From contig JAWAWX010000001.1 of NCBI GenBank assembly GCA_038897215.1, positions 544,001-608,000 of the forward strand: 64,000 nt of DNA, in the 5' to 3' direction. The DNA is from Acidilobaceae archaeon. Lineage in GTDB: Archaea; Thermoproteota; Thermoprotei_A; Sulfolobales; Acidilobaceae. This document shows positions 1 to 64,000 of the stretch, piece after piece; the first letter of the stretch is position 1; each line of letters starts with the position of its first letter. Position numbers and translations under genes: made by a program. The notes below the pieces were generated by a model. The model saw only the letters and a list, made by a program, of their open reading frames with translations. It ran no database searches and had not been told where the DNA came from.

Positions 1-1
1 G

Positions 2-439
2 GACATCTTCCTACTCTCAGGATTCGGCGCTGACTTCATAACGACTCTCAGAGAGTTCTCGAGTGAGCGCGTCCTAGTCTTCTTCGTCTTAGACGCTACG
101 ACTATGCATCGACTCGAAGACTACGCTTTCGCAGTGATCCTAGCTGCCTCTATGCGAGGAAAGCTCGGAGCAGAGGTTGTTCCTGTAGTCAATAAGATAG
201 ACTTGGCTCCGAGAATCATGTTCACAGGCGACCTTAGAAGAGACTCTAGGATACTCTCTAGACACCTGGGAGAGAGCAAGACACTCTACGGGGAGCTACT
301 AGCGGAGCTACTCTCTGTTCTATCGAGATTCGTGAAGAGCGCTAGAGTGCCTCTAGTCTCAGCTAAAACAGGAGCCGGCGTCGAGGACTTGCATAGAGTA
401 GCGCACGAGTTTCTCTGCGCGTGCGGTGACCTCACGTGA
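2..439 (+). CDS. GPN-loop/small GTPase, 5'-truncated by window edge
   Basis: Frame is open from position 2; G4 NKIDL, G5 SAKTG and C-terminal CACGDL are typical of archaeal GPN-type GTPases. Confidence 0.7.
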   Translation, partial: DIFLLSGFGADFITTLREFSSERVLVFFVLDATTMHRLEDYAFAVILAASMRGKLGAEVVPVVNKIDLAPRIMFTGDLRRDSRILSRHLGESKTLYGELLAELLSVLSRFVKSARVPLVSAKTGAGVEDLHRVAHEFLCACGDLT

Positions 440-1104
440 TTAACCCTGTAGTGACGAGGTCTCTCTCCCTAGCTCTATTCGTACTCCTACTCTTCGTTCA
501 AGCCTCGATAGCAGTAACTTCCTTTGATGCAGCCGCGGAGGTGGTGAGAGTCATCGATGGAGATACGCTAGAAGTCCTGATCTTAGAGAGCAGAGTGGAG
601 GGTGTGTTAGCAAACTCGATCGAGAGAGTCAGGTTCGCTGACATCAACGCTCCCGAGCTGGGGACGCCGGAGGGCGATGTCTCTAAGCTCTACCTGGAGT
701 CTCTTCTACCTCGAGGAGCTAGAATATACCTGGATATCGACAATGTAAGAGTGAGAGATAGGTATGGGAGAGTAGTCGCTGTGGTATACCATAGAGTGAA
801 CGATACCTGTCTTCTCAACGTGAACGCTCACATGGTCAGAGCAGGTCATGCAACCGTATGGGATCACGACAATGAATTCGATCCAAGCACGTGGAGAGAG
901 TGTGTAGACTTCGTGCTAGAGTCGGAAAGTGTAATACCGTCCATCTCGAGATTCCAAGTCTTCTTAGCCATCGTCGTCCCAGCGATTACCGTAGCTCTCG
1001 TGGCGATGATCGCTATGAGGAGAAGAAGGAGAAGAACGAGGAGCCCGCCTAGCTTGCGCTCTGCTCGAAGAAGAGGACCTTATGGAGAGCAGAGCGAGAG
1101 CTAG
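436..1104 (+). CDS. Thermonuclease (SNase) family nuclease with N-terminal signal and C-terminal membrane anchor
   Basis: VIDGDT, RVRFADINAPE, DRYGR and LNVNAHMVRAGHA motifs; hydrophobic N- and C-terminal segments. Confidence 0.9.
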   Translation: MINPVVTRSLSLALFVLLLFVQASIAVTSFDAAAEVVRVIDGDTLEVLILESRVEGVLANSIERVRFADINAPELGTPEGDVSKLYLESLLPRGARIYLDIDNVRVRDRYGRVVAVVYHRVNDTCLLNVNAHMVRAGHATVWDHDNEFDPSTWRECVDFVLESESVIPSISRFQVFLAIVVPAITVALVAMIAMRRRRRRTRSPPSLRSARRRGPYGEQSES

Positions 1105-1111
1105 AACGCTA

Positions 1112-1555
1112 CTATCTCTTAGGCTTCTGCTTCTTCCCCAGCCAGAGAGCCTTTAGAGAAACGCCGTTAACCATGACAACCTTGTATCTCACACCGGGCA
1201 GGTCTCCCATAGACCTGCCTCTGCTACCGCCTATTCCCTCGATTATGACTTCATCGTGCTCATCTATATACAGTATCCCTCCATCGTATGGAACGAACGC
1301 CGTGACTACCTTCTTGTTCTTAGCTAGCTGAACGCGGACACACTTTCTTAAAGCTGAATTAGGCTGACGTGACTCAATTCCAACCTTCTCTAGCACAATG
1401 CCTCTAGCCATGGGTGCCCCTTCTAGAGGGTCGTATCTCTCTTTAAGCCTCAACATGCGTACTCTGAAGTCTCTCTGACTCCATCTAAACTTGAGCCTCT
1501 TTCTTCTAAGCTTTCTGGCAGCATACAGACCTTGGGGGGATTTCTTGCCAGTCAT
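1112..1555 (-). CDS. rps12: 30S ribosomal protein S12
   Basis: [22 protein letters not shown] and [10 protein letters not shown]. Confidence 0.98.
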
Positions 1556-1606
1556 GAGTACTCCCCTGCTCTCCTCGGCGTGAGAGCCTTTAACCCCTAC
1601 TCTGCT

Positions 1607-2044
1607 CTACCTCACTTGAACTCTCGAGATTCCGAAAAGAGTCTTTAGTAGTAGCCTAGCTCTCTTTATGTTCCTACCGTTTTTCCCTATTGCTCTACCT
1701 TTGTACTCTTCTCTAATCTTGATGATCAGAACCTTCCCCTCTCTAGATTCTTGAAGCTCGAAGTTCTCAATGCTCTCTGCTGGGAACAAGTATCTTATCA
1801 TTTCTTCGAGTTTATCGGGGTATCTGACTATCTCGACAGGCCTCTTGAAGACTTGACTGAGAATTCTGACATTCTTGCCGTTCTTGCCGACCGCTCTTCC
1901 ATAATCGCTCTTATCGACTAGGAATATTACTCGATTGTTTTCAGAGTCTATGATGCACCTATACGCTGTGCATCTAGTTAGCTCACTGAAAGCCGACATT
2001 AGTCTTAGCTCCTCAACGGTTATCCTGCTAGAGTCGATGCTCAA
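1607..2044 (-). CDS. nusA: Archaeal NusA (two KH domains)
   Basis: Two GRAVGKNG/GRAIGKNG KH motifs; position between L30e and S12. Confidence 0.93.
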   Translation of the reverse strand: MSIDSSRITVEELRLMSAFSELTRCTAYRCIIDSENNRVIFLVDKSDYGRAVGKNGKNVRILSQVFKRPVEIVRYPDKLEEMIRYLFPAESIENFELQESREGKVLIIKIREEYKGRAIGKNGRNIKRARLLLKTLFGISRVQVR

Positions 2045-2055
2045 GGGGGCACCCT

Positions 2056-2376
2056 CTAGGCTCTAGAGGCTAGCTCGACTATCCTGGAGGCTCCTGGGTC
2101 GATTACAGCGATTATAGAAACCGGGAATGGCTTGCCTATGACTCCGCCTAGGTCTACGCTTCTCCCTTCGTAGACCATAACGGGGGTTCCGGAGAGTTTA
2201 GCGTAGTAGAGAGCTTTCTCTTTGATCGCTGGCGGGGCTCCACTAGCGATGATTACGAGTTTCGCTTCTCCTCTGGCTAGAGCCTTGAGAGACTTCCTGT
2301 AGCCTAGATAGTACTTACCGCTCTTGACTAGAGACTTGATCTCCCTCTCTAGCACAGCGCTTGACACTACAGACAT
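2056..2376 (-). CDS. rpl30e: 50S ribosomal protein L30e
   Basis: SGKYYLGYRKSLKAL and DLGGVIGKPFPVS; ATG at 2376 preferred to the upstream ORF start. Confidence 0.95.
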   Translation of the reverse strand: MSVVSSAVLEREIKSLVKSGKYYLGYRKSLKALARGEAKLVIIASGAPPAIKEKALYYAKLSGTPVMVYEGRSVDLGGVIGKPFPVSIIAVIDPGASRIVELASRA

Positions 2377-2383
2377 CCCAGCT

Positions 2384-6276
<3,893 letters not shown>

Positions 6277-6280
6277 CTCC

Positions 6281-9200
6281 CTACTCGCTATCTCCTCCTA
6301 GCACTCGCTGTATCAACGAGATCTTGTCTGCTACCTTGATCTCAGGCTTTATACCCATGCTGAGGAGCTCTTGTAGAAGTAGTTTGAACGCGTAGGGGAC
6401 CTTCACGGGTTTCACATCACCCTCCTCTCCGTGTATCGGGCACTCGTAGACTCCCTTCTTTCTATTAAACCAGGATATGTGTCCGCAGAGATTGCATACA
6501 TACATCGTGTAGACGTCGCTGGACTCCAAGAGTCTCTCTCTTATGAGCATCGATGCACCGTGACCCACGAGGCTGTCTCTCTCCATCTCTCCGAATCTCA
6601 GCCCTCCTTGTCTAGCCTTGCCCTCTGTTGGCTGCCTGGTCAGAAGCTGGACTTTGCCTGTAGCTCTAGCGTGCATCTTGTCTGAAACCATGTGGTATAG
6701 CCTCTGGTAGAAAGATATCCCGATAACCACGGGTCTCTCTATGATCTCCCCTGTCCTCCCATCATACATCACCTCTCTCGAGCTAGGGTCGTGACCGGAC
6801 TTCAGCAGCTCTATTCTCAGAGACTCGACGCTCTCCTTGAAGAATGGTGTGGCATCAACGTATCTAGCCTTGAGAGCACCGACTTTTCCGGCTATAACCT
6901 CTAATAGCTGACCTACAGTCATCCTGGAGGGTATGGCGTGAGGATTCATTATGACATCGGGAGTCACTCCTTCCTCGGTGTACGGTAGGTCGTATGCTGG
7001 ATACAGCATGCCTATGACTCCCTTCTGGCCGTGTCTTGTAGCGAACTTATCGCCTATCTCTGGGATTCTCTGGTCTCTGACTCTCACCTTGACTAGCTTG
7101 TTCTTCTCTAAAGTCTTAGTTAAGATTACTGTATCAACAACCCCAGACTCTCCGTATCTGAGCTGGACGCTCGTATCTCTGTAAGACATGAGAGCTGATG
7201 ATATCACTCTCTCTTCGCCCATGAATCTAGGGGGGCTTTCTCTGCCGACGAGAACATCCCCTCCACTTACCTCTACCTCAGGCCAGATAACGCCGTCGGG
7301 GGAGAGCTTTCTGTAGTAGTGGTCTCCCTTATGGTCGTAGAGCTTGGGTGAAGGGACTGTTATCTTGTCGCTTAAGCCTCCGGGATAGTCCTGCTCTTGA
7401 GCTATGTAGGTGCGGAAGAAGTAGGCTCTTGCTAGCCCGTAGTCTACAGAGGTCTTATTGAACACTATGGCGTCCTCCATGTTGTAGCCTTCGAAGGGCA
7501 GTATGGCTAAGACCATGTTCTGACCTGAGGGTCTTTCATTGTAATCGATAATCTCTAGCCCTCGGGTTTGAACTATGGGTCTCTGAGGGTACTGGAGTAG
7601 ATACGAGTGGCTATCGGTCCTGAACCTGTAGTTGAGCGCGTAGAGCCCTAGAGCTTGCTTAGCCATAGCTGATTGATAGGTATTCCTAGGGCTCTGGTTA
7701 TGCTCTATGTAGGGTATAGTTGAAGCAGCTACTCCGAGTATACCTGGAGTCCAGAGCTCTAGATGTGTGTGTTCTCGCGTCAGGTCGCTGGGGAGTTCTG
7801 CTATGTAAGCGTTCTCTTCCTCGTCAGGGTCTAGGAACTCTATCACTCCCTCCTCTACTAGATCCCAGAAGCTGACCTCTCCCGATTTCAGCTTCTCTAT
7901 ATGCTCTTCTGTGAGCTTAGGCACTCCGTTCTCGACTATGATGAGGGGCCTCATGAGCCTGCCTTCATCAGTATTTATGTACACCTCGTCTATGAACTCT
8001 GTCTTTATATGAGCAACGCTTATCTCGAAACATCTATGCTCTAAAGCTCTGCCAGAGCATAATACATTCATTCTCCTCTTTTCTCTAATAGCTTTGACTA
8101 GCTTCTCTCCATCAGAGTGATAGCCTATAGGTCTACCGTTAAGGAGAACCCTAGACCCTCTCGCCATGACCTCGGGCGGGACTCCTGTAGCGATCGCTTC
8201 GGAGACTAGCTCGTCTAGCTTCTGGACTCCGAAATCGTTGTAGAGCATTTCCTCTACAAAGCTCTCGCTAACGCCAACACTTATGTAGGCGTATAGCGCT
8301 AGGTTCTTCACTAAACCGCAGTTTATACCTTCGGGTGTCTCGAAGGGGCAGAGTCTACCCCAGTGTGTTCCATGGAGGTCTCTGGCCTCGAAGTGTGCCT
8401 GCACTTTGCTCAGAGGGGATACTACTCTGCGTAGATGGCTGAGGAGGCTTACCCAATTGGTTCTATCCAGCGCCTGGCTTATCCCGGTTCTCTCTAGGCT
8501 CCAGTTACCTGTGGCTATAGCTGTCCTCAACCTCTCTGATATTATATCGCTCCTGATCAAGTTGACTATACGCACCTTCCTTCTCTGAGATATCGCCTCC
8601 TCCATCCTGCTCTGAATGTTTCTAACCAGAACCTCGTACGATTCTCTGAAGATCTCGGCTATCAGGTCTCCCGCTAGCCTGATTCTCTTGTTTGAATAGT
8701 GGTCCTTATCGTCGGGAGCTCTCTTGCCCAGATAACATTCTATAACTCTTCTAGCCATCTCGGCTAAGTAGTAGGCTTTCTTCTTTCTATCTTGAGGACT
8801 TGAGCCTAGGTGAGGTAAGAGCTGTCTATCTAGGAACTCCTCTGCTCTCTCTATCCTAACCTCTACCGGCTGGCCTGGCGCGAGCCTGTTGCCTAAGAAC
8901 TTGAGAGCATCCTCCGTGGTTTTCACGGAATCCGCTACTTTCTCAAAGCTCGGCAATAGCTCTCGCTGCACCTCGGGGTCTGTCGAGACTGCTAGAACGA
9001 TCTCGATATCCTTCTCTAAGCCTAGAGCTCTCATGAGAATCACGAAGGGTATCCTGTAGTTGAGCTTAGAGACTGTAACCTCTAGACTGCCATCACTCAT
9101 TCTATCAACAATAACCTGTCTTCTTACTCCGAGTGACGTAGAGACTACTTTAGCCGAGTGGGTTATCTTAGCTGTTCCGGCTTGAGCCGGGCCTACTATG

Positions 9201-9790
9201 ATTCTATTAACGGCTAGGTCTTCTTGAGCCACGATGACTTTCTCGTTACCATTTATTATGAAGTATCCTCCGGGGTCTCGGGGGTCCTCCCCTATGGCTA
9301 TTAGTTCCTCTGGGCTAAGTTTACTAAGAGGGTCTATGACCGATCTAACCATCACAGGGAAGTCTGCTATCTTCACTATCCTCCTCTCAACCTCGACGCC
9401 GTCTTGGATAAGAGTGACTTCAGCGTAGAGGGGAGCAGTGTACGATATGTCTCTTATCCTACACTCGTAGGGGGTTATTGGATGCTGATATCCGTCTGCT
9501 TCTTTAACCATAGGTCTTCCGAATGCTTGCTCTAGCTTCTCGGGGATTCTTACAACCACCCTTATGTCGGGCGCGCCGGCCAGCTGAGCTCTCCTTACTC
9601 TCCACCAAGCAGGTCTGATCTCCGAGTTGGCTTTAACGATCTCCGAGAGCTTCCTAGACACGAACTCATTGTAGGAGTCTAGGTGCTGTCGAGCTAGCCC
9701 AAGAGACTCAAGGTACGATTTAAACACAGCCCAGAGCTCTTCTTGGCTCAAGTGTCGCTGCTGAGCTCTTCTCCGTGTCAATAAAGTCAC
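6281..9790 (-). CDS. rpoB: RNA polymerase subunit B (Rpo2, unsplit)
   Basis: GDKFATRHGQKG, GGLRFGEMERD and C-terminal Zn finger. Confidence 0.99.
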   Translation of the reverse strand: MTLLTRRRAQQRHLSQEELWAVFKSYLESLGLARQHLDSYNEFVSRKLSEIVKANSEIRPAWWRVRRAQLAGAPDIRVVVRIPEKLEQAFGRPMVKEADGYQHPITPYECRIRDISYTAPLYAEVTLIQDGVEVERRIVKIADFPVMVRSVIDPLSKLSPEELIAIGEDPRDPGGYFIINGNEKVIVAQEDLAVNRIIVGPAQAGTAKITHSAKVVSTSLGVRRQVIVDRMSDGSLEVTVSKLNYRIPFVILMRALGLEKDIEIVLAVSTDPEVQRELLPSFEKVADSVKTTEDALKFLGNRLAPGQPVEVRIERAEEFLDRQLLPHLGSSPQDRKKKAYYLAEMARRVIECYLGKRAPDDKDHYSNKRIRLAGDLIAEIFRESYEVLVRNIQSRMEEAISQRRKVRIVNLIRSDIISERLRTAIATGNWSLERTGISQALDRTNWVSLLSHLRRVVSPLSKVQAHFEARDLHGTHWGRLCPFETPEGINCGLVKNLALYAYISVGVSESFVEEMLYNDFGVQKLDELVSEAIATGVPPEVMARGSRVLLNGRPIGYHSDGEKLVKAIREKRRMNVLCSGRALEHRCFEISVAHIKTEFIDEVYINTDEGRLMRPLIIVENGVPKLTEEHIEKLKSGEVSFWDLVEEGVIEFLDPDEEENAYIAELPSDLTREHTHLELWTPGILGVAASTIPYIEHNQSPRNTYQSAMAKQALGLYALNYRFRTDSHSYLLQYPQRPIVQTRGLEIIDYNERPSGQNMVLAILPFEGYNMEDAIVFNKTSVDYGLARAYFFRTYIAQEQDYPGGLSDKITVPSPKLYDHKGDHYYRKLSPDGVIWPEVEVSGGDVLVGRESPPRFMGEERVISSALMSYRDTSVQLRYGESGVVDTVILTKTLEKNKLVKVRVRDQRIPEIGDKFATRHGQKGVIGMLYPAYDLPYTEEGVTPDVIMNPHAIPSRMTVGQLLEVIAGKVGALKARYVDATPFFKESVESLRIELLKSGHDPSSREVMYDGRTGEIIERPVVIGISFYQRLYHMVSDKMHARATGKVQLLTRQPTEGKARQGGLRFGEMERDSLVGHGASMLIRERLLESSDVYTMYVCNLCGHISWFNRKKGVYECPIHGEEGDVKPVKVPYAFKLLLQELLSMGIKPEIKVADKISLIQRVLGGDSE

Positions 9791-9791
9791 C

Positions 9792-10055
9792 TCACTTCTT
9801 CTTCTCGAACGACACCACGATCCTATAAGCTACACTCACGCCTCCTCTAGGAGTTCTCCGCTTTATCTCAATTATGTCTCCGGGCTTGGCTCCTAGGAGT
9901 CTGACTACGGGGTCGTTAACACTTATCTGAGGAAGTTGCCACGGCTTAACTCCTAGACTTCGAAGAACTTCTACAGCCTCCTCTAAGCTGAGTACTCGAT
10001 GTTCTGGCACCAATTCGTGCTCTAGTATCTTTCTACTCAAACCGCTGGAGCTCAT
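9792..10055 (-). CDS. rpoH: RNA polymerase subunit H (Rpo5)
   Basis: [10 protein letters not shown]...QLPQI...DPVV...GDIIEIKR. Confidence 0.97.
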
Positions 10056-10430
10056 GTACTAAGACCTCACCTCCCCTCACTGCAAAGCGCTAGCCTTAAA
10101 TTCCTGACTCTCATCGAGGAAATCAAGGGTACTTCAGGCTCTCTGCAAGCCATGGCCTGCTCTCTCACACTATAATAGAGTATGCTCGCTCACTCCCTAA
10201 TAACTTTTCTTCGAGCGTTGAGCACGAGTTAGGGGTCTCGCCACATTAGAGGCTCTACTGGAGTAGCGGTAAATAATAAGGCGTGTTGTAGAACACGCGC
10301 TTGTACGCGTAAAGAAGGTCGAGATGAATTAGTCTTGAAGATTAGCAGTAAAAAAGAGTCAAGCTCCGCGAGAAGGGTGCTCCCGCTAAATTTCCCGAAG
10401 CTCTTTTTTAAGACAAAGGGGTATGATGAG

Positions 10431-10805
10431 TTGGAGTATAGATTTGTCCATCTTCTTAGTAAAGAGGCTAGAAAGAAGATCATCGAGGAGGCTTTATCAC
10501 GTAGAAGTCTGAGAGAGCTCTCGGAGACTCTAGGAGTCTCTGTAGCTGCTATAAGCAAGTACAAATCAGGTATCACTCATCCAAGCGACGAGACTCTAGC
10601 TCGCTTACTTGAAGTTGCGGAGGAGGAAGAAGCTAGAGAATACGTGAGGATCATGGTAGAGGACCTAGTCTCAGGGATATCTGAACTCATATCGTGGGCT
10701 CTTGAGAGAAACTTACTAGATGCTAGTGTAATAGCTAAAGTAGAAAAGCTTCATGCTAAAACATTAGCTGCTATGACTAGTAGGAAGAGATTATCGAAGA
10801 TGTAG
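10431..10805 (+). CDS. XRE-type HTH transcriptional regulator
   Basis: SLRELSETLGVSVAAISKYKSG helix-turn-helix; TTG start at 10431 chosen because a TTTTTTAAG TATA-like box lies at about 10404-10412. Confidence 0.8.
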   Translation: MEYRFVHLLSKEARKKIIEEALSRRSLRELSETLGVSVAAISKYKSGITHPSDETLARLLEVAEEEEAREYVRIMVEDLVSGISELISWALERNLLDASVIAKVEKLHAKTLAAMTSRKRLSKM

Positions 10806-10826
10806 CTTGAAAGCCGAACTCACGCA

Positions 10827-10925
10827 TGGAGCCGCCGGCGGGATTCGAACCCGCGACCACCGGCTTTCCCGCTGACCCGTTATCCGCTACGAGGCCGGCG
10901 CTCTACCGGGCTGAGCTACGGCGGC
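10827..10925 (-). tRNA. tRNA-Thr(CGU) with 22-nt intron at 37/38 (10866-10887)
   Basis: Cloverleaf GCCGCCG...CGGCGGC-T-CCA; anticodon CGT; BHB with central helix CUCG/CGGG and bulges UA^G and AA^A. Confidence 0.95.
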
Positions 10926-11047
10926 TCCTATCACTGAGGATTTCAGCAAACAAGTTATTAAATGTTTCCTCTTTAGCGCAAATCGTATCCTAAGACGCTC
11001 TCTACTCGAAAAAGCATAGGAGCCCTTGCTAATGCTCAAATCTCGTG

Positions 11048-11124
11048 TGGCGGGCCCGCCGGGATTTGAACCCGGGACCTACGGGTTAAGAGCCCGCCGC
11101 TCCACCAGGCTGAGCTACGGGCCC
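11048..11124 (-). tRNA. tRNA-Lys(CUU)
   Basis: GGGCCCG...GCGGG CT CTT AA CCCGT...GGTTCAAATCC...CCA encoded. Confidence 0.97.
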
Positions 11125-11209
11125 GCTCATACCGTGATCTCTTAGCTTCACTCTCCTAGGGTATTTAAGATTTCGTGTGAAAAGATGAGAGAGTGCCGGT
11201 TTAGCGTTC

Positions 11210-12241
11210 CTACCATAGTGATTTAGTAAGACCGAGAGATTGATCGGTTTTCTTTATGGAGGCTTCTGGAGACTTCTCTATGCCCGCTAGAGCTCTTATA
11301 GCGTCTATGTTTTCAGGGATCACTATTGATTCTTGATGAACGGCTTGGAAGAGATTGACCTCCCTTCCAGAAACCGAGACTGAGTCCTCAAAGACTATAA
11401 GTTCGGGCACATCGTATCTATGCCTGACTTCTCTAGCCGCTTCTATTATCCCAGCTGTTCCCATTATCTTCACTCGTGTAGCCGGGATCAATATGAATCT
11501 AGGAGATTCTCTGAGAACCTCTATCACATCTCTTCTCTCAACATCCCGCGATAGCTTGAGTGTTACGTGATGAACGTGCATGAGCGTCGTTGGAACTATG
11601 ACTGCAGCTGTGTAAATGTCTAGCCATGGGAGAACGCTTTTCACATCGTGAGCGTGGTGGCTAGGAGTTCTAGGAGGGTCTAGCTCTACGGAGTTGATTG
11701 GACCCCTCTCTACCTCCTTTGGGTCTGCTCCTCTCCTGATGATTACTGCGTGAACCTTCTCTACGCCGAAGTGTTTGTGGAGAGTACAGATTAGTCTCAA
11801 GAGAGCCGTGGTGTTGCAGGATACTACTCTCGCGCTATTCTTGCCGAGAGCTTCCTCATAATTGCATAGAGAGCTGAAAGAGACCTGAGCTACGTGAGCC
11901 TTCTCTCCCCCCTCATAGACCTGCTTGACTCCATGCTTTTCGTATATAGGCTTGTTCCTTTCACCAACACCTGCAGGAGTAGCGTCTACTACTAGATCGA
12001 CTTTACTGAGCAAATCGTCTAAAAGCCCCGCTACCTTTACTCCAAGCTCCTCGAAATACTTTACGTTCTCCTGTTTACTCACATAGACCTTGATTCCTTT
12101 CTTCAGAGCCTGGAGAGTAGCGTAGCTAGGAGAGACTTCAGCTATGCCCTCTAGCACCATATCGTCTTGCTTGAGAATAGCGTCAGCAACTCTTTTACCA
12201 ATCGTACCGTAACCCACTACGCCTACGCGAACAAATGGCAT
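11210..12241 (-). CDS. gap: Archaeal type II glyceraldehyde-3-phosphate dehydrogenase
   Basis: GYGTIGKRVADA and catalytic VVSCNTT. Confidence 0.97.
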   Translation of the reverse strand: MPFVRVGVVGYGTIGKRVADAILKQDDMVLEGIAEVSPSYATLQALKKGIKVYVSKQENVKYFEELGVKVAGLLDDLLSKVDLVVDATPAGVGERNKPIYEKHGVKQVYEGGEKAHVAQVSFSSLCNYEEALGKNSARVVSCNTTALLRLICTLHKHFGVEKVHAVIIRRGADPKEVERGPINSVELDPPRTPSHHAHDVKSVLPWLDIYTAAVIVPTTLMHVHHVTLKLSRDVERRDVIEVLRESPRFILIPATRVKIMGTAGIIEAAREVRHRYDVPELIVFEDSVSVSGREVNLFQAVHQESIVIPENIDAIRALAGIEKSPEASIKKTDQSLGLTKSLW

Positions 12242-12300
12242 CTCGCTCAGCCGGTGAGAGAATACTCAAATCACTCCTTTAAAATATTTCCCGAAATAAA

Positions 12301-12314
12301 AGATTAAGCTGGAA
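12301..12314 (-). promoter_or_regulatory. Candidate shared upstream motif TTCCAGCTTAATCT (gap copy)
   Basis: Identical 14-mer at 13646-13659, at a similar distance upstream of pgk. Confidence 0.4.
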
Positions 12315-12352
12315 GAGCTACCTAACACGTGTCTTCGTAATCCACACTATAG

Positions 12353-13591
12353 CTAGGTTATGTTGAAGATACTAGCTGAGCGAGATAGAGCCTCAAGGCA
12401 TGGCAGTTTCTCTCCTGAGAAAGCATAGAGAAGCGCTCCGCCGGCAGTACTGAGATGCCCTGCTCTCTCTCTGAGAGTTTCTGGCATCGATTCAACCACA
12501 GAGATTAAGTGTCCTCCGCCAAAGATAGTGTACGCTCTCGACCTCAATGCTCGCATGACTAGCTCCTCGGTGCCTCTCCTGAATCTGGGGTCCTCGATGA
12601 CCCCAGCTGGACCCTTCATGACTATGAGTCCTGCTCTATCTAAAAACGCGCTATATCTCTGTATGGTCTCTGGGCCTATGTCTTTGGGGGGTCCTGATAG
12701 TTTTTCGAGTGTCTCGACTTCAGCGCTATCTCTAGACGCGACCATGAAGTCTGTGGGGGTAAATATCCTGTCTGCATGTTTTTGGAGAATTTGTCTAGAC
12801 AAAGAAACCAACCCCTCATCCCGCGCTTGCTTGGGGGCTATACTCGGGGGTATGAGGTTAGCGCTAGCTAGGAGAACTAGAGCCGTGACTCCCGTGGTTA
12901 GAACAATGTCAGCAATGCCTCTCGATAGCATCTTGTCAATAGCCTTGAGCGCGTCATCGACCTTAGAGCCTCCTAGCACGAAGACTCGCGGGCGGTTCTC
13001 CGCTTCAATCGCTTTAGACAAGGCCTTCAGCTCTTTCTCCATGAGTCTTCCCGCTACGCTAGGTAGCGCTATAGGGAAGCCTACAAGACTAGCTTGGCTT
13101 CTATGGCATGCTGAGAAAGCGTCATTCACGAATAGCGAGAAATATCGAGATAGCTTTGATACGAAATAGCTTCTCGCATGATGCTCTGGAGCTTCCTCAA
13201 TAATCTCCTCTGCTAGAAGTCTTACGTTCTCCAACACTAAGACCTCTCCAGGTCTTAGGCTCTCTATTGCTTTAATTGCCGACTCGAAGCATATATCCTC
13301 GACGAAGAGAACTTCTCGGTTAAGCACTTTGCTTAAAGCTCGAGAGTGCTGCCTTAGGCTAGTAAAGTCTTTATCGAAGGGTCTACCCTGGTGGCTAACG
13401 ATAACGAGCGCTGCTTCTTTCTCGAGAAGCTCCTCTATAGTCTCCTTATGTGCCTTGATTCTCGTGTAGTCAAGGATCTCTCCTGTATTCGGGTCAATGG
13501 GGGAGTTGAAGTCTACTCTGAGTAAGACACGACGCTTTCTAACTTCAACATTGTCAAGTGTAGCTATCTTGAGACCTCTGAAAGACAGCAA
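12353..13591 (-). CDS. pgk: Phosphoglycerate kinase
   Basis: LRVDFNSP, SHQGRP, LENVR, NDAFSACHR and STAGGA. Confidence 0.97.
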   Translation of the reverse strand: MLSFRGLKIATLDNVEVRKRRVLLRVDFNSPIDPNTGEILDYTRIKAHKETIEELLEKEAALVIVSHQGRPFDKDFTSLRQHSRALSKVLNREVLFVEDICFESAIKAIESLRPGEVLVLENVRLLAEEIIEEAPEHHARSYFVSKLSRYFSLFVNDAFSACHRSQASLVGFPIALPSVAGRLMEKELKALSKAIEAENRPRVFVLGGSKVDDALKAIDKMLSRGIADIVLTTGVTALVLLASANLIPPSIAPKQARDEGLVSLSRQILQKHADRIFTPTDFMVASRDSAEVETLEKLSGPPKDIGPETIQRYSAFLDRAGLIVMKGPAGVIEDPRFRRGTEELVMRALRSRAYTIFGGGHLISVVESMPETLRERAGHLSTAGGALLYAFSGEKLPCLEALSRSASIFNIT

Positions 13592-13654
13592 AGAGAGGAC
13601 ACCGAGTGAAGAATAAACACTCTCAACTAATAAATCTCAGAAAAGAGATTAAGC

Positions 13655-13702
13655 TGGAACCGTTTCCTGCTCTAGGTCGACCTAGAGCAGGAAACGGTTC
13701 CA
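13655..13702. repeat. 48-bp perfect loopless palindrome
   Basis: TGGAACCGTTTCCTGCTCTAGGTC|GACCTAGAGCAGGAAACGGTTCCA, checked base by base. Confidence 0.95.
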
Positions 13703-13876
13703 CAAGCCCCCCACGATCTTCCATGAGTCTCAGAAACCTGGGAGGTCACTGGCGCATCTACTTGCTTAAGAACTCTATAAGCTTTACGGAGCGTGATCAC
13801 TAGAAGATACACAAAAACCTTAGTGAACCTTAATCCACAAAACGGTAGCCAGACCCTAAGATGCAGATTTGAGGGT

Positions 13877-14551
13877 ATGGTTATGATTGAGGTCTCGTGG
13901 TGCGGTCACTCATACGTCGTGCTAAATATTGTTGAAAGAGGTCTGACTATAGCTATAGACCCTCACGACGGCATTAGTGTGGGGTTGCCAAGCTGTCGGC
14001 TAGAAGCGGATATAGTCCTGGTGACGCATGATCACTACGATCATAATGCTATCGATATGGCGAGAGGGTCTCGTAGCGTGGTGCTGAAAGCCGTTAGCGG
14101 AAAGAAGAGCATTTCTGGAGTCGATATAGAAGGCTATCTATTCTACCACGATAAAAGCAAGGGCAGGTTGAGAGGCTTAACTACAGCGTACTGCATCAGG
14201 GTAGACAATATCAGGATCTGCCATCTGGGCGACATAGGCCACATACCTGAAGAACGCCAACTCGAGGGGCTGAGAGACGCCGACGCCCTATTCGTGCCTG
14301 TGGGTGGAGTCTACACTATAGATGGTAGAGAAGCCTGGGAGCTGATACAGATACTGAAGCCCAGACTCGTCGTGCCAATCCACTACTGGACACCCGGCTC
14401 GCTACTACCCCTAGATCCTCTCAACGTCTTCCTAGATACCGCGAAAACGCAGAGAATAAGACTTGAATCAAACAAGTTCCGGCTACCTCTAGAGAAGAGT
14501 CTCGAGAAAACAACCATCATGATACCACGCCTATCTGAGCCTCTACGATGA
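13877..14551 (+). CDS. MBL-fold metallo-hydrolase
   Basis: THDHYDH, HLGDIG, VPVGGVYT and PIHY motifs; start moved to ATG 13877. Confidence 0.9.
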   Translation: MVMIEVSWCGHSYVVLNIVERGLTIAIDPHDGISVGLPSCRLEADIVLVTHDHYDHNAIDMARGSRSVVLKAVSGKKSISGVDIEGYLFYHDKSKGRLRGLTTAYCIRVDNIRICHLGDIGHIPEERQLEGLRDADALFVPVGGVYTIDGREAWELIQILKPRLVVPIHYWTPGSLLPLDPLNVFLDTAKTQRIRLESNKFRLPLEKSLEKTTIMIPRLSEPLR

Positions 14552-14563
14552 AGGAAAGGTAGA

Positions 14564-14653
14564 TGGCGCCGGGGGCGGGATTCGAACCCGCGCGCCCCCC
14601 GTAGGGGCAACGGGTCTCCAGCCCGTCCCCTTGGTCCGCTCGGGCACCCCGGC
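14564..14653 (-). tRNA. tRNA-Ser(GGA)
   Basis: GCCGGGG acceptor, ACGGG CT GGA GA CCCGT, long variable arm and CCA; usual position after tuf-S10. Confidence 0.97.
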
Positions 14654-14818
14654 GCAGAGTCTACTCTTATCCAAAAGCTAGCTGTGGCTCTCCTGGCTTT
14701 TATGTATTGATCGTTAGCAGAGCCTCTAGGCTTTCTTGCTGAGAATCACGATAGGAAGAAATCTCGATGAATATATCTTAGAAACGGACGATGAAACTAC
14801 AAGTATAGAGGTGAAGAG

Positions 14819-15133
14819 TTATCTAGATAGCTGCTTTATCTCTATATAGACGTCGGGCGGGACCTGTATCCTCATTATCTTCCTCAATACCCTCTCGTCA
14901 GCCTCTAAGTCTATTAGTCTCTTGTGTATTCTCATCTCCCAGCGCTCCCAGTGCTTCGACCCCTCTCCATGCGGTAATCTTGGTACAGCTATCTTGAATT
15001 TCTTTGTGGGTAAAGGTATTGGACCTTTTATTTTTACTCCTGATTTCTCAGCGATATCCTTTATCTGCATTGCTACATTCTCGAGGTTCTCTACGTTGTT
15101 GCTCCATAGCCATATTCTCAGCTTAAAAATCAT
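14819..15133 (-). CDS. rps10: 30S ribosomal protein S10
   Basis: GPIPLPTKK...[11 protein letters not shown]. Confidence 0.97.
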
Positions 15134-15177
15134 TGTCGGAAACCCCAGTAGTTTTATTGAAGTAGTCTTTGGTGGTG

Positions 15178-16497
15178 CTACTTAGCCTTAACGTCTACCC
15201 TCATGGGTTTAACGTCTGTCACTATTCCTATCCCTATGGTTCTATTCATGTCTCTCATAGCGAATCTGCCGAGTGGCGGGAAGTCGCTGAACTTCTCTAT
15301 GACTAGTGGCTTGATTGGTTTGAACTTGACTATAGCCACGTCTCCGGGCTTGAGGAACTGGGGCTTCTCTTCGAGCACTTTGCCTGTTCTGGGATCTAGC
15401 TTAGCTACTATCTCGGTCATTCTAGCGCTCACGCTAGCTGTGTGTACGTGAATTACTGGAGTGTAGCCTGGAGCTATAGCGCTTGGATGCCATACCACGA
15501 AAAGTCTTGCTGTGAATTCTTCTGCTACAGTTGGTGGCGAGTCTGGGTGGCCGACTACATCGCCTCGCTTGACGTCATCCTTCGAGACACCTCGTAGAGC
15601 GAAGCCTATGTTGTCTCCCGGCTCTGCTTTAGGCAGGTCTTGGTAGTGCATTTGAATGCTTCTGACTTCTGTAAGGATGCCAGCCGGCATTATTACTATC
15701 TTGTCTCCGACCTTGAGAACTCCCGACTCGACTCTACCCACTGGTACAGTGCCTGCTCCTGGTATCGAGTAGACTCCTGCTATCGGGATTCTGAGAGGCT
15801 TATCTACAGGCTTAGCCGGAGGCTTGAGAGAGTCTAGAGCTTCTACCAGCACGGGACCATCGTACCAAGGCATGTTGGGGCTTCTCTCTATCAGGTTCTC
15901 TCCAGTCCACGCGCTTATAGGTATGAAGGGTATCTTCTCGGGATCGTAGCCTATGCTCTTCATGTACTTCTTAAGTATGCCTAGAACCTCCTCGTATCTC
16001 TGCTTGCTATAAGGAGGCTCTGTTGCATCCATCTTGTTAACGGCTACGATGACCTGCTCTATGCCTAGAGTCTTGGCTAGAAGCAGGTGCTCTCTAGTCT
16101 GACCCTCTGGGCTCATGCCAGCCTCGAACTCTCCTTTCCTAGCCGAGACTACGAGAACAGCTGCGTCAGCCTGGCTAGCTCCTGTTATCATGTTCTTGAC
16201 GAAGTCTCTATGCCCTGGTGCATCGATGATCGTGAAGTAGTACTTCTTGGTCTCGAACTTGACGAAGGCGGGGTCGATCGTGATACCTCTTTCTCTCTCC
16301 TCTTTCATCTTGTCTAGAATCCATGCGAATTTAAAGCTCTCCTTACCCTTCTGTCTAGCGAGTTCCTCTATCTCCTTCAGCTTCTTCTCATCTACATACC
16401 CTAGTCTGTAGAGTATGTGGCCCGTCATAGTGCTCTTTCCGTGGTCCACGTGGCCTATTATTACTAGATTCAAGTGAGGCTTAGATGGAGCCGCCAT
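15178..16497 (-). CDS. tuf: Elongation factor EF-1 alpha
   Basis: [24 protein letters not shown] and NKMD. Confidence 0.99.
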
Positions 16498-16675
16498 ACC
16501 CTCTTCACCTCACCTCTCCAAAGGGGCTAGAGCCCGGTATTTATAAGTTACCACTCTATCCCGCAATAGGACTCATGAAATGCCACTAGATCGCTAACGA
16601 GTCGTGGAGCGTCGAGGAGAGTATCGCATATATATTTACGAAGCGCGGTCTTCTGGTTTGTAGGAGGAGTTTAGC

Positions 16676-17644
16676 TTGTCGGGGAGAGAGTTCGTTAGGA
16701 GAGTTCAGCTCCTAGGAAGGTTCACCTACGCTGTAACCCTCCCCAAGGAGTGGGTTAGAGCTCACGGTCTTACAAGAGGGTCGAAGGTCTTTATTGACGT
16801 TCTGCCAGATGGAAGTCTTAGAATCAAAGCTACTCCTCTTCTCTCCGAGCACTATGCTAGCAAGCAGGTGGAGCTCTTCTCGGGAGAAGAGCTAGACCAG
16901 GTTTTCTTCGAGACTCTAGCTTCTCTAATTGCTGGCTACGACTTCGTCCTGATTTCATTCAATGAGCTAACATCTGGATACACAGAGTCTCTTCTAGAAA
17001 AATTGTCTAAATCTATTCCCGGAGTCGAGCTGATTAAGGGAGAGCTAGACGCGAAAGTAATGTTAGCTAGAGAGAAGGAGCGGGAGAAAGATCCGAGAGC
17101 TCTCGAATCGAGCTTAAATCTCGCATTGAAGCTCTTAACGGATACTCTTAGAAACCCGGATAAACTAGAGCTAGCGGAGATAGCTTTCAATAATGCTAGA
17201 CGGATGCTAATGGAGAACGAGATTCATAAGAGGCTAGGCTCGACCTTAGGAGGAAGAGTTGTCTCCTCTCTCGATATCCACTGTGTCACCGTAGCCTTAC
17301 AGATCATGAAGAACATAGTGTTTGTCTACAGAGCTGTCAAGCACTTCTCGGAAGGCTTGAAGATTGACGATATGGATATAAGCGAGTTACTCAGAGACTT
17401 AGAGAACAAGCTAGAGAGCTTCTTCTGGCTCTCTTTAAGACTCTTTCGAGAACCGTCTTGGGAAGCATATCGAGATATCGTTAAGCTGTACTTAGAGATA
17501 GTTAGGAGAACTAGTGTGTTACGCGTGTCTGAGCATGCTAGGATACTCATCGATATCCTTAACCGAAGCTTGACAGACCTCGTGATAGAGCTAGGAGTAT
17601 ATGTCTCAGCCCTAGGGGTAGTGATGGCCAGGCTTGGGGGTTAG
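16676..17644 (+). CDS. AbrB-domain / PhoU-like regulator
   Basis: N-terminal RRVQLLGRFTYAVTLPKEWV AbrB signature and AGYD motif, followed by helical domains. Confidence 0.75.
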   Translation: MSGREFVRRVQLLGRFTYAVTLPKEWVRAHGLTRGSKVFIDVLPDGSLRIKATPLLSEHYASKQVELFSGEELDQVFFETLASLIAGYDFVLISFNELTSGYTESLLEKLSKSIPGVELIKGELDAKVMLAREKEREKDPRALESSLNLALKLLTDTLRNPDKLELAEIAFNNARRMLMENEIHKRLGSTLGGRVVSSLDIHCVTVALQIMKNIVFVYRAVKHFSEGLKIDDMDISELLRDLENKLESFFWLSLRLFREPSWEAYRDIVKLYLEIVRRTSVLRVSEHARILIDILNRSLTDLVIELGVYVSALGVVMARLGG

Positions 17645-17658
17645 GAGCTAGCGCGATG

Positions 17659-19056
17659 TTAGTGAAAATCAACAACTCTTATTATATCCGAGTCTTCGAG
17701 TTTCTGGGCAGTCATGTATCTGTAGGATACCTCTTTGAGGTCTTGATTGCTCCCATAAATCATCACTGTGTGCAGTCTCGCTCTAGCTTTAGTTAGAGAG
17801 TTTCTCACAATATTCACGTTGATTCTATCCTCTCCATCAGATATGAGTATTATGTCGCTGACCCCTTGAGCTCTTCCACTCTTACTTATATCATTACATG
17901 CTGTCAACAACGCTCTCATTATGTCCGTGCCCCCTCCTGCTGCTACTCTCGCTAGGCTTGCGAGAGCATTAACGACCTCCGAAGCTCGCGGGTTTCTACT
18001 GACTTTGATCAAGCTGTAGACTGAAGAGTCAAAGTATCGCGCGTAGAAAGCTCTAGATTCCCCGATCGCTCTCTTCAGCAAAGCTACTGCTACTGCGCGA
18101 GCCCAGTCTATCTTCTCTCCAACCATGCTACCGCTCTTGTCTAGTAAGACGTAGATCGGTCCTTTCGAGACGTCTTCATGCTTCGAGTAGAGTAATAGCT
18201 TAGATTCGGCAAAAGCCACCATGAAGTACTCTGTTGGAAGCGCTAGCTGTGAGTAGTGAAGTCTCTCTAAGTCGCTTCCTACTTCTATCCCCTCGACCCA
18301 CCCCCTCCTCACTCTAATCTTCCTTCCTCTCGCTCCGGGGATGTCTAGACCCTCGATTTTCTCGAGTATCTTGGATACATCTGTGAGCCTAGAGAGCTCT
18401 AATATCTTCTCAGCAGTGTCCTCGAAGCTTAGAATAGAGCCTGTTCCAGCTAGTTTTGAGAAGAGCTCCGCCTTGATTCTCTTCGCTGTCTCGGCATCTC
18501 TCATCGCTTGGTCTAGCGCTTTATCGACCACCTCCTCGAAGTTGTCTACAGCCTCTTCCCCCGATTCGGCTTTCTCTGAGAGCTCTCTCCCGTAGGACTT
18601 GCTGCCTCTACACCCCCGTCTCTCCTCATCTGTCGACTCGTGTTCTAGCTCTTCACGACTGAGCATTGATGTTAGCTTCTCTAGTATAGATGCAGCTGCT
18701 ACGGTGCTAACAAGGCTATCGGCTACGGTATAGTTTCTGATATGGTGAAGCTTGGGGTTTTTGAGTAGTTGCGCGATTATAACATATCTCTCTGCATACT
18801 CGCTATCCGGCTTCTCTTCACTCACACCAGGGTAGTCGACGATCATGGGGATTGGCAGGTTTAAGAGGTAGAATATGTCTGTCGCCAGCTCTGGCCTTAA
18901 AAGCTTGCGATTGCTTTCAGGTTCTTCTCTCGAAAGCGGGTCTCCTCTGAGAGCTCTCTTTATCTCTAGAACGATCCGGATTATCCTCTCTCCTCTATAG
19001 ATTCTTAACTCGTCGAGGACCCCTACGCCAGCTATGACGCTCCTCTTTTGAGTCAA
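17659..19056 (-). CDS. VWA-domain protein (ViaA-like)
   Basis: MIDAS LDKSGSM, GGTDI and ISDGED; downstream of a MoxR ATPase. Confidence 0.88.
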   Translation of the reverse strand: MTQKRSVIAGVGVLDELRIYRGERIIRIVLEIKRALRGDPLSREEPESNRKLLRPELATDIFYLLNLPIPMIVDYPGVSEEKPDSEYAERYVIIAQLLKNPKLHHIRNYTVADSLVSTVAAASILEKLTSMLSREELEHESTDEERRGCRGSKSYGRELSEKAESGEEAVDNFEEVVDKALDQAMRDAETAKRIKAELFSKLAGTGSILSFEDTAEKILELSRLTDVSKILEKIEGLDIPGARGRKIRVRRGWVEGIEVGSDLERLHYSQLALPTEYFMVAFAESKLLLYSKHEDVSKGPIYVLLDKSGSMVGEKIDWARAVAVALLKRAIGESRAFYARYFDSSVYSLIKVSRNPRASEVVNALASLARVAAGGGTDIMRALLTACNDISKSGRAQGVSDIILISDGEDRINVNIVRNSLTKARARLHTVMIYGSNQDLKEVSYRYMTAQKLEDSDIIRVVDFH

Positions 19057-19067
19057 TCTTTCAACCT

Positions 19068-20207
19068 CTAGCTAAGCTTGGAGTTTATTACGTCGAGTAG
19101 CTCATCTATGTCGTCTAGAAGCTCTGAGTAGACTCTCCTTACCTCCTCGTCTTCCTCGAAGTCTTTGACTATGCTGACTATCCTATTCCTGGCGTTCCGT
19201 AAACTCCTGCTATAGTCTATGAGGCGAGGATCGTATGGAGGAAGGCTTCTTATCTTGCTCGCAGCGAGCTTTACGTTAGCCTTGATCTCGCTGAGCTCTC
19301 TCAATACTCTCTCCTTCGTCTTCAACTCGTCCATTAGTATTACTGAGACCTTTTCGAAATCCTCTATAGTCTTAGGAGCAACGTATTTGACGACAAGCAG
19401 GTCTTCTACAGTAGCCGTTGTCCTACCGTTGGCTATAGCGTGAGCGGCTATTACTTTCAATAGCTTCCCCTTCCTCCTATCAGACATATGTATGCCTTTT
19501 GATTCGAGAGCAAGCAATAGTTTGATGAGATGATTCTTGATGTTGTTCAGGTTGACTGATAGGACTAGCTTGTTTATGCTTCTTAAGTCTTCCATAGACA
19601 TTGTTGGTTTGGAGACGCTCACTTCCCCCCTCTCTATTTTCCAGCTCGCATCTAGGAGCCGAGGCCAGAGCTCTTGACTAAGAGGCTTCACGTAAGCTCT
19701 TAAGAGGAATCTATCGTAGAGAGCTTCGAGTTCGGGGTCCTCTGGCACTCTATTCGAGGCGCTAAAGAGACTCCATAGCTTTGCCTTTATCTCCGTGTAT
19801 CCATCGTATATCACTCTCTCCATCATCAAGCTCAGGAGACAGTTCAAGATGGCGCTGTTCGCGTTGAAGATCTCATCGAGGAAAGCGATCTCCGCCTCGG
19901 GCAGCTTATCCTTAGTGACTCTGACGTAGACTCCTCTCAATAAGGCGTTAACGTCGAGGGGGCCGAAGAGCTCACTCGGCTCAGTGTACTTCGTCAACAG
20001 GTATTTGAAGAATTTGGCGTTAAGAAGCTCTGCTGCTCTCCTGACTAGAGCGCTCTTAGCCGTGCCGGGCTCTCCGATCAGTATAGCGTGCTCTCCCGTG
20101 ATTAGAGCTAGAGTTGTTACGAGAGCTTCCTCCCGCCTTCCTACAAACGGGGCTTCGAGCTCGCTCAGAAACCTCTGGATCTTGGCTATAGCTGAGTCAA
20201 GAGACAT
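19068..20207 (-). CDS. MoxR/RavA-family AAA+ ATPase
   Basis: [20 protein letters not shown] and ALYDRF; ATG at 20207 preferred. Confidence 0.92.
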
Positions 20208-20376
20208 CCCTGGGCTAGCTAAGCCTTCGGAGTCAATTCTCTCGCTATAGCTGAGTCTAAGAGGGTTCACGAAGCCTTTCTGGTTTAGTGGTAGAGGAGC
20301 TAGCACTAACCCACACCCAGCACTATTAACCTGATAGGGTTTGATGTCGGAGGAATTTTAATCTAACTCTCGGCTC

Positions 20377-21273
20377 TCAGTAGCCAGCCGGGTTCACAGC
20401 GATAAGTAGAGTTAGAGAGACTAGGAAGAGACGACAGAAGAGAGAGTTGTCTCTGAGAGTCTTTGATGAGATGTTGCGTCTCTCTCTAGTCAAGGACATC
20501 AATACTCTTAGAGCGTAGAAGGCGATAAGAGATACCGGTACGAGTATCAGCGGGCTTAATAGCTTTAGAATGATAGAGGATGCTAGAGAAACCGCTAAGA
20601 AGACCAGGATAGCGGCGTAACCAACCCATACTCTATCCCCTAGGATTACTGGGAGAGTTCTTCTACCGTACTTGGCGTCAGCCTCAGCATCTGGGATCTG
20701 GTTTACATAAAGGCTAGCTACAGAGAGCAATCCATAGATAGCTCCTATAGGTATGGCGGGAAGGTAGAGTTCTCGAGACGCTATGTAAGCACAACCCAGA
20801 AATACTAGCACTCCTTTAGCGAAGACTCCCAGCTCTCCTAACCCTACTCTGAGCAAGTACGGGTCGTATAGAATGATTATTAGTGCTCCTATTACCACGA
20901 AGAGGAATATCGTGAGCCCGTAGAGCAGACTAAAATAGAGCCCTATCGATGCCGCTATCACGAACGTTGCTATAGCTAAGAGTATGGCCTCTGCTAGCGA
21001 GAGCTTACTCTCAACTAGTAGCTTTGTGCCGCCACTATATGGAGTTCGAGAAGTCTCTCTATCCAGCCCACTGAGATGGTCTTGAATATCATTAATAGCG
21101 TTCACAGAGAGGTGAGCAATAGATACCCCCAATACAGCCAACAGAGACTCGAAAACCAGACACTCGCTCTCTCTACAAGCGAAGATCGCGCCACCTAGCC
21201 CCGCTAAGACTGTACTTAGAGAGGTCTGTGGTCTCAAGAAGCTCCAGTAAACTCTCAGCTTCTCTCTAATCAT
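20377..21273 (-). CDS. UbiA-family (MenA-like) prenyltransferase
   Basis: NDIQDHLSGLD and NQIPDAEADAKYGRRTL motifs; multiple TM helices. Confidence 0.88.
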   Translation of the reverse strand: MIREKLRVYWSFLRPQTSLSTVLAGLGGAIFACRESECLVFESLLAVLGVSIAHLSVNAINDIQDHLSGLDRETSRTPYSGGTKLLVESKLSLAEAILLAIATFVIAASIGLYFSLLYGLTIFLFVVIGALIIILYDPYLLRVGLGELGVFAKGVLVFLGCAYIASRELYLPAIPIGAIYGLLSVASLYVNQIPDAEADAKYGRRTLPVILGDRVWVGYAAILVFLAVSLASSIILKLLSPLILVPVSLIAFYALRVLMSLTRERRNISSKTLRDNSLFCRLFLVSLTLLIAVNPAGY

Positions 21274-21317
21274 TCATGACCCTCGATTTCTTCTAGTATA
21301 AGCGCTTCCACTTAAGC

Positions 21318-21325
21318 TTTTAAAC
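21318..21325 (+). promoter_or_regulatory. TATA box for split tRNA 3' half
   Basis: TTTTAAAC ends about 25 nt upstream of the GC-rich leader at 21351. Confidence 0.7.
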
Positions 21326-21350
21326 GTCGACTCGTTGCTTCATCAAGATC

Positions 21351-21411
21351 GCGGGGCGCGGGGCGGCAGGGAGCCCCCGTGACCGGGGTTCGAATCCCCG
21401 CCCGGCTACCA
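21351..21411 (+). tRNA. Split tRNA-Gln 3' half (leader 21351-21373; exon 21374-21411 incl. CCA)
   Basis: Exon CCCCCG TGAC CGGGG TTCGAAT CCCCG CCCGGCT A CCA with no D arm upstream; leader GCGGGGCGCGGGGCGGC is complementary to the trailer at 29517-29534. Confidence 0.93.
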
Positions 21412-21421
21412 TAAAACTTGT

Positions 21422-22270
21422 TCACCAATACTCGACGAGCACTCTCTTGATTGAAGCTATCTGCTGTAAAGCGTCTCTTACCACTTTATTTGTTGAACTC
21501 TTTTCTACGATAATCACGCGGGAGGGCTCAGGATAGCTTCTCTCAAGCGCTTGAATCACTGTATTCTCGTTGATAGCTTCGCTTAGTTGATGCTTAGAGA
21601 TTATGTGTCCAAAGCATAGCTCTGTTTCGAGCATAGCTTTAGTGAATCTTCTGGGATAGTGTGGACCCCCGAGACCAACGGCCGGAGTACATGCTGGGAT
21701 ATTTTCCGAGTTGTTGACCACGTTGCTTACGGCTGTGACGAGAGCTAGAATTGCTCTAGAGTCTCTCCACTGCTTCTCGCAGCTACCGACTTCGATGAAG
21801 ACTAGAGGCTTGCTAGTCTCTGTCGGCCCGTGATGTGTAGCCTCTAGCGTTAACTCGTAGTCTTTCTCTAGCTTCATCTCCAGTGTTGCCTTAGAGTACT
21901 CGACTAGCAGAGCTTTCGCTAAAGCTGGGTATGAGACAGCGAGCTTGAAGGGCTTCCCTCCAGCTACAGTGCTTGTAGGGTTCCCGGTATGGTGAACACT
22001 AAGAGTGCCTCTACACTCTCGAGAAGCGTGACGAGAGAGAGCTATCACAGGTCTTAGCTCGCTTCTAGGACTCACGTCTAGAATATCTAGATTCAAGAGC
22101 TCTCCGGAATAGCCTGCTATCAATCCTCGCTCGTAAGAAAAACACTCTTCAGCATAGGGGCATCTCCTTGGCTTAGCTCTCAGCCGTTCTACCAGAGCCC
22201 TCGAGGCGAGAACACCAACAGGGTCGTCGAGAGAGTAGATTATGTCTATCTCCAAAAAGGCTTCACCCAA
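21422..22270 (-). CDS. dtdA: D-aminoacyl-tRNA deacylase (DTD2 type)
   Basis: SRHAS, SVHHTGN, EATHHGP, FIEVGS, GGPHY and GHII. Confidence 0.93.
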   Translation of the reverse strand: MGEAFLEIDIIYSLDDPVGVLASRALVERLRAKPRRCPYAEECFSYERGLIAGYSGELLNLDILDVSPRSELRPVIALSRHASRECRGTLSVHHTGNPTSTVAGGKPFKLAVSYPALAKALLVEYSKATLEMKLEKDYELTLEATHHGPTETSKPLVFIEVGSCEKQWRDSRAILALVTAVSNVVNNSENIPACTPAVGLGGPHYPRRFTKAMLETELCFGHIISKHQLSEAINENTVIQALERSYPEPSRVIIVEKSSTNKVVRDALQQIASIKRVLVEYW

Positions 22271-22784
22271 TCTTGTTTTTGGCGATAGCGAGTAGGAAGA
22301 GTGTCTTCAAGTCTCTAATCCCTCCGTCTCTCGCTATAGCTAGCGCTTCGTCTAAGCTCATGTATACAACTTCAATTACCTCATGTGGCTCGAGTTCTCG
22401 GGCTACCGGCTCGGGGTCCCAGGCGATAAAGAGGAACATGTATTCTGTTGAGTAGCCGGGTGATACGAATCCCTCGCCTACGAGCTCAAAGCTTGAAGCC
22501 TTCAGCCCTGCTTCTTCTCTTAGCTCTCTAGTAGCTGTTACGAGAGGACTCTCTCCCTCTTTCAGAGTCCCTGCTGGAGCTTCTAGAAGCCACTCGCGAA
22601 CAGCCGGCCTATACTGTTTGACTAAGGCTACCCTCTTCTCTCTCCTCCAGAGAGGGAGGATGGCGACACTCTTCGGGAAGACTACTCTATCGACCAAGAT
22701 GTTGATACCGTTAGGTAAGACTTCCTCATAGCACTCTAGCAGAACTCTTCTGCATCTAAAGCTACGAACCTCTCGGGAAACCAA
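22263..22784 (-). CDS. NUDIX hydrolase (ADP-ribose pyrophosphatase-like)
   Basis: QYRP...EAPAG...ATRELREEAG Nudix box and SPG motif. Confidence 0.92.
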   Translation of the reverse strand: MVSREVRSFRCRRVLLECYEEVLPNGINILVDRVVFPKSVAILPLWRREKRVALVKQYRPAVREWLLEAPAGTLKEGESPLVTATRELREEAGLKASSFELVGEGFVSPGYSTEYMFLFIAWDPEPVARELEPHEVIEVVYMSLDEALAIARDGGIRDLKTLFLLAIAKNKIG

Positions 22785-22890
22785 TTAGGTCACCGACGCC
22801 GCTGGGTTTCTCGAGTCGCTTATAGGAACTCTAGAAGCTCCGGTCTCGATTACTCTCAGCCCTGAAGAGCCATGGCTAAGATTGAGGTCA

Positions 22891-23430
22891 CTACGTGCAC
22901 GCTATGGCAGACATTCTCAAACACGTGGATAGATTGGAGCTAGTGATCTCGAGTTCTCTAGCTAACTCTGGTAGAATAGTCTTGAAGAGGTGCAGGTTTT
23001 CTAGCAAAGAGTCTCTCATAGCTAGATCTACTTCTACCTTTCTCGATTCGCTGTACGCTACTAGCTTGACTCTACTACCCTCAAGCTCTAGAGCGTAGGC
23101 TCTCGTAGCTACTCTGATAGAGTTCTCTTTAAGAGCGATTACTAGAGGCCTGTCTGTAGACCTGAAGACCGTGAACTCTCCCGGTCTCTCTGCAACCCTA
23201 TAGTTATAACATCCGGTACTGCAGAGCTTCTCGGCCCCTACGCTAATACAGGAGCCTTTCCCTCTAACTGAGCATGAAGACTTCCCAGCGATGTCTCCCA
23301 CTAATTTCACTAACCTCATGAGCTCCGATAGAAGGGAGATCGTTACTAGAGCCTGAGATCCCTTCCTGGGAGTCTTGGAGATCAGAGACTCTAGTAGCTC
23401 CCGCTCTCTGGAAATGACGCTATACTCCAT
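22891..23430 (-). CDS. Hypothetical protein
   Basis: Long ORF co-oriented with neighbours; no motif recognised. Confidence 0.6.
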   Translation of the reverse strand: MEYSVISRERELLESLISKTPRKGSQALVTISLLSELMRLVKLVGDIAGKSSCSVRGKGSCISVGAEKLCSTGCYNYRVAERPGEFTVFRSTDRPLVIALKENSIRVATRAYALELEGSRVKLVAYSESRKVEVDLAMRDSLLENLHLFKTILPELARELEITSSNLSTCLRMSAIACT

Positions 23431-23486
23431 AGCTTTAACCCACCCACACATAAGCTAGAGCATTTATTTTTGTATACCTCCCCTAG

Positions 23487-23808
23487 CTAAGTTCTACTCT
23501 CATACATCTCGCTGACTCTCCTGAGTCTCTCTAACTCGAGCTCTCTCTTCTTTCGCCGCCTAGAGCCTATAGAGCAGGCTTTACAGACTCTACGCACGCT
23601 ATCTACTTGCACCGAGCACTCAGAGCAAACCAGGCTCCCGCAGGAGATACAGGAAGCTACTGAGAGTCTTTCACCACATACTCTGCAAAGAGCTGCAGAG
23701 CACACAGAGCACACTTCGAGACTTGTAATGTGTCTTCTGCAAACTCTTCTACCACACTTAGCGCAGACGCTTTCCGCCTCGCGGTCACAGAAAGTGGCAA
23801 GAATGCAT
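23487..23808 (-). pseudogene. Multi-CxxC zinc-finger protein interrupted by a +1 frameshift after codon 6
   Basis: ATG at 23808 reads MHSCHF then L-stop; skipping one base at TTT-C (23793-23790) gives CDREAESVCAKCGRRVCRRH..., continuing into the 23487-23714 ORF. Confidence 0.65.
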
Positions 23809-23813
23809 ATGGG

Positions 23814-24401
23814 TCAGCCTAGTTCCAAGCTCTCAGCTAGAGGCTTCTCAGCTCTCGCCAGCCTCCCCGTCTGCTCTCTCTCTACTAGCTCGCATGTAAT
23901 CTCGAGGTCGCTCTCTGAAGTTCTGAGAATACAGTGAGCTCTGGAGATTGAAATCACGCCTACTAGAGGAGATAGTATGAAGTTAGCTGAAACCTCGTTT
24001 TCAGCAGTAATCCTAACCCTCTGAGTCTTGATCTTCCTGAATCCTGGGATCTTGACTATGACTGAATCAGTCTCTATGTCTGACTCGAGCTTGACCGTCA
24101 CTATATCTCCTCTCATTTCTATTAACTCGTTCTGCTTGATACTCATTCGAGCCCCCTGAGAGTCGACCTCGAACTTGTAGTCCGGCACGTAGATCTTCAA
24201 GACGTCCTCCATAGTGGAGTCGATACGCGACTCTACGGGAACTAAGGTCTCCATTCTTAGCTTTAATGGAGTCATTTCAATCAATATGGTCGACGCGCCA
24301 ACAATAAACACGTGGCTAGTCTCGTAGACTCTCCCCCCTACTCTCACTCTACTGCCATCGACAACCACACTAATGTATCTATCTGAGTGAAGCATCGTCA
24401 T
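23814..24401 (-). CDS. Hypothetical beta-rich protein
   Basis: 195-aa ORF at the head of an apparent operon; no motif recognised. Confidence 0.6.
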   Translation of the reverse strand: MTMLHSDRYISVVVDGSRVRVGGRVYETSHVFIVGASTILIEMTPLKLRMETLVPVESRIDSTMEDVLKIYVPDYKFEVDSQGARMSIKQNELIEMRGDIVTVKLESDIETDSVIVKIPGFRKIKTQRVRITAENEVSANFILSPLVGVISISRAHCILRTSESDLEITCELVEREQTGRLARAEKPLAESLELG

Positions 24402-24547
24402 CTAATAAGCACCATCTCCCTCTGAGCAGTTCTCTATCCAAAGCTAATTACAGTTATGCATAGCTTTAACATTATTAAGCTTTTAGCGTCATCACATCCC
24501 AAGACCTGCTATTCGCAACGACATACTATCCGCTCTATATGTCTTCC

Positions 24548-24991
24548 TCATTTAGGAATACGGTGTCTATATCCTACCCCGCTACCTCTAAGCTTATCTC
24601 TTCTAGACTTAAACCCGACCCCGGGTCCCGACTTCTTCTTAGTACTAGTAGGTCTTCTTTCGGGAATCTCTTCAGCTATGGGGAATCCCGCCTCTTCGAG
24701 TTTCTTTACTGAGCTAGAGCTACCCGCATTGACCTGAAGCTCTCCTCTATAGCTCGTAATCCAGCAATTCGTTATCTCAACTACCTCTCCTTTTCTCAAA
24801 CTACCCGCAAGCCTTCCCCAAAGCGTGAGCTTAACCCTACCGGTCTCATCGCCAACCACGGCTTCGCTTAAAGTTCTAAGACCTCTTCTTGTCTCGACAA
24901 CTTTCTTCTCCCACACCTCTAAGACACGAACTCTGAGAGTGACGCCTTCAAGCCCTTCTTTCAAATCACAAATCTTAAACACAACACTCAT
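24548..24991 (-). CDS. ssb: Crenarchaeal single-stranded DNA-binding protein
   Basis: Single OB fold SEAVVGDETGRVKLTLWG plus G/R-rich tail. Confidence 0.92.
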   Translation of the reverse strand: MSVVFKICDLKEGLEGVTLRVRVLEVWEKKVVETRRGLRTLSEAVVGDETGRVKLTLWGRLAGSLRKGEVVEITNCWITSYRGELQVNAGSSSSVKKLEEAGFPIAEEIPERRPTSTKKKSGPGVGFKSRRDKLRGSGVGYRHRIPK

Positions 24992-25474
24992 ATATTACGC
25001 ACTCTCATACACGCAATCTCTCCACTTGAGGCCTAGGTTTAAAAAAGAACATGAAGTCTTGTCTCCACCCATTCCTCGACAGACGGTTCTTCGTAGCTCT
25101 TCATACTCTCAGCTACTGTCTTCTAGCAGTCTCTTCTCGAGGCAACAACAGTACTTCCCGGCTTCACCATAAGGAACTCTACAACTCTCCTCTCTCACGA
25201 GCTATGATTAGATGAACGTGTAACGTCACTACATACCATAGTACTAAGAACATAGAAGCGATATCGTAGACTATTGAGAACAAGGATAGAACCCTCTACT
25301 GTTAATAATGGCTCTAGCGTTCTCAAAGCCTGAAACAGAAGGAAACCGTATCGTGTAGTGAGCGCTCTTGAGACTCAGGAGTTAGAAGTGAGGAGGCATA
25401 GAGACAACCCTACTTGACTCGAGCCGAGCGTCTAGCGCTACTGTAGCAGAGACTTTTCCCCATGGAACGTTGCT

Positions 25475-25759
25475 TTATGTTGGCTCTGTGGTACGTCCTT
25501 CGATGTGATACTTCAACACATTCAATATAGTGTTTGCTAAGTGCTGCGGCTTTGTGTACCACTTATCATAAGAGTATTTTTTGCCTTGGAAGCTTATCTC
25601 TACAAAGTCTTTAACGTCCCTGATGCTCATGAAGGGCTTTCCTCCTCTGTTGAGTTCGAATGTGTCTTTGTCTTTTCGTAGTAGCTTTATCTCATATTTT
25701 TCTAGCTCGGGTTTGATTGCATCAAATACCTGTGTTAGATAGTCGCTCAACTCCATCAC
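25475..25759 (-). CDS. Hypothetical protein
   Basis: 94-aa ORF with globular composition and upstream TTTATA box (about 25791-25796, minus strand). Confidence 0.65.
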   Translation of the reverse strand: MMELSDYLTQVFDAIKPELEKYEIKLLRKDKDTFELNRGGKPFMSIRDVKDFVEISFQGKKYSYDKWYTKPQHLANTILNVLKYHIEGRTTEPT

Positions 25760-26056
25760 CCCGGAGCTATGCTTTGTTAGCTTACAGAGATATAAATCTT
25801 CATGAGGCTATCGAGACTTTGAGGTTAGGCTTTAGCTTCTACAAGGCACAATCCTGCAGTCACATAACGAGGCTCTAGAGTTTTAGCTTAGCGTGAGAGC
25901 GCGAGAGTCTCCTCTCATTAACTAAGCTAAGAGCTACGGGTGAAGCTTGCTGTTTCTGGCGAGAGCTAGAGGGATGAGTCTCTCCTAGTTATGCGCTTCG
26001 AGCTACAGATTAGTATAAAAGCTGAGCTTCATATCCGAGAGAGGGGCTCGAAGAGC

Positions 26057-26653
26057 ATGAGTGAGGAGAGAGGGCTGAGTTTTGAGCCTAGTGAGCCGTT
26101 GCTTTTCGGCAAGTGGAGCTTCGTGGGAGTCGAGATCAGAGACCCGAGCTTAAAGAAGTATATCTGCCTTAAGCCTGTCTACCTTCCTCATAGTGGAGGA
26201 AGACATGAGCATAGAAGGTTCGGTAAAGCCAATGTCAGTATAGTAGAGCGATTGATTAACAAGCTCATGTATCCTGGTAAAAATGGAGGCAAGAAGCACC
26301 TGGCCTATAACATAGTGAAGACTGCTTTCGATATAATACATTACGAGACTCGAGAGAACCCCCTCCAAGTCTTGGTGAGAGCTATCGAGAACTCTGCTCC
26401 TCGAGAAGAGACCACGAGGATAATGTATGGAGGTATAACATACCACGTCTCAGTAGACGTGTCGCCCCAAAGACGAGTAGACTTAGCACTTAGATTCATA
26501 AGCGAGGGAGCTAGACTCTGTGCTTTCAGAAACCCTAAGCCGATAGAAGAGTGCTTAGCTGAAGAGATCATAAAGGCTTCGAGAAACTCTCCAGAGAGCT
26601 ATGCTGTTAGACAGAGGGAGGAGATAGAAAGGATAGCTCTCAGCTCGAGATAA
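26057..26653 (+). CDS. rps7: 30S ribosomal protein S7
   Basis: [25 protein letters not shown] and ERIALSSR; ATG at 26057. Confidence 0.97.
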
Positions 26654-26989
26654 CACGGCTATGCTCGAACACAGCAAGGAGAGAAGAGGCTCGCTTACTT
26701 CATGACAGACTTCTAGCAACAACTTGCATCTCTAGCGTAAGTTCTTGCCGACTCTCATCGATAGTCTCAGTTTTAAACTACGAGAAGAAAGCGAGACCGA
26801 TCTTTCTGCTAGACTCTACGAGATGCACGAGTCTAAATTGGAGAAAGCTATAGGGACGTTGTCTCGAGACAACCATGCTCACTATTCTCTAAGATAGAGG
26901 TTATATTGTGGAAAGTTCTAGAGGAGGAGGATAAACTAGAATATTCTCACTCGCGTGAAGATATAAGTGGTAATGCGTGCTGGGAAGAT

Positions 26990-28102
26990 ATGGAAGGGAG
27001 TTCGCCTGTGCCTCGGAGACCTCTCGTAGTGGTAGTCGACATAGACGATGATATCTTTGAAGTGACGGGGTCTAGTGTTATAGCTGGGTCTGAGAACGTT
27101 CTCTCGGCTGCTCTCGCCTACGCTAGAGCTAGACCCGAAGATGCAGACCTTAACGCTATATTCTACGGTCTCAGCCTCTATTGGCGATTCCGGGAGAGAA
27201 AGCTTGACCCAGAGATAGCCATAGTTGGAGGGCATAGAAGCGACGAGGTTGAAGCACAGCTGAGACTCAAGGAGAGAGTGAAGAAGCTAGTCGAGGAGCT
27301 GGGTGGTAACGTAGAACTCTACATAGTTGGAGACGGGCTAGACGAGGTTATGATAGGAGAGATTCTGAGCGATATAGCGCCAATAGCTGTGTCTAAGAGA
27401 ATAGTGGTCGAGCAACACCCGGGAATAGAGACTAGCTACGTTCTATTATCGAGGTACATCAGGAAAGCTGTCGAAGACCCTAGACTTGCTAGATACTCTC
27501 TCGGCATACCCGGCGTTCTACTCGCTCTACTAGGGGTTCTCGCCATCTTCGATATGCTAGACCTAGCGATAAAGATATCTCTAACGATATTAGGGATAGC
27601 CATGATAGTCAAAGGATTTAATCTAGAGGACTACGCTACACTACTCCTAACTAGAGCCTTGAATTACGTTAGAGAACCTCCCTACGTTAGGCTAGCAGCG
27701 TTGATAATATTTGTGGCGCTCGTGAGCGTGAGCATATACGTTCCTCTTGATGCTTCGAGGAGAGAAGGGACTACAGCTGCTCTCCTAGCTCTCCTAGGCT
27801 TCTCAGCTCCCCTAACCTTCATAGGACTCTCTTTAGCTTTACTCATAGGGAACGTTCTCCGCGAGATTCTGCATGGAGAATTCAGGTCGATAGACTCTCT
27901 AGTCCTCTCCGTAACTCTACTACTGATAGCCATAGGGTTCTATAGCCTAGGCTCAACGCTCGAGGAGTTCGTAGCAGTAACGGGAGACCTTAGCTCTGAC
28001 ATCTTGATAAAAGCTATAGTAGAGAGCAAGTTCATCATATTCTTAGCCCTAGGAGGACTCACTGCCGGCGTTCTTGAAGTAGTGTTGAGGAAGCTGGTTT
28101 AG
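26990..28102 (+). CDS. DUF373-family membrane protein
   Basis: VVVDIDDD, PEDADLNA and IVVEQHPGIE, followed by TM helices. Confidence 0.8.
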   Translation: MEGSSPVPRRPLVVVVDIDDDIFEVTGSSVIAGSENVLSAALAYARARPEDADLNAIFYGLSLYWRFRERKLDPEIAIVGGHRSDEVEAQLRLKERVKKLVEELGGNVELYIVGDGLDEVMIGEILSDIAPIAVSKRIVVEQHPGIETSYVLLSRYIRKAVEDPRLARYSLGIPGVLLALLGVLAIFDMLDLAIKISLTILGIAMIVKGFNLEDYATLLLTRALNYVREPPYVRLAALIIFVALVSVSIYVPLDASRREGTTAALLALLGFSAPLTFIGLSLALLIGNVLREILHGEFRSIDSLVLSVTLLLIAIGFYSLGSTLEEFVAVTGDLSSDILIKAIVESKFIIFLALGGLTAGVLEVVLRKLV

Positions 28103-28482
28103 TTTGCTCAGCATCTTTGCTCGAGTTCTAGCCAACAAGCAAACTTCAAGACTTCTAGAATATCAAATCCATGTAGGAAGCCAGGAACACTAATCAGAGG
28201 TTTTAAGAACTGTCTCCCGTTCTGGGTCTCTCCGAGTTGGCCTAGAGCGGGTCATTGCATCTTTCTCAAGTTCTCTTTCCGCTGTCTTCTATGAGTCTCG
28301 CGAACTCGAGGTGCCTCGTAGACTTTACGAGGTCGGCAAGCGCGTACGCCTGATCGTAGCGAGAAGTCTAGGAAGCAGGAGAGAACCTCGATAAACCTTA
28401 ATCCACAGAATAGCTAACCGGTTCTTCCTCGCTCTCGGGTTATCTGATATAAGGCGGGCTAGTTCGCTAGCCGTGAGAGGGA

Positions 28483-29091
28483 GTGGGTTTGAGTTTAAGA
28501 CATGTAGGTATAATACCTGACGGTAATCGCCGATGGGCTAAACGCCATGGTACGAGTCTTCGAGAGGCGTATTTGAGAGGATTGCAAGTCTTCGAGATGA
28601 TAGCTCTAAGTCTGTTCGAGCGGGGCATCCCATTGCTTACTGTATACGCTCTTAGCTATGAGAACTGCATATATCGCGATAGGAGAGAGTTAGAGGTATT
28701 GGAGAACGTGCTAGAGCTCGGTCTCGATATCCTCAAGAGCTGGGTTGAGAAAAACATCGTAGCTGTTAGATTCTATGGCGAGAAGAATCTACTATCTGAG
28801 AAGCTGAGAAGCAGGGTAGAAGAGCTACTCGACTCTTCTTGGTCATCTTTTAGGCTAAACGTAGGTCTTTGCTATAAGCATGGAGTGGACCAGAACAACG
28901 TAAGTCAACTACACCCAATAGATTTGATAATAAGAACAGGAGGCTATTCTAGGTTAAGCGGCTTCTTTCCTAGTCTATCTAGTTATGCTGAGATATACGT
29001 GACTGAGAAGCTCTGGCCTGATTTTACTGAGGGAGACTTAGAGGAGGCGATTACATGGTTTATGAGGCAGAGGAGAAATTTTGGTAAGTAG
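28483..29091 (+). CDS. uppS: cis-prenyltransferase (undecaprenyl diphosphate synthase family)
   Basis: HVGIIPDGNRRWA, IDLIIRTGG..RLSGF, LWPDF and C-terminal RRNFGK. Confidence 0.9.
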   Translation: MGLSLRHVGIIPDGNRRWAKRHGTSLREAYLRGLQVFEMIALSLFERGIPLLTVYALSYENCIYRDRRELEVLENVLELGLDILKSWVEKNIVAVRFYGEKNLLSEKLRSRVEELLDSSWSSFRLNVGLCYKHGVDQNNVSQLHPIDLIIRTGGYSRLSGFFPSLSSYAEIYVTEKLWPDFTEGDLEEAITWFMRQRRNFGK

Positions 29092-29444
29092 AACCTGCGG
29101 AGAGGCGCATTTCGCAAATCCTACGCGAGATACCCCCGATGATTAACGTAGAGCACTCGCTTACGATGCTCTAAGCATCGTTCTACTCAACTCGCGTAGA
29201 CTTAGGTGTTGGCGTGAACTCGTGAGCGATAATCGAGTTCAAGAACGCAAAATACTCATCTATATTTAGCTTTAGAGAGCAAAGAATAGCAACCTATAGC
29301 TTCGAGACATCTCCTGAACAATATCGCTGAGTCTTGCGACTACTTTGCGGGAACAGCGGGAAAGGAGGATAGTTTCATGACATTTCCTTGAGAACACAGT
29401 CTCCTCGAGAGACGCTCATTAGAAGTAGTCAATAGCCTTTAACC

Positions 29445-29452
29445 TTTTAAGC
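29445..29452 (+). promoter_or_regulatory. TATA box for split tRNA 5' half
   Basis: TTTTAAGC ends about 25 nt upstream of tRNA position 1. Confidence 0.7.
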
Positions 29453-29477
29453 ACTCTTCAAGTAGTATCGAGATGGT

Positions 29478-29534
29478 AGCCGGGTCGTCTAGCGGCCCAG
29501 GATGCGGGGCTTTGGAGCCGGCCCCGCGCCCCGC
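29478..29534 (+). tRNA. Split tRNA-Gln(UUG) 5' half (exon 29478-29515; trailer 29516-29534)
   Basis: AGCCGGG TC GTCTAGCGGCCCAGGAT G CGGGG CT TTG G, then a GC-rich trailer and no T arm; the acceptor pairs 7/7 with the 3' half (A1-U72). Confidence 0.93.
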
Positions 29535-29537
29535 TCT

Positions 29538-29705
29538 CTAGGTCTTCTTGTAGAGTCTCCTAGCTATGATGAAGTAGATAAGCAGATAGGAGAGAACAGG
29601 AGAAACCATCACTAGAGCCAGCCCGAGTATGGCGATAGCCAAAGAGTCTATTTTGCTAGCTATGATTGCTAGAAGAGTTCCCATCATAGCTATAGATAGA
29701 GTCAT
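29538..29705 (-). CDS. Small two-TM membrane protein
   Basis: Hydrophobic ORF with basic C-terminus; start uncertain (29705 or 29768); overlaps the CinA-like gene end. Confidence 0.45.
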   Translation of the reverse strand: MTLSIAMMGTLLAIIASKIDSLAIAILGLALVMVSPVLSYLLIYFIIARRLYKKT

Positions 29706-30522
29706 TGATACTTTTAGCAGTACAATCGCTAAGAACAACGGATCCCTTCGCTTTCCCCGCTTCTGCAACTACCGTCTCCACGGCTTTCCTAGCTACCTCT
29801 AGGTATTTCTCTACTTCTGTGGGATCGCATACTGTTGAGAGCTCTACTACGACTGAGGGCTCGGCGTACTCTAGACCTCGAGGATATGATTTGATGAAAA
29901 ATAATCCCTTTAGAGATTCTCTTAGTTCTAAGAGAGATTGAGCGATGTCTGCTTCGAGGACATCTCTAATCTCAATTCTGCACTCAACAATAGCTGAGGG
30001 CCTACCCGCTCGTGCTACGAGAAGTTGGACTAGCTTCTCAAAGATAGCTCTGACTTCTCCAGGCGGTCCTGGGAGAGCTATGACTAGTTTGTCTCCATGA
30101 GTTAATACGATTCCGGGAGCTGCCCCCACGGGGTTCTCCACGATCTGAGCGCCCTCAGGAGCCATCGCTAACTTGATTCTACTCTCTCTCAACTCTATGC
30201 CGTATTTCTTACAGTATCTCTCAACAAAACTGAGAGCGTCCGAGTGGAGTACTAGCTTCTTCCCCGTAGCTCTAGCTATAGCCTCTAGTGTGACATCGTC
30301 GGGCCCCAAGCCTAGCCCGCCAGTAGTGACTACGACCTCTGCTCGTGCTAGAGCTCTGCGAAGCTCTTCCTCAATATCATCTATTGAGTCGGGGACAGTG
30401 ACGACCCTCGAGACCGAGAATCCCAGCTTTGTGAGTCTATCGGCGAGCCAGGCGGCGTTAGTGTTTACTACTCGCCCTCTCAGAAGCTCTGTCCCCACTG
30501 ATATTATCCAAGCTTCTCTCAA
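29656..30522 (-). CDS. CinA-like / molybdopterin-binding domain protein
   Basis: ISVGTELLRG..NTNAAWL, TTGGLG..DDVT, NPVGAAPG and LPGPP. Confidence 0.88.
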   Translation of the reverse strand: MREAWIISVGTELLRGRVVNTNAAWLADRLTKLGFSVSRVVTVPDSIDDIEEELRRALARAEVVVTTGGLGLGPDDVTLEAIARATGKKLVLHSDALSFVERYCKKYGIELRESRIKLAMAPEGAQIVENPVGAAPGIVLTHGDKLVIALPGPPGEVRAIFEKLVQLLVARAGRPSAIVECRIEIRDVLEADIAQSLLELRESLKGLFFIKSYPRGLEYAEPSVVVELSTVCDPTEVEKYLEVARKAVETVVAEAGKAKGSVVLSDCTAKSINDSIYSYDGNSSSNHS

Positions 30523-31685
30523 GCTCTTCCTCCTCTACTCTCGCTCAATACCTCCTCGTATACCCTGACTATCTGCTCAGACACTATGCTCCAGGAGTAC
30601 CTCTCTTCAGCCACCTCTCTAGCTCTCCTACCCATCTCTCTCCTCAACGCCTCGTCTTGAAGGAGAGTGACCACTGCTTCAGCTAGCTCTCTAGCAGAGC
30701 CTGGCGGCACGAGAAGCCCCGTCTTCCTCTCCTCAACTACCTCCTTAAGCCCTCCGACGCTTGTCGCGATTACAGGCCTCCCCGTTGCCATAGCCTCGAT
30801 CGCCGTTATTCCGAAGCACTCGTTGTAAAGACTTGGAACAACGACTATCTTCGCGCTCCTCAGAATCCTGATTTTCTCGCTCTCTGAAAGCCAGCCTACT
30901 AGCTTGACTCTATCGGAGACTTTGAGAATCCTAGAGAGAACGTTGGCTACGGTCTTCATGTAGCCCTCGCCGACTATCACTATCTCTAAGTCCTTTATCT
31001 CTCTCATTATTAAAGGCGCCGCATTGATAAGCACGTGGACACCCTTTCTGTGAACAAGCCTCCCGACAAAGACAATCCTGTTTTCTTCGGGCTCTCTCTC
31101 TGGCGGGCTATACTTCTCGGTGTCGACTCCATTAGGGATGACTACGTGCCTAAACCTAGCATCTCTCCCTACTAGGTTCTCGACGAATTTCCGCGCTTCT
31201 TGACTCACAGATATCACTGCCTGAGCATACCTCAAGTAGTACCTAGCTGGAGTCAGGTAAGACAGCGTGCTCCATATGCTCGAATCATAGAAGAAAAATA
31301 GCGTGTGATTAGTTATAACTCTAGACACTCCTAGGTCGTGAGCATACTTCAAAGACATGAGCGGCAATAATGTGAAAATATGGTGTGAGTGGATTAAGTC
31401 GAACTTTCCGCGGAGCAAGGTCTCCTTAATGCTGGAAACGTTAGGCGGGATTATCAGAGATTCTAGAGGTATAACCGAGTCTACTGTGAAGCTGGGAACA
31501 GATGGGAGAGTGTCGACATCTCTAAAGCCTATACGACGCGAGATTATAGAGACCTCTAAGCCACGCTTAGCTAGCCAGAGAGCCAGGTATCTGACGTGAC
31601 TCTGGACCCCTCCGGTACTCGATGGATGCCAGTCTATTACCAAACCTACCCTCAAGGCTATTCCCGGGAGAAACTGTGAGTGCAA
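30519..31685 (-). CDS. Glycosyltransferase family 4
   Basis: GGVQSH, IPNGVD, FVGRL..RKG and ECFGITAIEAMA (EX7E). Confidence 0.92.
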   Translation of the reverse strand: MHSQFLPGIALRVGLVIDWHPSSTGGVQSHVRYLALWLAKRGLEVSIISRRIGFRDVDTLPSVPSFTVDSVIPLESLIIPPNVSSIKETLLRGKFDLIHSHHIFTLLPLMSLKYAHDLGVSRVITNHTLFFFYDSSIWSTLSYLTPARYYLRYAQAVISVSQEARKFVENLVGRDARFRHVVIPNGVDTEKYSPPEREPEENRIVFVGRLVHRKGVHVLINAAPLIMREIKDLEIVIVGEGYMKTVANVLSRILKVSDRVKLVGWLSESEKIRILRSAKIVVVPSLYNECFGITAIEAMATGRPVIATSVGGLKEVVEERKTGLLVPPGSARELAEAVVTLLQDEALRREMGRRAREVAEERYSWSIVSEQIVRVYEEVLSESRGGRA

Positions 31686-31752
31686 CGAGCTTAAATTACT
31701 GAGAAAGTATGTGAAAGTATGTAGAAAGCTCTGTCGTAGAAGAAAACAGTGT

Positions 31753-33414
31753 CTAGTCTAGGTCGAGCTTACTGCTTGAAGTTGGTTTCTCCTCCTCTTC
31801 TTCCTTTTTCTCTTTCTCCTTCTCCTTCTTTGGTGGCGCTGCAGCTATCACGTCGTCTATCTTTAACACGCTTATAGCTACTTCTGCAGCGCTTTTGACT
31901 ACCTGCTTCTTGACGAGAAGCGGCTCGAAGACTCCTAGGCTTAGCATGTCTTCTGAGAGCTTACCTCCTAGCACATTAACGCCCGCTTTGATATTACCTT
32001 GAGCGTGATAGCTTCTAAGCTGTAGTAGAGCATCTAGCGGATCTAGGCCCGCGCTTTCCGCGAGAACACTTGGTATTATCTCGAGAGCATCTGCAAATGC
32101 TTCTATAGCGAGCTGCTCCTTTCCGCCCACTGTTCTCGCGTAGCTTCTTAGTCTGAGAGCTAGCTCTATCTCTGCGGCTCCACCGCCCGGCAGGATCTTG
32201 GGTTCTCTCATGACGTTTCTAAGGGCATGGAGAGCGTCTTTTATGTTTCTCTCAGCTTCGTCTAGGATCATATCGTTAGCTCCTCTCAACAGGATGGTTA
32301 CGCTTCTCGGGTTCTTGCATCCCTCGACGAACACCATCTTGTCTTCACCCACCATTCTCTCCTCGACTAGCGCAGCGTAACCCAGATAGTCGGGCTTCAG
32401 CTCTCTGAGACTGGTTACTATCCTGGCTCCCGTTGCTCTAGCTAGCTTCTCTATATCGCTCCTCTTCACTCTCCTAACTGCTAATATCCCCTTCTTGGCT
32501 AGGAAGTGTTGCGCGACCTCATCTATTCCTTTCTGAGTGATAACCACGTTGGCTCCAGTCTCGGCGATTCTCTCAACCATCTCTCTGAGAATCCTAGTCT
32601 CCTCCTCCAAGAATCTCTCCAGCTGGTCTACGTCAGTGACTCTTATCTTAGTGGTTAGGTCAGGCTTCTGTATCTCGAGAGGAGCATCTAGCACAAGTAT
32701 CTTAGCATCCTCTACTCTCTTAGGCATGCCAGGGTGTACGACTTCTTTGTCTAAAACGATCCCTCTCACTATCTTAGAGTCGAAGAGACTCCCTCCTTTC
32801 TTCTTCTCTATCTTGACATTATCTAGGTCTACGTTATAGCCGCCATCGGGTCTCTTCTCCGCTATGATCTTTATGGTCTCGATTACTATGTCTACTAGTT
32901 TCGCCTTCTCGGGACCGTGGCCCACATATTTGCTAGCTAGAGTCGTCTCAGCTATGTTGCGTAATGTCGTTTCATCTTCTAGATTTATAGGAATAGCTAC
33001 CGAATCTAGTATCTTCAACGACTCGTTTAGAGCCTTGGTGTAGCCATTGATTATCGTTACTGGGTGAATGTTCTCATCAAGAAGTCTCTCGGCTCTCTCT
33101 AGAAGAGTTCCTGCAAGGACTACTACCGACGTCGTCCCATCACCCACCTCTGAGTCTTGGGCTTTAGCTACCTCAACTAGAAGCTTTGCTGCTGGATGCT
33201 GAACCTCCATCTCTTTAACTATCGTGGCTCCATCGTTGGTGACAGTTATATCTCCAAAGGAGTCTATTAGCATCTTATCGAGACCTCTGGGGCCCAGGCT
33301 TGTCTTAAGGATCTCTGCCATCACTTTAGCCGCTAAGATATTGGCTCTCAGAGCCTCTCTCCCATAGGTTCTAGAGGCTCCTTCCTTCAATATCAATACG
33401 GGGATAGCTGCCAT
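31753..33414 (-). CDS. Thermosome (group II chaperonin) subunit
   Basis: [17 protein letters not shown] and GDGTTS. Confidence 0.98.
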
Positions 33415-33666
33415 CTCCGACCCCCCATCCAGCCTCCTCTCTTAACCCCCAGAGAATTAATATAAGTTAATAGGAAATCGGTGCGCTTTAAAAACGTTTC
33501 CCTATTGGCTTCATTGAGTATTCGTACATAAGCTAGCTTGCATCAAGCACGTCTAGAGAAGCTCGTGAGCCGACGCGCTTAAGAGAACATGGCTGAGGAG
33601 TCTAGCGTTTGCTAAGCGGAGAGACTCTATAGCGATTTATCCTCCGCTGTTCTGCTATCTCTTACT

Positions 33667-34605
33667 ATGTCTCGGAGAGCACTCTTCGGTCGAGAAGTTA
33701 TGCTAGCAAGGTGTGATAGATGTGGCTCGAGAGTAGCTAAGTATTATAGGAGAGCTAGTGGTGAGAGACTCTGCGAGCTCTGCCTAGAGTCTTCTTTGGA
33801 GAAGGCTTTGAGAAAATATTTGAGGCCATGGGGTGCTCTAAGACCCGCCTCTAGAGTTCTCGTCCCGATCTCAGAGCCCATGATTCTCCACTCCATGGTG
33901 CTAGCTAGTCTCATCGTGAAAGCTAAGAGAGGATTCGGGTCACACGTTCTAGTTGTTTTCTTCGATTTCATGAAAGAGGGAGTAGTGGAGAAGCTTGTAG
34001 AGAATCTCATCGGGTTCATAGGCGGTCACGGAGGGTGGAGTGTTGTTCGAGCTGAGATCTCGCTATCTCCGAGCTTTCAGCAACTCGATTTCTTCGACTT
34101 ACTGAGAGTAAACAGGAGATTAGCTGTAGAAGCTTCTAGAAGATTAGGGGCGCGATTTGCTCTACTACCACTAACTAGAACATCGCTCCTACTACTCTTA
34201 AGCGAAGCTATAGCTAGACGTTCTTGCGACAATCTCTTAGACCTTATGCAGGAGTACCGGGTAGATGGCGTGACTTTGATTAATGCATTGTATTCGATCG
34301 AAGAGGAAGCCGTAGTTTCCTACGCGTACCTCTCGGGTATTCTCGAGGCGATCGAGACTCTTGGTCTCCACCCTCCGAAATACCTCCATTTATCTCGAGC
34401 AATGGCAGAAGCCTTAAGAGGAGGCCCTGACCTCGAATTCAGCTCGGAGAGCATTCACGCCGAGCTAGCAGGAGTCTGCATATCTAGATACGGGTATGGT
34501 AAAGCTTGCTCCTATTGCGGTGCCCCAAGTAGAGAGAGTGTTTGCGAAACCTGTAGTAGAGCTAGCTTAGCGGTTAATCTGGAGAAGGTCTACGAGAGAG
34601 TGTGA
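33667..34605 (+). CDS. Degenerate TtuA/Ncs6-like protein (Zn fingers kept, PP-loop lost)
   Basis: N-terminal CDRC...LCELC and C-terminal CSYC...CETC; VLVPISEPMILHS in place of AVSGGKDS. Confidence 0.6.
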   Translation: MSRRALFGREVMLARCDRCGSRVAKYYRRASGERLCELCLESSLEKALRKYLRPWGALRPASRVLVPISEPMILHSMVLASLIVKAKRGFGSHVLVVFFDFMKEGVVEKLVENLIGFIGGHGGWSVVRAEISLSPSFQQLDFFDLLRVNRRLAVEASRRLGARFALLPLTRTSLLLLLSEAIARRSCDNLLDLMQEYRVDGVTLINALYSIEEEAVVSYAYLSGILEAIETLGLHPPKYLHLSRAMAEALRGGPDLEFSSESIHAELAGVCISRYGYGKACSYCGAPSRESVCETCSRASLAVNLEKVYERV

Positions 34606-34703
34606 GAGCAGAGGGAGCTACTACAAGGGGGTGTGAGCTAGAGCGTTGAAGGCTATAGTAAAGACTAGCAGCTTTTAACTCTTGAAGCACTGTTAATCTG
34701 AAG

Positions 34704-35429
34704 GTGCGCCTAATGGAGTTTTATGAGATAGATTTCTCTGAGAGATTTAAAAGAGAGCTGGCTGACACGCTTGTAGATATGAGGAACCCCGTTGAGGTGA
34801 AGGTCTTCGTTTCATCGAGATGCGAAACCTGCAGAGATACCATCAAGCTTCTTAAGCTCTTCGAGGAAGCTAGCCCGCGAAGTGAAGGCAGACCTTTACT
34901 GAGAGTAAAGATATACAATTATGACGAGAAGGAGGCTAAGGAGATATTTGTAGTCGAGAACGTGCGCAGAGTCCCCACAGTCTCTCTACTCGAAGGTAGA
35001 ATAAAATGGGTGGGGATTCCTGCAGGCGAGGAGATTAGAGCATTAGTGGAGACCATCTTGAGGATCAGCGAGAACGAGTCCGGGCTGACCCTTAGAACGA
35101 AAAGAGAGCTAGCTGCCATAAGAAAGCCTATACTCATAGAGACCATTGTGACACCGCCGTGCCCTTACTGCCCTTATTCTGTGCTCCTAGCCCACATGTT
35201 TGCTTTCGAAGCCTACAAGCAAAAGAACCCCGTGATCTCGTCTGAGGCTATAGAGGCTTTCGAAAACCCAGATATCGCTGACAAGTATGGGGTTATGACG
35301 GTTCCAGCTACTGCTATAAATGGACAGCTAGCATTCGTAGGAGTCCCATACGAAGAAGACCTCTTAGATTTTGTAAAAAACGTTGCTGAAGGCAAATCTA
35401 GAAGACGTCATGACCACTGGCACATCTAG
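34704..35429 (+). CDS. Protein disulfide oxidoreductase (PDO, two thioredoxin folds)
   Basis: CETC and CPYC motifs, GIPAGEEIRAL and VMTVP. Confidence 0.92.
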   Translation: MRLMEFYEIDFSERFKRELADTLVDMRNPVEVKVFVSSRCETCRDTIKLLKLFEEASPRSEGRPLLRVKIYNYDEKEAKEIFVVENVRRVPTVSLLEGRIKWVGIPAGEEIRALVETILRISENESGLTLRTKRELAAIRKPILIETIVTPPCPYCPYSVLLAHMFAFEAYKQKNPVISSEAIEAFENPDIADKYGVMTVPATAINGQLAFVGVPYEEDLLDFVKNVAEGKSRRRHDHWHI

Positions 35430-35525
35430 CTAGGAGACAAGCCCTAGAGGTCGAGTGCTTAAATATATTCTCATACCTCTTAAGCTCTAACACCTTATTA
35501 CCCACTAGCCTATACGTAACCAGCG

Positions 35526-35852
35526 GTGCTACTAGTGCCCATCTCCTTCAGACCTCAAGACCTCAAGCCTTTGGGGAGAGTTGAGAAGATAATTAAATCA
35601 CGCTTACTTCTAGTCTCAATGGCTAGGAAGAAGCCTCTACCTCTAGGGCTTGAGGTCTACGCTCGTAGCAATGATGAATTCAATTATATTGGAAGACTCG
35701 CTGACATAATAGGGAGAACCGATAGGCCTTATGCAGTGGTCAAAGTGGAAGAAAGCGTTGAATCGTCTCTTCTCTCATCGCAACTCTACTACAAGCTACG
35801 AGAGAGAAGGAGAGGTAGCGGGTCAAGGAGGAGGGTGAGCCGTGGTAGATAG
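35526..35852 (+). CDS. gar1: H/ACA RNP protein Gar1
   Basis: LKPLG...IGRLADIIGRTDRPYAVVK with Arg-rich tail; upstream of a TFB gene. Confidence 0.7.
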   Translation: MLLVPISFRPQDLKPLGRVEKIIKSRLLLVSMARKKPLPLGLEVYARSNDEFNYIGRLADIIGRTDRPYAVVKVEESVESSLLSSQLYYKLRERRRGSGSRRRVSRGR

Positions 35853-36831
35853 CGAGGAGACTCGCTTTCTCGATTTCGATCCTATAGAGCGGAACGAGCC
35901 TCTAAGCGAGGACCTGCATGAATCCAGCCATTGCGAGAACGTGATCACAACTCCTGAGGGTTTCGAGGTATGCGCAGATACTGGAGAGGTTCTGGGAGAG
36001 AGAGTGCTTGTCGATGCGCCTGAGAGAGTCTATAGAGATGATGGGCGCCAGTCCTCGAGACACGGGGGCCCCATAGACTACTCTCACCACGCCTACGGAA
36101 TCGTTACAGACGTGTATTCAAAACGATCGAGAAACGTGCTAAGCAAAGATAAAATGACTGCTATGAGGAGGCTTGTGAGAAAGCATCGAGTTCTAGCTAT
36201 GACTAGACGAGAGAGACAAGAAAGTCAGCTCTTCCAGATTCTACGAGAAGTCTCAGCTCTTCTAGGGCTAGGTGCGAGCCAAGTCCAGGAGGCCGGTCAG
36301 ATTCTCCACGAGTTCTTGAATAGAGTAGGAGTGCCTAGCGCTAGAGAAGGTAAAGCCGTCGTTGCCGCGATAATCCATAAAATCGTAGAGAAATATAATC
36401 TAGGCATATCTCAACAAGAGATCCTCGAGAAGCTCGAAGTCGAGGCTTTCGAGATGTGGAATGCAAAAACGAAGCTCAATCAGTCGGGAGCTCTAGCTGT
36501 ACTCGCTTCTGGACCGAGAGGTCTGGGGGTTGACAGGATACTGGCTAGAATAGACACCTATATCACTAAAGCTGTTCAAGAGCTAGGCTTACCGATGGAT
36601 GTTAGAAGTCATAGCCTCGAGTTTCTCAAAACCGTTGTGAGGAATGGGAAGAGCCTTTACGGAAAGAAGCCTGAGGTTGTAGCGGGCGCTACAGTGTATC
36701 TGATAGCTAGAGTCTTCGGCTTCGACTTAAGCCAAGCTGATGTTGCTCGAGCACTAAAGATTAGAGAATCGTCAATAAGAAAACTCTACAGGTTCCTGAT
36801 GGATGACATGGTTGTTCTCATCGCTATCTAG
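35842..36831 (+). CDS. Divergent transcription initiation factor B paralogue
   Basis: VCADTGEVL ribbon, cyclin folds, and GKKPEVVAGATVY...SQADVARAL HTH. Confidence 0.82.
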   Translation: MVDSEETRFLDFDPIERNEPLSEDLHESSHCENVITTPEGFEVCADTGEVLGERVLVDAPERVYRDDGRQSSRHGGPIDYSHHAYGIVTDVYSKRSRNVLSKDKMTAMRRLVRKHRVLAMTRRERQESQLFQILREVSALLGLGASQVQEAGQILHEFLNRVGVPSAREGKAVVAAIIHKIVEKYNLGISQQEILEKLEVEAFEMWNAKTKLNQSGALAVLASGPRGLGVDRILARIDTYITKAVQELGLPMDVRSHSLEFLKTVVRNGKSLYGKKPEVVAGATVYLIARVFGFDLSQADVARALKIRESSIRKLYRFLMDDMVVLIAI

Positions 36832-37948
36832 CTAGCACTCTCGAGAAGTTTATCTCGAAAGGCTTCACGATTATCCCCTTCTCAGTGATAAAGCCCGATA
36901 TTAGGTCCGGTGGAGTTATATCAAATGAGGGATTGAGAACCTCTACATCTTCAAGCGTTATTAGCGTTGTCCCCATAACCTTCCTGACTTCATCCGGGCT
37001 TCTCTCCTCTATGACTATCCCCTCTGGGCCTAGACTCCTATCTATAGTACTCGTTGGAGCAACAACATAGAATGGAACCTTGTGATAGAATGCAGCGAGA
37101 GCTACCTGAAATGTCCCTATCTTGTTGGCTGTATGCCCGGTAATGATTATCCTATCTGCTCCGACCAAGACTAGATCAACCATTCTCTTAGACATCACGT
37201 AGGCTACAGCACTATCAACTATCAGCTTGACCGGGATACCCTCTTTCCTCAGCTCCCACACGTTTAGCCTGGCTCCTTGGAGGACAGGCCGGGTTTCTGT
37301 CGTCAACACTCTCAGATTCCTCCCCTCGTACCAAGCGTATCTAACGACCCCAAGTGCCGTACCGAAGCCTGCTGTAGCTAGAGCCCCCGTATTGCAGTGT
37401 GTTAGGATAGTGTAGTTGTCTTCTACCAGCTTGGAGCCTATCCTCCCTATCTCTATGTTTGTCTTTATGTCTTCGATGTAGATTCTGAACGCCTCCTCTA
37501 GGACTAGTTCTGCTATCTTGTCAGGGCTCTTATCTCTATTCTCCTCGATTACCCTCCATACTCTAGAGAGAGCCCAGAACAAGTTAACAGCAGTGGGTCT
37601 CGTGGATTCCAGGAGTCTCTTAGCTTCGTTGAGCTTAGCTATGAAAAGAGAGCTCTCTTTAACGTCTTTGTTTTCGAGAGCCGCAAGAGCCATACCGAAA
37701 GCTGCCGCAACACCTATAGCTGGAGCTCCTCTTACCTCCATAGACTTGATCGCTTCAACAACCCTCCTATAGTCTTTAGTTCTCCTATAGACCTCCTTGA
37801 AGGGGATTAGTGTAGTATCGAGCCAGACGAAGTCCATTGTGTCTAAGTCGAAGTAAAGAGGCTTAATCTTAAGGAAGCCCTCTAGAGACTTGAGCTCTAA
37901 GATTAGATGCTTCACGCTACACACCACCAGGGCTCTCAACGAGGTCAT
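36824..37948 (-). CDS. mtnA: S-methyl-5-thioribose-1-phosphate isomerase (eIF-2B alpha family)
   Basis: MEVRGAPAIG, TRPTAVNL, THCNTGALAT, ETRP and GADRI; start uncertain. Confidence 0.9.
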   Translation of the reverse strand: MTSLRALVVCSVKHLILELKSLEGFLKIKPLYFDLDTMDFVWLDTTLIPFKEVYRRTKDYRRVVEAIKSMEVRGAPAIGVAAAFGMALAALENKDVKESSLFIAKLNEAKRLLESTRPTAVNLFWALSRVWRVIEENRDKSPDKIAELVLEEAFRIYIEDIKTNIEIGRIGSKLVEDNYTILTHCNTGALATAGFGTALGVVRYAWYEGRNLRVLTTETRPVLQGARLNVWELRKEGIPVKLIVDSAVAYVMSKRMVDLVLVGADRIIITGHTANKIGTFQVALAAFYHKVPFYVVAPTSTIDRSLGPEGIVIEERSPDEVRKVMGTTLITLEDVEVLNPSFDITPPDLISGFITEKGIIVKPFEINFSRVLAR

Positions 37949-37991
37949 TTAGAGAGCTAGAGCTAAAGATTCTGAACACTCTTTCCTCTCG

Positions 37992-38516
37992 ATGAGTGAA
38001 AGCTCTGTGAACAGACAGCGCGAAAAGCTACTGATATCAGTGAGAGAGGGAGAGCTGCGAGTAGAGAGCTGTAGAGAAGCACGCAGTCTCTGCCTAAGCC
38101 TGAAGGCTGAAGGCTTTTTGAGCGAAGACTTGAAGATAGATAAGCTAGAAGCTCTTTATCAGCTAGCTTTGGGAAACGCTATCTACGATGGTAGAGACGG
38201 CTGGGAGGCTGTTGTCAAGCTATCTCGCGATATAGGTATACAGCTCTCCACATTCCTAGTCTACTACGACTTACGAAGAAGAGGTAGACTCGTGAAAACT
38301 AGCCCCTATCCTAGGTCCAATCTGGTTCTCGAGAAGACTCCAAGTAAGAGAGTAGAGATTCTGGTGCTAGAGGCAGGTAGAAAAGTGAAGCTAAGAGATA
38401 TTGCTGAATGGGCTAGACTTGTTCAGTCCTCGAACCACATCCCCGTTATCGCGATCGTCGACGAGCTGGGAGTGATAACATACTATGAGGTCTCAGCTTC
38501 AACTACTCTCTTCTAG
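37992..38516 (+). CDS. tRNA splicing endonuclease, probable structural (beta) subunit
   Basis: VYYDLRRRG and IAIVDELGVITYYEV; catalytic Y/H/K motifs not evident. Confidence 0.8.
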   Translation: MSESSVNRQREKLLISVREGELRVESCREARSLCLSLKAEGFLSEDLKIDKLEALYQLALGNAIYDGRDGWEAVVKLSRDIGIQLSTFLVYYDLRRRGRLVKTSPYPRSNLVLEKTPSKRVEILVLEAGRKVKLRDIAEWARLVQSSNHIPVIAIVDELGVITYYEVSASTTLF

Positions 38517-39770
38517 CATCTTCTCCGTGGAGGCTCTTAGAGTCAAAGATATCAAAGCATATGGAGCTACTAGGGGGACTCTTAAGAGACCATTAAGCTG
38601 TCTGAGCCGTGTAGACTCCTCTGACACGGGGTCTATGAGATAGGCTTCACCTAGCCTCCTTCGAACTCTTAGCTCAATAGCTCCGCCCGTACCCGATAGA
38701 GTATAAGCAGCCAGGATTAACGAAGGAGGTTCTACAGCGGCTAGGTATGTGAGTGCTCTAAGGAGCCTAGAGTGGAGAGAGAGTCTTCCAGTCGTAGTCT
38801 CCACGGGTCTCCAGATAGTCATAGACTCTAAGAGAAGCGCTAGAGCTTGAAGCTCTCCGCCTCTCGCTAGCAGAGCTTCCGACTCGAAGCTTACTCTGAG
38901 CACGCCTGGTTCGAACTCGATCTCCATAGGCTTTGGTGAAGCGATCGTTAAACTCGACTCTGGAGACTCGATGATGGCTGAGTTTGCTTTCACAGCTCTG
39001 CTCAAATCTACACTCTGGTAGGTGAAAGGGTAGAGGACTTTGAGTCTGAGATTGAAGAATCTGTGAGTGAAGTCTAGAGTTGCTCTCTTCGACCACACTC
39101 TAATAACCGACCCCGAGATAGCCGATATCGATTCATCTCCGACCACGACTTTGAGCCCGGCTCTTTCCCGAAGCTCTCCAAGCAAAGTCGTCTTGAAGCC
39201 TGCTATAGACACCTCTAAGCTACCTGAGCGCCCTTCGACTCTAGAGCAGGAAGATGCTGAAACAAAGGCTAGAGGCTCTAGACCTATCGCTAATGATACC
39301 GTGCCTTCTTCGGTCTCGACACACGAGCCTAGCCCTAAACCTAGAGATTCTCGAGGGTGCATGATGGGAGCACGGGGTCTCCATCCTAGAGGATTGAAGA
39401 AGAACACGCCCTCAACTTCTGGCTCTAAGAGGCTTGAGACCATCGAGCCTAGAGAGGCTGAGTCTATAGACTTTAGCTCTGTCGCGAAGCCTCTCGGCTG
39501 AGCAAGCGACCCGCTGGCTATCAGCCCTCCTCCATTCACATCTACTCTGAAGCCTCTCCACACCCACGTGAAGGAAGAGGCTTCTCTCAGCTCTAAGCTC
39601 CGCAAGTCTAGTAGGTTGAAGAGGAGAGGAGCGCTGGACACTTCTAAAACAGGTTCTCCTACACGAGAGAGCTCCTCGAAGACACTAACCCAGCTAGATA
39701 CAAGAGGGTCTTTTCTCCACGAGTCGCCTCTTTTCCTAGCAGAGGAGTCTCTACTAGCTCTCGTGTCCAC
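38499..39770 (-). CDS. Hypothetical protein, possibly GH38 alpha-mannosidase-like non-catalytic domains
   Basis: FFFNPLGW motif and a C-terminal beta-sandwich-like pattern; weak similarity judged by eye. Confidence 0.45.
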   Translation of the reverse strand: MDTRASRDSSARKRGDSWRKDPLVSSWVSVFEELSRVGEPVLEVSSAPLLFNLLDLRSLELREASSFTWVWRGFRVDVNGGGLIASGSLAQPRGFATELKSIDSASLGSMVSSLLEPEVEGVFFFNPLGWRPRAPIMHPRESLGLGLGSCVETEEGTVSLAIGLEPLAFVSASSCSRVEGRSGSLEVSIAGFKTTLLGELRERAGLKVVVGDESISAISGSVIRVWSKRATLDFTHRFFNLRLKVLYPFTYQSVDLSRAVKANSAIIESPESSLTIASPKPMEIEFEPGVLRVSFESEALLARGGELQALALLLESMTIWRPVETTTGRLSLHSRLLRALTYLAAVEPPSLILAAYTLSGTGGAIELRVRRRLGEAYLIDPVSEESTRLRQLNGLLRVPLVAPYALISLTLRASTEKMLEESS

Positions 39771-39973
39771 TACGCTAGCCCTCCTTTACTCTAAGCTCTC
39801 CTTGCTTAAACTCCCTAATACTCGCTCACTCATTGGATGATGTGACGAGACGCTGGGCTAAGCCCCTCTGGTATCGTTTAATCCTCTTTATCGCCTCCCC
39901 AGAGTTTAGGAGGGTTCTCGCGTTCCTCCAGCTATACCGATTTAGGCTCTTGAATTCTCTGAGTTTAAAGGGA

Positions 39974-40032
39974 CGCGGATGAAGAGTCTTGCCCCCACCT
40001 GAGGAGTGAAGAAATTACCGCGTTCTGACGCG
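39974..40032 (+). ncRNA. C/D box sRNA, probable dual guide for 16S rRNA helix 18 region
   Basis: C ATGAAGA 39979-85, D' CTGA 39999-40002, C' TGAAGA 40007-12, D CTGA 40025-28, terminal CGCG stem, and 13/12-nt guides antisense to GGGGGCAAG and CGCGGTAAT. Confidence 0.88.
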
Positions 40033-40192
40033 CTTCTTACGCTTCCTGGTCTCCACTCTCGCCGCCACCAGCTACTGCTCTCCACTCTAGGCCTGTTCGT
40101 GCCTACTTGGAGCCTGTCGACTTCCGTCGACCTTAGTAAATCTCATTCTATAAAACAGCCCGCAGGCTCAGAGAGAGTCGTGCGTCTCTCTG

Positions 40193-41614
40193 CTATAGGA
40201 TGAGTGCTAGAAGAGCGTAGAGTAGCAGTGTGGCCATTAACGGCAGGAGGGGTGAGGGGAGCCACTCCCTGTAGACTATGGCTGGTGGCAGGAGTAGAGT
40301 CGGGGTCATTGCTACCAGTGTTTCAGCTACGTTGATGAGCGAGCTCGCGTCTACCCCCACGGCTGCTCCGCTCTGCTCGAGTATTGTAGCTAGTAGTTTG
40401 AGGAAGTATAGGGTTATAGCTAGAGATAAGGTCATCAACGTAGCTAAGACGAGACTGTGTCTTCGAGACTCGGCCGAACTCCTCCTCACTTCTTCGTGGA
40501 GTTCATGAATATAAGCTAGAACCTCTTGAGCTCTCGTAGACCCAGCCGTGGTCGAGGATGCGAGAAGAGCGTCTATCACGCTCGTTAGAATGGTTTCTCG
40601 AACTCTAGCAAGCTTATCCCAGTTCAGAATCCCCACTCTAGCCTCCTCTAGCGCTTCTCTGAGTAGTGAGGAAGCACGCTCGACTGAGATGCTCTCTCGT
40701 AGAGCATAGAGCTCTATCGCTATAGCGATTAGCGTGAGGAGAGCTAGCTCGAGCAAGAGCCCTGCTCGAAGCCCTACTATACTACAAGACGCTATGAGGA
40801 GCACTGAGATAAACCCCAGGAGCTCTGTTCTCTCAACGCTCCCGACTCTTGGCCTAAAGAACATAAGCGTGAAGCCAGCAGCTAGCGATGTTAGAGCGAG
40901 CAGTAGAACCGCGATACTCCAATCGACTCCACCTAGGAGCATTAAGGGGACTAGAACAGGCATCGAGACCACTACTGTAGCCACTATCTCCGAGACTACG
41001 TATGAAGCAGCGAAGAAGACCCTCCACTGGTCTCTAGTTTTCTGAAGAGCTTCTCTCAAGAACATGACGGCTATATCCGTCCTAGAAGCTCCCACGATCA
41101 CAGAGTTCACGTAGTCTCTCAGAAAATAGCTGAACGACTTAGAGGGCGTGGTTGAAGCTAGAGCTTGTAGTGCCGCTACGGGGTCGAGCCCTAGGTTCAT
41201 CAGCACTCTAAGCCTAGAAATCTCAAATCTTAAGCTGAAAGGGAGTCTCTCACGGTCAACGTATAGGATGATGTCAGCGAGATTAGACGAGACTCTAGCT
41301 AGGGGGAGCAGTAGAGACATTATTATAGGCATGTCTCTCTCGAGAGCAAAACCTATATGAGCTCTAAACAATCGCGATGCTATAAACGGAGAAGCTATGG
41401 TCAGAACTGTGACCATCAAAGCCGCTGGGAAAGAGTTCGTGGCAACAAGCGATACCGCGAAAGCCACTGTAGAGATAGGTAAAGAAGCTCTAAACATTAC
41501 TCTGAATAGCGAAGCATACTCGCCGTAAAGTCGAGGACTCCAAAGAGCTCTCTCTAGCCTAACTAGGAGAGCAGATAGGTCTCTGATGAGGAGTAAGAGT
41601 CTAGGCGACTCCAT
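40193..41614 (-). CDS. Type IV pilus membrane platform protein (TadC/ArlJ-like)
   Basis: Multi-TM protein with GLDPVAALQALASTTPSKSF T2SSF-like motif; downstream of the ATPase. Confidence 0.75.
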   Translation of the reverse strand: MESPRLLLLIRDLSALLVRLERALWSPRLYGEYASLFRVMFRASLPISTVAFAVSLVATNSFPAALMVTVLTIASPFIASRLFRAHIGFALERDMPIIMSLLLPLARVSSNLADIILYVDRERLPFSLRFEISRLRVLMNLGLDPVAALQALASTTPSKSFSYFLRDYVNSVIVGASRTDIAVMFLREALQKTRDQWRVFFAASYVVSEIVATVVVSMPVLVPLMLLGGVDWSIAVLLLALTSLAAGFTLMFFRPRVGSVERTELLGFISVLLIASCSIVGLRAGLLLELALLTLIAIAIELYALRESISVERASSLLREALEEARVGILNWDKLARVRETILTSVIDALLASSTTAGSTRAQEVLAYIHELHEEVRRSSAESRRHSLVLATLMTLSLAITLYFLKLLATILEQSGAAVGVDASSLINVAETLVAMTPTLLLPPAIVYREWLPSPLLPLMATLLLYALLALIL

Positions 41615-43058
41615 ACCTCATCACGTAGAATCTCTTCACTGCTCTAATGAATTCGTCTGGAGAGAGGCCGACGAGTCTCTCGAGATACTCGGCTCTACTA
41701 GCTAGCTCAGTCTCAAGACTGCCTTGGACTATGTCAAGCCTACGTGAGGCGTTCTGTAAACTAACACTAGCCTCTGCCACCTCTCTCTCTGACGTAGGCT
41801 TAAACTTGTCCTCGGTCGGGTCCCAGGAGAAGATCGAGACTACCTCGTCTCCCTGAATCTCAGCTATCTCCCAGACTCTTCTTCGGGCTCTCCAACCAAG
41901 CCCAACGACTTTTCTAAGAACAACTATCGAGGATATAGATTTAAGGAATAGAGAAGGCAGACTTATGGGCTCCATCTGGAGACGCGCTATAGCGCTCTCA
42001 GCGCTATCTGCGTGGAAAGTGGTGACACAACCATGGCCTAGAGCTGCTGCTTGAGCTAGAAGCCTCGCCTCTCTCCCTCTAACCTCCCCGACTACCAGGT
42101 AGTCAGCTCTTCTTCTGAGAGCGAATTTGAGAAGGTCTTCTAGGTCGATGTCGGGAAGGTTTTCTGCAAAAGTGCCGGGTCTCGTAACCAGAGCGTCCCA
42201 GTAGTGCCAGGATAGGTTGAGCTCCGGAGTATCCTCAATCGTGACTACTCTAGAGAAGGGGGGGATGAGGGTTAGGAGAGCCTGAAGAAGCGTTGTCTTC
42301 CCAGCGCCCATGCCTCCAGCTATTATGATAAAGCTCTGAGCTTCGAGAAGCATCCATAGATAGGAGGCCATGAGTGGAGACAAGGTTCTAGAGGCTATCA
42401 AGTCCGCCATAGTCACGGGTTTCTCGGGATATTTTCTGAGAACAATGCTACTACCGGCTCTGCTCACTTCTCGCTTGAAGGTGATAGCGACCCTGTAGCC
42501 TTCAGGAGTGAGACCTTCAGCGTAAGGTACTGTAAGGCTTACCGACCTTCCGATTTTCCTACCAAGCTTTAGGACAAGCGAGTCGAGCTCGCTCTCAGAT
42601 AAAACCATATCGACCTCTATCCAGATAGCAGGAAAGAGTTTGCTCACTACTAGCACGCTTTTCCCTGCTCCCTCGACGGCTATCTCCTCGACGTTATTGT
42701 CTATCACTAGAGGGTAGAGTTTATCGTAGCCACTCAAAGCTTTCCTCATATAGTAATCCTCGATTAGGTTAGAGGGCTCGTCGGCGCCCGAGACTATCTC
42801 GGCTATCCTGTCCTCAGGAAGGGGAGGGGGCTCGATAACCTTCATCCTAGGGAGTCCGTCATCGCCTCTGTATACTCTATACTCGACTACCCCCACAGTA
42901 TACCTAGCTAGGAGTCTAGACGAGTCTACGGCTAGTAGTCCGACACTATCGGCTTCACGAACCCTATCCTCTAGCCTAGTCTTCTCGGACTCCCTAAACC
43001 CTCTTGTCTTTGCTTTAGAGAGAACTCTCCTAGTTCTAGATAGCAGAATGTTAAGCAT
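41601..43058 (-). CDS. Type II/IV secretion system ATPase
   Basis: GGMGAGKTT, TIEDTPEL, ALRRRADYLVVGEVRGREA and GH..TTFHA. Confidence 0.93.
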   Translation of the reverse strand: MLNILLSRTRRVLSKAKTRGFRESEKTRLEDRVREADSVGLLAVDSSRLLARYTVGVVEYRVYRGDDGLPRMKVIEPPPLPEDRIAEIVSGADEPSNLIEDYYMRKALSGYDKLYPLVIDNNVEEIAVEGAGKSVLVVSKLFPAIWIEVDMVLSESELDSLVLKLGRKIGRSVSLTVPYAEGLTPEGYRVAITFKREVSRAGSSIVLRKYPEKPVTMADLIASRTLSPLMASYLWMLLEAQSFIIIAGGMGAGKTTLLQALLTLIPPFSRVVTIEDTPELNLSWHYWDALVTRPGTFAENLPDIDLEDLLKFALRRRADYLVVGEVRGREARLLAQAAALGHGCVTTFHADSAESAIARLQMEPISLPSLFLKSISSIVVLRKVVGLGWRARRRVWEIAEIQGDEVVSIFSWDPTEDKFKPTSEREVAEASVSLQNASRRLDIVQGSLETELASRAEYLERLVGLSPDEFIRAVKRFYVMRYGVA

Positions 43059-43116
43059 AGTCTAGAAAAACACCCCCGAAAGAGCCCTAGAGAGCCTCTA
43101 TCCTATGTTGTTGAGT

Positions 43117-43545
43117 CTAGCCTGCGAGAGCAACAGACTTCTCGAAAGAAACTCCTTCTACCTCGTAGGCTATGATTAAGGCTCTAGCGTTAGCCGAGAC
43201 GCTGATAACTACGCTCGTCTTCACTCCTGGAGGAATGACTAGGGAGTCTCTCTGGTCGCCGCCGAGCACGGAGACTTTTCGAATCTCGCCTGTTTCGAGA
43301 TACTCTCTCATCTCTTTGATGACAACGTTTGCGCTATGAGCGTTCACGAGTTCTAAAGTGACTAGCTTCAAGGAGTCGGAGACCTTGTGCTCCTTAGCGA
43401 TAACTATCAGAGTCTCTCCCTGCTTGGCGGCTAGATCCATAGTTTTATTGAAATACTCGTAGACGAAGAGAGCTCCTACTATGGTGAAGGCTAGAAGCAG
43501 TAGGGTAGCTAGTAGGGGTGAGAGGCCACGGGAGAGTCTCTTCAC
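43117..43545 (-). CDS. Archaeal type IV pilin (class III signal peptide)
   Basis: SRG|LSPLLATLLLLAFTIVG. Confidence 0.88.
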   Translation of the reverse strand: MKRLSRGLSPLLATLLLLAFTIVGALFVYEYFNKTMDLAAKQGETLIVIAKEHKVSDSLKLVTLELVNAHSANVVIKEMREYLETGEIRKVSVLGGDQRDSLVIPPGVKTSVVISVSANARALIIAYEVEGVSFEKSVALAG

Positions 43546-43733
43546 CTGCTCTCACCTCTAAGGATCAGTAGGGTAGCCTCTATGGTAGTGAGTCTTTGAT
43601 GACTAAACGCTAATAAGCAAGAGCTAATCTAGCTCGATTTGCTAACCTAGTGAGGGAACTACTGTCTAATTATAGCGTTATTAGGGTCGAGTGAAGAGTC
43701 TCCCTTCTAGGCTTAACGCGGGGGATATGAGGA

Positions 43734-44429
43734 GTGGCAATGAAAGAAAGGCCTCCACTGAGAGTAGTGATATCGGACCCTGCTGGAGGGAGGACTGTAG
43801 TCAAGGTGGTAGTGAAGGGGAAAGACGAGATACCTTTCAGAGACAGCATGGTTAAAACTAAGGAGAAAGAGAGAACAGAGCTCCCTCTAGCGAAAGTTAG
43901 CGAGAGCCTCTTCAAGAAGCTAGAGTTAGAGCCTACGCGAGTCATGACTCTGAGGTTCAGAATAGGGGACAAGAAGATCAAAGCACCCTTCAGAGTCGAG
44001 GTAGACAGTAGCGTGCCTGAGGGAGAGGTGTGGATTAATAGCAATCTACTGATTGAGATAGCGGGCTCCACGGAGGCGGAAGCCGAGGCTTTCAGAGCAC
44101 AATCGTGGCAACTAGCAGTAGGAGAGAGTGTTCTCAGAAAGCTCGTAGGGCTCGAGATAGGAGACTTGATAGACGGCTCTCTACTCTCTCTACCGGGGCT
44201 CAGGCTAAAGATAACCGGGGGTACTGACGCTACGGGGATACCTATGCACCCAGGCGTTCCAGGAACAGGTAGAAGGGAAGCACTCCTCTCCGACCCTCCA
44301 GGTTTTAGGCCGAAGAGACCTGGAGAGAGGAGAAGAAAAAGCGTGAGGGGGAGGATGATACCCGACCCCTCCACAGAGAGGAGGAAAACTGCTCTCGCTC
44401 AGCTTAACCTAGTAATAGTGTACGAGTAG
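43734..44429 (+). CDS. rps6e: 30S ribosomal protein S6e (long crenarchaeal form)
   Basis: LKITGGTDATGIPM, GERRRKSVRG and QLNLVI. Confidence 0.95.
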   Translation: MAMKERPPLRVVISDPAGGRTVVKVVVKGKDEIPFRDSMVKTKEKERTELPLAKVSESLFKKLELEPTRVMTLRFRIGDKKIKAPFRVEVDSSVPEGEVWINSNLLIEIAGSTEAEAEAFRAQSWQLAVGESVLRKLVGLEIGDLIDGSLLSLPGLRLKITGGTDATGIPMHPGVPGTGRREALLSDPPGFRPKRPGERRRKSVRGRMIPDPSTERRKTALAQLNLVIVYE

Positions 44430-44614
44430 CTCTTCGAGTCATAAGAGCGAACCTCAACTGCTTTCTTACCCAGCTCGTGTAGAACTCTAAGACTCCATTA
44501 TCGCAAATCTCGCAGTCTCGGCAGCGAAGAGTTCGGGAGATGCAAGCTCCCCAATAAGTACATAAAACCTAGGGTAGAGGTATGGTTACTTAGTCTCTAC
44601 TGGGAGGAGAGGAG

Positions 44615-45853
44615 TTGAGTAACGTACAGCAACCAGACGTCAATATCGGAGTCGTAGGGCACGTAGACCACGGTAAGACAACTCTAGTTCAGGCGCTTAC
44701 GGGAATCTGGACAATGAGATTTAGTGAAGAGATAAAGAAGGGGATGACGATAAGGCTAGGCTACGCTGATGGAGAGATATGGGAGTGTGAGGAGTGCGAG
44801 TTCCCGTCTAACTACTCTCCAGAGCCTGTCTGCGATTGCAAGCCAGGGTCGAAACCTCGATTGAAGAGGAGAATCTCGTTCATAGACGCTCCGGGTCACG
44901 AGACCCTAATGGCTACCATGCTTTCAGGAGCGGCTCTTATGGATGGAGCCATTCTAGTCATTGCAGCCAACGAGCCTTGTCCTCAGCCTCAGACAAGAGA
45001 GCATCTAGCCGCTCTCACAATACTCGGGATCAAGAACATAGTCGTTGTCCAGAACAAGGTTGACGCCATCACTCCAGACCAGGCTAGGAAGAACTACAAC
45101 GAGATACTAGAGTTCGTAGAGGGAACAGTAGCAGAGTCTTCCCCAATAATCCCGATATCAGCGTTAAAGAAGGCTAACATTGACGCTGTTCTAGCTGCAA
45201 TAGACGAGATCATAAAGCCCCCTGAGAGAGATCTGAGTAGCCCGCCTTTGATGTACGTAGTTAGGAGCTTCGACGTAAACAGACCCGGAACAGCTCCCGA
45301 GAATCTAGTAGGAGGAGTTGTCGGAGGCTCTCTCGTACAGGGAGTTCTTAGAGTAGGCGACGAGATCGAGATAAGGCCGGGAATACTTGCCGAGAAGAAG
45401 GATAAAGTCGAGTACACACCAATCTACACCACCATAACGAGCCTCAGATTCGGCGATATAGAGGTAGAGGAGGCAAGACCAGGAGGTCTTGTAGCTATAG
45501 GAACAAAGCTTGACCCCGTGCTGACGAAATCAGATAGAATGGCCGGCAATGTTCTAGGAAAACCAGACAAACTGCCCCCTGTTCTCGACAAGCTAGTCAT
45601 TAGACACGAGCTTTTCGAAACACTTCCCGGAGCTAGGGAGAAGATTAAGATAGAGGATATTAGGAAAGGAGAGACTCTAGTTCTATCCGTAGGACCTGCT
45701 ATAACCGTAGGGACTGTAGCGACAGCCAGAAAGGAGTACATCGAGGTTAGTGTGAGGAGACCTGTCGTAGCAAGAGAAGGATTCAGGGTAGCTTTAAGCA
45801 GGAGGGTAGCAGGCAGGTGGAGGCTCATAGGCTGGGGGGTCGTAGAGTCGTAG
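44615..45853 (+). CDS. eif2g: Translation initiation factor aIF-2 gamma
   Basis: [22 protein letters not shown] and WRLIGWG. Confidence 0.98.
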   Translation: MSNVQQPDVNIGVVGHVDHGKTTLVQALTGIWTMRFSEEIKKGMTIRLGYADGEIWECEECEFPSNYSPEPVCDCKPGSKPRLKRRISFIDAPGHETLMATMLSGAALMDGAILVIAANEPCPQPQTREHLAALTILGIKNIVVVQNKVDAITPDQARKNYNEILEFVEGTVAESSPIIPISALKKANIDAVLAAIDEIIKPPERDLSSPPLMYVVRSFDVNRPGTAPENLVGGVVGGSLVQGVLRVGDEIEIRPGILAEKKDKVEYTPIYTTITSLRFGDIEVEEARPGGLVAIGTKLDPVLTKSDRMAGNVLGKPDKLPPVLDKLVIRHELFETLPGAREKIKIEDIRKGETLVLSVGPAITVGTVATARKEYIEVSVRRPVVAREGFRVALSRRVAGRWRLIGWGVVES

Positions 45854-46254
45854 TCTTGTTAGTTGACTCAAACATATTCATATACATAGCGGAAGGCCTC
45901 ATACCCTTATCTAGTTTTGCGAAAACACTCGAAGCATCTTACATAATCCTAGTCCCAGATAGAGTGATAGAAGAGCTAGCAAATCTGTCATCGACCGGAA
46001 GTCATTATGAGTCTAAGGTAGCGAAGAAGGCGCTAGAGATAGCCACCAGTATATCCCGAGTAGAGACTACCTCAGCTAGTAGAGCAGACGACGCTATAGT
46101 AGAGCTAGCGGTAAAGATCAAGAGTGAAGGTAAACCGGTAGTAGTAGCCACAGCTGATAGAGAGCTAAGAGCTAGACTTCGAGAAATAGGAGTACCCACT
46201 ATGTATTACAGGAAGAGCAGAGGAGAACTCGAGCTAGAATGGGAGCCTCTCTGA
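45817..46254 (+). CDS. PIN-domain protein (Fcf1/Utp24-like)
   Basis: LVDSN, VIEEL, ADDAI and VATADREL; conserved position after aIF2g. Confidence 0.88.
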   Translation: MEAHRLGGRRVVVLLVDSNIFIYIAEGLIPLSSFAKTLEASYIILVPDRVIEELANLSSTGSHYESKVAKKALEIATSISRVETTSASRADDAIVELAVKIKSEGKPVVVATADRELRARLREIGVPTMYYRKSRGELELEWEPL

Positions 46255-46328
46255 GCATTACCCTAAAAAGCCTTAGACATAGTCAACTTAAACGCTTTAG
46301 GCTCTGGATCTCATAGAAACGGGCTCTA

Positions 46329-46889
46329 GTGTGGTGCTTGAAGTTGTTCGTGCTCTACGAGGTCGAGGAGTGGCTAGGAATAGAGCCTCAGCACGTCTAC
46401 TCTGGAGAAGACCTGAGCAAGGTAGCCTTAGAGATCCTGAGAGATAGACTAGAGGGCATAGCCGACCCCCAGCTTGGAGTCATAATAGCCGTGGTCTCAG
46501 CGGAGATCTCGAGTGAGGGCGTAACGCTACCTCTCCCAGGAGACCCCGATTTCTACTTCAAGGTCAGATACACTGTGCTCGCATACGAGCCTATCCTCAA
46601 CGAAGTCGTGAGAGGAATAGTAAAAGATGTTAGAGAACAAGGCTTAATAATAGACCTAGGGCCTATCGATGGATTCGTGCACAAGAGTCAGATAATAGAC
46701 GAGAATGTAGAACTCCTTCCCGATAAGAGAGGGTTCAGAAGCGAATCAGGGAAGATCATAGAGATAGGCGATATAGTGAGAGCTAGGATCAGCCAGATAG
46801 CCAAGCCTACGCGAAGAACGCCAGCTCTCAGAGTAGGTCTTACGATGAGACAACCGTATTTAGGCAAAGAGGAGTACATTAAGAGATAA
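46329..46889 (+). CDS. rpoE1: RNA polymerase subunit E' (Rpo7)
   Basis: EVVRG...LGPIDGFVHKSQI...GLTMRQPYLGK. Confidence 0.95.
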   Translation: MWCLKLFVLYEVEEWLGIEPQHVYSGEDLSKVALEILRDRLEGIADPQLGVIIAVVSAEISSEGVTLPLPGDPDFYFKVRYTVLAYEPILNEVVRGIVKDVREQGLIIDLGPIDGFVHKSQIIDENVELLPDKRGFRSESGKIIEIGDIVRARISQIAKPTRRTPALRVGLTMRQPYLGKEEYIKR

Positions 46890-46903
46890 GAGGTGAGTTT
46901 CAC

Positions 46904-47152
46904 TTGAAGCCTAGAAGAGTTCCCACGAAAAAGCCGGCTTTGAAGGCTTGTAGAGCGTGCGGGACTCTGAACCCTAGAGACTCCACTAATTGCTCTTCCT
47001 GCGGGTCAACACAGTTCTCCGATGAGTGGAGCGGATTGATCATAGTATTCGATCCAAGCACTAGCCTCTTAGCCAGAAGCGCTGAGATAACGGAGCCCGT
47101 GATAAAGGCTGTACGCGTAGCTGGCAAGATAGTGGTGAAGATGAGAGAGTAG
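46904..47152 (+). CDS. spt4: Transcription elongation factor Spt4 (RpoE'')
   Basis: KACRAC...CSSCGS..FSDEWSGLII. Confidence 0.93.
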   Translation: MKPRRVPTKKPALKACRACGTLNPRDSTNCSSCGSTQFSDEWSGLIIVFDPSTSLLARSAEITEPVIKAVRVAGKIVVKMRE

Positions 47153-47158
47153 CTGGTC

Positions 47159-47725
47159 ATGTACGTCTCGGCTTTCAGGCTACCTGAGAAGCTCCGAAAA
47201 GACTACGCCGTAAGCCTGGGTCCTGTAACTCCTTCTCTCGAAGAGATTCTCTCTAACTTCGAGACTAGTGGCCTAATCTGTGTAGGCGATGTAGTCTCAA
47301 GTACTTGCATTAAATCGTCTTCAAAGAGAAGAATAGAGAACATAGTTGTACTTTACGATAGAAGAACTATGAGAAAGCCGCTAGCACTAATGAATTCTAG
47401 CATAGAGCAACTACAGCTAAGGATTGAAAGAGTTGAGAATCCTTCGAGCTACGTTACTACGAGAGCGATCGAGACTCTCTGCAGACTTCTGGAGGAAGCG
47501 TGCTCCACTCGCAACACTAGGCTAGCCTTAGAGGTAGATGGAGAGGAGGACCTTCTAGCTCTAGTCGCTCTAGAGTGTGGACCACGAGATTGGACTGTAG
47601 TCTATGGAATGCCGGGAAGAGGAGCTGTTGTGGTTCCACTAACACCTCTCCTTAAGAGCATAATACAGAACCGCGTCCTACAACTAAAGCCTGAACTAGC
47701 CCCGCTAAGGAACTCGAAAACTTAA
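47159..47725 (+). CDS. DUF359 GTP-dependent dephospho-CoA kinase
   Basis: VGDVVS, ENPS, DGEEDLLAL and YGMPGRG. Confidence 0.88.
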   Translation: MYVSAFRLPEKLRKDYAVSLGPVTPSLEEILSNFETSGLICVGDVVSSTCIKSSSKRRIENIVVLYDRRTMRKPLALMNSSIEQLQLRIERVENPSSYVTTRAIETLCRLLEEACSTRNTRLALEVDGEEDLLALVALECGPRDWTVVYGMPGRGAVVVPLTPLLKSIIQNRVLQLKPELAPLRNSKT

Positions 47726-47760
47726 AAAGGAGGGAGATTAAGGCGAGAAGAGGGGTTGAA

Positions 47761-48096
47761 TTGAGTCTTAGCACTAGAGTCTCTAGGAGAGACATAGTTA
47801 TCGGAGGGGGGAGAGCTGAGATTAGGAGAGAGAAGTACAATCCTCTCGTGGGGCGCATCGAGCTAGAGGTAGAGATAGAGCATTTACTAAAACCTACCCC
47901 CTCTCGCGTAGATGTTAGAAGAGCGATAGCGGAAGCTTACGGGGTAGACTTGGAGAGAGTGTATGTGCGAAGCCTTAACACGGAGTATGGGGTAGGCGTG
48001 ACGAGAGCCGTTATCCACATATACGATAGCGTTGAGAGAGCGAAGAGTTTCGAGCCAGAGTATGTGATTAAAAGAAATGAGGGAGAGAGCTCCTAG
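47761..48096 (+). CDS. rps24e: 30S ribosomal protein S24e
   Basis: YNPLVGRIE, TPSR, TEYG and EPEYVIKRN. Confidence 0.95.
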   Translation: MSLSTRVSRRDIVIGGGRAEIRREKYNPLVGRIELEVEIEHLLKPTPSRVDVRRAIAEAYGVDLERVYVRSLNTEYGVGVTRAVIHIYDSVERAKSFEPEYVIKRNEGESS

Positions 48097-48108
48097 AGGT
48101 GAACCCTA

Positions 48109-48345
48109 ATGAGTTCTTCTAGCAAGAAGAAGGAGCTGAAGACATACATACACAAACTCTATGTAATCGACCAGTCCACGGGAACCGTGAAACTAAAGAA
48201 CAAGAAGTGCCCTCGTTGCGGTAGCATAATGGCTCACCACAAACAACCAGTGGAGAGATGGCATTGCGGAAAGTGTAGCTACACGGAATTCGTGAGCGCT
48301 AAGCCCACAGCGCCCCCGGCTCCCGCTAAGGGAAGAAAGAAGTGA
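48109..48345 (+). CDS. rps27ae: 30S ribosomal protein S27ae
   Basis: CPRCGSIMAHH...RWHCGKC. Confidence 0.96.
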   Translation: MSSSSKKKELKTYIHKLYVIDQSTGTVKLKNKKCPRCGSIMAHHKQPVERWHCGKCSYTEFVSAKPTAPPAPAKGRKK

Positions 48346-49376
48346 TAGTGCTCGGCATAGAGTCTACAGCGCATACATTCGGAGTCAGTGTAGTCTCCGA
48401 GGACCCTCCCTTTATCTTATCTGATATTCGTAGATTCTATGCTACCAAGAGTGGCGGAATCCTGCCGAGAGAAGCCTCGTCTTTCTTCTCGAAGATAGCC
48501 GGGGAGGCTGTGAGAGAAGCCGTGGAGAAGGCCGGGGTTAGCGTTAGAGAGATAGACGCGATAGCTGTAGCCCTAGGGCCGGGGATGGGTCCTCAGCTCA
48601 GAGTAGGAGCTAGCGTGGCTAGAGCTCTCGCCTCCTACTATTCTAAGCCCCTAGTTCCTGTAAACCACGCGGTAGCCCACTTAGAGATAGCGAGATTCAC
48701 GACTGGCTTACTGGACCCGATAGCTCTCTATGTAGCTGGAGGCAATACCGCTGTTGTCTCCTACGTCGCTGGCAGATATAGAGTCTTCGGTGAAACTCTA
48801 GATATAGCTCTAGGAAACCTTCTAGACACCTTCGCTAGAGAAGCTGGACTAGCACCGCCCTACGTTATAGGAGGAGAGCATGTTGTTGACGCGTACGCCA
48901 GAGGAGGAAGCTATCTGAAGAATCTATTTCCCTACGTAGTGAAAGGACAGGATGTCTCCTTCTCCGGACTCCTAACAGCTGCTCTGAAAGCATTGAAAGC
49001 AGGCTTCAGGATAGAGGATGTATGCTATACTCTGAGAGAGATAGCCTACTCATCCGTAGTAGAGGTCTTAGAGAGAGGCCTAGCTCACACAGAGAAGAGA
49101 GAGGTAACGATCACCGGGGGTGTAGCAGCAAGCAAGGTCCTAGTCGAGAAGGTGAGAGCAATGGCTGAGCTTCACGGAGCCGAGTTTAAGCCCGTGGAGG
49201 CGCGATATGCTGGAGATAATGCAGCAATGATAGCGCTAACGGGACTCTTTGCTTTCAAGAGCGGGCTGTACATGAGAGACGTCAAGAACGCTCACATAAG
49301 GCAACGATGGAGGCTTGACGATGTAGACGTACCGTGGTATTACAGCCTTCCAGCAGCGATAATCGCGAGGCGGTAG
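48342..49376 (+). CDS. kae1: KEOPS t6A synthase Kae1
   Basis: LGIESTAHT, HAVAH, GETLDIALGN and DNAAMIA. Confidence 0.97.
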   Translation: MIVLGIESTAHTFGVSVVSEDPPFILSDIRRFYATKSGGILPREASSFFSKIAGEAVREAVEKAGVSVREIDAIAVALGPGMGPQLRVGASVARALASYYSKPLVPVNHAVAHLEIARFTTGLLDPIALYVAGGNTAVVSYVAGRYRVFGETLDIALGNLLDTFAREAGLAPPYVIGGEHVVDAYARGGSYLKNLFPYVVKGQDVSFSGLLTAALKALKAGFRIEDVCYTLREIAYSSVVEVLERGLAHTEKREVTITGGVAASKVLVEKVRAMAELHGAEFKPVEARYAGDNAAMIALTGLFAFKSGLYMRDVKNAHIRQRWRLDDVDVPWYYSLPAAIIARR

Positions 49377-49379
49377 GCT

Positions 49380-50072
49380 GTGCTAGAGTGCTTTGAGAGC
49401 TGGGTTAGGACTCTTCCTCTGCTCAAACGCGGAGCAGAATCTGAGATAAGAGTAGGAGACTTTGCGGGCATCAAGGCCGTCTTCAAGATCAGATTCAGGA
49501 AAAACTACATGGACCCCCTTCTAGCTAATGAGCTAATAAGCAAGAGGACTAGAAAAGAGGCGAAGGTGATAGCGTACGCTAGAAGCAAAGGCGTGCCAGC
49601 TCCATCGCTTTTAGCTGTATTCCCTAGCGTAGGAGTCATAGTCCTCGAGTACATAGAGGGAGTTAAGCTGAAGGATTTGATCGACGTGAGCCTCGAAGAG
49701 TCTTCACTCCACATGTTTGAAGCCGGTAGAATACTAGGCAGGCTACACTCAATCGGTGTAGCTCACGGCGATCCAACCACATCTAACCTGATAGTCTCTA
49801 AGCGGGATAACTCTCTCAAAATAATAGACTTCGGGCTCTCAGAGTTTACTAAAGACGTAGAAGACCTAGCTGTAGACATTCACCTCTTTAGGAGGGCTTT
49901 AGAGAGCACTCACGCTCTCTACGCGAAGAAGCTGATCGCTGCGTTTGAGGACGGGTATAGGGATGCCTTTGGAGTAGAAGCAGAGAAGATGTTAGCAAGA
50001 GCTGATGACATACGACGGAGAGGAAGATACGTGGAGGAGAGGAGAAGAGCTGTTTGGAGAATCCCGAGGTAG
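49380..50072 (+). CDS. bud32: KEOPS kinase Bud32
   Basis: GAES, HGDPTTSN, IIDFGL and RRRGRY. Confidence 0.95.
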   Translation: MLECFESWVRTLPLLKRGAESEIRVGDFAGIKAVFKIRFRKNYMDPLLANELISKRTRKEAKVIAYARSKGVPAPSLLAVFPSVGVIVLEYIEGVKLKDLIDVSLEESSLHMFEAGRILGRLHSIGVAHGDPTTSNLIVSKRDNSLKIIDFGLSEFTKDVEDLAVDIHLFRRALESTHALYAKKLIAAFEDGYRDAFGVEAEKMLARADDIRRRGRYVEERRRAVWRIPR

Positions 50073-50078
50073 AGAGCT

Positions 50079-50660
50079 TTGAGAACCGGAGCGCTCTCCC
50101 TCAAGCCTAGAATCTACGTGGTTACAGCTAACCCGCAGAAGGGAGCAGAAGCCGTGGCTATACTGAGAGCTGAAGGCATAGAGTCAGATATCATAATCGA
50201 TAGAAAGCTAGAAGTTCAAAGCTCGAGTCTGGAAGAGGTGGCGTTAAAAGCAGCTAGGCTAGCCTACGCTAAACACAAAGTCCCCGTAGCCGTAGACGAC
50301 TCTGGTCTCTTCATAGACGCTCTAGGAGGATTCCCTGGCGTCTATAGTAGCTACGTCTACGAGACTATAGGGATTAGGGGGGTTTTGAAGCTTCTCGAGA
50401 ACGTGCCTCAAAGGAGAGCCTGTTTCAGAACCGTCGTCGCTGCCATAGTGCCGCCTCTCGAGATCATCGAAAAGGGCGAAGTATGCGGGGAGATATCAGT
50501 AGAGCCGAGAGGAGAGAGAGGCTTCGGCTTTGACCCTATATTCGTGCCTCAAGGGTATACTAGGACTTTTGCTGAGATGAGCTTCGAGGAGAAGAACGCG
50601 ATATCTCATAGAGGTAGAGCTTTCAGAGCTCTAGCTGAGAGATTAAGGAGAGCAGTGTGA
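50079..50660 (+). CDS. rdgB: Non-canonical purine NTP pyrophosphatase
   Basis: DDSGL, GFPGVYS, GFGFDPIF and KNAISHR. Confidence 0.95.
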   Translation: MRTGALSLKPRIYVVTANPQKGAEAVAILRAEGIESDIIIDRKLEVQSSSLEEVALKAARLAYAKHKVPVAVDDSGLFIDALGGFPGVYSSYVYETIGIRGVLKLLENVPQRRACFRTVVAAIVPPLEIIEKGEVCGEISVEPRGERGFGFDPIFVPQGYTRTFAEMSFEEKNAISHRGRAFRALAERLRRAV

Positions 50661-50661
50661 G

Positions 50662-50728
50662 AGCGTCAGCCCTCACACGGCTCTTCACGGGCTCAGATGA
50701 GCCTCGTTCCGGAGTCGGTCTTCATCCA
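50662..50728 (-). ncRNA. Candidate C/D box sRNA overlapping the polB stop codon
   Basis: Minus strand ATGAAGA (50725-19), CTGA (50696-93), TGAAGA (50687-82), CTGA (50669-66); the first spacer is long (22 nt). Confidence 0.65.
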
Positions 50729-53535
50729 CTATAGTTCTCTCCTAGGAGCTTGCTTAAGCTTTTATGCCCTACTATCTCCTCCCAAGTGAGGCCTAGCGCT
50801 AAGAGCACCTGCTCTAAAGCTGTCTTAGCGTGCTCCAAGTACTTGCTCGTGTCTATATCGCTCAGCTTAGCTAACTGGACTGGCTTGACGCCCACAGAAT
50901 CTCTAGTCTTCACGTACGAGATCACGTCACCTCTAGAAACGCTTATGTTCTCGTAGAGCAGGAGCTTCGCTGCTTTCACGTGCTGAGGCGTTGTTTTCTT
51001 GTACTCGTCTAGATCTTTCGACAACATGACTCTTATAGCTAGCTCTTCTAGAGTATAGCCTTTGTTCTTCACCCTCCTATATATCTCTTTGACTTTCTCC
51101 GATATGGTGTCGATCGCTTTCAAGAGAGACTCGACGTTCTCTACGTTCCTCAGAATCTCCACGACTTCAGAGAACTCTCTCTTGATGAACTCTGGGGTAT
51201 TGCTCTTCTTGCCCACCATTCCTTTAATCACGACCTCTCTACTCTCCGTTATCCCAATGTAGTTCTTCTTCAGACCGCTGAAGAGAGCTACTTTGAACAG
51301 CTTATCGATCTCTAAGTCTAGCCCGTACTTCTCCTCGACGTAGGAGATCAGCTTCTTTAACGAGTCCTGATTAGGAGACCATAGGAAGAGGCTGTCTGTG
51401 TCTCCGTAGAGTATTATGAGTGATAGCTCTTCAGCTTTCTTGAGAGTATCTAGCATGACCGCTCTGCCTATAGCCGTGACGCTCTCAGCTAGGCTGAGGC
51501 TGAAGAACGGGAACTGCTCATTCCCGAATACTCCGTAGCTCGCGTTGATGAGAACTTTGAGAGCAGCCTGGACTACGTCGTACCACGCTCTCTGCTCTGG
51601 AGAGAGCTCCGGGTCTTTCGCTAGCTTCTTGAAAACGTGGACTCTCAGATCTCTCATTAAGCCTACTAGCTCGCTCGTCACTCCTCTGAAATCCACGCAG
51701 ACTCTATGCTCTACCTCTGGCACCTCCCTGTAGTCCTTGCAGTAGGGGTTGTTCACAGTCTCATAACTTAGATTCCAGTTCCTTATGATGGAGGGATATA
51801 GGCTGGCGAAGTCTAGAACCAAGACTTTGAAGAAGACTCCTCTTGGAGGCTCTAGCACGATAGCTCCTCTATACTTCTTCTCCTTGATCACCGCTCTACT
51901 TCGAGCCTCGCTAAAGCTAGCTATCTCGCTCTTATCCGGAATTAGCCATCCTCTTCTTCTATGCTCCCAGTTCATCAGACTCCTGATCCAAGTCGATACC
52001 TGATGTCTTGTTAGGTCTTCTACACCCAGCTTTGTGATACGTGCGAGTAGAATAACCAAGTTCCAGACTAGATTCGAGTCGTATGTAGTCAGCTTTAGAG
52101 TTAGCTCGGCATCTCGAAGGTTGTAGGAGGCTAGCTTGTCTAGAGGAACTCTGGAGACCACGTCGCCTAGCTTCATCTTGGCTTCTCCTAGGAGAGCCTC
52201 TGCTATAGCGTCTAGAGTCTGCTCTCTGTACTTGTTGCCGAAGGCGTATGCTTTGAGAGCCTTTATGCTGAATAGCTTGTGGAGGTCTATGTGTATAGAG
52301 TGTCTAAACGTGACTCTATCCTCGTGGAACTCCAACGGTATAGAGTTCGGGTTCACTCCAAGCAACACAAGCCTGTTGTAGAGATATACTAGGTCGAAGT
52401 TATCTCCATTGAATGTAAGCACTACCGGATATCTCTCTAGCTCCTCAAAGACAGCTAGGATCAAGGCTTTCTCGCTATCATACACCTCTACTACAACATC
52501 TTCAGGGAGTTCGTTCTCAAAAACCGAGCCCTCTCTAAGTAAGAGGAATACCTTCCGTCTACCCTTAGAGTCAACGAGAGCAACACTGATTACGGGATAG
52601 AGAGCGTTATTAGGGTCGGGGACTCTTCCCTCGGCTGGAGTGTAGACCTCAACGTCTAGAGACACTCTGAGAGCGTCAGGAGGCTCCTCTAGAAACATTG
52701 AAACCCAGTCTTCGACTAAGCGCGGGTCGACCTCGGTTTTTATAGAGCTAGCTAGCTTCATGGCTTTCTCCGAGGCTAGAGCTCTCGAAGCTATACCCGT
52801 TGAACTCTTGACTCTAGCAATAGACTTCTCGGCAACGTGTCTCGCACCGGGTACTATGAGGTTATCGAAAATGTAGTTGTTATGATATCTTATATCGGCT
52901 TCCCATACTTGAAACCCCTTGCTCCTCACTTTCTCTCTAAGTTTTCTCACAGCTAGAGGGTCTCTCGTAATCACCTTAGTCAGCTTCAGCGTCTCTCTTC
53001 TTATCGGGTGGAATTTGGAGACTAAGTCGAACTGCATTACCGAAGAATCTGTCTCCGAGTCTACGCCTATAGAGGCTAAGTCTTCCGGAGAGGCGTTGGT
53101 GAGAAAGTACGGCCTGTGGTCTGTTCTATCTACCCAGCGTGCTAGCTCGCCTGAGTCTGTTAGGATGAAGACTACGGCCTTCCCCAATCTTCCATCATAT
53201 CTAACGTCGAGAACATAGCCTGAAGCTTCTCTCACTAGGTTATAGGACTCCTTTAGAATACCCTTATCGAAGACTCCTTCTCGAGCCTCCCCGCTTTCCT
53301 CGCGCTTCTCAAAGCTATTCACGCTCCTAATCTCCTCTTTGAGAGATGATAGAAGACTAGCTAAACCATAGGAGTCTAAGTCCTCTCCTCTCTTCTCCCC
53401 TCCTATCCTTTCGGCAACAGAGTCTACACGAGACTCTCGCGGGCTCTCTTCAACACCCTCCTCCCAGCGGATATAGTCGTCTAGAGTACCTCTCCCCCTT
53501 CTAGACAAGCCGCTCTCACGTCTTCTGCTAGACAA
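50722..53535 (-). CDS. polB1: Family B DNA polymerase (PolB1)
   Basis: DVEV, FNGDNFD, DFASLYPS, KVLINASYG and YGDTDS; charged N-terminal extension. Confidence 0.96.
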   Translation of the reverse strand: MSSRRRESGLSRRGRGTLDDYIRWEEGVEESPRESRVDSVAERIGGEKRGEDLDSYGLASLLSSLKEEIRSVNSFEKREESGEAREGVFDKGILKESYNLVREASGYVLDVRYDGRLGKAVVFILTDSGELARWVDRTDHRPYFLTNASPEDLASIGVDSETDSSVMQFDLVSKFHPIRRETLKLTKVITRDPLAVRKLREKVRSKGFQVWEADIRYHNNYIFDNLIVPGARHVAEKSIARVKSSTGIASRALASEKAMKLASSIKTEVDPRLVEDWVSMFLEEPPDALRVSLDVEVYTPAEGRVPDPNNALYPVISVALVDSKGRRKVFLLLREGSVFENELPEDVVVEVYDSEKALILAVFEELERYPVVLTFNGDNFDLVYLYNRLVLLGVNPNSIPLEFHEDRVTFRHSIHIDLHKLFSIKALKAYAFGNKYREQTLDAIAEALLGEAKMKLGDVVSRVPLDKLASYNLRDAELTLKLTTYDSNLVWNLVILLARITKLGVEDLTRHQVSTWIRSLMNWEHRRRGWLIPDKSEIASFSEARSRAVIKEKKYRGAIVLEPPRGVFFKVLVLDFASLYPSIIRNWNLSYETVNNPYCKDYREVPEVEHRVCVDFRGVTSELVGLMRDLRVHVFKKLAKDPELSPEQRAWYDVVQAALKVLINASYGVFGNEQFPFFSLSLAESVTAIGRAVMLDTLKKAEELSLIILYGDTDSLFLWSPNQDSLKKLISYVEEKYGLDLEIDKLFKVALFSGLKKNYIGITESREVVIKGMVGKKSNTPEFIKREFSEVVEILRNVENVESLLKAIDTISEKVKEIYRRVKNKGYTLEELAIRVMLSKDLDEYKKTTPQHVKAAKLLLYENISVSRGDVISYVKTRDSVGVKPVQLAKLSDIDTSKYLEHAKTALEQVLLALGLTWEEIVGHKSLSKLLGENYSG

Positions 53536-53745
53536 GCTAGCCCCGAGGAGGAGGCTAAGGAAAGTAGCCTAAAAGGTTGACAGGAACTCGCAAGCTATCC
53601 TCTAGAATAGCTGACTCGAGCCTGGTACGCGATAAGGTAGAGTCAATCATCCCTTGTCTCTCGAATACTCGGCTCTAAACATGTAGCGAGTAGAGTAGAG
53701 AGGGAAAAAGTCTCGCCTATCTAATAGTCCTAGGGGCGAACGGCT

Positions 53746-53916
53746 TTGGCTCTGGATAAGAGAAGAGTTCTCAAAGGGCTAGATGAGAGTTTGCTAGCAA
53801 CGCTTGAAGAGGAGGTGCTTGAGTACGAGGAAGAGGTGTATATACTCGTTGCTAGCATCGCTAGAAGGCTGTCAAGAAGGATAAAGAAATGTTTGAGGGG
53901 AAGGGGGAGGAGTTAG
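53746..53916 (+). CDS. Small hypothetical protein (56 aa, below ORF-track cutoff)
   Basis: TTG start; MALDKRRVLKGLDESLLATLEEEVLEYEEEVYILVASIARRLSRRIKKCLRGRGRS; purine-rich coding-like composition. Confidence 0.45.
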   Translation: MALDKRRVLKGLDESLLATLEEEVLEYEEEVYILVASIARRLSRRIKKCLRGRGRS

Positions 53917-53928
53917 GTTCGCTATCTT

Positions 53929-56900
53929 CTACGATTCTATGATTATGTAGTAGGGTATGTGACTGTACATGAAGACCACGTTAGGCGTACCCGCTGAGAT
54001 GTGTCCTACGGTCGTTACCGTGAATGGAGCCGGTAGCGTGAAGAGCACCGGGACTATGTACGTTCCCGGAGGTGCTTGACCGCTCACGGTAGTCAGGACG
54101 ACTGCTATAGCCGTGCCTCCAGAGACCCTATAGTCGACTACCGTGGAGTGCACGTAGTAGCCGGAGTCGTAGAAGAGTGTGGCTGAGCCCGTGGGCTTGA
54201 CTATAGCCTCGCCGGACCACGTGGCGCTCACGGGCAGCAGAGCGGGGACTCCTCTCACCTCTATGACGGTCTGGAAGACGTTCTGAGCTACCGGGACCGT
54301 TCTAGCTCTCGCTGTGAGCAGCGAGAGCGTTAGAGTTATGCGCTCCTCGTAGGCCCGCCCTGAGAACTGGATGTTTCTAACCACTACTCTGTACGTCTCT
54401 CCGCTGGCAACAGGGCTCATCACGGCCGAGTAGCCGGGCCCTACGCTGTCCCAGAAGGCTCTCGGGTTCGGGGTCGCTCTCAGCGAGGGGTCTATCGTTA
54501 GCTCCGCTGCTAGCTGCGCGCCGTTGACTGTTATGGGGATTACCTCTAGGGTCTCGTCGTCGACCATGTAGTAGGTGTAGGGGCCGTAGACGTGGATGTC
54601 CACGTTGCTAGCGAAAGCAGCGCTCCCTAGGACAGGCCACCGGGCTCCCGCTAGCAGAGCCCAGGCGTTAGCCACGCCTCTGTCGATCTTCACCTTGAAG
54701 ACTCTCCAGTCTCCCGACTCGTATCTCCAAGTGTAGTCGAAGGCTCCTCTGAGAGCGTAGTTCTTGTACAGCGTCGTCTCGGGGGCCGAGGTGATCTCGA
54801 TGACTCTGCCCGGCTCTCTAACCACTATCGGCGTGAAGAACGATACCGGAACCAGGGCTCTGAAGCCCTGCCTGGGGTCTTCGAATAGCAGATAGCCGCT
54901 GTAGAAGCCGGGGGTTTCGGGGCCTCTGGCGATGACCGCTACCGACGCTCTAGCCGCTACCGCTATCCTAGCGGGAGCCACCCTCACGTCATCCCATCTC
55001 TCGTAGGCGTAGCCAACGACTCTCGCCTTTATCGGTAGGTCTCCTCTGTATGTTGCTCCGGAGACTCCTATCCTCACGACTAGATACTTGGGGAGGTTGC
55101 TGACATCGACACCCATGTATCTAAACGCTAGCTCCTCGATCTCTCTGAGCTGTCCTTCGAGGTCTCCGATCTGTATCCTCAGGACGTTGGCTCCCCTGAT
55201 ATCGTACATTATTCTAGCCGTCTCGAGCCAGGAGAATCTACCGTCCGCGCCCACGTCTATCCAGTACGCTAGCTCGACTATAGATGTGGTTATCAGCTGG
55301 CTGAAGCTCCCGGTTCTACCGCCTCTCTCGAAGAACTCGTATGGGTAGATTAGCTGTATCTCGAAGTAGTCGAATCCCCTTAGCTTCTCCAGGTCTATTA
55401 TCAGGTGTCCTATAGCTGTAGCCGCTGCCACTCTTAGAGTTAGGTCTTCTTTAGCGCACCTAGTTATTATGGCTGGGTTGAGGTTGAATAGTACTATGTC
55501 GCAGAGACCGAAAGACCCTCTCTCGGCCATCCTGACTGGAGTTATGGTAAACGAGCCTCTGCCCTCTATGGTGAGTGTTCTGACAGCGAGCCTCCTTGGC
55601 TCTACCTCTGGTATGAATATCTTCGGCTCGAACCAGACAGCGTTGGGGCTAACGCTACCCCCATACGTGAAGGCGTGTGCGGATACTCCAAGCTCTCTCA
55701 TCACGTCTGCCAGGATGCTCGTCGAGTAGACTCTCGGGTACCTCGGGTCTAGAGCCGCTTTAACTGCGCCGTAGGCATTCACGAAGCCCGCTCCCTGAGA
55801 GAGTTCATCGAAGCCCATGTCTCTAGCTGTGTTCATTAGCAGAGTCTTGAGCATATAGGCCGGCATACGCTCTCCAGTAGCCGATCTGTAGGCGGATATC
55901 ACTAGAGCACCCGCGCCAGCTGCCATAGGCGTAGCCTGGCTCGTTCCGCTGAAGAGATCGTGAACTCTAGTGCCATCGAGCGTTCTCGCGCGCAGAGCTT
56001 CCCACGTTCTCCCCACAGCCCAGGCGAAGGAGCCGACCGCGACGATATCGGGCTTCACTATGCCTAGCTCCGTGGGGCCTCTATTGCTCCATGTGATGAC
56101 CTGCCTGCTGGAGCCAGGCCACGCGTATCCGAAGATGGGCCTGTAGGTGAATTCCGTCGCAGCGCCAACCCCAATCGATAGAGCTGAGGCGCCGGGAGAG
56201 GCTATAGTGCCCCATCCGGGCCCTCCGTTGCCTACTGCTATGAAGTGAGCCACGCTCGAGACTAGAGTGGTATAGTCGAAGACTACGCTAGCCGGGTCCA
56301 TGCCGGAGGCCCAGCCCCATATGGCCCAGGCGCTTATCCCATAGGAGTTGCTGGTAACGTCTACTAGAGGCTTGCCGGTATAGCTCCATCTCCAGGTATA
56401 TCCCTCAAACGCTATCCATGGGTTAGTGGAGAGAATAGGCCACAGGTACCTGGAGCCGATGCCGTAGGGTGTCTCTATGTCGAAGCCCGTGAAGAAGTAT
56501 ATGGAGGCGAGCACTGTGCCCATGTAGAGCGCTGGCGCTGCCGCTATCTTAGCGGCTGGAGCCTGGCCGGCTATGCTCCTCACTCCGTAGCCTGTCTCAG
56601 CGTAGTAGTCTCTGCCGGCTGCTGTCGTAGCGCAGAAAGTGCCGTGGCTGTGGTAGTCGTAGGCTATCACTACGTAGTCTCCGCGCGCATCGAGCCCGGG
56701 CCATATCAGAGCTACCGGCTCGTAAAACCATATCTCCCAAGGGCCGAGGATCCTGACTCCGTGGCCGAATGGTAGAGTGGGAACTATCTCTCTCAACACT
56801 CCCGCTTTCTCTAATATTATGGCGAAAGCCGTGTCGTAGACAAAGCCTGCTAGAGTTCCAACCGAGTAGTCTGTCACGCTGTCTCCGTTCAGGTCTCTAG

Positions 56901-58116
56901 CTATAACCTCGTTGCCATACGCGATCCTGACCTCGTCAGCGAAGGAGAAGTCGGGCTCGCTGGGAGCGCCCGGGATGCTAACACCACACCTTCCTAGAGC
57001 TATGCTGAGCAGGTATAGACCCGTAGTGGTGTCTACGTAGAGGGAGTCGAATAAGCCGTCTCCATCGCTGTCTACCACTAGAACCGGGATTGAGTACATC
57101 AGTGTGGACGAAGTCCCGCCCACGATAGCTGATATGAGCTGGAAGAAGAGTCCGAATCTACCAGCGGCTATGGGTATGCCGTCTACACTCCAAGCTGTGG
57201 GAGCGGGCACGAAGGCGTCTAGCGAGGCGCACCCTCTTAGACCCACGTAGAGATAGGGTGCAGTCCAGCTAACGATGTAGTAGGGGGGCATGAAGACGTA
57301 GAGCTGGCTGAAGTCGACTGTGACAACACCGCCGGACACTGTGACGGAGACGGGGGTCAGGACTAGGCCTAGGCTACTCGAGTCGAAGATCAGCGGTGTG
57401 CCGCGCTCGTCTCTAGCTATTGAGTCTAGGCCGAGTGCTGGAGAGCCGTAGTCTACTCCAGTGTCTATGATCGCTATCTTGACCTCCTCGCCTCTAACGC
57501 CTAGCTCCTCCCATACTCTCTGAGCCCCCGTGATTTCGACTGTGTAGTGGTAGGCTCCGCTCCCGCCAGCGTCGGGGCTCCCCTGCTGGATGGCATGCTG
57601 TAGCTCCGCGCTAAATGCTTCTAGACCCCTTATCTGCCTGTTTATCAGAGCGTCGAACCTGATATCGGGCATGATCGCTAAGACTCCCGGAGTCCTGGAG
57701 AGAGTCTCGAGGTCGCTCCTAGCTATAACAGCATAGACCAGATAGCCGACGTGCGTCGGGAAGACTCCTAGAAGCCCTCTAGTCTTCCCTCTCAGTGTCT
57801 CGATGGGAGCCTCTCTGCCTAGTAGTATCAGGACTCTTCCCAGAGGCTCCTCAGCGCCTCTAACTATCTTGAAGACCCCGTTATCGAAGAAAACGTCAGC
57901 GTTAACGCTAAGTAGCCCTTCGTCCTCAACATAGGCTCCATAGACCCAGTAGCTATCGTCTAAGAGAATGGGGCTAACAAACGCTCTGGTATAGCTTAGA
58001 CCAGTTAAGGAGATAGGTCTCCCTGTAATGCTAGGGTTCGAAGAAGCTAGAGACTCTATGGGGACTAGCGATAATATGATGACTGCTAACAGGAACACTA
58101 TAGAGAGGTGTCTCAA
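53929..58116 (-). CDS. Large secreted S8 subtilase (pyrolysin-like)
   Basis: Signal peptide; triad IAIIDTGVD, HSHGTFCA and FSGTSQATP; oxyanion GNGG; large insert between D and H. Confidence 0.93.
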   Translation of the reverse strand: MRHLSIVFLLAVIILSLVPIESLASSNPSITGRPISLTGLSYTRAFVSPILLDDSYWVYGAYVEDEGLLSVNADVFFDNGVFKIVRGAEEPLGRVLILLGREAPIETLRGKTRGLLGVFPTHVGYLVYAVIARSDLETLSRTPGVLAIMPDIRFDALINRQIRGLEAFSAELQHAIQQGSPDAGGSGAYHYTVEITGAQRVWEELGVRGEEVKIAIIDTGVDYGSPALGLDSIARDERGTPLIFDSSSLGLVLTPVSVTVSGGVVTVDFSQLYVFMPPYYIVSWTAPYLYVGLRGCASLDAFVPAPTAWSVDGIPIAAGRFGLFFQLISAIVGGTSSTLMYSIPVLVVDSDGDGLFDSLYVDTTTGLYLLSIALGRCGVSIPGAPSEPDFSFADEVRIAYGNEVIARDLNGDSVTDYSVGTLAGFVYDTAFAIILEKAGVLREIVPTLPFGHGVRILGPWEIWFYEPVALIWPGLDARGDYVVIAYDYHSHGTFCATTAAGRDYYAETGYGVRSIAGQAPAAKIAAAPALYMGTVLASIYFFTGFDIETPYGIGSRYLWPILSTNPWIAFEGYTWRWSYTGKPLVDVTSNSYGISAWAIWGWASGMDPASVVFDYTTLVSSVAHFIAVGNGGPGWGTIASPGASALSIGVGAATEFTYRPIFGYAWPGSSRQVITWSNRGPTELGIVKPDIVAVGSFAWAVGRTWEALRARTLDGTRVHDLFSGTSQATPMAAGAGALVISAYRSATGERMPAYMLKTLLMNTARDMGFDELSQGAGFVNAYGAVKAALDPRYPRVYSTSILADVMRELGVSAHAFTYGGSVSPNAVWFEPKIFIPEVEPRRLAVRTLTIEGRGSFTITPVRMAERGSFGLCDIVLFNLNPAIITRCAKEDLTLRVAAATAIGHLIIDLEKLRGFDYFEIQLIYPYEFFERGGRTGSFSQLITTSIVELAYWIDVGADGRFSWLETARIMYDIRGANVLRIQIGDLEGQLREIEELAFRYMGVDVSNLPKYLVVRIGVSGATYRGDLPIKARVVGYAYERWDDVRVAPARIAVAARASVAVIARGPETPGFYSGYLLFEDPRQGFRALVPVSFFTPIVVREPGRVIEITSAPETTLYKNYALRGAFDYTWRYESGDWRVFKVKIDRGVANAWALLAGARWPVLGSAAFASNVDIHVYGPYTYYMVDDETLEVIPITVNGAQLAAELTIDPSLRATPNPRAFWDSVGPGYSAVMSPVASGETYRVVVRNIQFSGRAYEERITLTLSLLTARARTVPVAQNVFQTVIEVRGVPALLPVSATWSGEAIVKPTGSATLFYDSGYYVHSTVVDYRVSGGTAIAVVLTTVSGQAPPGTYIVPVLFTLPAPFTVTTVGHISAGTPNVVFMYSHIPYYIIIES

Positions 58117-58358
58117 TCGTTACACCTCTATGCTCTGGCTAGAGAGTGCTCAGCCAGATGCTTTTAAACTTGTAGCAAGAATAGAGAGAAGACCCGCTAA
58201 ACACACCGCAAGCGATTCTCGAGGAGTCTATAGAGACCCGCTCTAGGATAAGAGAGCCGCGAGGTAAGCGATAGCTTGTCGCCACTAGTAGCGAAGTCCT
58301 CAAGCTTCGAGCGAGAACTCTCCCCGCTCTGCTTAAAAGCTCGCAATGCAACGAGATC

Positions 58359-58430
58359 AAGCACGAGCCTCCGGCCGTGTGAGTCCCCCGCAGAGGGGTC
58401 CGTGAGCTCGGCCGGTCCCCCAGTCTTACA
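58359..58430 (+). ncRNA. Candidate H/ACA guide RNA (K-turn hairpin ending in ACA)
   Basis: CCGGCCG/CGGCCGG stem, tandem GA/GA with 3-nt bulge, internal pocket, ACA at 58428-30, upstream CTTAAAAG. Confidence 0.5.
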
Positions 58431-58581
58431 CTATTGCTCTAAGTGTTCTCTAAAGTGCCACCATCTCGTGGAGAGCTATTCGAGAGCAGGTCTTGTGCTT
58501 TGCCTGAAATCATGCTATACCTCTTGGGTAAACTTTAAAGCCCCACCTTGCCTAGATCAGAGCAATCTGGCGGGGCGAAAC

Positions 58582-58658
58582 AGCGGGGTAGGGCAGCCTG
58601 GTAGCCCGCGGGGCTCATAACCCCGAGGTCGGTGGTTCAAATCCACCCCCCGCTACCA
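58582..58658 (+). tRNA. Initiator tRNA-Met(CAU)
   Basis: A1-U72, consecutive G-C pairs in the anticodon stem, CT CAT AA loop, CCA encoded. Confidence 0.96.
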
Positions 58659-58706
58659 CTTGTTTATAGGAAGATTGTTAAAGCCCAGTTATTCGCACTG
58701 TGCTGG

Positions 58707-59999
58707 ATGAGTGCTGTGGCTAAGGTTTTGTACGTGGTTCTCGACGGGGCTCCTGATGGTTTCGAGTCTCCTAAGAGAACTCTTGAGGAAGCATGGAAGC
58801 CGAATCTAGACTCTCTAGCTGAGAACTGTCTAGGAGGGCTTCTCTACGTCGTGGAGAAAGGTGTAGCTCCGGAGAGCGATGTAGCCGTCATGTCTCTCTT
58901 AGGCTATGACCCGAGAATCTACTATACTGGTAGGGGGCCTCTTGAAGCTCTTGGAGCTGGCTTAGAGCTAAGAGAGGGAGCTGTAGCGTTTAGAGCGAAC
59001 TTCGCCACAATAGACGTGAAGACTAGAGAGATAAGGGATAGAAGGGTTGGGAGGAGCCTGACGACGGCTGAAGCTAGGCTCTTAGCCGAGTCTCTTGACG
59101 GGATGAAGCTAGACGAAGGTAAGGCTATAGCTAGATTCAAGGCTACAGTTGGGCACAGAGGAGTCTTAGTCTTAGAGCATAACTACGTTAAGCTGAGCGG
59201 TAATGTCTCAAACAATGACCCAGCTTATGTGAGAACAGGAAAGATAAGCGTGGCCGTCAAGCCGACATCTATGAGCCTAGCTAGAGTAGAGCCTCTAGAC
59301 GACAGTCTCGAGGCGAGAACCACAGCAGAGCTAGCTAACGAATTCTTGGAGAGAGCTGTAGAGATTCTCGCGAGCCACCCCGTTAATCTTGAGAGGTCTT
59401 CTCGAGGACTGCCTCCAGCCAACGCTATACTCGTTAGAGACGCTGGAGACAGCCTGCCGAAAGCGCCCCCAGCCAGAGCCCTCTTTGGAGCCAGCATTGC
59501 CGGAGTAGCCGAGATGCCTGTAGAGATAGGGCTCTTCAGAGCTCTAGGAGTAGAGGTTCTCCAGCTCCCACAGAGCACGTCTAAGCAGGAGGTTCTTGAA
59601 GCAAGCGCTATAATAGCGGCTGAGGCTTTAGAGAAACATGACGTAGTCTACGTGCACCTCAAAGGACCCGACGAGCCTGGACACGATGGAGACTTTGAGG
59701 AGAAAGTGAGAGCAGTAGAGGACATAGACTCGATATTCTTCTCGAGAATACTTACCAGCATCAGCAGAGAGGACACACTGATAGTCGTGACTTCAGACCA
59801 CGCGACACCATGGGATAAGAGAGCACACAGTGACGATCCCGTGCCCTTGATGATCTCTCATCCTAGCCTTCCGGAAAGGAGAGGAGGCTTTTCAGAGCAC
59901 CATATGCGAGAAGGAAGGCTAGGAGTAATAGAGGGGGGATTTAACGTGCTCCCTCTAGCTCTCAAGCTAGCGAGAGAGCTGAGAAGCAAGCAGAGATAG
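58707..59999 (+). CDS. apgM: 2,3-BPG-independent phosphoglycerate mutase
   Basis: LDG..D, PESD, YTGRGPLEA, HLKGPDEPGHDG and TSDHATP; the ORF-track start lies inside the tRNA, so ATG 58707 was used. Confidence 0.93.
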   Translation: MSAVAKVLYVVLDGAPDGFESPKRTLEEAWKPNLDSLAENCLGGLLYVVEKGVAPESDVAVMSLLGYDPRIYYTGRGPLEALGAGLELREGAVAFRANFATIDVKTREIRDRRVGRSLTTAEARLLAESLDGMKLDEGKAIARFKATVGHRGVLVLEHNYVKLSGNVSNNDPAYVRTGKISVAVKPTSMSLARVEPLDDSLEARTTAELANEFLERAVEILASHPVNLERSSRGLPPANAILVRDAGDSLPKAPPARALFGASIAGVAEMPVEIGLFRALGVEVLQLPQSTSKQEVLEASAIIAAEALEKHDVVYVHLKGPDEPGHDGDFEEKVRAVEDIDSIFFSRILTSISREDTLIVVTSDHATPWDKRAHSDDPVPLMISHPSLPERRGGFSEHHMREGRLGVIEGGFNVLPLALKLARELRSKQR

Positions 60000-60002
60000 A
60001 AG

Positions 60003-60245
60003 CTACCTCTTCCCTGTAAGCTTTCTCGCCTCGCGCTCAGTCTCCCTCAGGATCAGTATGTCTCCTATTCTGACCGCTCCCATAACGTTCCTAGTAAGTA
60101 TCCTGCCCTTATCTTTACCCTCGAGAATCCTTACCGTAACCTGAGTGACCTCTCCTGTGACCCCAGTTCTCCCAATTATCTGTATTACCTCAGCAGGGTA
60201 GCCTAACTCCTCGACAGTGCCCCCGCTAGAGCTCACTGCAGGCAC
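60003..60245 (-). CDS. rps28e: 30S ribosomal protein S28e
   Basis: [14 protein letters not shown]...RNVMG...LRETEREAR. Confidence 0.97.
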
Positions 60246-60362
60246 ACCTATCTGATGCTTTCACGGATAACTCCCCTATTTAAGCTTAACCCCCTCTACC
60301 TTAGACGTCATCAAGACAAAATTTAATAGTGCTCTAGCGGGAGGGGAGAGGGGGGTAAGGTC

Positions 60363-60542
60363 ATGCCTAGAGAGAAGGTCTGTAGCTTTTGCGGGAAGCC
60401 TGTAGAGCCGGGTACAGGCATGATGTTTGTGACTACGAAGGGAGAGATCTTATGGTTTTGTAGTAGTAAGTGTAGAAAGAGCTTTATGATGGGGAGAAGA
60501 GCTTCTAAGCTAGCCTGGGTTGTGAAAGCGCGAAAAGTCTAG
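60363..60542 (+). CDS. rpl24e: 50S ribosomal protein L24e (59 aa, absent from ORF track)
   Basis: [39 protein letters not shown]...KLAWV. Confidence 0.96.
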
Positions 60543-60575
60543 CTCTTACCAGAGGATCTTCTCGGGGTGAGCAGC

Positions 60576-61004
60576 ATGGGTGTTGAGAGAACACTTATAC
60601 TAATCAAGCCTGATGCTGTTCGAAGAGGCTTAATCGGAGAGATCCTAGCTAGGTTCGAGAAGAAGGGGTTTAGGATAGTAGCGCTAAAGATGCTCAGGAT
60701 GACTCGAGAGCAAGCAGAAGAGTTCTACAAGGTTCACAGATACAAGCCTTTCTTCGAGGAGCTAGTCAACTTCATAACGAGCGGTCCCGTGGTGGCAGCT
60801 GTTCTGGAGGGAGAGTCCGCTATATCAGTAGTCAGGCTGATGATCGGGTCTACGGACGCCAGGAAAGCAGAGCCCGGCACTATTAGGGGCGACTATGGAC
60901 TGTCCATCTTAGAAAACCTGATACACGCTTCAGACTCTCCAGAGATGTTTGCTCACGAGTCTAGCATAGTATTCTCTGATGAGGAGCTCAGACACCTTTC
61001 TTGA
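60576..61004 (+). CDS. ndk: Nucleoside diphosphate kinase
   Basis: [20 protein letters not shown] and NLIHASDS. Confidence 0.97.
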
Positions 61005-62823
61005 GAGCACTCTTAATCTTAAGCTCTAAGAGAACGTAGGACCTATCTCCACTCTTGACCTTAGCTTCCACGATCTCCTTCAACGTTATCAGTTCGTCTA
61101 GAGAAACTAGGTCGAGGAACTCTGAGAGTAGTTTGTTAGCGTGGTCTAGAGGGACATCAGTGTATATCACGTCTCCTTCATCGACATGTCTTCCTACGAG
61201 AATCCTGCCTTGGATAGAGATTGCTATCTTGGCTCCTGCTCTAGCCTCGGAGAGACTCCGGTCTCTATCTTTGAGAGCCATGATTTTCCCCAAGGGTCTC
61301 CCTTGAGAGTCCATGACGGGAGACCCTGGTTTCACGACTCCCGAGAGGACCTCTACTCCGACTATAGCTGGGTCGCTTCTGCGGAAGATGCAGCCCGGCA
61401 GTATCCTCATCTTACCTGGTCTCACTAGAGATTCCAGTGCTCTGAGCCTCTCAGCTCTCTTCTCTTCCTCGATCCACTTCTGGAAGTCTTCGAGAAGCTG
61501 GTATACTACATTGCCCTTGAAGATCTTGACGCTCGCGCTCTCAGCTTCAGCCTCGGCTTCCGGTAGAGTCTTCACGTTGAACGCTATGATTACTCCTAGG
61601 TACTTGTTTAGTTTAGCTGTGACGCTAGCGTCGAGTACATCGCTCTTAGTCACAGGCCCTATATCGGCTACTCTAACAGGGACGTTAATTCTCCTCAATG
61701 CCTCTACTAGAGCCTCCAGGCTACCTAGAGTGTCCGCTTTAACCACGACTCCCATGTTCTCTGTTCTAAGCCTGACAGAGGCCACTTCTTTCTCGACGTC
61801 TCTAATCGCTACCTCTAGCTGGTCATCACTCCAGACGGCTAGTAAAGGAGACCCTGCTATAGCCTCTTCCAGTCCTTCAGCAGCTATCCTTACTCCTGCT
61901 GCTGCCGAAACCTCTTCTACAGTCTCAAACTTAGCCTCCCTACTGCGGATCTCGTGAAGAGGCTTTGGCATAAGGAGAGCTCTCACGTGAGTAACCAGCG
62001 GTTTCGTGAGCCCTCCGAGGACTATTCTGTCTCCAACTCTTAGAACTCCATCGTATATTATAGCGTCAACAACGTGGCCCAAGCCCGGCATCTCTTTAAC
62101 CTCTAAGACTACCCCTCTAGCTGGACCCTCGACTACAGACAGTCTTCCACGCATATACGCTTGAGTAAGCCCAGCTAGAAGAGCTAGTAGCTCCGGTATC
62201 CCTTCACCCGTCTTGGCTGAGAGAGGGACTATGGCGACCTTCTTCGTGAAGTCTTTTATCCTAATGAAGAGGTCTGAAGGGATTCCTCTCTCGTAGAGCT
62301 TGCCTACTAGATCGTACACCTTGTCTTCGAGAATCTTCTTAACTGTCTCGGGCTGCTTCTGGTAGCTCTTTATAAACGGCTCATCGTGATAGGGGACCCA
62401 GCCGGGTATACGGTCTATCTTATTCAATGCTACAACAAAGGGGGTTTTCCTAGAGAGAAGAAGGTCTAGAGCTTCGTAAGTCTGAGGCTTAGGTCCCTCC
62501 ATTACATCCACGACGAGTACAGCTATGTCGGCAACACTTCCCCCCCTTCTCCTGAGATTAGAGAAGAGTTCGTGGCCAGGTGTGTCTATGAAGAGCAGGC
62601 CGGGTATGACTAGCTTGAAGGGTATCACGGACTTGAGAGGCTCTGCTATCTTCTCGATTACATCCGCTGGAACCATGCTGGCTCCTATGTGCTGAGTTAT
62701 GCCTCCAGCTTCTCTCGCCGCTATAGCTGTCTTCCTAATCTTGTCAAGTAGACTCGTCTTACCGTGGTCTACGTGTCCTAACACTACGACTATGGGTTGT
62801 CTAAGCCTGACCCCGCTACTCAC
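60988..62823 (-). CDS. infB: Translation initiation factor aIF5B (IF-2)
   Basis: [29 protein letters not shown] and NKID. Confidence 0.98.
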
Positions 62824-62933
62824 AGATATCCCCTCTAGAGTCTAGGGGATTCTCCGCTAATAAGCTCGGTCTAGATTATCGCTCTAAGGACTTTTTAGGT
62901 CGAGTCTTCCCCTAGCCCTCGCTGGAGAGAGTC

Positions 62934-63890
62934 TTGAGCGAGCTCTCGAGAATCGTGGATGCTAGAGTTGAGCCAAACGCTACCATATGTGAGCTCTTCA
63001 AGGTGTACGCTTCTATTCACGGATTTTCAGCCGCTGACCTCTATAGAGCACTAGAGATTCTATCTAGGGGGCTGAAGGAGAGCGACGTGAGGATCCTGGC
63101 TTTCACAGGAAACCTGGTAGCGTCGGGTCTCCGAGGTGTGATAGCTCAGCTGATAGAGTCAAAGCTCTTCAATATCGTAATCACTACTGCTGGAGCTTTA
63201 GACCACGATATAGCTAAATCGAGAGGAGGCAGATACTTCAAGGGCTTCTTCGAAGCTGACGATGCGGAGCTGAGGAGAAGAGGTCTTTACCGCTTAGGCA
63301 ACATATTCATAGCAAGCGAGGATTACGGTCCTCTAGTCGAGGAGTTCGTTAGAGAACTGGTAGAGGAAGCAGTTAAAGTTAAGAGAGAGTGGTCTCTCTT
63401 CGAGCTACTCAAGCTAGCCGGTGGGATGATCAGCGATAGGAATAGCATCTTGAGGAGCTCCTACGAAGCGGGAGCAGAAGTCTTCGTTCCAGGATGGCCT
63501 GACGGAGCCTTCGGGACTGCTCTCTTCGTAGAGTGGAGTAGGAGAAGAGGGGACTTCTCCATAAACTACTTTAGAGATATGGAGAGACTAGCTGAGATAT
63601 TCTTCAATAAGGGGAGAACTTGTGCTCTCATTCTAGGAGGCGGGATTAGCAAACATCACGCAATCTGGTGGGCTCAGTTTAGAGAAGGATTAGACTACAC
63701 TGTATACGTGACCACAGCCGTGGAGCACGATGGGAGTCTCAGTGGTGCGCGACCTAGAGAGGCTGTGAGCTGGGGTAAAGTGAAGGAGGCGGGGGAGAAG
63801 GCTATCGTCTACGGAGATGCTACAGTGATACTGCCTCTTCTAGCGTCCTGTCTCCTCTTCAGGTTCACTACTCCACAAGACATCGGCTAG
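62934..63890 (+). CDS. dys: Deoxyhypusine synthase
   Basis: GNLVASGLR, RLGNIF, LGGGISKHH and DGSLSGARPREAVSWGK. Confidence 0.96.
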   Translation: MSELSRIVDARVEPNATICELFKVYASIHGFSAADLYRALEILSRGLKESDVRILAFTGNLVASGLRGVIAQLIESKLFNIVITTAGALDHDIAKSRGGRYFKGFFEADDAELRRRGLYRLGNIFIASEDYGPLVEEFVRELVEEAVKVKREWSLFELLKLAGGMISDRNSILRSSYEAGAEVFVPGWPDGAFGTALFVEWSRRRGDFSINYFRDMERLAEIFFNKGRTCALILGGGISKHHAIWWAQFREGLDYTVYVTTAVEHDGSLSGARPREAVSWGKVKEAGEKAIVYGDATVILPLLASCLLFRFTTPQDIG

Positions 63891-63998
63891 CCTAGCGTAC
63901 GCTATGATAACAGTCGCTACTAGCGAGCCAGGAGGACCCAGTTTTTCCAGCATAGCTCCCAGCTGGCTCAACTCGCTACTACTCACAACTAGAGGGAG
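63840..63998 (-). CDS. 3' end of a gene truncated by window edge
   Basis: Open frame LPLVVSSS...EEETGR* converging on dys. Confidence 0.35.
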   Translation of the reverse strand, partial: LPLVVSSSELSQLGAMLEKLGPPGSLVATVIIAYARLADVLWSSEPEEETGR

Positions 63999-64000
63999 AG

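Follow-up and report, generated by a model that had tools for sequence, protein, structure and literature searches.

The class of split tRNA genes is already known: a 2014 review counted 29 gene pieces in seven genomes (PMC4033280), and their origin is still under discussion (PMC3218864, PMC3293823). In Nanoarchaeum equitans, a symbiont with a reduced genome and six split tRNAs (PMC3218864; PMC4033280), tRNA-Gln(UUG) is split and its halves join at 32/33 (PMC3218864 Table 1; PMC4033280). The split tRNA-Asp of A. pernix, recent in origin and the only one in its genome, has adjacent halves, the 3' one with a promoter of its own, a 37/38 junction with a canonical BHB and a G/C-rich trans helix of 14 bp. 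In Staphylothermus marinus and S. hellenicus, tRNA-Lys(CUU) is joined at 30/31 and its 3' half lies upstream on the same strand with several kilobases and genes in between, in a syntenically stable region (PMC3218864).

We analysed a stretch of 64,000 nucleotides from an Acidilobaceae archaeon (hereafter the window), in which tRNA-Gln(UUG) is encoded in two halves (Table 1). The junction, the canonical BHB, the G/C-rich trans helix, the putative separate 3'-half promoter, the single split tRNA per genome, the recent origin and the archaeal group are all as in A. pernix, whereas the isotype differs and the halves are 8.1 kb apart and reversed. The upstream 3' half on the same strand, the intervening genes and the occurrence in two congeners recall Staphylothermus, but the junction is at 37/38 and inversions have changed the relative strand of the halves between the two species. 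The isotype is that of N. equitans, and the different junction indicates a different event. The reversed order is less surprising than the preliminary description suggested, given its precedent in Staphylothermus tRNA-Lys(CUU) (PMC3218864 Table 1). The searched literature contained no Gln split at 37/38. The locus adds this combination of isotype and position, in an additional lineage, to the short list of known cases.

Table 1. Features of the split tRNA-Gln(UUG) locus and its surroundings (window coordinates).
Feature	Position	Strand	Remark
UbiA prenyltransferase, divergent from 3' half	20377..21273	-	
BRE/TATA-like promoter of 3'-half transcript	21312..21325	+	PWM match
G-rich leader, 3' strand of 17-bp trans helix	21351..21367	+	
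AGGG, pairs with C32-U35 as 4-bp BHB central helix	21368..21371	+	
3' bulge, first two bases; predicted cut after 21373	21372..21373	+	BHB rule
3' exon, tRNA positions 38-76, encoded CCA included	21374..21411	+	
D-aminoacyl-tRNA deacylase (PF04414), convergent with 3' half	21422..22270	-	
BRE/TATA-like promoter of 5'-half transcript	29439..29452	+	PWM match
5' exon, tRNA positions 1-37	29478..29515	+	anticodon TTG at 29512-29514
5' bulge, third base; predicted cut between 29515/29516	29516..29516	+	BHB rule
C-rich trailer, 5' strand of 17-bp trans helix, then short pyrimidine run	29517..29534	+	
tRNA splicing endonuclease structural (beta) subunit	37992..38516	+	weak PRK09539 hit, below cut-off

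The exon coordinates and the anticodon given in the preliminary description, like all its statements about the sequence, hold at their positions. Joined, the exons form a complete tRNA with a perfect cloverleaf, which ARAGORN reported as tRNA-Gln(ttg) of 76 nt with a score of 121.8; moving the junction by one base gave a malformed anticodon arm and a score of 111–112. The acceptor pair A1-U72 and the anticodon stem C27-G31/C39-G43 are as described earlier. The joined tRNA differs from the tRNA-Gln(CUG) of this genome at position 34 only, and the 3' exon is identical to the 3' part of that tRNA. Standard tools miss the halves, as had been anticipated: neither ARAGORN nor Rfam reported them.

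The trailer and leader form the 17 G-C pairs and one bulged G originally noted. When the trailer was paired with 73,920 G-rich windows of the genome, its own antisense excluded, its best partner genome-wide was the leader (-43.6 kcal/mol; the runner-up reached -36.6 kcal/mol). The BHB at 37/38 has the proposed 3-4-3 geometry with 3-nt bulges, in a register drawn by rule and not by MFE. Its central helix consists of the pairs C-G, U.G, U.G and U-A (two G.U), and in the unconstrained MFE co-fold both the acceptor stem and the long trans helix formed, but the BHB register slipped. At almost every related locus, the equivalent of the central-helix 4-mer pairs as well.

Each half had been said to possess its own TATA box, and a promoter-like site does precede each, judged by PWM match and position. 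The PWM was built from the genome's 45 other tRNA promoters; a sigma-70 promoter scan was disregarded as unsuited to archaea. The site before the 5' half scores above 64% of those 45 promoters and is equalled by 0.6% of random windows, with corresponding values of 76% and 0.3% for the site before the 3' half. Among related genomes, 25 of 28 split 3' halves have a promoter-like site at the corresponding position. The reversed order is likewise as described, with the 3' half upstream on the same strand and a spacer of 8,066 bases (~8.1 kb). A leader that comes first and a trailer that comes last would formally fit, in order and geometry, a circularly permuted gene: a single 8.2-kb transcript would begin at the 3'-half promoter, end with the trailer and fold its two ends into the BHB in cis. 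Known permuted genes have spacers of 1–85 nt (PMC3218864), the 5' half here has its own promoter-like site, and the halves lie on opposite strands in the congener, all of which make this reading very improbable.

A search of the circular contig agreed with the expectation that no intact tRNA-Gln(UUG) exists elsewhere in the genome, and ARAGORN at a relaxed threshold returned noise only, with no further tRNA-Gln(UUG). The contig has a 127-bp terminal overlap and looks closed, although its CheckM-type completeness is 89.7%. Its tRNA set reaches 46 only when the split tRNA-Gln(UUG) is counted, and 654 long ORFs contain 981 CAA codons. Misassembly of an ordinary intron-containing gene might be suspected from exons that are near-repeats of tRNA-Gln(CUG) and from Logan contigs that break inside the exons. 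However, independent assemblies reproduce the locus: two other GenBank assemblies and Logan contigs match it at 100% identity over the two junctions and the intervening 8.1 kb. Window positions 13669-35522, which include both halves, are covered at 100% identity by contigs of other assemblies that overlap one another. A second species is split in a different arrangement, and a promoter-like site, not an intron loop, precedes the 3' leader. An assembly error is accordingly hardly credible.

We consider it highly probable that the locus is a functional split, trans-spliced tRNA-Gln(UUG), although the two G.U pairs of the central helix, the slipped BHB register in the MFE fold and the completeness of 89.7% count against it. 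Following the known split-tRNA pathway, two short half transcripts would anneal via trailer and leader, the two-subunit splicing endonuclease would cut both BHB bulges, RtcB would join G37 to C38, and the spliced tRNA would read CAA codons. The catalytic (alpha) endonuclease subunit (above the TIGR00324 cut-off) and RtcB are encoded elsewhere in the genome.

The deacylase gene is the ancestral downstream neighbour and adjoins an intact or intron-containing tRNA-Gln(UUG) in many genomes of the family; by its sequence context, the 3' exon is at the ancestral tRNA-Gln(UUG) locus. The UbiA side of the 3' half corresponds to the position of the homing endonuclease in cassette-bearing relatives. Both genomes of this genus carry the split gene, and in the congeneric genome the halves are on opposite strands, 4.9 kb apart, with a trailer and leader that have changed yet are still complementary. 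In the sister genus, tRNA-Gln(UUG) is intact and intronless in eight of eight genomes, at the syntenic site in all five checked, and the next relatives, Acidilobus and Caldisphaera, have short introns at 37/38. The independent splitting proposed earlier for this lineage thus agrees with the local picture (genus 2/2 split, sister genus 8/8 intact), whereas the Gln split at 37/38 as such recurs in uncultured Desulfurococcales-like lineages. The ancestor shared with the sister genus would have had an intact tRNA-Gln(UUG), later interrupted at 37/38, and inversions would have displaced the 5' half while the 3' half remained beside the deacylase gene.

As tRNA genes are common integration targets (PMC3293823), the halves could instead be attL/attR scars of an integrated element, with an integrase of SSV or pNOB8 type, or dead pseudogene fragments, with CAA read by another tRNA. 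The DNA between them is housekeeping rather than foreign (deacylase, NUDIX, SSB, ribosomal S7 and UppS), and neither a spare copy nor a duplicated att sequence was found. There is no SSV-type integrase, the only tyrosine recombinase being 127 kb away; the 3' exon had no match in viral contigs. Moreover, neither species has a mutation in the exons, whereas trailer and leader co-vary. We give scars or pseudogenes very little credence.

The exact pattern of 5' exon plus trailer had no match in metagenome contigs. At least 25 genomes have a tRNA-Gln split at 37/38; G049, with halves on different contigs and untidy flanks, was excluded from the counts. The trailer/leader complementarity co-varies across genomes: the cognate leader ranked first for 17 of 22 trailers and within the top three for all 22. 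Nine of the genomes with the split, including that of the cultured Pyrodictium abyssi, have an antisense I-DmoI-like homing endonuclease between the halves, and in these nine a separate promoter-like site serves the 3' half. Profile and fold searches assigned the endonuclease, which is patchily distributed, an I-DmoI-like fold with both catalytic Asp residues kept; a single-sequence phmmer search against PDB gave no match. All close homologues with enough flanking DNA are antisense beside tRNA-Gln halves, and tRNA-Gln-linked homologues span five families of the order plus one outside it. We claim no cassette donor, because the endonuclease tree was mostly unresolved, with support only for a Calypsonella-Pyrodictium pairing (96) and a CUG-type clade (100).

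Syntenic relatives display empty, short-intron, occupied, endonuclease-deleted and dispersed tRNA-Gln alleles; a homing-cassette origin is suggested because empty, occupied, endonuclease-deleted and dispersed states are all present. We judge the chances to be evenly balanced that a homing endonuclease can manufacture split tRNA genes, its cassette homing into tRNA-Gln at 37/38 and converting one gene into two trans-spliced units. The cassette of ~0.7 kb would comprise trailer, antisense I-DmoI-like ORF, promoter, leader and BHB half-site, and a single insertion would bring in the trailer, an internal promoter and the leader together. Loss of the ORF would leave adjacent halves, rearrangement would disperse them as in the window, and finally two 5' halves could share one 3' half.

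For the present locus, interruption by the tRNA-Gln-specific LAGLIDADG homing cassette of the relatives, with later loss of the endonuclease gene, is about an even prospect. No antisense endonuclease ORF lies between adjacent halves at this locus, which, on its sequence, can only be a cassette descendant and not a carrier. Tblastn-type and maximum-sensitivity HMM searches detected no endonuclease relic in this genome, in 59 kb around the congener's locus or at dispersed and remnant loci; because none survives in this genome, we can only infer a homing-cassette origin here. The leader is too short and G-rich (low complexity) to be assigned to the cassette leaders by similarity.

The same function could also have arisen through inversion, which would have broken a short 37/38 hairpin intron in its loop, with a chance promoter for the 3' half and the endonuclease as a later invader of an interrupted tRNA-Gln. 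This origin is plausible, if somewhat short of an even chance. Introns of 13–38 nt with the same C-rich/G-rich polarity are found at 37/38 in 19 Acidilobus/Caldisphaera genomes and several others, and the missing relic in this genome is in keeping with this origin; G051 has a 29-nt intron similar to the ends of the G054 cassette, a likeness readable in either direction. Against a broken intron, the sister genus is uniformly intronless, and a break that failed to deliver a promoter and a 17-bp helix simultaneously would have meant loss of an essential tRNA, whereas cassettes already carry both. Recurrence of the splits at one isotype and one position is also what would be expected of a site-specific agent.

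The survey adds at least 25 genomes and thus shows split tRNAs to be common and unannotated in uncultured Thermoprotei. The full series of states in syntenic relatives and a candidate agent, together with a carrier available in culture (Pyrodictium abyssi), make the origin question directly testable. If the homing-cassette origin is true, the cassette would name the 'viral or mobile element' proposed in 2011 as the splitting agent, and in the 'split-early versus split-late' debate it would favour late, repeated splitting driven by a selfish element over anti-viral defence.

The freely searchable literature yielded no description of a split tRNA in Pyrodictium or of LAGLIDADG in tRNA genes. The N. 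equitans Glu design, in which one 3' half serves two 5' halves, recurs for Gln in genomes G067, G068, G070, G071 and G072. The relatives' cassette resembles the archaeal rRNA BHB introns that encode LAGLIDADG enzymes (I-DmoI; PMC4496867) in its two-motif enzyme of ~200 aa, its BHB junction and its decay to remnants and short hairpins. It differs from them in having a tRNA gene as host and an ORF that runs antisense to the RNA; the promoter-like site before its 3' exon suggests two transcripts, in contrast to the single cis-spliced intron of the rRNA system.

The halves of tRNA-Gln(UUG) lie on one strand in reversed order, the 3′ half first, with 8,066 bases between the exons. Joined, they were identified by ARAGORN as a 76-nt tRNA-Gln(ttg) (score 121.8), as the preliminary description had anticipated; position 34 alone sets the product apart from the intact tRNA-Gln(CUG) of the same genome. 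Junctions next to 37/38 distorted the anticodon arm. Seventeen G-C pairs, with a single G bulged out, join trailer and leader. The central helix of the bulge-helix-bulge motif (BHB) joins C32-U35 to the leader (C-G, U.G, U.G, U-A) and is 4 bp long with a 3-nt bulge on either side, so that cuts are predicted at 37/38. Exons, cut, helix and BHB were all as first described. Neither ARAGORN nor the Rfam scan reported the halves, in keeping with the expectation that tRNA scanners would easily miss them.

Coordinates of the split tRNA-Gln(UUG) and of other features (window positions unless a locus handle, L, is given; G, genome handle)
Feature	Position	Strand	Remark
Promoter-like site, 3′ half	21312-21325		outscores 76% of the 45 tRNA promoters
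Leader, pairing segment	21351-21367		
Leader, BHB central helix	21368-21371		
3′ exon	21374-21411		tRNA positions 38-76
Promoter-like site, 5′ half	29439-29452		outscores 64% of the 45
5′ exon	29478-29515		tRNA positions 1-37
Trailer, pairing segment	29517-29534		
Tiled by contigs of other assemblies	13669-35522		
tRNA-Thr(CGU), canonical intron	10827-10925	-	ARAGORN: tRNA-Tyr or Ser; Thr UGU, elongator Met and Trp, also intron-containing, similarly mis-typed
Near-perfect palindrome, ~48 bases	13655-13702		contig L294 terminates there
EF-1 alpha gene start	16330-16390		~60 bases missing in GCA_038835025.1, so that the gene call is split; either an assembly error or a strain variant
C/D-box sRNA-like match	39975-40031	+	E 0.00017, under Rfam gathering score
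C/D-box sRNA-like match	50664-50729	-	E 0.005, under Rfam gathering score
Tryptophan biosynthesis operon	L031:2882-9151		G041; adjoins 5′ half; mostly missing from the window's genome
LAGLIDADG genes between tRNA-Gln halves	L078:1469-2020, L073:1707-2318, L121:2575-3162	antisense	
LAGLIDADG genes, further loci	L075, L253, L254, L256, L257, L299, L268-L279	antisense	
PfkB kinase, DeoC/LacD aldolase genes	L070:1277-2988		G039; between tRNA-Gln(CUG) halves
61-nt insert at 37/38 of tRNA-Gln(UUG)	L047:905-1031		G039; long stem; TATA-like word in the AT-rich loop; may be an intermediate or a minimal split gene
Convergent tRNA-Gln(UUG) halves	L129, L141	opposite	separated by a few kb; recalls Thermosphaera Asp
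Gln halves on separate contigs	L054, L072		G049; flanks G/C-rich, untidy; degenerate CUG-like anticodon-arm sequence ~60 bases upstream of 3′ half
Apparently shared tRNA-Gln 3′ half	L147-L152, L154-L156, L158-L167		G067-G075; all halves dispersed

The split arrangement is neither chance nor misassembly. Its own antisense strand apart, the leader was the trailer's best partner (−43.6 versus −36.6 kcal/mol; 73,920 G-rich genome windows). A matrix trained on the genome's other 45 tRNA genes placed a promoter-like site at each half, consistent with the promoters proposed for both. Overlapping contigs of GCA_038888015.1, GCA_038835025.1 and Logan runs were 100% identical over both halves and the intervening DNA, disposing of the misassembly that had been singled out for checking. 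The two ends of the 1,159,524-base contig overlap exactly over 127 bases of 23S rRNA sequence, and thus the 1.16-Mb genome is probably closed; it is small for the family, with a marker completeness of 89.7% despite probable closure. A search of the contig at up to four mismatches found no further Gln(UUG) exon, bearing out the absence of an intact copy elsewhere. By our own count, the usual 46-tRNA set is complete only if the split tRNA is included; 654 long ORFs contain 981 CAA codons. The host encodes catalytic and structural splicing-endonuclease subunits and RtcB.

In a congeneric Acidilobaceae MAG (G041, contig JAWBBK010000001.1), both halves are again present, on opposite strands and 4.9 kb from each other, an arrangement that excludes a permuted single transcript; the MAG's trailer and leader differ from the window's yet are complementary to each other. 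The genus is sister (SH-aLRT 96, EF-2 tree) to one whose eight genomes carry tRNA-Gln(UUG) intact and intronless, so that a separate event in this lineage, as had been proposed, is supported locally. The neighbourhood is the same in all five sister-genus genomes checked (thermosome, glycosyltransferase, MazE-domain regulator, tRNA, deacylase, NUDIX), and in many family genomes the 3′ end of tRNA-Gln(UUG) borders on the deacylase gene. Judged from this gene order, the 3′ half kept the ancestral site and inversions moved the 5′ half, differently in each of the two species. Housekeeping genes lie between the window's halves, and a search of its genome found no SSV-type integrase and a sole tyrosine recombinase far from the locus, which excludes att scars.

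Beyond the anatomy, uniqueness, conservation and machinery observed, the validated split tRNAs of Aeropyrum and Nanoarchaeum (PMC3218864, PMC4033280) make it very probable that the halves would be transcribed separately, that the two transcripts would anneal, and that the BHB would be cleaved and the exons ligated.

Split tRNA-Gln is not a one-off. Ten of 67 family genomes had a split tRNA-Gln, the UUG gene being split in eight and the CUG gene in four; the UUG states need at least five changes on the family tree, a single-marker quick tree on which direction was not inferred. Exact-pattern and protein searches extended the total to at least 25 genomes, including Ignisphaera, Desulfurococcaceae, Pyrodictium and other MAGs outside the family. 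The cognate leader was the best partner for 17 of 22 trailers (22 loci), and for 25 of 28 3′ halves the best promoter-like site lay 52-75 bases ahead of C38 (about six expected by position; kin are not independent). In five genomes checked both ways, all incomplete MAGs, the leader of one 3′ half pairs with the trailers of two 5′ halves (UUG and CUG), like Glu in Nanoarchaeum; four further genomes likewise show just one 3′ half, of the same type. To our knowledge, the sole other cases of a shared 3′ half are N. equitans Glu and the Caldivirga sets.

In nine genomes (Ca. Calypsonella navitae, two other Acidilobaceae genera, a Desulfurococcaceae MAG, Pyrodictium abyssi and four more), a stretch of 654-1182 bases separates the halves and encodes, antisense to them, a two-motif LAGLIDADG protein. 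The best fold match of its model (pLDDT 90) was I-DmoI (E 1e-8), and both catalytic aspartates are invariant. UUG-type and CUG-type endonucleases form separate clades. About half of the copies have frameshifts or stops, the P. abyssi copy (PABY_15560) being frameshifted, decay that fits a homing cycle. Each free-standing close homologue, whether from a genome or a metagenome, has tRNA-Gln halves next to it; no tRNA is near the more distant matches. Syntenic alleles with 86-92% flank identity were empty (G052, G053) or held a 29-nt intron (G051) or the cassette of ORF and flanks (G054); of the others, G057 had the ORF and G059 a 169-base remnant, and G040 had 221 bases and G039 two sugar-metabolism genes between the halves.

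The chances that the split gene originated from this cassette, a candidate splitting agent, seem to us about even. Insertion would supply an essential gene with an internal promoter and, in the same step, with a long pairing helix, and would explain the repeated splitting of one isotype at one position. A search of the window's genome and of 59 kb around the congener's locus found no relic of the endonuclease ORF, which weakens this origin, as does the likeness of short introns to cassette ends, since it has no direction. That likeness would equally suit the breaking of a short intron at 37/38, a somewhat less probable origin.

The main value lies in the series of states to which the locus belongs, not in the locus alone; with this series, the question of how split tRNAs arise can be tested in a cultured organism. 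In the literature, most subscription papers apart, we found no Gln split at 37/38 and no homing endonuclease between tRNA halves. The locus has all the genomic hallmarks of archaeal split tRNA genes and does not show those that define permuted genes or att scars. Each trait has a precedent (PMC3218864 Table 1): the 37/38 junction in split Asp, of a different isotype; the reversed order in Staphylothermus Lys, where the 3′ half also comes first; and the isotype in N. equitans Gln, joined at 32/33 rather than 37/38.
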